A stretch of DNA of 49,961 nucleotides, filler included, from Porpidia crustulata (Eukaryota), in assembly GCA_964255105.1 (NCBI GenBank). It is 2 parts of 2 records of this genome, joined end to end, with 100 filler letters (N's around TTAATTAATTAA, not from the genome) between each part and the next. Parts side by side here need not be neighbours in the genome. Positions count along the whole stretch, not along the records: positions 1 to 24,968 come from CAXUWE010000053.1; 1 more part is not named here. One strand, written 5' to 3'. Numbering within the stretch: the first letter of the stretch is position 1; each line of letters opens with the position of its first letter. A program made the translations under genes and the position numbers. Below are positions 1 through 49,961 of this stretch, one piece after another. The notes under the pieces are model-generated. The model had not been told where the DNA came from. It made no database searches and saw only the letters and a list, made by a program, of their open reading frames with translations.

Positions 1-303
1 GTGGGTGGGGTGGGGTGCGGTGCGAAGATGACGGGTTGTCGAGTTGATATAGCTGCCTGCTTTCCATTGTCAGTGCTTGTGCTAATCTCAACTTACCACG
101 GCATTTGTGATCGGTCAGAGCTCGTTAAATGCTTTAGGGAAATTGATTGCAGTAGGAGATGAAATCATAATTCTCATAACATTGCTACATGCTTCGTGGA
201 AATGCTATACAATTTATGCTAATTGTAAGTCATGTACAATTTCCCAAACCCCGGACAATCCCCTCGGTAAACGTGGTCATTACTTAACCTTTGCTTTGGT
301 GAA

Positions 304-2213
304 TCAATGGTTACCATTGGCATGCCCATTCGACCCATTAGCTTTTGTACCATTGCTCCCCGAAGTAGCATGACTCTCCTGCTGATGCATACCCTTGACC
401 GGCGCGCCATTATTGGCAATGGCGGTGCCACCGACCGTCTTCATACCATTGGCACGCTTAACGTTATCCTTCTTCGTCATACCGTTGTGCGTGCCGTTGA
501 ACTGCATCTCCGCGATGCCCTCGTAGCCCTGGATGCCAGTGGCCTTTTCAAGACGGGTGGCGAGGTCGGGGCTGACCTCGCGGAAGATGGCGATTTGACG
601 CTTGAGGATTTCCTCCTTTGTGCACGCGGACATGTGACCGCTGACATTGTTGATGAAGCGTTGGCGGGCTTTCTCGTCGTAGACCTTCTCCCAAAGGGCG
701 CGAGAGGCGTTGAAGTCTTCAGGGCGGATCTCCGAAAGGAAGGTCACAGCGTTGGACGTAAAATGACCATGGACTTCGTCGAGATCGACCTTGCGCTCGC
801 GAAAGTGGATGGGCTCAATTGATGAGAGATAATTAGGACGAGATCCTTGGTTGTAAAAAGCCATGTTACCGTCGCGTTGAAAGTTTGCAACTCTATGGCT
901 GGTCTTGGAATCATTGACTGGAAGTTGCTGGTAGTTGACGCCGACGCGGTGACGGTGAGCATCCGGGTAAGAGAATAGACGTGACTGTAGGACTGGGTCG
1001 GCAGACGGCTCGATACCTGGAACCAGATGCGCAGGGTTGAATGCCGCCTGCTCGACTTCGGCAAAATAATTTTTTGGGTTCTCGTTCAAAGTGAACTCCC
1101 CGACTTTGCGGAGAGGGAATTGCTTGTGGGGCCAGATATGGGTCAAATCGAAGACATTGATCTTCTGATTCTCCCAAAGATCCTCGGCTTCCTTGGCCGT
1201 CATGGTTTGCCACTCCACAGTCCATGACGGGCAGTCGCCACGCTCAATGGCTTCATAAAGATCCTTCTGCGAATAGTCCGGTGACTTTGTGCCGGATTCC
1301 TCTTGCGTAAAAAACTTGGTGCCCTGCTTCGACTTCATGTGCATCTGCGCGTAGACCCAATCTCCGTTCTTATTGACGAGCTTGAGAGTGTGTCCGGCGT
1401 ATCCGTGCATGAAGCGGTAGCCATCAGGGATACCACGATCACCCATAAGAATCATAAGTTGATGGACAGACTCTGGGTTTTGTGAGAGGTAGTCCCAAAA
1501 CATGGTCGAGCTGCAAGCCGTTAGCTTTCGCTTGTAAGGTTTGATTGAATGGCACTTACTCATCAGCATGGGTCAGATGAGTTGATGGATCGCGCTTTTG
1601 AGTGTGGATAAAGTGAGGGAACTTGGCCGGATCTCGTAAGAAGAACACGGGCGTGTTATTCGCGACCATGTCCCAATTACCCTCCTCTGTGCGGAACTTG
1701 ACAGAGAAGCCTCGAGGGTCACGAGCACCTAAGATACGTGCGAAGTCAGCAGAGGCTCTATAGCCCAAGGCTACGATGCGGTATTGTGGCTATTACAAGG
1801 ATTAGAGGTAGCAAAGATGACTTACAGTCATGAGAGCCAGATTCGCCACCAACGGTAGAGAACCGTACGGTCAGAGGGCATGTCTTGCCCTTCTTACTGA
1901 ATATATCAGCCACGCATAGATCATCCATTGGATCTGTGCATGTAAAGGTCCCATGGGCTCCGCTGCCCTTGGCATGAACCACTCGCTCTGGGATTCTCTC
2001 GCGATCGAAGTGGGATATGAGATCAATCAAGTGAAAGTCCTGGAGCAGGAGTGGTCCGTTGACACCGACTCGCTGAGTTTCGTACGGATGAGGCACAGGG
2101 GCGCCATTGCTAGCGCTATAGACTGTCTCCTGCGAAGGTACATTACGGTCGTCCTCGTAGCTTCTGAACTGACCTTTGGAGCCGTGGGCTTGTACTGAAG
2201 CTTGGGTGGACAT
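304..2213 (-). CDS. Monofunctional heme catalase (small-subunit type), 3 exons: 2213-1826, 1728-1560, 1510-304
   Basis: Motifs [15 protein letters not shown] (distal His), [28 protein letters not shown] and RLFSYPDAH (proximal Tyr ligand). GT-AG introns 1825-1729 and 1559-1511 join three ORF-track pieces in frame. The C-terminus is GNH, with no PTS1. Confidence 0.96.
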
Positions 2214-2396
2214 GGCTGATCAAAATGTAGATATCGGAACTCGCGGAAGGCTGGTTTGAAGTGGTGGGAGTTTTTAAGTTGATGAAAGGATCAACTGGTG
2301 ATAGTATTGAAATGATGGTAATGTAGTCGGAGAACTGGAGGGCGAAGAGAGTAAGGTGAACTCGTTATATCTTATTGGTGGTGTATTGCCACTGAC

Positions 2397-2448
2397 TGAC
2401 TAACCTCATATCTCCGGGAAAGCTCAAAGGGGGAATAATGATGACGTA
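2397..2448. promoter_or_regulatory. Candidate Yap1-type (TGACTAA) and ATF/CRE-like (TGACGTA) sites upstream of catalase
   Basis: TGACTAA at 2397-2403 and TGACGTA at 2442-2448, about 185-235 nt upstream of the ATG. The motifs are short and could occur by chance. Confidence 0.3.
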
Positions 2449-2516
2449 TGACAGGACGAGTGGACTTGCCAATGTGATGAAAGGCATAAATGGGATACTC
2501 ATATTCNNNNNNNNNN

Positions 2517-2586
2517 GTTCGAAAACAGCACCTAGGGTTAGGACTAAAAGATCATGGGGCCCTAACCCTAGGTGCTGTTTTCGAAC
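2517..2586. repeat. Perfect 26-bp inverted repeat with an 18-nt loop, next to a 10-N gap
   Basis: gttcgaaaacagcacctagggttagg (2517-2542) is the exact reverse complement of cctaaccctaggtgctgttttcgaac (2561-2586). Confidence 0.9.
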
Positions 2587-4146
2587 TAGGGGTGTAATCG
2601 AAGGAGGGGTGAATACAAGTAATTACGGATAATAATAAGCGAGAATTATGAATTTATACCTGGCACGCTGCGTGACTATCACTACCCTATACGCCTCATT
2701 TGACTCTCAGATTTGGATAGAATACAGTAAATCAATAGAAAATCCAGAAAAGTTACTTGCATAAGATTGATCAATTTCAAAACAACCTATCGAACCGCCA
2801 TAACCATATTCACCGACTTCCCTCGAGGACAAGCAGCCTCGGGACTTATCAGCCACGTCATAAAGGGAGGGGGAAATTTGATTGAAAGAGCGTAATATCA
2901 GTGTTACACCAGTAGGACTTGTGTCTTATTCAAGGCCCGGTTCGATGTGGAAAAGAAAGACGCGAGCGACGGAGCATGATCCAGAAACGTAGCTCACCTT
3001 GATCTATCGACTCTTTACATTTTCAATTGTGATCCTCCCCCGACAACTTTTACTAGTGAAATCTATGGCGTATCGAATGGTATTGCTTTTTCAGTACATG
3101 ACGACAGGGCTTCTTCATCTCAAGCAAAAATTATCTTGATGCTTCGGAATGTTAAAACACACATTCAGTATTATTCTTGTAGGTGCATATGAACCTACTT
3201 CCGTTTGCCATCAATACTTAACGACCACTCGAAATCGTTCGAAAAGACTAGCTCGTCAAACCGGGGTGAAATTTGCCTTCCAAGCAACTTTCGCCGAGAC
3301 CTGCCGAGCGGCTGATGCTGATACTCTACCCTATCGCCGTTGACAGCTTTTTTCTCGGGAATATATTCTCATGCTTGATTCTCATTATCCTCGGATACCG
3401 GAGTAACTAAATCCATGGTACCGACACGAGTATCCCCAGTAATCTCATCACTGCTTGCGGCTTCGCTTGATTTTCCTCGGGCACGATCCAAGTGGCAATA
3501 TTGGAAGTGAAGTAAGAAGCTCAGATTTTGAATCTGCACTTCAACCACATGCAAGATGGTCTATTGCCACCGCCATCATGCAAGTGTAGGACGTGTCGGA
3601 TTAAGGAGGTGATGGGGTGAGGAGTCGCAATAACGTATCACTGGTGATAGATGATACGGGACGAATAGACGCGGTCAACAGTTTCAATGCCGATGATGAT
3701 TTAAAGCTTTACCACGCCTTAGCCATGGACTTCCTCAACGATTGAATATATCATGCCGATGTGGTTAGGAAGAATTGTTACGGCGAGGACTCAAAGAAAA
3801 AGACATGAGAAAGGAGATAAGAATACGTTCCGATTGGGAATGGTCGCAGTCTATCTTTTACCCTTGATCAAGGCTATTGGGAACTTCTACTGAAAGAATC
3901 TCAAGAATAAAAACAGGAGTATTAAGTCTTCGTGATGTTCTCCGAGGACACATTCGTATAAGACTGTATTCTGAATTATTGTATGCTTTCATCTATGTTT
4001 GTACATCTTGTTGGTCTTTGTCCTCGGCAACATCGCCCAAATTTCGGACACAACAAATCCCAAAGCAGAATTGATCCATTTTATCTAGTCATGGATGGCA
4101 TAAATATCATCCTGAGGCCATTCAGACATGTATGCTCCATCTAGCA

Positions 4147-4985
4147 TTACACTGCGTGCAGTCTTACATGAAAGAGCTCTGTATGCCTGATCTCCTTGAT
4201 ACCCAACAGGTGATAGATATTCTGTTGAAAGTCCTCGCTATTCGAGAACTTTGCATGTGCCTCTACGTCTGTCCAACCTACCAAGTTCATATAAACCTGG
4301 CTCATCTCACCGTCGCTGGCCTGAGGACCTGGATTCGGGACCGTTTCTTCTAGCGTCCATCCATCATATACGGCGAGCGCATTGGAGCATTCCATGACGG
4401 GCCGTATTTTTATGACGGAGGACATGACCGTTTCACGTTCACCACGGGAAAGGGTGGACGGGAAGTAGAAGAAGACGACCTCGGCGGCGCGAACTTTGTT
4501 GTTGACACCGAGAGCAGGAGATGGGTCGCCAGAGGGACTGAATGGAACGTGCAAAACGCTTATAGGCTTTTCTTCGTTGATGATAGACCGCATGCGATTG
4601 ACGTGGGCTTCGTGATCGCTCTTCGGTTGGGGTCGTCAGTGATGACAGCATAATGATGGAATATCTGACTCGTGTCATCCAAACATGAAACAGTGGATAA
4701 AGACGGAAAAGTGCAGGCGTTTCAAGAACTGACAAGAACAACCTTCACTTACGACGAACTCATGAAGTTCTTGTGGTCGTCGATGGAATCCCAACCCACG
4801 AAGATGATCACCATCTCCGGCCGCTCAATGAAAGATCCGTAGTACGCATGATGGGCGCCTCGGGCCGCGAGCTCCGAGCTTAATGTCTCCCGAATTATTT
4901 TGTTTGCGACAGAGTCGGGATCGACGAGGCTCGCATTAGGTTTTGTCTCAAAAGTAACTATCTCTGTGAGCATGATGACTTGCAT
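4147..4985 (-). CDS. Dimeric alpha/beta-barrel (ABM-like) fungal protein, 2 exons (~4985-4753, ~4618-4147)
   Basis: Two repeated halves with GW-x-x-x-x-x-H-x-x-F motifs (VGWDSIDDHKNF; VGWTDVEAHAKF). GTAAGT donor at 4752; the acceptor is uncertain. Confidence 0.65.
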
Positions 4986-5095
4986 ATATTACACTATGTA
5001 TAAGAGATATATAAGAAGTCCGAGATAGCAGGAATGGGAATCTTTAACGGCAGCTTCGAGGTACAAAGTTGAGAAGCATAAGAAAGCTATGCTAT

Positions 5096-5283
5096 CCCTT
5101 CAGCTGACAGTCGGTGTGTCATCAGGATTATCGGGCATCACATCAAAAGGGAATCACTATACCTATATAAGCTACGTTGAAGGATTAAAGCTTGCCAATA
5201 TAGGTATAGTCTAGCGGTTAGGGTACGCTTGTATAGGTATAGTGCCTATAATCCTGGTGGCACACCGACCGCCAGCTAAAGGG
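5096..5283. mobile_element. Degenerate non-autonomous TIR element (MITE) with piggyBac-like CCC...GGG|TTAA termini
   Basis: The first 36 nt match the reverse complement of the last 36 nt at 31/36, and all mismatches are transitions. An inner IR at 5155-5172 vs 5227-5244 matches 17/18. TTAA lies at 5284-5287; the left flank is CTAT. Confidence 0.7.
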
Positions 5284-5521
5284 TTAAATAGATATTGAGA
5301 CGATCGCAGTCCCGAATACTACGCATCAATGACTATACAGTACGTGGGTATCTACCAGATGCAAGTGTTTCACCCTGTTGCGACGCGTAAACGGACATAT
5401 GTACATTCGTTAACTAATTGTTTAGTTACGCTCCTATTTGCTTTCGCCTCTGAGCCTCGTCAATGATCAGACCGTTTCACTTATCCTAAAGTAGCAAAAG
5501 CCTTCAATACACGCACAATCC

Positions 5522-6787
5522 CTACGGCTCGCCATGAATCTGTATATCATGTTGCACTCGAATCGCATTAGGATCACTCATCCAATCTTCGCCTACTCCG
5601 TCGATATCTGAAGGCGATTTTGCCACTGCCTGTGTTTCCCTGAAGTTCTTGCTGTATTCCAGCTTGATAAGTGATTCCTTGTTCGGACGGCTAAAGTCTT
5701 TTCTGCTAAAGCCGCGAGGTTCGGAAGTTCCAATGCTGTGCTTAGCCATCTTGAGCTGGTTCTGAGGAGCAGCCTTCTCCGAAAAACGTGGGATCTTCGA
5801 CACTACGGGTCCGATGTATTTCGAGAAGACAGGTGGAAGTGTGGGAAGGTAAGCAACAATAATGCCTAGCCATACTTCAAGAAGCGTTACTAGCTCAATT
5901 TCACCCAATCCATATATGAAATCAGTCCTGGTGGCTGATTGTGCGGTAATTTGGATTCTCCATCCCGAAATACCGACAACTCTGGGAAAGCGGATCAGTC
6001 GCTGAGATATGAAATAAAATTCGTCAAGATCTTATCAGTAGACTTACAAGAGCCCGAGACCAAATAGACAGCTTATGGCGACCTTTTTCCTGATGCGCAT
6101 TTGAAGGCCCCACAGCGGCCACACTGGGAGTACAACAATAGAAGTGTCAAGAACCATGTTTACGCTGACAGAGGCAATTGCTTCAACGTTCACGTCTTTG
6201 CAATACCCTCCCGGAATCGGATTCCAGGGGTAAGATAGCGGCCGACAACTGGTGAAGAACACGCAAAGAAACATAACGCCGTATGATGCGGCAAAAAACA
6301 TCAGGACACGCGCAACAATCTTGAAGTTCTTAGTTGTAAAGATGCATGTGTAAAGCCAGAGAATGGAAAGTTTGCAGAAGACTGTTGCAAAGAGCCAAGT
6401 AAAGCCCGAGCCCAGCAAAACCTGACCATACTGTAGTCAGCTTGGTCTTTCCTTATGTTTCTCAGCATGTCCAGTCTGCCGTACTTTGTATTGTACACCT
6501 ATCTCATCGTTAAGTTCCGATGCGCGAGCACCAAGACCATTAGCAATGCCCCACCAATTTACGCCTTCCAACGCTAGAGTACTGATCTATGGTATGGATA
6601 AGTCAACTGTTTAGAGGTGAGAGAGAGCTATACTCACGTATGCAATAACGATGAGATAGTCACCTGGACGAGGAGCCCGCCGCTTGATCCTAGCTGCTTG
6701 AAAGCGGAGCGCAAGAATAACGGTGATGATGACGGTAAAAACCACAAACCATATTGCGAGCGAGACTCCCTGACTACTGAGAAGCAT
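5522..6787 (-). CDS. PTH11-like (fungal rhodopsin-domain) integral membrane protein without CFEM, 4 exons
   Basis: Spliced translation MLLSSQGVSLAIW...LALRF...GDYLIVIAY|ISTLALEG...GLG...|...CKLSILWLY...CRPLSYPWNP..GYC...DTSIVVLP...LWGLQM..RKK...FGLG|...EVWLGIIVAYLPTL shows the family pattern. Introns are GT-AG. Confidence 0.88.
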
Positions 6788-7779
6788 TTCAATAGGTACG
6801 AAACGGCGTTTCTCTATGATGATGAGTTAAGATCAGAGGAAGACTCTAGCTGAAGTGTTCTTTCGGAAGCAATTAACATAATACGGCATTATTGTGGCCG
6901 GCTATCATAAGAAAAAGAAAGATTGTGTAACCGTATCGCTGCATACCAAGTTTGCAGGCAAGCGGAAGCGTGTTTTGTCTGTTAGATTCCACATGGAGTT
7001 CCGGCTATATGCATCTCTCTACGTCTTGTCACAGTCCCTGGCGTAGAAGCCGGAATGTACCCCCTTCCCAAGTGCCCTGTACATGATGAGGGGAAACAAC
7101 ACCCAGTGTTTTCGTAAGACTGACTCATGACAGGTCTCAGTCTTTCTTAAGGTGGTGGAATGATCAGGCGGCATTGACAGTCTTGTGAGGAATGCGAGCG
7201 GCTGTAGTCGAAATAGTTGGTTCAGAATCCATCATATTCTGGTGCTGGGCGAACGGTGGGGAGGTTTTTGCCTCATTGAGATGAATTTGGCCGTAATTGG
7301 CCGCAATCAGGTGTCTGCGCCTCGCCCGTGTAACGTCAATGGAACCGTCAGAGCTCCTTTATCTTATCCTTGCTCTTTCGTTGCTTGCACACCAATGAAT
7401 CGATCTCAACTGTCTCGTCCAAATGCTTTTCCAACCCTCAAAACATTCTCGGAGTAAATAGAAAATGGTAAGTATGAGGCACCTTCAGGCATGTTGATAG
7501 AGATGATCGGCAAATAAGCATGAGCTCTTACTTTTTGAAACATGGTAGGATTCCCCTCTCAAGGTTTCCTGCATGTTCGTGTCGGATTGACGAGCTGGAT
7601 ACTTGGCTCCGCCTATCTAAATTGAGAGGCGTACACCTAGGTCAATCTTGCCAGGCATCGAGGATGATGAAAAGGCTGAGATGAAGGACAGCTCGAAGAC
7701 CACTGACGTGCATTGGAACAAAGCACTCGCTTTTCTTTTAACTTTTAGATTTTGACTTTCGGACCATTACTGCATGCCC

Positions 7780-8970
7780 ATCTATTGTTCCCCTTTTGAC
7801 GCGCGCTTCCAATTATTAGTCGTTTTGCACCACCATTCTGGCTGATCAAAGTTGGGTTTGCATTTTTATCCTGGTTTTGGAAGATTGGAGATTTGTTCGC
7901 AATGCTGGAGTTCTGTAATCAGCAGTCAAGGAATCACATGATAGCTGGTCCTCCATGAGTCCCATCTACCATGGGCCATTCATCGTTCCCCTGTCTGACT
8001 TACTTACTAGACAAATCCTGAGGACATAGATATCCCATCCTTCTTCCTCGACGAAGCAGCTAGAGTAGGAAGTAGTGCGCAAGGGCAGAGCTGGCTGAAA
8101 GGTGATACATCAATAGTCATCGTTGCAAGGAAGTATGCGATGAATGCATAACCTACTATATTTTTAATTCACGATTCTGCAGTCTTCAGAGCTGTAAATT
8201 GTGTTTTAGTTGTCTGACTTCGATGAATAGTGACACTACTGCTTCGAGCTTGACGTTCTGGATCTACTGCATCGCCAAACATTCTGAACATGCAGACAAG
8301 GCTCGCGGCGAATTCGCTGGAGTTGATTCTCTCGACCTCGACTGTATCTCTACGCTACCCCATCTGAATGGCGCCATTCATGAGTCAATGCGTCTTTTCC
8401 CCGCGGTAACGACAATTATCACCAGGGAGACTCCATGAGAGGGCATTACTATAGGAGAAACCTTTATTCCTGGGAACAAAAAGATACTAGCTCCCCGCTG
8501 AACGATCGTCAATAGTGAGTCGTTACCTGCAGCCTTTTAAATCATACTACATAAGAGCTCTCGTCTGAGGCGAGAAACCCCAATTATAGGCGAAGCCTGC
8601 TTCGAACATAGCAAGGAGTCATCTCAGAGCGCTGGCACAGTAAACCGGAGATGGTGAAAGTTAGGCATGCGTTTGCACCATTTGGGAAGGATCAGTCTTC
8701 AGCCTAGAATATCTCAATTACCTTTGCTCTACTGTCTATGTCAGAATGAGAAGAGCTAATCAGATTTCCCCATACCAGTAGGTCGTGCGAGTTGCGTAGA
8801 GCAAGGACTCGCAATGACTCGGCTACGGTTGGGACTGGCCTCACTCGTGAAACAGGTCCATATCGGATTCTTGCTGGGTGAGGATGGGAAAGAAGTCCTC
8901 GAGGATATGAGGGGATTAGCTCACGACGCAGCTCGAAAGATTATAGCTTCTTTTCAAGCCGAGAGAATGA
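7780..8970 (+). pseudogene. Cytochrome P450 pseudogene (5'-truncated)
   Basis: I-helix IVAR|SDTT and ExxR (ESMR) are present. The PERW motif is broken by a 1-nt deletion near 8620. The heme motif reads FAPFGKG|RASCVE (terminal G->E). In-frame TGA at 8436-8438 and 8499-8501. No N-terminal portion is recognisable. Confidence 0.88.
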
Positions 8971-11294
8971 CATGATGTAAACGCTTAGGAAGCGATGGGT
9001 GTTCAAGCGAGAGTAGATGGACAGAAATAGGCAGGTGAGTAGAGCTATTCTAATAATCGACAAAACCCTGTACGGATAATCTCTTCTGGATCCTTGTTCA
9101 ATTCTATATACTCATCAGGAACAGGTACTGCTGAGAACGCCCCTTTCATTCTTCGTGTTCGTATCGTTGCTACCATCCCCCCTTCTTCCACTTCCTGAAC
9201 CTTGCGATGCCGGGGCTGGAAAGCGCGACACTGAGTACTAAGAACGGGGATACCGCATGTGCCGATGATAGGGGTTGTCGTTTGACATTTGGTAGGGTGC
9301 CGTGTGGTAGGGCAAGGAAAAATATGCGGCGGAACGAGGCCAAAGCTCTAGCACTAGGCCTACAAAGCTGATAATGCGGCTGGGGTTTGTCTCCAGCAAT
9401 TGAGAGCCTTATTATTTTTAATGCATAATTGTAGTTGGACATTGCTTGAGTTACTACTCTATCTCCACACTCATCTGCATGATAAATGTTGTAGTGATAG
9501 AGCGTGCACTTGACATGTCTCTGCTCGATGATATAATCTCGTAATAGATGTTTATCCTCATCTCAAATTGCTGAGTTGGAAAGAAAGCGTAGAGGTAGAA
9601 CTACATACATCGGCAGAGAGCCATGAGTATATCGAGCTCTTCACTGTTGGAAATCTAGCTCTCGAGCTCTGAGACAACGACGTAAATACAACCCTATCAA
9701 GTGATATGTCCATTCGTACTATAGACTTTCTGATTCCCACTCACTCAGTCCCTTCGAAATTATGCCCTTTGTTGGTAATATTAGACGTGCGAGCTCTGGT
9801 TCTGCTTCAAAATTCCCTTCTACCCTCAGCTGTTGGACTGCCATCTATGCGGCGGGAGTACTATTTGAACACAAGTTCGACGAGATCGAAGCTATTCCGA
9901 TCATGACAGCAGGTAGAGATCTACCTCAACGAGCTCGCTCACTCTACAAGGTATGAAGAAGCCGATCCCTGAAGATCCGCTGCTTTCTTGACGGCAAGTA
10001 AAATTGTCGAGCTGAAAGTGATCAAGAGGCGCGGATCTTGGCTTTCCTGACACCAACTGAGCGCCTGATTTGGGGTTTGCCCTTTTCTTATTTAGCTCTT
10101 CTGTAGCTACCAAGTTAGTCCTCCACGAGCACCTTGGAGTGATTTATGATACTGGATGCTGCGTTAAGGTTTGGTAGATATCTACACAACGTAGTGGCAA
10201 ACTAGATGAAGGAAGGCTTAAACATTTCCGAAAGTACAATTTTGTAAGAGATCGTTAAGCTTGTCGAGGAGGGGGGATTGTTGCAAATCTGGGCTAACCT
10301 CGGAGACAATATCTGATGATAGTTGTCGACGTTGGTTTCTGTCGTTCCTGTAACACGTAGAAAGCCAATTCATGTGATGCTGAATCTAGAGTAACATAGC
10401 TTGCTTCTTACTCAATAATTGACAAAAATATCGACATCGTTAATGTACTGACTTTCACTGAAGGCGTCACAATGCTGATAATCACTGCCGTTTTTGGTGA
10501 CTGCCCAAGTGACTGAGAGTCAATAACAAGTGACTGTGGGAGATTTGACGGGCGAGGAAGAGGAGCGAGGAAGTTTCATTGCGAGGGGTATAAAAGAGTT
10601 TAACGAGGGCGATGATAGAATTTCCTGTAAAGGGACTTCCGGCGACATGCGACTCGTCGCTACAGAAGTAAGACTTCGGACGCATATTAAGTGACGTTAA
10701 TAAACGTCGAGAAAGAAGACAATGAGTGCACAAGAGCGTTGGAAATTTCTTTCTAAAAAAACAATCTTAGGCCTAACGAAGCATCGATTCGAAAAGGGCA
10801 GAATAATGTAGCTTTGTCGTAAACATCATGCTATGACAATCTAGTGTGCTTTATCACCGAGAGAAGGCCCGTCAAGGATTAGAAAAGATTCGCTGAACGA
10901 AACAGAAACACTTAAATTTGTATTGCGAAGTTTACCAAAGTATATCGAAACACAGCTCCTGGTATTTTGAAGATTCGAATTCTCCAATTGGCATATCACG
11001 AAGACCTGTCTCTAGCACACATTCTGATGATTGATTTTGGAAAGGGGATTAAATGATTTTGTGTTTCGTGCTATGCATTGAAAGTGTGGATGATTGATTA
11101 ATATTTATTGATTCGCACGAGATCGACGAGGCAATTAGGCACTGCTAGGCTGCAAGGCGGCGAGGCTCTAGTACATCGATGTCGGGATTCGACAATCGTA
11201 TTATTGATAAGTCACAGTCTTCAGAAGCCATAGGATTTCCCGCCCATCTCTTTCATCACCACTGGCGGTCACACAATCCTGGGACTTAGTCGTC

Positions 11295-12867
11295 ATGACA
11301 ACCCGCCCGAGAACCCCCGGGCGGAGGCGGTCCACTGGCACCGTCTCCCCATCTGATGGCATCCCTCTCGACGTACTACGACAAGCCTTCGTTCACAACT
11401 CATCCTCCGAATCTTCACATCTCTCATCCTCACCAGAGTCGTCCTCTGCTACACCTCCTTCCTCGGCAGAACGTGCTGTAGCCGCGGAAACATGGCCCTC
11501 ACCAAACAACGCAGATTCCGCCATACCTGAAACCATATCATCCCGACCACCATCGACATCTCCTACAACAACAAGTCTCGCAGGAGTGGATGTACGGACT
11601 CCGAGCGATCAAGGCCGCTCAACCCAACATGGCGTTGGTCGGGAAACACAGACTTTGCAAGAGCAGGAGGCAGGGCCCGAGATGGACGCAAGAGGTGCAT
11701 GGTGGCTTTGTATTGGTAGATGGGTTTTCACTCGGAATTGGTTTCAATCTATGCTGGGAATATCTTCATTGGTAGTGACGATGCTATCGCTGTTCATCTA
11801 CGGGCTCAGATCCTACGAGATGGCCAAGTGGTCGGAGCGCAATGACCTGCTACAGATGTGTGCGGGCCTTATTCAGGTAGATCCCATGGCTTTTTGAAAG
11901 GATTCAACTTACTTATACATAAACAGGCCAATGTTTCTGGAGGTCCTAATTGCGAAAGGATTCTCCATGAAGGTCCGACCTTACCACCGTATTCCAAGAG
12001 GGCTATCGAGCACAGTAATAGGATGGCAGCTCACGCGACGACAAACAGCACGACGGCCTTGGCCAACCTTATCTTTCGACAAAACAGACTGCACAAATTT
12101 ACGTAGACTACGGCTTTGGTAGAATTGGCAATTGTTTGTTAGCAATACTCTCGGGTTTAGTCATCCTCGCAGGCCTTTTAGTATTCAATCGCTCCCGGCC
12201 AACCGGAGAACCGGTTTTCACAAGTCCAGCTCGATCGGGAGACACTGTAAGGGGGACGCGAGGCCCTCAAGGATCAAAAGCCATCACACCTGTGGGTCTA
12301 GCGCAGACTACAACACATAATCAACTGAAGAATCGGGGTTCGGAGCAAATGCGCCGGCGTCCGGTCCAAGACCGTGGTCAACCAGAAGAGGACATATCAA
12401 ACACTGAAAGAAGGCCGTCTCAAGGAACCAATTTCTGGAATGGTTCAGAAGATACGTTGATGGCTACTTGGACGGAATCGAGTAGCAGAAGAGTATCTAT
12501 GACTACTCCCTCTGACGACTTCAAAGTCCATGAGGGACTGATTGAGTTAGATCCAACCAAGCATACAAAGAATTACCTCGATCCCCAAACTGGAGTGTCC
12601 AACCATTCGTTGCCTTGGAAAAGCACCCATAGCGATGATGAAGATGACGGAACCCCTCAGATCCTCAAACCCCCGAAGGAGGGAACTGTGAAACGGGCAC
12701 TCGTGGGAATGAGTGTTGGTGGTGCTGCTTTGGCACCTGGAACTGCCATGAAAGATCAAATAGAGCGGACCTTGGAGACAAAGGAGCGCATTCCCCAGCA
12801 AGCGGGCGACTGCCTTGCTGGAGAGGTCACGAATGAATCTCCAACTTGCAAGCTGTCTCGCGCTTGA
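11295..12867 (+). CDS. Hypothetical membrane protein (S/P-rich N-terminus, 2 hydrophobic segments); possibly frameshifted
   Basis: ORF 11295-11876 joins a second exon through intron ~11877-11926 (GTAGAT...AAACAG). That frame stops at 12106, while the TM-containing ORF 12136-12867 is in another frame. Confidence 0.45.
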
Positions 12868-13382
12868 ATCATTACAATAATCACCGCAGCTTGATGCAGG
12901 TTGGTAATCTTCAATATTAGACCATTGCATGTGTTCCACTGTGGTACAAGAGTGCTCTTTAATGCTACCTATTCAATAATCCACTATAGATTGCGTTCAA
13001 CAGACCTGTGAGCGTGTACAAATGGCTATCCGGTCTGTTCTATTTCAAGAGCTGGCCGTTGCTTGCACTGTGTAATCGTCCAAGTATTATTCTCCATACT
13101 CAGAAGCGAAGTCGTATCTTTGACTATGTCGCACGAGTCATTCTGCTGCTACTTCTGAAAAGCTTGTGTGCGCGAAATCATCTCTTCCGCCGTCATGACT
13201 GACGGAGAAGACGAGTCAGTCGCCTAAGCAAAAGTTGAGGGTAGTGAGCATACCTGACACGATTTGCAGCCACGGCACGAGTGTTGCTGCCTTCTCACTA
13301 CTATTAGTATCGCACTACATAGATAGCGTATTGGGTCAAGAAGTCGGCTTACCTGAATAGCAATATCCCTGGCTGCCCGCGC

Positions 13383-13601
13383 TCATCGCCCATACATAGG
13401 TTCTCCTCGACGCTTCCACCTCCGTCCCACAATGACGAGGACGATTACCAGGGCTACGGTGACCACAACGGTAACTATAGGCACAGCGATCTTGACATCA
13501 AGACCGGGCGAGCCGTTGCCAGTGCTTCCGCCCCCGCTCCCACCCCCAGAGCCTGGCCCTCTTCGGCTCAGGTATCGCGTGGTCGTCATGGTTGTATTCA
13601 A
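13383..13601 (-). CDS. Small single-pass membrane protein (Gly/Ser linker, hydrophobic helix, basic cytosolic tail)
   Basis: GPGSGGGSGGGSTGNGSPG-LDVKIAVPIVTVVVTVALVIVLVIVG-RRWKRR is a typical TM segment followed by a positive-inside cluster. Confidence 0.5.
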   Translation of the reverse strand: MNTTMTTTRYLSRRGPGSGGGSGGGSTGNGSPGLDVKIAVPIVTVVVTVALVIVLVIVGRRWKRRGEPMYGR

Positions 13602-16363
13602 GTCGATGCCCGAGTAGTTGCAGACCTTGGAAGCTTAGAATAGATAACCAGTGAAGATTTTCGTTCACTGGGAAGAAGCCGAGGATGGGAGAGTCATGGT
13701 CAGGAACAGTATTTTGCGGTTGGAAGATGTTGAATGAAAGGAATTTTCAACTATAATGCTGGAAATGACCTGGATGTATAGTAAATCCTTCAATGCGGCA
13801 AAGCATGTTAGTACTCCTGGGATCTGCCCGGAAAGCCTCGCTTCGCCACGCTCGTTGCTACAGAGATGTGAAACACGGATGTTCCAACTAGTAATAACAA
13901 TAGGCTGAATCAAAGAGTATTACCCAGGGGTAATCAGACTTCAAGTTCAATTTTCAATACTGCGTCAACATTATTCTTGTGAATCTCAGCCAACTCGGTC
14001 ACCAGTCTCTGAACATCGCTTTGTTTAAACTATTCTTGTAACCAAGACTTGGATTTTGCATTAACACAAAAACGTGTCTAGGAACATGGAGCATGTGTTG
14101 TTAGATCTTTAACATTCTCCCGAATAGAAATAAGCAGAAATCATAATAAATCAAGACAACCATTGAACCTGCCGTCACATAGTACAGCTTTGCTCCCTTC
14201 TTGAAAGACACCCGTAACATCCACGAGTGCCAACATGAAATCGACGACGGCGAAGTCCGTCCTGGCCCCAAGTGTAAAGATACAACTCAAGCTCCAGACC
14301 GGTCGACAAAGCATTGGCAATACGGATTTTGTAAGGATATATACCGAGGATCGAAGTCAAGCATGACGGGAATGCCAAGTTGGATGGAAGGAAGTGTCCG
14401 AGATGGAGATACGATGCGCTTGTTATTTCCTTGTTCCCGGGAATTATTTTGCATGATTAAAAACGGGATTAGCAGAGGATATATCTGCTATAACGTAGCT
14501 CAAGGCACAAAGGGTTGGTTTGTGTTGCGACAACTTAGTATATCATCACAGCCAGACTCTACACTTCTATTGAACACCGTCTTTCTCATTAACAGTCTTG
14601 TGGCAATCCATAAAATTCCACAGACAAGAATAACTTCCACAAGAGACTCAACGGCAAGTCTAGCAGGAAAGTCACTAAAGTCATTCTATTCAACGCGATC
14701 AACTCCCCGGCCACAGCCTCTTTTCCATCGTGAAGTATCATGACCCGATCACGGTCTCCCAATTACATTCCCAAGCATGTAATTTCCACCCATGTTCCCG
14801 TTCAAATTTTGTCTGGTGGTGCCAGGCGGTGAGGGGACGCAAGCTTTGGGGTCCTGGGTCGCCGGCGTCTTGGATGGGAGCTTAGATTGTAGTCGGATAC
14901 AATGTCGTATAGCTGCACTAGACATTTCAATCGAGTGCCATGCTTCGTGTTTCTGATTAAGCTGGAAGCAGGAACGAAGCAAAGATACCTCTGTGCATCA
15001 CCGCATAGATGTCCATGAAGCTCACAAAGTGCCTGACATTTGACTCGCGCTTTGCGTAGACCAATGCGAGGAATCACACGCAGACCGGAAGCGAGGGATA
15101 TTCAGGCGATGATTTGGGCGGGGGGGTTGGCATTGTATATACTGTCGATAATAATTAAGTGGCTGCTAGATTATGGATGATTTGATGTCTTTGAGGCTCC
15201 GTTAGATCGAAAATTTTGGCGACAGTCTTTAGGTGAATGAAGGGCTGTCTCGGATGGTCTAGAGCCTAGATACGGTCAAGGTAATGAATATTGACGCTTC
15301 AAAGATAGACAGTGATGCATTTGACAACATCTAGAGATTTGATAGTCCATGGTTTCGAACCGTGGTGTTGAACATGACTTGACGATGAGATTACTCTGGC
15401 TTACCACTAGTGAACGTATTCTATCATACCACGGTCTCGGTGCACTGCTGCTTGACTGTTCGCAGTACTTTGTTCATGCAATATACTGTGGAAGCAGGAT
15501 AACAACTGCTACAGCTAACCCGCCTAGTCCTGTTGTAGATAGACGGCGAACATTACTTAGATAAGGGTCGGGTCTTATAATTAGAAGTGTTCGGAATGTT
15601 TCTTCAGGCAAAAGAATCCCGCTGAGCAATCCATTACTCTGAAAGGTCGTGGCCACATCGAATAGAACCCGTGATTCAAGAATCGCTTTATCCCAGGTAA
15701 GAGAACTTCGGCCAGACCTTTTTGTGATAAGTAGACATTCAGAGAAAATTAGAAGCGCCTGAGCTTTCAGCAAAGGAAGCTGACGGAAATAGAACCGCAG
15801 GAGAGATAGTATGCAAGGCAGCGGCGGTAAGAGCCGTTCCTGCAGCTTCGGCGAATGTCGCTAGCGTCAGATTGTATAGCAGAGGTACCGGCAATAGATG
15901 AGCATAGTGGGCAAAAACTATTGCCATGACGGTCTCAAAGTTCGTCACAAAGAGGAAGTTCAAGCTTTCAAATCTCTGAAAACGTTAAGGATGTCTGTCT
16001 CGTAGGCGCTATGCTTTGTGCTCACCTGCAGTGCACAAAGCTGTAAGACGAGTGAAGTACCACCCGAAAGCCCATATCTGCTCATAACGGTAGTCACGAG
16101 TCGCAGCTTTACTAGGTAAACATCCCTCTGTCTGACAAACGAAGGGTCACTAGGATTGTCGGACACCATCTCGGAATAGATATACACAATACTTATCATG
16201 ACCCGACTGAAGCTTGAACAGTGACCGATGTAGGTATCGTGTAGATCATGTAGGTATGGGGTCGGATAATCCTGGCGACCCTTTGTTTGCCAAACCAAGG
16301 GTTGGCCAAGCTGTTGACTCTACAGCCGTAGTACACTTCAACGATCGACCGAAACTTCTTCAT

Positions 16364-17424
16364 TCAAGTAACCCTTTGATTCCCTCGTCTAATTAGTTTC
16401 AATGGAACTCTTCGCGATTTCGACCTCTTGTTTCTCAACTCCTCCCCATTATCAAGATTACGCTTCGACTGTGGTCTTAGAGCGTTGGTTTCAATTTCCT
16501 GCAGAGGCATCTGTGGCGTGATAATTCTTTTTGGTTCCACTTGAAGTTCCAGTTCAATACCCTTAAATGTTGACAGTAAGGCCAGTAGCTGCCCAGATAC
16601 ATCAAGAAAATTGAACCATGGTGTTCGATGAATCATCATCTTGTCCGCAATGTCGGTCTTTCCATCAATAATTGACGCAATGTATGGTACTGTTGTAGTC
16701 ACATTGAGAACCTGGACCCAATGCGAGTATACTATCAAGAGGCGGAACTACACCGGATTAGCTTAGAGAAGAGCTATTGGTCACAAGAACTCACTTTTAT
16801 GGATCGCTTGTCGAGTAGTGTACGCTGTTTTGAAGCCATAGCAAGCACAGAATAGAGCTCCGCCGTGGTAAGCGAGAAGTCCGGTCGGCATCTCTCTCGT
16901 ATCAGAATAGCGGAGAATGGAATTGCCTTTGTGATATCGTGCGGGGATGTCGAGGTAGTATCCACAGAGCGATGGTACAGAATCAACTCTGTAAAGACAC
17001 CGAAGGAGTACGTATCGTTCTTGATGTGAAAGGTGTGATTTCTAGAGCCTTCGTATCAGTATCATGTATTCTAAAACGATTTGAAATGTGATGTTATTCA
17101 AAATGCTCACCGACGAATGTGTATTTTCTCTGCAGTCTGCCGTGACAGATCTGTAATCCATTCAATCAAGGCTGCCGCGACGTATTCTGAGCAGAACCGA
17201 GCAGTCTCTGCGTCGCGCAACACAAGGTTCATAAAGAACGTTGATAACCGGCCCTTCTCGTTCCCAATAATGTCACTCACAGGATGTATATTATCCCATG
17301 CAATGTCTTCATCGCTTTCAGTGACTTCGACATGTAAATGTTCTAGTTGCAGTTCACTCGGGGTAGAGGCTTTCGAGCGCTTCAGATCGCGAAGAAGACT
17401 GCGAACAGATGACTGCCACGACAT
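16364..17424 (-). CDS. Hypothetical 314-aa protein, 3 exons (17424-17111, 17041-16795, 16747-16364)
   Basis: Two canonical introns (GTGAGC..CTGAT..TAG; GTGAGT..GCTAAT..TAG) join three ORF pieces into a stop-free 945-nt frame. Basic C-terminal cluster RNKRSKSRR. Confidence 0.8.
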
Positions 17425-17560
17425 TCCGAGCCGCGCAAACTGATTAAAGGAATGTGGATGGTAATTAGAATGAGCTGTCAAGAACCATACTTGCATCTAG
17501 ATTGCTAGATGAGATGGACCAACTCTCAACACCGCTAACAGTTTCGGGAGTGAACACATA

Positions 17561-17570
17561 GTCACGTGAT
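17561..17570. promoter_or_regulatory. GTCACGTGAT E-box (Cbf1/SREBP-type bHLH site) in a 251-bp bidirectional promoter
   Basis: Palindromic TCACGTGA near the middle of the spacer between the two divergent ATGs (17424 and 17676). Confidence 0.4.
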
Positions 17571-17675
17571 ACCACTGACTTTAGATAATCTACTAAATAA
17601 GGTGCCAGTACTTCCTCACGTTGATCTTCATCTCTCCTTTCGAGCCTTGTTTATTTGAAATGCACATATCTCATC

Positions 17676-18911
17676 ATGTCTACCCCGAGCACTTTAGATG
17701 AATTCAACTCCATATTTCCATCATACCCAAACGACTCTCTATCCCGTAGAAAAGATCATATACCCTCCGGAAGTTCCTGGGACATTCGCGAGCTAGGCAC
17801 GTTCCAGATTCTTCGTACCCCCCCTACAAAGAAAATTCCCCCGGTATGGCTCCAGTCACACTTTGTGGAAGCAAAAGCTCGCGTGGAAGGAAGCAGACCT
17901 ATGCAGTCAGCCCTCCAGCTACTCCGCCAGCATTGGCGTAATATGAATCATGAGGAGCTTCATCAAGCTGCTGGGCCCTTTGCCTCTTTCGTTACGCTGC
18001 TATCACAGGTACTTGAGACTACCACTATCTCTGACCCTCGTCGCGAGCTGAGAGCACAAGCCCAAAATACTCCAACTGTCCTCCCCAGCACGGGCATCTC
18101 ACCCTCTCCAATGTCATCTTCTCCTCCAGAATTTCCCGATGAAATGGTCCGCAAAGATCGATCTTCGAGTAGCTACTCGCCCTCCGATGAGAGCGACCAG
18201 TCGAATTATGATCAGCGGGCGAAATCCGAAGCAACCACGAACGCCTGCATTTATGAGCTTTTGCGTTGCATTACCGAGGTATCCAGAAAAGAAAACGATT
18301 ATCCTTTCCGCCTGGAATGGACTATCACCCAAGATACCATAAGAGTTCATGCAGGATCGCACGAATATAGTACTACAAACGATGGCAGTTTCGTACATAA
18401 AGCTCATCGTCTGGGTTATTGGCAACGTGCTTCTGACTATTTATATTGCTCCATCGAGGTGTGTTCACTGCCAATCTTTCTTCGAATTCAATGCTAATAC
18501 ATCCCATCGTGCGAAGGCCAAGTCTTGGCACAATACCTTAGAAAAACCTCGCACTGTTCAAGCGCAAGAAGCTGCGCACTTAATTGCTATGTTTTCTCGA
18601 CATACGAATGCTGAACTTCATCTTCAGCACGATTTAGTGTAAGTTCCCTATAGCGATTTCCAGACAATACTGAATGAAACAGTGTACCACTGGTATCTGG
18701 CGCTCAAAGTCTTTTCTCATTAGTGCTTGGCAATTTCCCGAAGGAGTACGAGCAATATCTAAACGATGGCTCTCAATTAGGACAATTGGCATTTCCAAAG
18801 GTCGAGGAATGGGGCATGTTCAAGTTGCAGAACCCTGAAGAGTTGAAAATTGTGTTTACTATCATCGTTGCTCTTAACCTAAAGTTGCAAAGTCTCGGAC
18901 CGATGGATTGA
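17676..18911 (+). CDS. Hypothetical 377-aa protein with a PD-(D/E)XK-like nuclease motif, 3 exons (17676-18458, 18517-18638, 18683-18911)
   Basis: Introns 18459-18516 and 18639-18682 give a stop-free 1134-nt frame. The spliced protein has EATTN...TNDG...CSIE|AK...AQEAAHLIAM. The nuclease assignment is inferred from motif pattern only. Confidence 0.8.
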
Positions 18912-19239
18912 GGATCAAGGGTGTTCGAAACGTTTTTAAGAGACTCCGCCGAGCATGAGCAAACGTAATAGAGATAGAATAACTAGAATAACTTGACAAA
19001 TGATTTATGACCGAAGATATTAATGTTAAAACGAGGAAGAAAGAAATGAGGTCGGTGGTGCTAAATAGCAAAAAAGTTCGGGAAACGCACGTGGGAATGC
19101 ATACCTGCCAGCGCACGAAATGCGGGGCGCATTAACTGAGATAACGTTCTTGATTAATAAACATGACTAAAGTACTATTATTTCTACATCTTGCATCATG
19201 GTTTAAAAACTAATGTATCTATAAAAATTTCAATTTCAT

Positions 19240-19928
19240 CGCCGAAAACGGTTGATAGAACAACAGCGTCCTCGAAACGCACCTTATGCGCTGCGGAAGC
19301 TTGTTAACCTTTGCTTAGGCTTGTGCATACGAATACTCCGAGGAGCTTGATCTACTTACAGACTTGTAACCATGACGTGTGCTGAATCCCCAACAAGAGC
19401 AAGTCTCCCACTCGGATGCGTCCAGGTTTCGATCTCATTGGACTGAAGCAAGGACCACTTAGTACAATCTTGCGCCAAGCTCAATAGGGCCCCAAATCGA
19501 GAGTCCCAGTCCATGGGAACCTCGCACAGCTCCTGTTTTGTAGCTTTTTGGACACCGCACTGTACCTTGTCTTAAGGATCCTGAGGTTCTGTCAGGTCGA
19601 CATTCAGCAAGCCGTCATGCTTCATGACGTAAGAGACCGCATGTGAGCCAGGACCCATCCACAGATTGAGATTCCTTTGATCAACCCAATCGATTAGGTT
19701 GTCGTGATGCCGCACCTCACTTGCTAGTGTGGTAAATCGATAGACAAGATTGTCAGTACTGCCAAGGGGATCCTCTCGACTAAGCAGCTTGTCCCGACAA
19801 ATGGACCGCTCGCCATCGGCACCAAATATGATATCTACTTCATAGAATCCACCTGTCTGTAGTCGAATTGAAGGCTTGACAGTATCGACTCTCATGCTTG
19901 TAATGCTGACATTTAGTACTATCTGAAC
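19240..19928 (-). pseudogene. FAD-dependent monooxygenase (salicylate hydroxylase-like) pseudogene fragment
   Basis: DIIFGADGERS, LWMGPGSHAVSY, LVGDSAH and A*GA..FEDAVVL motifs. Stops at 19572-19574 and 19284-19286, plus a deletion. The N-terminal GxGxxG is absent. Confidence 0.88.
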
Positions 19929-20926
19929 TAGTGTGACCGTTGGTTTGGGTTTTACCCAACAAACCCAACCCATTTCGCATTAATGGGTGGGCTTGGAGGC
20001 CCCATAGGGCCACCCACCCAAGCACTATACAGAGACACAGAGCATTGAACACAAGAAGATCGTCAGCGCAGGAGTAACGCAGAGAGATCTTAGTCAGCTG
20101 AAGATCGCGGGTTTTTATCAGAGTTTTATTACATATCTGCTATGGACACATATATACTAGTATTGGGATCAAGTCTTCTGACTTGATATTTCGCCTTTTA
20201 GGTGGTGCAGTTGGGTATTGCGCCCGGCATGTGGATTGCGCCCGCCCTACCTAGCTTCCTTACCTAGGTAAACTAATACCCCTAGGTGGTCGTAGCACAT
20301 ATCTACACATTCCAAACTAAGAATTGCTATCGCTTTATTCGGTAAAGGAAACAAAATCGCTTGAATGGGAGCATCAGGAAAGCATATCGCTGCATCTATA
20401 ATTCTGTTCCCATGTTGAGGACAGGATTTTGAATATAGCGATATCTGCGTAGTCCGTAGTCACATGCTGAGGTAGAATTGACGCAATGCAGAGGCCGCCC
20501 TCGACTAAGGGCTTACAGGCTTACTTATACAGGGTCCTAGGCGCCCGGCTACGGCATGTCATACCCAAAGCCTTGCCAGTTGGGCCATTAAATGTTTCAA
20601 GAAAATGAGGCATTTTTGTAATCTGCCGTATGCGCATTGGGTGCATTGGATTTTATGACTTTCATCTACTGAACACCGGCCGTTCCACTTTTTCTCCCTA
20701 GCACTCCGTGGCATACATGATGAGGTTTACTGGATCTCGTGAGAGCGGTTTAAGCTGTGTTGAAAATATCAAGATGTCGACTGCCGACAACAACTGAAAT
20801 ATAAAAGACATACCGCAGCGGCGATGTCACTTGCCCGCAGCCTTCACAACCATATAGACGCGAGGATGACACCACAAAATGTTGAGTGAGTGCTGTTACT
20901 ACGCTCCTAGGAAACCAACCCTGATC

Positions 20927-23900
20927 ATGGTTAGTCTGTCGACGTCTGATAATGTCTCCAGAATAGCTGCGGCAGATTTTCGTGCTGGCTTGTCAGAAGA
21001 GCAAAGACACGAATTTCAGCTATTTGATACCCCAGCTGAAATGATCCAAAGTCTTCAAGAGCACGTAAAAAAGCACAGCGAGGGGAAAAGATCGCGGCTT
21101 CTGGCTGGATGTGTTCTTATTGAAGCTGGCTGCCGAAAATTCGAGCCTTACTTTGATATCGTCAACATCCTCGTTCAAAGTCATCCTGAATGGGCTGGCA
21201 TAGCATGGGGCGTTTTATTGGTATCCGGTAGGCACCTGCGCTGCAATGTCAACAAGTCTGTTTCTAATACAATGCACGCAGGAAAACCGGGCTACGGTAA
21301 GACCATTCTTTGCAGTTGTATCATTGAAGATGTACGCCACAGAATTGCCGTAGAGCTCTCATCTGGAGAGGGTTCGAAGACAACCGCAGTTGGTTATTTC
21401 TATTTTACCAATCTTCAAAGCACATCCAACACTGGAATGGCCGCTTTCTGAGCCGCCCTCGCCCAAATAATTCAAGCTTGCCACCTAGATCCGGCCTTCA
21501 TCGACGCTGCTTCCAATTTACATGACAATGGCTTAGGCCAGAATTGCGCTTCTGAGAAAGAGGTTCGAGAAATTCTTCACCGTTTTTTGAGACTTTTGGG
21601 AAATTCGTACCTTATTTTCGACGGCCTTGACGAGCGCCTAGACGCGGACGAGTTCATGCAGTCTGTTCTGGAAACGATGAACGGTTCTAATACGAAAGTG
21701 TTGGTTCTTACCCGGCCCAGTCTACACATCCCGAGCCTTCGTGACGCTCACTGCCCTGTACACTGTTTCAGCCTGGAGAACCAGGGGAGCCAAGCGGACA
21801 TTGAGCTTTACCTCCGGACCCGTATCAGTAAGCTAGTCAAGTATGATGCTTTTTAAGGTAACCTTGATCTCGATGACATAATTGCTCAATTATCTTCTCG
21901 CGCGAATTCTATCTTTTTATGGGCTGTCTTGATGAGCAACTACCTGTCATCACCCTACCTCACCGCAAACGAGCGTCTAGATGCAATTCATCGGCTCAAC
22001 CGCTTCGAGGGTCTGGACACCATGTTTATTAGAATATGAAGAAATACAGAGACGAACACCTGAGACGCAACTGGCAAGGGTGATCCTCATTTTTCAATGG
22101 GTTACAGTAGCTCGGAAGCCATTGACGTTCACAGCTCTAAGGGCAGGCTTGGCTGTCCAAAAGGATCGTCATGCGACTGCGTCCGATTACATTCAGGATT
22201 TTGAGAAAGTTCTGCCGCAAATCTGTGGCTCCTTGGTGGAAGTCCGTGAAGATAAGGCCGTATGTTTTATCCACGTCTCTGTCGCCGAATTCTTGACTCA
22301 CGAGCGCAGCAGCCCACATGCCATGCTTCACCCATTTCATATCACTCTTCCTGCGTCAGAAGCATCTATGGCAGAGCTTGGTCTTCGCTACTTGACAAAT
22401 GATGTACCTGGCCTGCCTCTCACCTCTTCTGGAACAATTGCACCACAATGAACTCTTACGATGGCCCGATTACCTTTGCTCAATTACGTGTGCGAACATT
22501 GGCCCATACACGCTGCAACAGCAATTCTCTCCCTGCCGCAATTCGGCGCCTGTGAAACGCTCTGTACAATCATCTAAAAATTTATCCACGACAAGCGACT
22601 TGTCACATTATGGGTGGAGGCCTTGAGTCTGTTTGAAAGACGGCCAAACTTAAGAATGCTTGTCCTGAATGCCTCTTTATTGTGTGAACGCCCACCCGCG
22701 TCATCGTCAAGAACAATTCCGACAACGTTTGCCAACACCGTAAAGGAATTCGCTCTGCAAATCGAGCATCTATTCGAGAGGTGGTCCACTGCGCTTGCAA
22801 GTCAGCCGAACGAAATTTGGGGCTCCAGTATTCAAGCTTGGTCACAGTGCGAATTTTTGATCAGTAGGGATATTGCTAGTGTCACAGCCCTGAGCGCCGA
22901 TGATGATCTTGATTGGATATTGGTTGATAGTGAGACGTCGTCAGATGGCCGGGAGGTGGGCACTATCAAAGTCTTACCGCCGCCTCAGCTTCGCTCTCCG
23001 GGTCAATATGCGGCTGCACCAACAGAAACCACGTCCCAAAACATCGACGATCTTCTCCATAATGACTGGAAGGCTAAATACACAATCTGATCGTTACAGA
23101 CTCTGAAAGTTGTGGTGGAGAGTGAGTTCTCCATACAGGAAAACCTAGTCAGCCCGGGTGAATTTAGGAGAAGCCTGTCTCGGGGCCTGTTCAGTCTGCC
23201 GATTGCGTTCTCCTCAACATTGAGAACTATAATCGTGGCCGATTTGGTATATAGAGTCAAGGATGACGTTAAAGAAGCGGTTTCGCTTGAAGCACGCTCA
23301 CAGCTATTGCCAGCTTCTGGATGTCAGCACACCTTGAAAAGTCACATGTTGGTTCAATGGAGCAGAGACCTTAAGCAACAGACTACCAAACGGGCACCTG
23401 TCTACAAAACCCCACACGCCAGGCGTACAATCCCGGGGCACGAATGTTGTAAGCAATATTTCCGCTACTTCTCTCATAGCGGCTTGTATTTAGCAGTTTT
23501 GGACGGCGACTCTCTGGGCATAACAAATTTCTGGGTCCTCACGATCTTCGAAGATCTAGCACCAGAACCCCACAAGCCTTCTTTTGACCGGATTTCCAGT
23601 ATCGGTTTATCATTCAGTCCCTATATCCTGAACAGCAGAAGAGACCGTATGGTGTGTTTTCATTCTTCCGAACCAATCATCGCGTTCTGTCCCCAGACAA
23701 AGGTGGTGATATGGCAATTCGCCGACCAAGGTAGGGATCTATAATCCTAAATCCTGTGGGCTCTATCAACTAAGTTCTCAGTAGGGGCCAAGCCTGTTGA
23801 GGTTTACTTAGAGCCTCTGGTAGATCTCGGCTTCAGTGCTTGCGGCCAATACCTCCACGGTAAGAAAGGCAAGAACTTGGTAGTACTCCCAATTACACCA

Positions 23901-24463
23901 TTCATGAAAATACCCGAGAAGCTCGCAGACGTGAACTTCATGCATTGTCAAGCCCCGGACGGACGGTGGGAAGACGAGGCCTTTTCGAACTCGACCGTCC
24001 ACAGACTTATTCCCGCTGACGATTCAAGGACGACAATCAGCGCTCTCCAGCCCGTCGTATCTCGAAGACAAGGTGGCACCCAACTTCATATCCTCCGTCA
24101 AAATCATCAGGCCAACAGTATAGTTCTGGAAGGTCATCACAGTGACGGCACGTCACTTTGTGCCACCCTCGCACATACTCCAGACTCCAGCACTCTACAA
24201 ACCAGCATTCCAACCTTGACGAGCACATCCAACGACCGGACCTTGCGCATTGTGTTCAACAAGAAGGCGCAATCGTCGTACCTCATCGGATCAGTGCCGG
24301 TGTTATCCTACCAGCAGTGTTCGATCGCCGAAAAGATACCATCATGGTTGAGAGAAAAACTTTGGCTTACAGAGATAACGGCGCTGGCAAACGGCCTCTA
24401 CAGCTGGACGAGGAGAATGATACGCTCCGACGTTCGAAACGGGCCGGACTTGACTATCTGTAG
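20927..24463 (+). pseudogene. NACHT-domain (fungal NLR/STAND-like) pseudogene
   Basis: N-terminal FEPYFDIVNILVQSHPEWAGIAWG, Walker A SG|KPGYGKT, Walker B YLIFDGLDE, SIFLWAVL and CGSLVE..FIHVSVAEFL. In-frame stops at 21449, 21854, 22449, 22575 and 23088; frameshifts near 22035 and probably near 24290. Confidence 0.9.
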
Positions 24464-24968
24464 CAACTTGGAGATAGTCTGAAATCGCCAGTCCTGATAG
24501 ATCCAGACCACATTTGATTAATTTAGAGATGTCAAGACTTTATATGTCAATTATCGCGATGTGTAAATTAATATAACCGAATTTTCAAATTTAACAAAAA
24601 AAGAAAGAGAAAAACCGAACGAATTTAAAAAAAAGAAAATTGTTGAACAGGCAGGGTGACTGTCGTAGTATTGCTACTGAATTACGTACAGAACTAGAAG
24701 GTTGAGTGGCCAGGTGGTCACATAAGACAGGGGTAGGGCAAAGCCCTATCACTAGATCCAATCCATCCATTTACACCGACTAGATAATGAGGAGGTTAGG
24801 CCTCGTCCTACCGCACTTTCCAACAGAATCGAATATTATCACAATTAATTCGTGTTCTCGAATAAACGATAAATTCGATGTTGAACAAGCTGTTAGCCCC
24901 AGATGGAAACCCTACCTGGAATAGGGACTACGCGGGCAAAGCGTAATAAGGATACCGCTCACCGTGCT

Positions 24969-25068
24969 NNNNNNNNNNNNNNNNNNNNNNNNNNNNNNNN
25001 NNNNNNNNNNNNTTAATTAATTAANNNNNNNNNNNNNNNNNNNNNNNNNNNNNNNNNNNNNNNNNNNN
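24969..25068. other. Artificial 100-nt contig-join spacer (N44-TTAATTAATTAA-N44)
   Basis: Symmetric N runs flank the six-frame stop linker TTAATTAATTAA at 25013-25024. Confidence 0.92.
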
Positions 25069-26102
25069 TCTCAACCCAGTCTCTCTCCAATTGCCGCTAT
25101 ACTATAGACCATAAATCCAACACGTTTCGAAATTTCCGCAAAAAGGAAGAGAAAAAAAGGGGTGGGCGGAGGGGTAAAGCTGCATATTTCAATCAAGCCG
25201 GTGCGTGATTTTCCATCGGGGTGCCGCGGGAAACAAGGAAGTGGGGGTTGTGTGTTGTGGTGGTTGGCATGGCGTTTGGTGTAAGAAGTAGAAAAGTTGT
25301 TCTTCCACCTATTCGCTTTGGGTGTGTGTGTGCTGGTGAGTAAAGTATACTAAATTGCTGAATTTCTTTCGAGGATGAGTTGTTTGGATTTGATGATGTG
25401 GTGGGAGAAATAAGCGAGGGGATGTATGAGTGTTGGGGGAAATCAGCCAAACCATATTACAGCAGATATATCTCATACCCATCTACATCAACCCTAAAGA
25501 CCCCACCCATCATCGCCGCACAGCACATTAAATAACCACTCACCCCCCGTTCTTCCTCTATTTCCTTACTAGTACTTATCCATCCAGCTACGCCCGAGCC
25601 CGAATCTTCCCCAAGCCCTACAAACCGAAAAAACAAATACAAGGTAAAAAGCCCGAATACAACTCTATTCCCCCCGTGAAAGGCCCGGAAAATTTGCGCC
25701 TTCCACTTCCAGTCGTCCTGCCCCCGGTAAACGCCGGGGGAAAAAGAACACCTCGGGCGTGGCTTCCTTGAAAGCCGAAGGGTATGCAATGGGTGGGTAT
25801 CTCGTGCGGTGAAAATGTTGGTGGAAATGCGGTGGGGATTTTGTGATGTGACAGGGGCGGTGCGATGGAACAGAGGGGTGCGGTATGGAGGAAGCTGTTT
25901 GCTTAAGGGAAGGGTGAGATGATGTAAAGGTGATGCTATTTAGACATGGAAAGAATCGAGGCGTGAGAGGTGGATGTCGTGTGGCATGTGAAAACGAAGT
26001 TTCCAATCCGGTTGGAGAGCGAGCGAGAAATATGAGCCGAAACTCGAGAGCGCCCGCTAGGCAGATAGGTGGCTGTCGAAAGTGAAGTGGTTGATGCCTC
26101 CA

Positions 26103-29100
26103 TCAATGAGATACACCCTGCAAAGGTTAGCTCAATCCTTGCGAATCTATATGAGCTGGCGACACGTACAAAGAGAAAAGCCAGCTCTCTCTCCCCTAAC
26201 CTCCCGATACTTTGACTCGCCTTTTCATCCAAAGCCCCCTCAATCAACGCCCTTTTCTTCTCCTGTAGCGCCAGTATCCTGTCCTCGACCGTGTCTGGAA
26301 CCAGGATACGGTGGACCATGACAGGCTTCAACTGCCCAATCCTATGAGCTCTGTCAATCGCCTGCTCCTCAATGTAAGGGTTCCAGAACGGATCGAAGAT
26401 GATGACTTGCGACGCCGCGACGAGGTTCAGGCCAGAATTTCCGGCTTTGAGGGACACGAGCATGATTTCACACTCTGGCTTGTCGGAAAACTCAATGACG
26501 GCTTCATTGCGGGAATTTGAGGACATGCTGCCATCGTAGCGTTTATAGCCCCATCCCTGGTCGGCAATAGGAACTTCAAGGAGATCGAGTAAGGAAGTAA
26601 ATTGGCTGAATATGATGGTCTTTTCGCCCTCTCCACGGTTTCGGGTGGCTTGAAGGATCTCCATAGTCTTACTTATCTTTCCGCTGGGAATCCACTCTCG
26701 CTTGAGGCGTCTCAGGTATCGTTTACGAGCTTTGGCGTTGCGCATACCCTCTTTCTTGAGTTGTGCTAGGCTCTTCCTGGAGGACCGATCTTTACTGGCC
26801 TTTTCTTTGCCCTTCCCTTTTGACTTCTTACTCTGCTTCGATTTCACTGCCTTACTGGTGGACTTCTCAAAGGGTGTTCTGCCTTTGCGATAACCCTCAG
26901 CTTCCTCTTCGTCTGATCCAGTCTCATCATCGACAACAAAGCCACCAAGCGTTGGATCATCCGTGTCCTCCTCATCCTCACTCTCGCTACTATCGCTGTC
27001 TGTATCATGTATCGAATCTTCGTCTGCCGCTAGACCCACTTCCTCAGCAGCTGCCAATTCGACCATGTGTGCCTTTTTGAACGCGTTGTGGTCGATGATT
27101 TTCGACAGAAGAATCTTGCCGCGACAATTGGGACACTTGATATCCGCATTCCGGCCTTCATTGGCATCACCACCTGCGATAGCCTGTGATGGGTCTGATA
27201 TCCTCGCAAAACACTCAGAACAGGTGCTATGCCCGCAAGGAATGAAGATTGTAGCATTATCGGATGAATCCATACAAACTGGACATTCTAGAGCACTCTC
27301 TCCCTGTTCTTTTATACGAGCCACCACGTCGGGTGCAAGTTCTTTGGCGAGCTTAATCATGTCGGTGACGGAAAGCTCCATTACGCCCGATGACATGCCA
27401 AAGTCCTTGATCAAGTGAGGGTGGCAACACGCCTGGCGGAGGCGCAGTAGCAAGACCAAAACATTGGAGTAGTTTCGCCCCACACTCCCCGCTTTAAGGT
27501 ATTTGTTGAATTGTAATTGCGTCTGCGATTCCAGAGCTTTGTAAAATGCCTGCTCGTCTTCGTCAAACATTGCATGCTGTGCTTCTGTTGTTCGCTCAGG
27601 AAGACTGAGAATAGGTTTCCCATCAATCTTTGACTTCTTCGTCCGCCGCAGCAGGATTGCCTTGAGCAGTGCCTGCAACTGTTGCATGGCCTTGCCCTTT
27701 CCGACATCGCTCTCACGTTTCAAGGGGTTCGTGAAGTCTTTATTGAATCGCTCTTGTGAGTTATATGGCTTGATTCGAAGAAATCGAATTAGCGAGTACA
27801 GTTCACCAACATTGTTCATCATTGGGGTGCCGCTCATGCAGAATCTGGTCAAGGCTTGCAGCGCACATGCTCCGAGCGAAGCTTTAGTATTCTTATTCTT
27901 GATGCATTGGGCTTCATCTATGATGACTCGGTACCATTTACACTCGTCTCCAAGTAAAGGAAGTTGATCTGCTTTGGTCCTCGCTACCCAGTTAGGGTTG
28001 GCGCGCTTGACCATGTCAATGCCCTCCTTGCGCTTTATCTCATTTGCAAGGGTACCAAAAGTAGTGAGAACAACATCAAATGTCCTTAGATGCTCCCAAG
28101 AGGTCTGACGGTTCGAGCCATGAAGAATGTATGTTGTGAGACGGTTCTCCCCGCCGGACTTCAGCTTGATCGAAATTTCTCGCTCCCATTGTTTCATCAG
28201 GGCTACTGGACCTACAATTAGATTCGTCTTCCGGTTGGGATCCGGTGAACGCCTATGGACCATTAGAGCAAGGGCTTGGATTGTCTTGCCGAGTCCCATG
28301 TCATCGGCCAGTATCCCCCCTTTGTTAGATCCCTCCTCCATCTTCATCATCCATGCCAAGCCAAGCTTTTGGTGCTCCATTAAAGGATATTTCATAGCAT
28401 CTGGTGTACCTTCTCGATTTTCTGGAGGCAAGTCTTCGTCTGGACGAATGTTCTCCAATAAGGATTTGATCTCAGCGGTTGTTCGCGTTGGGTCATTGGT
28501 TAGGTAATTGACGCGGTCAATGTATTTGTCCCACAATGGATCGTCGGCACTAATGGAGTGGCCATTGAAGGCACTCTGCATAGCATTTTGATATGCAGGG
28601 TTGTAGTTGTCCAGATCAATGAAGTTTGAAGAATTCATAGAAGAGCCCAACATACCAAACGGTAATGATGAGCTGCTGTAGCCTGGCGTCGTACTCGGGA
28701 AACTACTGATTTGGGCGTCAAGTAACGAGTATGCTGCGTTGGCTGCGCCTTTGACTGTATTAGCAAGGCTCTGGCCAAACTGTCCCGCGGACTGAGCCCA
28801 AGTCGGTGGGTTAGATGAAGAATAGATACGTCCGCTTGGGCTTGCGCTGTAAACGTTGCTGCCACCGTAGCCTGGACTACCGTGATATGAGGCCGCCCAT
28901 TGTTTGGGTTGTGTAGAATCGTTACTGTAGGCCTGTGGATATCCGGTCAGGGTTTGAGGACCTTGGTTTCCTTGCGCCTTCTCCAACCACGGCAAAGATC
29001 GCTGTGGCTTGCTCTGCCCTCCACTCGCGCACCAAGCGTCTTGGTCAATCTCCGCGAGGTCGCTATTCGTGAGAATCGTCCCATCATCGAATTCGTCATC

Positions 29101-30114
29101 ATCATCACTACTACCAAGATCTATAAAGTCATTCGTAGACGGCCCTGGCGTTGTTAGGCACGCTCCATGTGGTTCCTTTTTCGCCGGGCTCCATCTCAAT
29201 TGCCCGGGTTGATTGATCGTATGTTGTGGTAAGACTGGAGGAGGAAGATTACTCTGGTAGTATGGAGGCGGTGAAGATGAAAATAGAGGAACCGGACGAC
29301 GAGCTTTCGCCTGCGCATCAAGATATGTTTGATAGGTATTTCTAGGTGTGGTACTTGGTGCTCTCTGGGAATACGAGGGTAAAGTCCCAGGTAGCGTGCC
29401 CGCATATTGCTGTTGAAGTGATCTCGCGAACTCTTCGTCACGAAGTTCCTGTTCCCGTTTCTCCTTGATCCTTTGTTCTTGGGCCTTCTGTTCCTCTTTC
29501 ATATTTTGTATGTGTTCTTTAGGATCGCCGCCCATGAGACGAAAGAATTCAGGGTCATCAGGGATCTCAAACGAGCCTAATGAAGATGGAGTTGTGGTAC
29601 CGGTCAGGGCCGGACTCGGTGTAGCACGCATTGTCTTGGTTGGGTTCGCTACTGAAGGTGATGCATGGCTTATACTCTCTCTTTGCCGTTTTCTAGGGTT
29701 AGAGGGATTCATAGGTAGACGTGGAGACGGAAACGAAGACTCTGCCTCTAGACTTGAAGCTGAGCCAGATGAGGGTTCCATCTCAGGATTGGCGAAGTCT
29801 GTTGCACTTGTCTGGTGGTGATGCGGAGGCGACGATTGCAAAGATGGAGCAGCAAAATGTCGACCTTGCGAAGGAAAAGCGCCATCCGAAATAAATTGTC
29901 CCCCAAAGCTGTTATTGTGGTTTCCAGCATATGCTGCGAATCCACCAGGAGAATTAGGCTCGCTCGCTTGAGCTGTCTGGCGTTGCGACGCAGCGATCGG
30001 ACTGCTCATGGGAGAGCTATCAACTTCATTTCCATCTAAAAACTTCATGTCTTCCTCGTACTGGCGTGCATCCTCTTCCTGCTGCTCCGGGTCAAAGCTG
30101 ATTCCTAGTTCCAT
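26103..30114 (-). CDS. SNF2-family ATPase with inserted C3HC4 RING (ULS1/RIS1-like, Rad5/16 group); exons 30114-26170 and 26117-26103
   Basis: GGILADDMGLGKT, DEAQ, SGTP, RING CPVC..CGHSTCSEC..CPNC, QAIDRAHRIGQ, and SIM-like FIDLGSSDDD. A terminal intron GTACGT..GCTAAC..CAG gives the C-terminus FLFGVSH*. Confidence 0.93.
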
Positions 30115-31219
30115 TTTGGTTGGTGTGAAGTCTCGTAAACTGACACTTGCGCCTTCGTCGTGGTTGTATTTTTCGTGGCAGGCCCACCGACGTCACAAAG
30201 ACTCGTGGCCGTCTTGGAACCGTAACCGTATGATGAGAGCTGAGACCACCAGCGATTGCGTAATCAGTAGCGAGTCATCCAGATTATCTAGCAATCCTAG
30301 AGTCAACGGACTAGGCGGTGGCCGTGGTCTGTGTATGTGACCTAGGCATCACAAGTCAGCCATGGGTGTGTTGATGAGATACTTGAACGAAAGTCAGAGA
30401 GAAAACGTGGGATAAACCGGGCGCAAGGCCCCAGTGTAAAATGTCAGTACCTCTAATACGATATCGCGCAGCAAGACACGGGCACTACTTTAGGTTGATA
30501 AGAGCCTCACTCCAAGATCGCCGCCACACTCAACAGCCTCGATAGACGCGTCTCAGCGCTTTGTTGTGAGAGAATAGGTACTGTTAGTATCAAAGACTGC
30601 TATTCGGAAACAGTGTGGAAGCATTGTACAACATGAAGCGTATGAGGCTACGGATTCCGGAAACTCAAAAGACCCCCACGGCCACCGTTGTCGTACAGCT
30701 TAGCTTACGAGAATTTGTACACATCCTGAGGGAAGCGAAACCCTGTTTGGGTCTCGTATACGGCGTAGTAGGGCCGCTGCGCGAAATACACAGTTGTCTA
30801 GTCGTCATATCACATTCGCGATGCGTCAATGGCACTCGTCTATCATACTCGGCATTACCTGCAAGGTGGTAAAGAAATTGATAGACGCCAAAAAGCAAGT
30901 TTCGCGATCGCAGCATCCGTACGCTTCCCATCGCTACTAGGAAGGGAAAGAAACAAAATCGGATATCATAGTTCCAGCTAGTGTCCTCCGCTGCAAGCTG
31001 CCTTCTTCCCACATATAAGATGCATTCGTTGAAATATGGCCGATAGAATGTAAAAGCAGAAGACCGGGCTGCTGCTCATGCATGCCCACCAAACTCCGAG
31101 CCCGGCCTCACACACTACCCTCAGGCGCCTAACACAGGGTAAGACATGCGCCCAAATAATTCCCCACACAGAATGAAACCACTTTATTAGACATTTTTAT
31201 CGTTGGTAACTCACTATCC

Positions 31220-34200
31220 CTAGCTACTGTGTGATCGTAACAGGATCTACCATGCGTCAGCCCACGGTATGCATGAATAGTACACGACACGGAACTCACC
31301 CTCTCCAACGGATCCTGCTGATCAGCACTAATCAGCGCCGGGCTCTCCAACCCGCCAGTCAAAGAGCCAACACTTGTCAAAGCACGCGATTCGAGATTCG
31401 GTCTCTTCGAAGACTTGGGACTGACAGTTCCTCCGGAGCTGCTGCCACTCTTGGCGGGCTCCACTATATCATCCGCCGCCGAGAGTCGTTGTTCTGTCCC
31501 GCGTTCCAAGAGCTTCCCACCCAGCGTAGCACATTTGAGTATGGTTTGCATCATTTGGTTTTGCTTGAGTGGTTTCGTCAAATATTCGTCCATCTGCGCC
31601 TGAATGCATTTCTCGCGGTCGCCAAGCATAGCATGGGCAGTAAGAGCAATGATGGGGGACCGGACAATACCCTCTTCTCGCTCGTACTCCCGAATCTTTG
31701 CCGTGGCCTCGAAGCCACCCATGATGGGCATTTGCACATCCATAAGAATAACATCGTACCTCTTTACCTTGATAGCTTCCAGGGCCTCCAGACCATTGTT
31801 CGCCACAGTGACCCCATGGTTGTATTTCTCAAGGATCTTGACCGCGAGACGTTGATTGACCTCATTATCCTCTGCAAGGAGTATATTGAACGATTTGGAG
31901 TGGTCCGATATCGACTGCGTTTGACGACCTTCCAGAGCCGGAATCATGCCGTTTCCAAGATCAATCGGGAGACAAGGAGTCGTCATGTAGGATGCAATAC
32001 CAAGGTCTAGTGCTGACTTCATGCTGACAGAGACGACTGGCGCTAAGAGAACAATTGGTATGTATCGTAATTCGTCGACATTTCGAAGTTGAACAGCCGT
32101 ATCCATACCGTCAACAATGATAACGTCGTAAGCAAGGCCAGAGTTTGATTTTGAGGGCGAGTGCTGCATCCTGGGCCGGGGTACTTGGTGCTCAGTGCTG
32201 ACCACTAAAGGCTCAAGCTCGAGCTGCTTAAGCATCTCCGTGATTTCGTGTGCGTATTTTGTTCGGCCCTTGTCAATGAACAGTACACGGTGGCGCTTGT
32301 ACGCATTTAGTTGTGGTGCCAAGCTATTGAGATCTTGGGTGGCCATTTTCACGACACAGGTAAAGAAGAAAGTGCTCCCTTGTCCATAAGTTGACTTCAC
32401 CCAAAGAGTTCCGCCCATGAGGCTGACAAGCTTCCTTGAGATGGACAACCCTAAGCCAGTACCGCCGAATCGACGAGTAGTTGAGCCATCGGCTTGCTGA
32501 AAGGTGTCAAAAATCAAGCCGAGTTTATCCTCTTGGATTCCGATGCCAGTGTCTGAGACAGAGAACTCAAATGCATATTCATCGTCAGCAGTCACAGTCC
32601 CTGCTGCTCGCTTGATAGTGAGCTTGACCTCGCCATGTTCGGTAAATTTGATAGCATTACCGACAAGATTGAGAATAATCTGGCGAAGCCTAAAGGGGTC
32701 TCCAATCACGTAGTCCGGTACAGAACTATCGACTTGGTACGCAAGATTGAGAAACCTGTCATTGGCCTTGACAGCCAAAGTCTTTAGAGCACTGAACACC
32801 GTTCCTCGCATAGAGAAACTGATAGATTCCATCACCATGCGATTTGCCTCGATCTTGGAGATGTCCAGGATGTCATCGATGATCGTCAATAAGCTATTGG
32901 CCAAGTTGGATACGATATTCAACATCTCTCGTTGATATTGTGTCAGGTCAGTATCCAGCGTCAATTGTGACATTCCAATAATTCCGTTCATCGGTGTTCG
33001 TATCTCATGACTCATGTTAGCAAGAAATTCGGACTTGGTCCGATTCGCGAATTCAGCAGCCTCTCTGGCGGAAGTGTTTCTCTGGATGCTATCTCTGAGG
33101 TTCGAAATCATTTTATTGATCTTCCGCTTCAGGTCATCCATTTCACCAGAAGCGTTGACTGAGATGAGCTTGGTAAAGTCTCCAGCTGTAGCTGCGTCCG
33201 TGATCTCCCCAAAAGCACGAACCTGGGAAGTCAGATTGTCCGCCATCGTGTTCACATCCTCTGTGATCTCCTTCCATCGCCCGCTAACATTGTTAATATT
33301 GGCTTGACCACCCATCTTGCCATCAACGCCCACGTCACGTGCCACCCTCTTCAGTTCCCTTGCAAATGTGTCTAGCTGATCAACCATATCGTTGATGGTA
33401 ACCTTAAGTTTGAGGACCTCTCCTTGCGCATGCACTTCAATCTTCTGGCTGAGGTCTCCCCGAGCAATGGCTTGCGTCACATCAGAAATACCCCGTACCT
33501 GTTGCGTCAAATTGTTAGCCATGATGTTTACATTCCTCGTCAATTCAGCCCATTTTCCTTCAACGTTCTTGACATTGGCCTGACCGCCCAGTGTGCCGTC
33601 TGTTCCGACTTCTCGGGCAACTTTGCTGACCTCAAAAGCGAAGTTATTGAGACGATCCACCATAGTGTTTATTGTAATTTTTAAGCTCAAGATTTCGCCC
33701 TTGACTTCGGCCGTGACCTTTTGGCTCAAGTCGCCCTTTGCGACGGCAGTAGTGACCGAAGCTATCTCCCGCACTTGAGTTGTCAAGTTCATCGCCATGA
33801 CGTTGACGTTCTCGGTCAGATCTCTCCACGTTCCCTCCACATCATGCACAGTAGCCTGACCTCCGAGCTCCCCGTCAGTTCCGACGGCTCGAGCAATCTT
33901 CGTAACTTCCTGGGCAAACTGTCTGAGCTGGTCAACCATGGAGTTGATAGTCGATTTGAGATCAAGAATTTCTCCTTTACAACTGGCTTGGACCTTTTGG
34001 GTCAAATCGCCTCTTGCTACTGCGGTAGTTACAGCAGCAATATCTCGGACTTGGTTAGTCAAATTATTGGCCATCGCGTTAACATTTACAGTGAGCTCGC
34101 TCCACATCCCCTTTACACCAGCGATCTGTGCTTGTCCACCCAAGACCCCTTCCGTACCCACATCGCGAGCAACTCTTGTAACCTCTGTGGCGAATGTTCG

Positions 34201-35247
34201 TAGCTGATCTACCATGGTGTTGATGGTTTGCTGCAGCTGCAAAATCTCTCCTTGTGCTGGTCGCTGAATTTTAAGACTGAGGTTACCCTCCGCTACGGCA
34301 GTAGTAACCTCTGCAATTTCACGGACTTGAAGCGTGAGATTGTTCGCCATGACATTGACATTTTCCGTTAGCTCTTTCCAAATGCCGTTGACCCCTGTGA
34401 TCTGAGCCTGGCCACCAAGATTGCCTTCTGTACCAACCTCACGGGCAACTCGCGAGACTTCGCTCCCGAAAACCTGTAATTGGTCCATCATGGTATTAAT
34501 TGTCCGCTTGAAGGTCGTTATTTCCGGGTCCATCTCGACAAGATGAATTTGAACCTTATGGCTGAGATCACCGTTCGCTACGTTGGTAATGATAGTTCCA
34601 ATCTCTTTCAGTGCCTTCTGAAATGCTTCATTGGCCTGTTGATGTTTTTGGAGCTCACGCTGAAGCCTACTTATGTCCTCATTCTCGACCTTGACAAATG
34701 TTCGTTCCGTCTGCTCTTTCTGTTCATGCAGCTGCTCATCGACACTGGCAAGCGTCTCTCTCTGGGTCTTGATTTCTGACGCCTGCCTCTCAACATGTTC
34801 ACGAAGATGTTGAAGGTCCTCCTCACTGAATGTACGGCCATTGCCCGTAAGAAGGCTTGAGACACGGGCATGTCGCGCTGAGCCCGAACCCTGGCGTATA
34901 GGTGCACCATTTCCGCTCCGAGTCGTACCGGTTTGGCCGTTAGTCCCAAATGGTGATGTCAGCTCTCCGAACTCGCTAGGTGTATCTGGAAGTATTTGAT
35001 TGTTCACGGTGCTAGCTTTAGCTTCGAGAAAACGGACCCTAGCTGCAAGAGCAGAGAGCTCGTTCTCTAGCGACGTTTTTGCTGCACTTTGCTTTCCTGG
35101 CAACAGAAGCTTGCTGGGTCGTTGCTGAAGCTTATCAGAACTATCTGAGCAGAGATCGAATTGTGGTGGATTATATGATGGCGTAGCCCCCCGTGCGAGA
35201 CTACGAATAACCACGGTCGCCGCGGACAGGGTTTCTTCCTCGACCAT
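31220..35247 (-). CDS. nik1: Group III hybrid histidine kinase (NIK1/OS-1/NikA); exons 35247-31300 and 31246-31220
   Basis: Six ~92-aa HAMP-type repeats, H-box [14 protein letters not shown] boxes ([22 protein letters not shown]) and receiver [11 protein letters not shown] terminal intron gives ILLRSHSS*. Confidence 0.96.
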
Positions 35248-38086
35248 GATGATGGATGCAAGTTAATGCCCTAGGGTATCATTGATGTGCGCTGGTTCAG
35301 GAGCGATAACGCTTCCGTTGCAATTCTGGTGGAAGTTTCGTGGTGGGGCTTGCTTTGCCACAAGAAGTCGCCAAAGGCTTGCTGCAAGTGGGAAAGGGAG
35401 GGAAACTCGATGTCCAGGATTTGTGGTTGTAGAATCAACGGACTTCACAAAGCGTCAGACAAGGGTAGTTAGAATTCGCGATAAAGGAATGTATATGGGC
35501 GGGCATCGACGTCCTCCGAGGTCGTATTGAAGATGCAGCGACAAGCACCTTTAGTAGCCAGTACTTCGAAGAATAAGGCAATACCAAAACCCGAGCCTGA
35601 GAAAGCTGGTGCAGAACTGATACCAGCTTGGACGTGGGGAAGTTCGTTAGCAGGATTTTTGATAGATAGCCTCGGGGAGCTGTCAAGACAGCGGGCAGCG
35701 GATTGTGTCGTTTGCGTTCCCTGATTCCCCTCAACAAGAGCGCGTGCCTTGCTCCACAGGAAAACAGTAATGGTCCCCAATCATTTGGGCAGAGGCAGCA
35801 TGACCTGACGTAGTATAAGGTGAAAAGGAGATTAGAGATGAGGCTCCAATAAATTATTACTTTTCGGTACAAATTAAAAGGGGATTCGAAACAATGGTAT
35901 CAAACGACGGACCCACTTTGATGATCATGGAGGTAAGGCCGTGCTAGCCATAATGGGCCGGTGACGCTACCGTCATCAGTAGGGTTGCCGGCATGTCGCA
36001 CCAAGCGCTACGGGGTACCCGCTAGAGGGCTGCCGTATCAAATAAAGTCACATATTGCATCTAGAGGTCAATTATAACCACCTCGCATCAAAGAACCCTT
36101 CCTACTACTTCACTGGATTCTCAACCGAGCAATGATACTATTAGAAGTTCCGGGATCTCTCGAACTCTTCTACACAGCAGACACATTCTCATAATACTCA
36201 AGTGATAGAGCACCACTGACAAGTTGGAATGGGCCCCTTCTTCGATGCCCCTCCCCTCGATAGTAATGAGAGGAGACTCGACATCTCTCAATCTATGTCC
36301 TATTACCGAAATTCTCACAAGGTTAGGCTCATCGATGACTCATCTGTGATTGCAGGAGTGTCTCGAGAGCACCCTACGCCCAACATCGGATCGCTGGAGA
36401 TCTTTCTTATTAGCGAAATATTGTTGGACCCGGAAAGAAACCGAAGGCTACGGATGTTGTACATATAGTCCTAAGTTCAATACTTTTTAAGAAGGGTGTA
36501 TGTAATTAGCCCCATCTCGTTTGCCAATGGATCCTCCTTCTTTCTGCACTGCTTCTCTTGCATTCATAGACTAGATAATATACTCAGCTCTCAGATTACG
36601 AATGTTGTTCATCTCGTGAGCGGGTCCTTAGCATGATGCCTAAAAAGGTTCTCTCTTTGCGACCCAGTATCATACTCCGTAAAGAGATGGATTAGGTGTA
36701 TCTTCTCCGAAAAGTTCATTCTCATTAGGCCGCACAATAAATCAGACAAAATTATCAATCCTGTCCCAACCATCTATTCATAGATCGAACCCTACATCCG
36801 TTCACAAGAGCATCAACTTTTTACCCTCGCATCAAGTTGACAAGGTGGTGCTATTGTGATCAAAGTACAGTAATGGGTGCTACAACCGTACCAACAGTCG
36901 TAAATCTCGACATCATTGAATCTTGTTATTTACAGCACGTACAGGAAAAGAGAGCATCTCAAGGTCTACGGGGAATCACAAGTGCGAAACTTGGCCACGT
37001 TGCTCAGACGAACGACTGTGACGAGGGTCTTCGTGCCTATATCAATACGAGCTTTGAAGGTGAATGGACCTAAACTTGATCCACATCGCTTGTCTTTCTG
37101 ATCGAAATCAATTGTGTTGTCAGACATGACCAGGAAGGGCAAATACACGGTACATTGCAAAGAAAATGCCACCCTTCGCGGCCATAACTTCCGATAAGTC
37201 TTTCTGAAAGGCGGCTACTGAGTGTAAAGGGAAGATGCCCATACTAGACGGAAGCTCTGAGTGACCTTAACCGCTAGGAACTTTAACGGTAGGTATGATG
37301 TAAAGAAACTTTAAGCCCATCTCCGTCTGTACCATGAATGTGGATGATTCTGAGACTGTTCCGCAACTGCTATAAGGTTGCCTGCAGATTTATAGCATCC
37401 ATAATGAAATCCTGACCCGATGATTGAATCAGGAGTGTACTAATGTTCGCTGCGGGGATCTTTGGAAGCAGGTATTGTAAGAGAAGAAGTTGATGTCTAG
37501 ATTTATGAAGTAATAATAAAGACATGGGCTGTCCGGCTTTGCCGTCACAGATGTTGATGACAGCGAGGAAAAAGTGGTTTGCAGGCAAGCCTTGAGTGTC
37601 CATCCAGGTCTACGTAAAGCACCAACTCCGCGACAAGGTTCCAATTGCTTAGATGGGGTAAAAACCGTATTATTGAAATTCGCTTCTCACATATTAACGA
37701 ATCCTAGTATCAATAGCAATGGAAATGTGCACCTGGGAACTGAATTGTAGCTTTTTTTTTAATCTTTGTAAATCTACCTACATATTCATGGTCGAGCTGA
37801 GCTGAAGGGCCGAGTCATCGACGTGAATCTAAAGTCGTAATGTGGCATTTTTTTCTTAGTCTTACCTTCAATTTGAGACATTTGGGTTGCCTGGTACCAT
37901 TGCTTAAGCCATGTGAAAGAAAAAACGGTATCGTCGTACCACGTGATGGAGGCAGACAACCAGTCTAGAGCACTTGCAGAAAAGTACAGAAAGTACCAAG
38001 TTCAATCATGAAGCCCTTTTGATCCCCCAAAGTTACCATACCCTCATGTCCTGCGCTACGCGTCGCATAGAATCGGCATTCCCCTT

Positions 38087-38998
38087 CTACAGATCTGGAT
38101 CTTCCTCATCGGGTAGGGGATGGTTAGCAGCGTCTTCCATCTCCTTATTGTATTGCTGGAGCAGAGCTTCGTCAACTTGTACCGTAGGAGGAGCTAGGGC
38201 GACGCCGGCAACAAAGTCCTGGTATTCGATTTGCAATTAGTACTTGTCCCAAATTTAGCAGCATGGAGAGTTGATCTACCAGAGCTGGGTTTCCCACTAG
38301 CTTCCTGGCTAACCATAGGAACGGCTTCTCGAAATTATAATTAGACTTGGCGGAGATGTCATAGTACTGGAGATTCTTCTTGCGGTGGAAAGTGATCGTC
38401 TTTGCTTTGACTTTACGCTCTTTCACGTCCACCTTGTTACCACAAAGTACGATGGGTACTTGTTCGCAAACTCTGACAAGGTCACCTAGACTATGGATTA
38501 GAGTTGCACGTAACACCGAGAATTTTTGGGTACTCACGATGCCAATTTGGCACGTTCTTGTAGGTGATTCGAGAAGTGACGTCAAACATGATGATACCAC
38601 ACTGTCCATTGATGTAATAGCCATCTCTCAGACCACCAAACTTCTCTTGTCCTGCTGTATCCCAGACGTCGAACTGGATGCCTCCGAAGTTCTAAGATCC
38701 CAAAGCATGAGTAAAGCGGTAAAGATGGTGGAGTCAGTCGGAGCGGCCTACCGTGGTGAAGGCGAGAGGGTGAACTTCGACACCAAGTGTTGCTATATAC
38801 TTCTTCTCGAATTCTCCAGTCAAATGGCGCTTCACGAAAGTGGTCTTTGCCGAGTTTTGGTTAGTCCTTGAGCTACATCTACGAGAGCGACCTAGGAGAT
38901 AATAGATAGTAATGAGTACAGACCTTTCCGGTTCCTCCGTCGCCTACGAGCACGAGCTTGAAGGTTGGCGCACTTGGCGCCGCTGCTGCTTGAGCCAT
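38087..38998 (-). CDS. ran: Ran GTPase, 5 exons (38998-38924, 38844-38752, 38691-38538, 38485-38280, 38218-38087)
   Basis: [60 protein letters not shown], acidic tail LPDEEDPDL. Confidence 0.97.
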
Positions 38999-39593
38999 AA
39001 TGGCCAACAGAAAGCGATGATCTGGGCGCAAGATGTGACTGAGTTGGAATTGAATTCTAGTCCAGGTCAGCGCAGACTTGGCTTCACAGTCAGAAGGTCG
39101 AGAGATAGCTGCTTACTTGGTTTTGTGGAAATAGAAAGAGGGCCGTGGATAAAGCACAAATGAAGAGCGATTCTAAGATGGTGGTTGGTAGTGACACAAA
39201 GTGACAAGAAAAAGGTGCTAGCGTTTCTAGGCGATTGGCGAACGGCTCCTCCGATTAGTCACCGTCTCTTTTATCTGCCCTAAGACAGGGTGGTCTGAAG
39301 TCATTGCAGTAGTAAAGCAAGACTACCCTAATCAAGTGCTGCAATGACTTTTAATGTACCTTGGTGCTTAAGATCGCTCACGAAAAGTGTCTCATAACAG
39401 CTTACTAGAGAACGAAGAAATCTGTACTGAAGCATACTACTTTATTGGCTTGGCATTTGTTTATCTCTCTTCGCCAACTATTTTGGATTTACATACTTCC
39501 TGGGCGTAAAAGACTCTTGCTGACCGCCGCAAGACCGTCAGGAATTACGCAGACCAAACTCCAACTTTGCGCCTCCCTTAGAACATATGCCAG

Positions 39594-40469
39594 TCAAGTA
39601 GGAAGGAGATGGCATCCTAGCAAACCTCGGCCTCCCCAATTACGCCGCGGAATCAGCTGTAATTGCAGCTCTTGAGAACCTTGGCCTACTGGATCACTTC
39701 GTATTACCTTCACGATTACGCTCCGCTATTGAGAAAGCACATTTTAGTAGGATTTCATAGCGGACCATTGAAGAAGATGCTCTTACCCCCTCACTCATCT
39801 GAACTGTCTCTGCTATTTTGCTCAACTTCTCGTGATTAATCCAATTTACATTTCCAAATTTTCTAATTCTGTCGCCTACTCTTAGGCCTGAATCGTCTGC
39901 TGGACTTCTGGCTACAACGCCGTTGACCCTTGCAAATGGGATTTCGACGAGCTCTGAATCTGTAGAACTGGATGTGTCTTGACTTCGAGAGGGACTTTGG
40001 GCCGGAACATCATCTTCACTTTTGATAGAGGCGTGGTGCGCGTGTAAACCGAGTTCGATCTCCGACATGAGTGCCTTGTAATCATTCCGAAGATGTATGA
40101 TACGGGCTCTTGTGGTTCGAACTAGATGTTGTCGGCAAGCCTGACGCCAAGCTGGTCGCAAGGGGACTACGCACTCTGGGCGATGTCGATGTCATTCCTT
40201 GGGTAGCCATCGAATGTAGTCAGGCTCGTATTCATGTTGACTCCGTGCTACGAACAACACTTAGTTCAGACTGAATGAACGTGTCAACAAATACTGACAC
40301 TGTCAAGGACACTACCGAGGGCGCTCAGCTCCCCTTCAACCCGCTGCTTTTTTGCAATAAGGTCCATCAACGACAGCTTGTCATGCTCTAAGCCATTAAT
40401 TGCACCCCGATTGGACACTGGGCCGGAAGCCACTGAAGGGGTATGTATATCATCCATGGGAAGCCCCAT
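39594..40469 (-). CDS. nas2: Proteasome regulatory particle assembly chaperone Nas2/p27 (PSMD9), multi-exon
   Basis: LTTFDGYPRNDIDIAQ, RTTRARIIHLRNDYK, PDZ-like PFARVNGV..SPA, and C-terminal PRRNWGGRGLLGCHL. Confidence 0.92.
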
Positions 40470-41070
40470 TGCTGTCTGTCCAATATGAGTTGTGAATATT
40501 ATGCCTCAATTAAGAAGGATTGCAGTACACTGTAGTAGCTTAGCACACTTAAGCCTTAGGGCTGATTGGCATGACTAAGCCGGGAAGCGTCTTTTTGAGT
40601 TGGCAAGCGTGGCAAGACAACCGTGCACTCTTGTAAGGCGAATACTCTTCCTTAGAAACCTCCATGGGTTCAACGGCTTGCCAAATGAATGTACTTCATA
40701 TAGATATATATTTGCTACTATCATAATCCTCCGTGTCTTCTAGACAGTCATCTACAACTAATGTACTGGTCAAATGAACTTCCTTCTTCGGGGGACAGAT
40801 GCTTTGCTCTTTCCTTTCAATTCTGACTATTCTTAGACCGCATGGATCAGAGAGCTTTTACGCGATCTGCTTTCTCGTTATTCTCCTACTTCGAATTCCT
40901 ATCTTAGTATTTTGATATGCCTGCTTCATCTTCTTGGCTACTACTGAATTGGACCTTGCATGCATGCGAATCTCGAGTGATTACTTGTTACTGATAACCA
41001 ACCGTACGGTGTCTAATGGACTGGACTAGCTTGATAGCCGTAGCTGTCCCATCTGACACACACTCCGACT

Positions 41071-44000
41071 ATGGTCGGACCTCCGATTTATGAGTCCTTC
41101 GGCCACTCTATGCTGTCTTCACTCTGTGAGCCCAAGCTATGGCCAGGCAACCCTAGTTATCCCTTCGACTCGAATGGTTCCTCTGATACCGTCAATCGCG
41201 CTTACCACCGCAAGCCTTCGTCGAACTTCAAAGGCTCATTGGGGTCTGGATCTTCGAGACAGCTGCGAGTAGCGAATGAAAATGCGTTACCGAGTCGAAC
41301 AGCCTCACTATCTACTCTCGACTTCCTCGAAGGCATTAGCAATTCACGACTGCCGAATAACGCATCAGAAAACCCTATCTGTGGCACGTACGACTGCCTC
41401 CCAGGTCTAGTTGGGAAAACCTCGGCTTCGATATCTGATGTTGGGCCATTGGAGGACATCGACCTCAATTCTCGATACGGAGAAGTGAGCCAACGTAGCA
41501 GCAATGGTAGCGAGTCGGGGTACTCTCCGAACCACGGTCTATCATTCGAGCTCCAAGCCAAGGAGACGCTGAGCACAAAGATTCACGGAGCTGCTTCATG
41601 TAGGCCATCGATCGTTGTTACTGACGCTGCAGCGCATCCAATCAGGAGGTTTCTTAGTACCCTTCGCCACGGGCACTTGAAATCCAAACGAGCCCTTAGC
41701 GTCCGCAAAGAGCGTTGGTCTCTTGATGATTTTGATGAGGACCAACCCGTCACATCTCCCCAACAGCGACAGGTCAGGCCTAGTGGCCACAAGAAGACGT
41801 CTTCATGGGCATCATCCGGCTTTGTGACGGCTGTAAAGTCAGCCACAACGAGTATCGGGACTCTAAGTGCACCGCAATCTCAGCTAAGTCGACGTCTTGC
41901 CCCACTGAGAAATAGTAAGAGGAGCAGCAAGCTTTCTCAGGTTACAAATCGAGAATCCGTCAATGGGAACAACGACACTAATCCGATGGTCGATGAAGCA
42001 GCTTGGGACAGGGCATTACAACGTCGAAGGACGTTGGAAGAACTTGTCAGCTCTGAAGAAAGCTACATTGCTGACCTCAAAGTTCTGAAGAACGTTAGTA
42101 TAATCTTCAGGGTTCAGCCGTCAAATAACCTAATCAAATGTTTAGGTCTATTTTACCCTGCTGGCTTCCGCACCCAATGTTTCTGTGCGCACATCAGATC
42201 AGATATTTCGCAACGTCGAGGACATTCTAAGCCTACACGAAGAATTGCTTCTACATATCAAAATCGTGATTCCAGATCCAGAGCTGAGATCTGACTCTAT
42301 AAGAATGCCTTCTGTGCGCCAACAAAGATATCCTTCTCTTTTTAGCGTGGACCATCCAATCTCACACGACGTAGAACCCATGGGCATCGTTCGACGCTCT
42401 GCTGAATTTCCATGGTTGAGACAGCCCAAGAGGGGCATATTGAGCGAACCTCGCGAGGTTGCCGAAGTCGCGAGAACTTTTGGACGCTTTGTACGAGAAA
42501 TGCGAGGCATAGTATCGATGGTAAATGCTAACAGCAGTAGATGATGCGATTCTTTGTGTATGAAGAGTACGGTGCGAAATATGAACTAATGCTACGAGAC
42601 CTGACCTCGACTTCGAAAACGATACCGAATTGGCATGCTTATGAGCGTGGCATCGAAGCCTTGGCAAATTCTCTTGCGTCAACAAGTAGCAAGGGAGAAA
42701 TCAGTAAAAAGGGACTCACGTTTGAAGACCTACTCATCAAGGTAATTGAAATGCCTGCGTTGCCTCCACCGCGATCAAGGCTGACCAACATCCTAAATAG
42801 CCTATACAACGTATCTGCAAGTATCCACTTCTTTTTGATGACCTTTACAAATACACTCCTGTTATTGATGGCCCAGAGTCGCGTGCAGAGATCGGGAAGG
42901 TGCTGTGCCGAATGCGCGAAACGACACAAGAGATCAATAGAGCAACGAACGATCCGCAAACACAAGCCAGGATCCAACGTTCATGGCGCCTTCAAGATCT
43001 ACTAGTACTTCCCGATGCCGTAAGTAGTCTTTTAATACTGAGCTTCCCAGGGCTGATGAATAAACTTGAAGCCTGCAGCTCCGCCTACTCTTCGGCTCAT
43101 CGGCCACGCCAATTTGTGTGGTGTGCTCTATATTGCTTACCAGACAGTATACGGCCTTCGTGGCGATTATATGCTCTGCATCTTGTTCAAGTCCTATCTG
43201 GTACTTGCTTTGCCAAAGCCTGGCGCACGGTATGATATTGTTGCCATCATTGGCCTAGGGGATGTCCGAGTAGATAAGCCAGATAACGGAAGAGGTAAGT
43301 TGCCATGGCCGCCAAGCAATCAGGGCTCAAGAACTGATGCCACCTAGGCTTACAGTGTCACAATGCTTTGCATACATGGAAATTGATTTTTGAGTCGGAT
43401 CAAAGACTCTATGAATTGATTTTGTGTGCTTGTTCGTTGCGGGAGGAGGAACAGTGGAAGAATAATCTTCTTGAACATTCGGCAAAAGAAGCCCAAAGAC
43501 AAATCGAGGATCAATCCCTGTCTTTCCAATTATATTCCGTGCTTTGCTTGAGCCTTAAGTCCCTAGGGAACGTGTTCGGTCTCCCTGGGACTCTGACTCG
43601 GCGTATATCTATTCAAAGAGCGGCAACGATCAGCCCCAGAACAAATGTATCCCAGGTTATCATTAAGAATACCACCGCTCTCAGAGACTTCAACGACTCC
43701 AGCAACACGACGCCAGCTTCAATAGGGCGCTCGCAGTCTCTCTTGTCTACAAACCGCGTACCCATACTTGCCCCGAAGAGAGTGGATAGGCTACGCATGG
43801 AGTGTACTTTAGCTGATGTCTGGACTAGAGATATTCTGCCATTCCCTGGGATGAGTGCCAATAGGGGTGAGCACCTGATTCGAAATTCCGCGAATTCAGT
43901 GATGCGAAAGCTCAGTAGAGCAAGCCTAGCAAGTAACTTCACGAAAAGATCAGCCAGCTTGGCGACCGTTGCAGACGATAAGTCGTGTCATACTGAGGTC

Positions 44001-44333
44001 TCGATTACCAACGAAGAAATAATCGATCTTGGTCGGGGTCTCCGCACACGCAAATCCATGGCTTCCTTTGTATCTCTTCTACTTGAGGGTGATGAACCAG
44101 TGGCTTCATGTAATGTTGAGCCGATAACGAAGACTGCATTTCAGGAAGGTCCACAACCAAAAAGGGATGATTTTTCATACAGAAACCGACAAGACCTTGC
44201 ATCTTCAGCGAAAGGCGGAGCTACGGCCAGACCTCACAACAAATCTGCTGAGGCACTGAAGAGTAGGCGCAGGAGACCTGAAGTTCTACTGAAGACATTT
44301 TCGGGTGAAGGAATCAGGAGTTGGTTCAATTGA
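41071..44333 (+). CDS. Rho guanine-nucleotide exchange factor (DH-PH), multi-exon
   Basis: DH motifs LEELVSSEESYIADLK, FFVYEEYGAKY and LTFEDLLIK|PIQRICKYPL; PH-like LCGVLYIAY...WKLIFE...EEEQW. Several GT-AG introns; the start is approximate. Confidence 0.88.
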
Positions 44334-44671
44334 GAAGGAGTCTTGTTTGACCACCTTAGCTACTTTACCACGGCTGTTCTTTTCGACTTCACATATGAGT
44401 ATTGACCGATGCCAGTGTGTTATTATTATGGTGTCAGGTATTTGCTGAAGTAAGGTACTTGCGAAGGTACGGAATTCAATAGATTTAGCCGAGTGTGACG
44501 AGCCAATAAAATGTGACGTCATTCAGTGAAGCTGTTCCAAATGAACTTTGGTCACAAGAGCAACCTACTAAGCGTCCTATAAACCCAATCAGTAATAGAA
44601 GCATATTCCTCCCACAACCGACATACCAAACGCAACAATCCTGACTACAAGTCATACACTAGAAGCTCAAA

Positions 44672-45163
44672 ATGCCTCGCGGAAACGCACAACAATCGAA
44701 GGTCCATTACCATGGTAAAGAAGAGGATTTCGTGATCTACGTTGACGATGTCAAATCAGTACAAAATTGGAAAAATGACAGATCAATTCCGCTAGCACAG
44801 GTCGTGAGCGGCTTCAAAATCTTCATCACTCACAAGTAGGATCATAGCTCAAACCTGCATCAGCATACGCAAAAGCACATTCAACCGAGGGCTATGGCTG
44901 ATAGCTCGTGATTTTCTATAGGCACGGAGCGCAGAATGCATTCGACGGAGCAAGTAAGCAGGCTTTGGACAATGAGTTTGGAACCTCGAACGAGGATGAG
45001 TGTATGATCAAGATCTTGGAGCACGGGACGCTGCAGGAGACCGAGGTAAGGATAGTAATTTCATCTTTGATGGAGATTTACGATGGACCTAATAAATACG
45101 TCCTAGACGAATGAGCGTCAAGGATCAACAAATGATTCCATGGGGACGCGTCAGGCTCATTGA
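44672..45163 (+). CDS. rtc3: SBDS N-terminal-domain protein (RTC3-like); exons 44672-44835, 44922-45045, 45107-45163
   Basis: MPRGN..KVHYHGKEEDFVIYVDD..WKNDRSIPLAQVVSGFKIF..|HGAQ..ASKQALDNEFGT; canonical introns. Confidence 0.8.
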
Positions 45164-45677
45164 GAAGCTATCTATTTCGTGGCATAGCCATTGAAGAGGA
45201 GCTTGTCTCGCTTGCACCGCAAAGCTGGCTTATGAAGTTATCGATGATTCTGGTACTTAGGAGTCAATAGCATTCGGTATTGAAGCTGCTACGTATGGCA
45301 CGTACGATTAGTGATAGAGAGACATCTAAAAGCCAGTCACTCTCTAAGTCCCACGATGGTATACTCCATGTCTGGGAAATCATTTTGACGTAACCCTCTT
45401 TGCTTTGCGAGACATGTCTTCGAATGTTTTCGTGATTGTATTCTATAGATACCGCTACCCTCGATACATATTATCGAAGCTAGTTACAGATCAATCAACT
45501 ACACGCATTTTCAGACTTGCGAGGTTCGTGAGCTCTAAGTTTGGTACCGCTCGGCTCACCTTCCGCATAGAGTATAGCACTAGATGGACATGACAGCTAA
45601 GGTAGGTAGATGGTCTAACGGTTGGCATCTACAATCAATGTTAATACCACTTCCCCGAGTATCAAAAAAAGCTCTTG

Positions 45678-46536
45678 ATGACCTCTGCTAATGAACCTGG
45701 GGGCTTTCTCCAAACACCCCTGCTGTCTCCGCCCAGTTCGCTAGATGTACCTTTCTCAAGTCACTCCGCTGTATTACCTCGCATGCGTCATAGGCCGCTG
45801 AAGCCGGGAAGCTCCAAAGAAAGCACATTCATCGACTATGTGGATCAAAGACTCCTAGCAATCTCTCGACGCTACGAGAAGAGGTTCAATACAGGCGTAG
45901 AAGATGGCGGCGTTTCAGATCCCGACAGAGGATACGAAACGTTCGCGGAGATGGCTAATGACCTGGAAAATGTGCATGATGTGGTATGGGTTTCTGGCAC
46001 GCGTACGGTCACCTATATCCATGCGGTAACTATTTGTTGACATAAAGGCTGCAGCAACGTTACAAATACCCTATCTTCTTACAATTGCGCTCTTAACTCT
46101 CAATTCCTTGCCATCTTTCTCATTCGTCCCAAAGCCAACATTTCATCTATTACATAAGCTTGACTTAGCATTCTCTTCGTTATTGCAAGGTTTTAATGCT
46201 GAAACCAGATGTTTGCTACCTGGAATGGAGGGTAGTAGGGGTAGATTGAGCACTACTGAGAAAGTTAGGATGAAAGGACTGGTGGAAAGGACGAGAGTCA
46301 TAGTGGTTGAAGTAGGCGGAAAGGGAACCAGTATCACCGACGCTGAGAGCCCGACTCAACTACCAGACGATACTGAGGATGAAAGTATGAAAGATGATAA
46401 TGACACCATGGATGGCGAATTGGAGATTGGCGGTAATCATGGTAGATGGGAAATGGAGATCGCCAGAGTGTACGAAAAGACTATTATCGAACTTGGAGTA
46501 TCTCTTGATGCATCAGGAGCTGGCGGTCTTTTCTGA
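45678..46536 (+). CDS. TFIIH-associated Tfb6-like protein; exons 45678-46002 and 46055-46536
   Basis: PLKPGSSKE..YVD..ISRRYEKRF, WVSGTP|TLQIPYL, TEKVRMKGLVERTR and WEMEIARVYE, recognised from memory as the TFB6 family. Confidence 0.65.
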
Positions 46537-47054
46537 ATGGTCCCTATATTGTTTCCCAGTCTTTTGGCTGGAGGTAAACTCTCGATCCCACGTAGAAAAT
46601 TCTTGGGTACATGTGGAGGATTGGTTAATTCAATGAGAAAAGGTTGGAAATGAGCACCAAAAACCACGAACTAGCTAACAGAAGCATACAGTATGAAAGG
46701 GCCACGAAAGTATCGGCTCTGCCCAGGTTGACATCATCTCATAAAGCACAATGTTGCAATTATTCCGGTAGTAATCATTCCTTTTAAGTGACCTTGATCT
46801 CCTTAAGCCTCCATCTCATCAGCATGCAAATTTAGACTCAACTTGAGGATGTGCTTCAATATTTAAACGTCAACTGTTTCTCCGCTATGCCCCCCGGACC
46901 GAAATATGGATGCCCCTCGTTTCTCACGATGTTAGACCTTCATCCTACAACGAACCCTCAGTGGCCATTTTCACGTGACTCTGAGTTGTCCGCCTCAATG
47001 TGTCAAGGCACTGTTAAAGCACAAGAGCAATATTTATAGATCATCGACGCAGCG

Positions 47055-49795
47055 ATGCCTACGCTGTACTCCAGATTAACCACCGCGCAGTTATCCATCA
47101 CAGATTTTACAGAAGCCACAACAGCACATCCTCTGCAACATCAATGCAAAGACGCCAGAGCCAACATCCAACATGCCTCGAAGGCATTGGTTTACGGTTC
47201 TAGGGACCGCACTCTTACAGAAGATCCAATATACACCCAAAATTCACAAAGTCACATTCATTTCCTCGGAGAATACGAGGACATTCCTTTCTTCATGGTC
47301 CATGCAGGGAAAGACTATTTTGATCCTCATACTAGTAAAGGAGGGCGCACCAGAAGGCCGGCAAGGTCACCTTTAACAAGTGCCAATGCCAATTCTGCAC
47401 CCAATCAACTCCCGACCCGAACCAGAACGACCAGCAGCAACTTCGAAGTTAGCTTAGGTGTTCAATCTGAGAAAGAAGGTTATTAAACATCGTGTTTTGT
47501 CCGTTATGCACCCACATTTGACATGGATGCAGATATTTCAGGTGCAAATTTTCTAGCCGAACCGGCACAACCAGAGACTTCTTGAGCTCTAAGACCTCAA
47601 GCTTTATGTCTTACAGTCTTCCTCTCCAATGCTTCATTCCTTCCCACATGCAATCCAAAAATTTCGAAGACCGCTTTAAACGATATCAAAATAACGTGTA
47701 CCTCAATGGAGAGCTATGTGGTTCTTCCTATGTTTCTGAGCGCTACCGCGGCGAAGCATACACTATGTCGGAGCTTATAGTACGATTCTCTGGGCGAAGA
47801 GTCGGACGAATGCTGGAAAAACCATGGGCAATGATTCCACCCAGGCAGAATTCGGATGGGACCCGTAAGAATCATAGACGAGACAAAGAAAATTATGCAG
47901 GCGCGACTGAGAGATGGAATGCTTTATGCAAGGCAATCAATAAGCAAGCGACAGACTCAGGTCGATGCGATGACGGACAGATGTCAGTCGGCGGGGAGTA
48001 CCTAGCCAGCCTTGCTAAGCTTCCCATGCCCAATGGAATGGAAGCATTGGAAAAGAGAAACGGTCTTAGGTTTGGCATTATTGATGTGGTCGTAATTTCC
48101 GGAAGAGGCCAGAAAGACAATCCTAGCCATCCTTGTCTTCTCGAGCCTACCACCATCCGGTTGAAGGCCGATGAAATGGAGGTCAAGAGTTCATTGGAAC
48201 CTAACCCAAAAACATCAGTGTCGAAACCGAGGCAAAGCAATGATGCAAATGCTCAGATTATCGCCCAGGCCTTCCCTGTCGACAGCTATGAGCTGTCAAC
48301 TAAGAATAGCCGGGTATCTATACCTCAAGTATCATTTGCCGGTGATGTGGTATCTGAAGCAGAATCAAAAACTGCTCAATTCAGTGGTACTGAGCCATTC
48401 GCAGTGACCCGGTATACCCAAGGCCAGAGGGAGTTGGGAAAATCTGATGTGATAAGAGAATCTTCACCCACATCGCTTGAGGATACTCGGAGAAATCGAA
48501 GCGCCAGTGCACCTATCAGTCAATCACAGACTTCGATTGAACCTCATCATGACACCGAGTACCTCAATAAAATCATACTGAGTCAAGAGCACCAAGATAC
48601 GAACGTGGTCGCCGGTCCTCAAAGACGATCAGCATTGGCCAATGAATTGGCAGCCTTAGTGCAAGAAAATGGAAGAGCGTTCCTCGACGCAGATGGAGTC
48701 GTGCTGCCAGCACGTCTGCGCAAACCCGCTTCAAAGCCTCAAAGTTCTACTGAGTCGCTGGACAGAAGCGCAATTCAGAGGCGAACCTCCTTCTCAGCCC
48801 AACCTCGCTATTATGCCACATCCCCAGCATCAGAATTTTCTAGCCAACCGCGTTCTAGTCAGATGATGCGCACTCACTCTCAAAATGATATGGGTTTACT
48901 CTCCGGACGTCGCAGCAGCAATTCACCCGAGAGCCACCTGGGAAATGCCCCACGGAAGCGGTACAAAGGACCAAGTTCCTCACCACCGCCCAAAGGGCCT
49001 CAGCCGAAACGAGCACGATTTTCATATCAGATGGTTTTGGACGATAAGAGAACTCTGGCGGAAGAAATTGCTGCAATCGCGGAGCAAGCGCTGAAAGAGC
49101 TTGAGATGGCTGCTGCTGCTGGGTCAAACAAACCAGCGCGGGCGACCCGATCAACGTTTACGAGCAGCGCTACAAGTTCAATCGTTGCAAGCCCGATTGC
49201 CGCGGGCCAAACTGCTGCCACCCTAAGCGGTGACCCTAAAGCCACGATGACCCCGGTCATTAATTCCGATGACCTCCGACAGGACTTCTCTCCCAGCAAA
49301 ATCAAGCTCAAGCTCAAGCTCAAGACCCCAGCTTCACCTGACGCCACAAAAGCCTCGCCTGTTTCTTCATCCCCAGCTTGCAAAATGCCTCTTCCAATCC
49401 ACCTCATCCGCCCCAAACGTGACCCTACGCGCTCTGCGCCCCAAGCGTCTACCTCCGCGCCTACGACCACCCACGAAACCCTACAAGACCCGAATTCCGC
49501 TCCCAACCACATACCATGCAACACGCCATCCGATCAAGATATCTCCGCCCTAAAAACCCGAGCCATCCCCGTAGACGCTCCCGCGCCCTACCCATCCGGC
49601 CACCTCCGCAATCCCCGCACCTCAATCGCCCCAAGTATCGAGACCCTCGACGCGAACTACGAGATTCCGGAGCTGAGCAAGGACTGCGCGATCGGGTACG
49701 CGGCGCCCGGCGTGCTGAGGCAGGTGAGGGGGGAGCGGGGAGGATGGTTTGTGGAGGAAAGCGTGGTGATGGGGGTGAGGTTCGTTGTTGGGTGA
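47055..49795 (+). CDS. Large fungal hypothetical protein, possibly disrupted near 47484-47695
   Basis: ORFs 47055-47486 and 47582-49795. The C-terminus LSKDCAIGYA..RQVRGERGGWFVEESVVMGVRFVVG looks conserved; the middle is low-complexity S/P-rich. Confidence 0.6.
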
Positions 49796-49961
49796 AGGGG
49801 GTCGTAAATGGGCGAGAAGGGAGGTGTAGATACGGTCCACTGTGGTATGGGAAGAGTGGGAGCGAAGATGGCCAAGATTATTAGGAGCGAGCCAGTGGTA
49901 GGCGTGGGCAATGGAATGTCTTCAGTGGTTTGTATTCGATTGCTGGAAAGGGAGGTAGTAC

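What the first reader, a model, noticed from the sequence alone, without database searches (positions are those of the whole stretch)
16364..18911. Intact head-to-head gene pair with a PD-(D/E)XK-like nuclease amid pseudogenes: candidate toxin-antidote, meiotic-drive or incompatibility module
Seen: two three-exon genes (314 and 377 aa) have ATGs 251 bp apart around a palindromic E-box. Both are free of stops, while the nearby P450, monooxygenase and NACHT genes are disrupted. The + gene shows D-G...E-A-K...Q spacing typical of restriction-endonuclease-like folds. The - gene has a loosely similar pattern (AELYSVLAM...LLIVYS...TPWFNF) but no clear E-x-K, plus an NLS-like tail. Established: fungal Spok drivers and Crinkler-type effectors use such nuclease domains, and fungal incompatibility loci are often tightly linked gene pairs. 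Inference: an active nuclease plus an inactive partner or antidote, co-expressed and selfishly maintained.
Basis: partly seen in the sequence, partly recalled or inferred. Interest (0 to 1): 0.75.

Follow-up and report, generated by a model that had tools for sequence, protein, structure and literature searches.

The report
Fungal nuclease and dead-twin gene pair
Two intact head-to-head fungal genes that stay together in related fungi are both predicted to fold like restriction enzymes, one with a complete cutting-site motif and one without, and they likely form a selfish poison-and-antidote unit that our literature searches did not find described.

The parts
17676..18911 (+). Gene A, 377 aa, three exons (17676-18458, 18517-18638, 18683-18911): predicted PD-(D/E)XK-fold nuclease with complete motif, disordered Ser/Pro linker at about aa 120-180 containing a basic cluster; inferred toxin / active subunit
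   Evidence: dN/dS 0.20-0.31
18228..18570 (+). Predicted catalytic residues of gene A: E185 (18228-30), D236 (18381-83), E261 (18456-58), K263 (18520-22, after intron 1), Q278-E279 (18565-70)
   Evidence: E 33 of 33, D 33 of 33, E 32 of 32 rows with a residue in A6; E-x-K read directly in 11 of 17 long proteins
16364..17424 (-). Gene B, 314 aa, three exons (17424-17111, 17041-16795, 16747-16364): same predicted fold over aa 8-252, ExK glutamate absent (L151), Lys position Arg (R153), invariant E166-L-Y; disordered basic tail; inferred antidote / inactive subunit
   Evidence: dN/dS 0.25-0.56
17425..17675 (.). 251-bp divergent intergenic region, likely shared promoter
   Evidence: 209-405 bp in 9 related loci with both starts placed
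17562..17569 (.). Palindromic E-box TCACGTGA
   Evidence: TCACGTG kept in 8 of 11 intergenic regions, including the distant L014/L018 subfamily
16121..16304 (.). Degenerate fold-back (MITE-like) element abutting the point where likeness to relatives ends (16305); flanking feature, not part of the conserved unit
   Evidence: 69% self-complementary over about 185 bp; a second, 75-81% identical copy on G000 contig C1832

Best explanation
The two genes form a conserved two-gene cassette that likely acts as a selfish toxin-antidote module: gene A is predicted to encode an active restriction-endonuclease-fold nuclease, and gene B a likely inactive protein of the same predicted fold that would bind A and hold it in check. 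Shown: intact genes, purifying selection, conserved head-to-head linkage, co-divergence, changing flanks, conserved motif in A and its absence in B. Predicted: the shared fold. Inferred: co-expression from the E-box region; nuclear location; an A-B pseudo-dimer like the mL37/mL65 pair that both resemble; killing of nuclei, spores or fused cells that receive A without making B. That killing would keep the cassette or its chromosome in the population, by spore killing or by vegetative addiction; the data do not tell which.
Against: No functional data of any kind. The decay asymmetry rests on two independent events (1 in 4 by chance if either gene could break first), and one-base indels in assemblies may be errors; L002/L003/L011 have intact A with a frameshift in the last 11-15 residues of B's disordered tail. 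Linkage, co-divergence and an inactive twin fit an activating subunit equally well. Residue mapping in B rests on the order of secondary-structure elements, not on a superposition; B keeps an acid at the Asp position in 17 of 22 rows and an invariant Glu 13 residues after R153, a spacing that recalls permuted Cfr10I/NgoMIV-type sites (recalled), so some activity is not excluded. Profile-profile comparison finds no A-B similarity (probability under 0.1%). For most named genomes only one partner was retrieved (Cudoniella, Tricladium, Pseudogymnoascus, B. cinerea: A only; Rhynchosporium, Calycina, Acephala, Venustampulla, Rutstroemia: B only; Leptodontidium 0119: A and B on different contigs) and their DNA could not be read. 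The window's genome shows one copy only.
Confidence: 0.5

Rival explanations
1. A and B form an obligate heterodimeric nuclease (active plus structural subunit, as in XPF-ERCC1 or Mus81-Eme1; recalled) that benefits the host, for instance against foreign DNA, viruses or transposons or in non-self recognition, and is gained and lost like other accessory defence genes.
For: Same linkage, co-divergence, shared fold and likeness to the mL37/mL65 pseudo-dimer; purifying rather than positive selection; HET, VWA, ankyrin and NACHT-type genes lie in several neighbourhoods.
Against: Loss should be symmetric, but the two one-sided losses seen both hit A first (weak). Near-identical copies across orders and several subfamilies in one genome fit selfish spread somewhat better.
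Confidence: 0.25
2. The cassette is a small self-mobilising element: the nuclease makes breaks and the pair is copied to new sites by repair, with B as regulator or helper.
For: Among 98-100% identical copies the shared stretch shrinks to 2.9 kb, ending about 280 bp past B's stop and 9 bp past A's stop, where a HET gene begins in mid-domain; window flanks have no tblastx match in the 23 loci.
Against: No terminal repeats or target duplication found; the two flanks of L004/L005 do not rejoin into one gene; one copy in the window's genome; the mixed flank combinations could be chimeric metagenome assemblies; flanks are transposon-rich unstable DNA anyway.
Confidence: 0.12
3. The genes are housekeeping relatives of mitoribosomal mL37/mL65 with a structural RNA-binding role.
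For: mL37/mL65 are the best structural matches for both proteins.
Against: 7-12% identity; no Pfam match to those families; A keeps a full catalytic motif; frequent pseudogenisation, paralogy and changing flanks do not fit a ribosomal protein.
Confidence: 0.03
4. A is a Crinkler-type effector delivered to hosts or competitors, and B its self-immunity protein.
For: Crinkler toxin domains are often REase-fold (PMC5289972 passages).
Against: No header, NTPase or kinase domain in the model; no Pfam match; highest 19-residue hydropathy 1.5 and a polar N-terminus, so no evident signal peptide.
Confidence: 0.04

Closest known systems
Spok spore killers (Podospora, Fusarium FuSpok)
   Same: Ascomycete; PD-(D/E)XK nuclease predicted as killer with HsdR-like hits; duplication, cross-species spread and accessory chromosomes (PMC6660238 passages, PMC12693581 abstract)
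   Different: Spok is one ~700-aa protein whose kinase domain gives resistance; here two ~300-380-aa genes, no kinase, no cysteine cluster, and the partner has the nuclease fold itself
Wolbachia CinA/CinB (CifA/CifB)
   Same: Two-gene selfish module; CifB pairs active REase domains (E..D..ExK..Q) with inactive ones (PMC11342252 passages)
   Different: There the inactive REase domains are in the same chain and the antidote CifA is a separate protein not described there as an REase; bacterial operon; only faint fold hits to CidB here (E 0.2-0.9)
Mitoribosomal mL37/mL65 pseudo-dimer
   Same: Best structural match for both proteins over most of their folded length; described as a pseudo-dimer of repurposed endonucleases (PMC8998825 passages)
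   Different: Both are structural ribosomal proteins; 7-12% identity; gene A here keeps the catalytic motif and the pair is accessory
Type IIG restriction endonuclease domains (DrdV, BpuSI), HsdR N-terminal domain
   Different: No methyltransferase, specificity or helicase parts; no relative found in prokaryote or viral collections
Neurospora rfk-1/rsk, S. pombe wtf and tdk1, het loci (largely recalled; wtf from PMC12941216 passages)
   Same: Tightly linked killer and resistance functions
   Different: Not nucleases; no sequence or domain match found

Membership tests
PD-(D/E)XK (restriction-endonuclease-like) superfamily, gene A | alpha-beta-beta-beta-alpha-beta core fold | tested here: met
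PD-(D/E)XK superfamily, gene A | conserved E..D..ExK catalytic residues | tested here: met
   E 33 of 33, D 33 of 33, E 32 of 32; ExK direct in 11 of 17 long proteins, split by a retained intron in 4, segment missing in 1, K to N in 1
PD-(D/E)XK superfamily, gene A | metal-dependent nuclease activity | not testable with these tools
   needs biochemistry
PD-(D/E)XK superfamily, gene B | core fold | tested here: met
PD-(D/E)XK superfamily, gene B | canonical ExK catalytic motif | tested here: not met
   No acid at the Glu position in 25 of 25 rows, Arg at the Lys position in 24 of 25; mapping by secondary-structure order; a permuted site is not excluded
Spok | nuclease and kinase domains with cysteine cluster in one protein | tested here: not met
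   Neither model has a second domain; no Pfam kinase hit in 16 and 12 members
Spok / meiotic drivers | spore killing and self-resistance in crosses | not testable with these tools
   needs crosses
Crinkler (CR) effectors | N-terminal header domain plus NTPase or kinase coupled to REase | tested here: not met
   Stand-alone REase fold, no Pfam match; features from PMC5289972 passages; the defining paper PMC4857004 was not held, so CR-REase clade membership was not tested
HET/NLR incompatibility genes | HET, NACHT/NB-ARC or repeat domains in the genes themselves | tested here: not met
   No Pfam match; such domains occur only in neighbours
Pfam PF20516 PDDEXK_12 (fungal) | profile match | tested here: not met
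   Family search of G000 finds 4 matches elsewhere, none here; hhalign to three of them under 0.2%
DNA transposon / mobile element | terminal repeats, target duplication, empty site | tested here: inconclusive
   None found in window, L003, L004, L006, but breakpoints hug the gene ends
Toxin-antidote pair | toxin never intact without intact antidote | tested here: inconclusive
   0 counter-examples, 2 independent one-sided losses of A among 23 loci; named genomes could not be read

The most novel reading that the evidence does not exclude
A eukaryotic restriction-modification-like addiction module without a methylase: a nuclease and its own catalytically dead twin, expressed from one short promoter, move between fungal species and orders as a 2.6-kb unit and kill non-carrier spores or nuclei. 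It would be the first candidate killer/antidote family in Leotiomycetes that our searches found, a candidate keeper of the Botrytis accessory chromosome 18, and a living, catalytically intact counterpart of the mL37/mL65 pseudo-dimer.
Probability: 0.4. Interest if true: 0.85.

Novelty: new variant of a known kind. Interest (0 to 1): 0.72.

Why it matters
Known fungal killers either put toxin and antidote in one gene (Spok, wtf) or use unrelated non-nuclease proteins. A two-gene system whose antidote is a dead copy of the toxin's fold would be a new design, small enough to test in yeast in weeks. It offers a testable answer to why accessory chromosomes and accessory regions persist in Leotiomycetes. 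Even under the rival reading it is an unnamed, conserved heterodimeric nuclease with no Pfam family, and the closest catalytically intact look-alike found here of the mL37/mL65 pair.

Full report
1. Observation. The window's first 24,968 bases are one contig of a fragmented 22.9-Mb fungal assembly. Annotated orthologues are 377, 379 and 314 aa, and intron positions recur in related loci. The ATGs are 251 bp apart around TCACGTGA (17562-17569), which occurs twice in the window; TCACGTG is kept in 8 of 11 intergenic regions, 4 of them near-identical copies, and is absent from the L015/L020/L021 subfamily. The monooxygenase remnant and NACHT-type gene to the right and a P450 about 8 kb to the left carry in-frame stops. 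Both genes are under purifying selection: dN/dS for A 0.31 (0.23-0.44) against L003 and 0.20 (0.14-0.28) against L009; for B 0.56 (0.40-0.82) against L004 and 0.25 (0.13-0.48) for exon 1 against L009. Neutral change of 0.1 per site leaves both frames open in 1 of 2000 simulations. One copy is found in the genome.

2. The pair is the unit. A has 35 relatives in the first search, B 3 and then 14, and a profile of B finds 81 representatives at 50% clustering. Every named relative seen is a Leotiomycete. Accession numbers are adjacent in Lachnellula arida (TVY16550/TVY16549), Sclerotinia nivalis (KAJ8062400/KAJ8062399) and S. trifoliorum (CAD6442610/CAD6442611); orientation there was not seen. In 23 metagenome loci fetched with A, B lies head-to-head in 15; 5 (L010, L013, L016, L017, L024) have no usable upstream DNA; the 3 without B (L019, L022, L023) hold a broken A or a 30-residue remnant. 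Nine of the 15 are 98-100% identical and L022-L024 are identical, so the 15 stand for about seven lineages. Identities of A and B across 11 pairs correlate (Spearman 0.83, permutation p 0.0001; N-terminal parts only; two pairs are close) down to 21-36% in B. Flanks are not conserved: DNA likeness to the window ends at 16305 and about 18915-18926, the window's flanks have no tblastx match in the loci, and near-identical copies switch flanks about 280 bp past B's stop and 9 bp past A's stop.

4. Signs of selfishness. Cudoniella holds four A genes from at least three subfamilies (49-56% identical to g1327). Pseudogymnoascus destructans and Bisporella proteins are 95.5% identical, while the two Sclerotinia proteins are 69.6%; this suggests transfer but was not tested against core-gene dS. 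One relative is BCIN_18g00180; BCIN18 is an accessory chromosome seen in seven further strains of those surveyed (bioRxiv 10.1101/2022.03.07.483234, passages); its partner was not retrieved. Decay: A is frameshifted with B open in L004; L005 shares that frameshift and adds one in B; A is cut off by AT-rich DNA in L020 with B's visible exon open; both are broken in L018; A is broken and B replaced in L019; A is frameshifted in L010, where B cannot be seen. No locus has intact A and a broken B domain, though L002, L003 and L011 have a frameshift in the end of B's tail. Two independent one-sided losses are weak evidence (1 in 4 by chance).

5. Mechanism. Most likely (0.5): A is a nuclease toxic to the fungus's own nucleic acid, B binds it as a dead twin, both are made from the shared promoter, and cells or spores that receive A without renewing B die, which keeps the cassette or its chromosome. 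Shown: anatomy, linkage, selection, motifs. Predicted: folds. Inferred: activity, binding, inhibition, stage of action. Rivals: an obligate heterodimeric nuclease with a host-beneficial role (0.25), which explains everything except perhaps the decay order and the spread; a self-mobilising element (0.12), suggested by breakpoints at the gene ends but lacking terminal repeats, target duplication or an empty site; Crinkler-type effector (0.04); mitoribosomal housekeeping (0.03). Against the best reading, most named genomes yielded only one partner in my searches and their DNA could not be read.

6. Comparison. It would work like Spok (PD-(D/E)XK killer; spread across species; PMC6660238 passages; accessory-chromosome model, PMC12693581 abstract) and like Wolbachia CinA/CinB, but it is not a member of either: no kinase or cysteine cluster, two genes, and a partner of the nuclease's own fold. 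It lacks Crinkler headers (PMC5289972 passages) and HET/NLR domains. PMC12941216 was read in passages; PMC9972908 and bioRxiv 10.64898/2026.10.04.756499 were seen as listings only; PMC4857004 was not held. Locus-tag searches found no paper and seven topic searches listed no such pair; the library is partial.

7. Verdict. A real, conserved, unnamed nuclease/pseudo-nuclease cassette of Leotiomycete fungi; new variant of a known kind; interest 0.72.

Noticed in passing
window 24969-25068: Two N runs join separate contigs: 1-24968 is the whole of G000 contig C53; the right half has long open frames of conserved-looking genes and is another contig, so adjacency across the gap is not established.
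   Followed up: partly
window 16121-16304: Degenerate fold-back MITE-like element with a second copy on G000 C1832, sitting where likeness to relatives ends.
   Followed up: partly
window 20149-20298, 19921-20003 and 24638-24968: Short repeats present elsewhere in the source run; depth up to several hundred at 20.2 kb and 24.7 kb, near 11 for the other copies of 19921-20003. The first two interrupt or precede the monooxygenase remnant.
   Followed up: no
L002-L005, right flank (L003:7254 onward): A HET-domain gene begins in mid-domain 9 bp after the stop of gene A; the left flank of L003/L006 holds the 3' part of a VWA-domain gene. Both point away from the cassette.
   Followed up: partly
L006, L007, L008, L012, 3' part of gene A: Clustered G>A and C>T differences next to an AT-rich, LINE-like remnant (label from reading the translation, no Pfam hit), consistent with RIP leaking into the gene; no stop arose.
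   Followed up: partly
L003:5850-5880, L006:5840-5879: A 10-bp tandem repeat of 3-4 copies in the intergenic region varies in copy number between near-identical copies.
   Followed up: no
L004:1213-1877 and 12510-13174: Long inverted repeat (72-85%) about 11 kb apart encloses the cassette; not shared by L005, probably two copies of a transposon.
   Followed up: no
window 18456-18522: Intron 1 of gene A falls exactly between the Glu and the x-Lys of the ExK motif, so many database gene calls lose or split the motif; this may be why the family is unannotated.
   Followed up: yes
G000 C1055, C2020, C558 (L031-L033): Three unrelated PDDEXK_12 nuclease-like genes elsewhere in the genome.
   Followed up: partly
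ESM Atlas: Gene A's orthologue scores 0.96-0.97 with unnamed Ascomycota clusters of 54-162 members, so a wider unnamed family probably exists; gene B's has leads under 0.9 to unnamed mollusc clusters.
   Followed up: no
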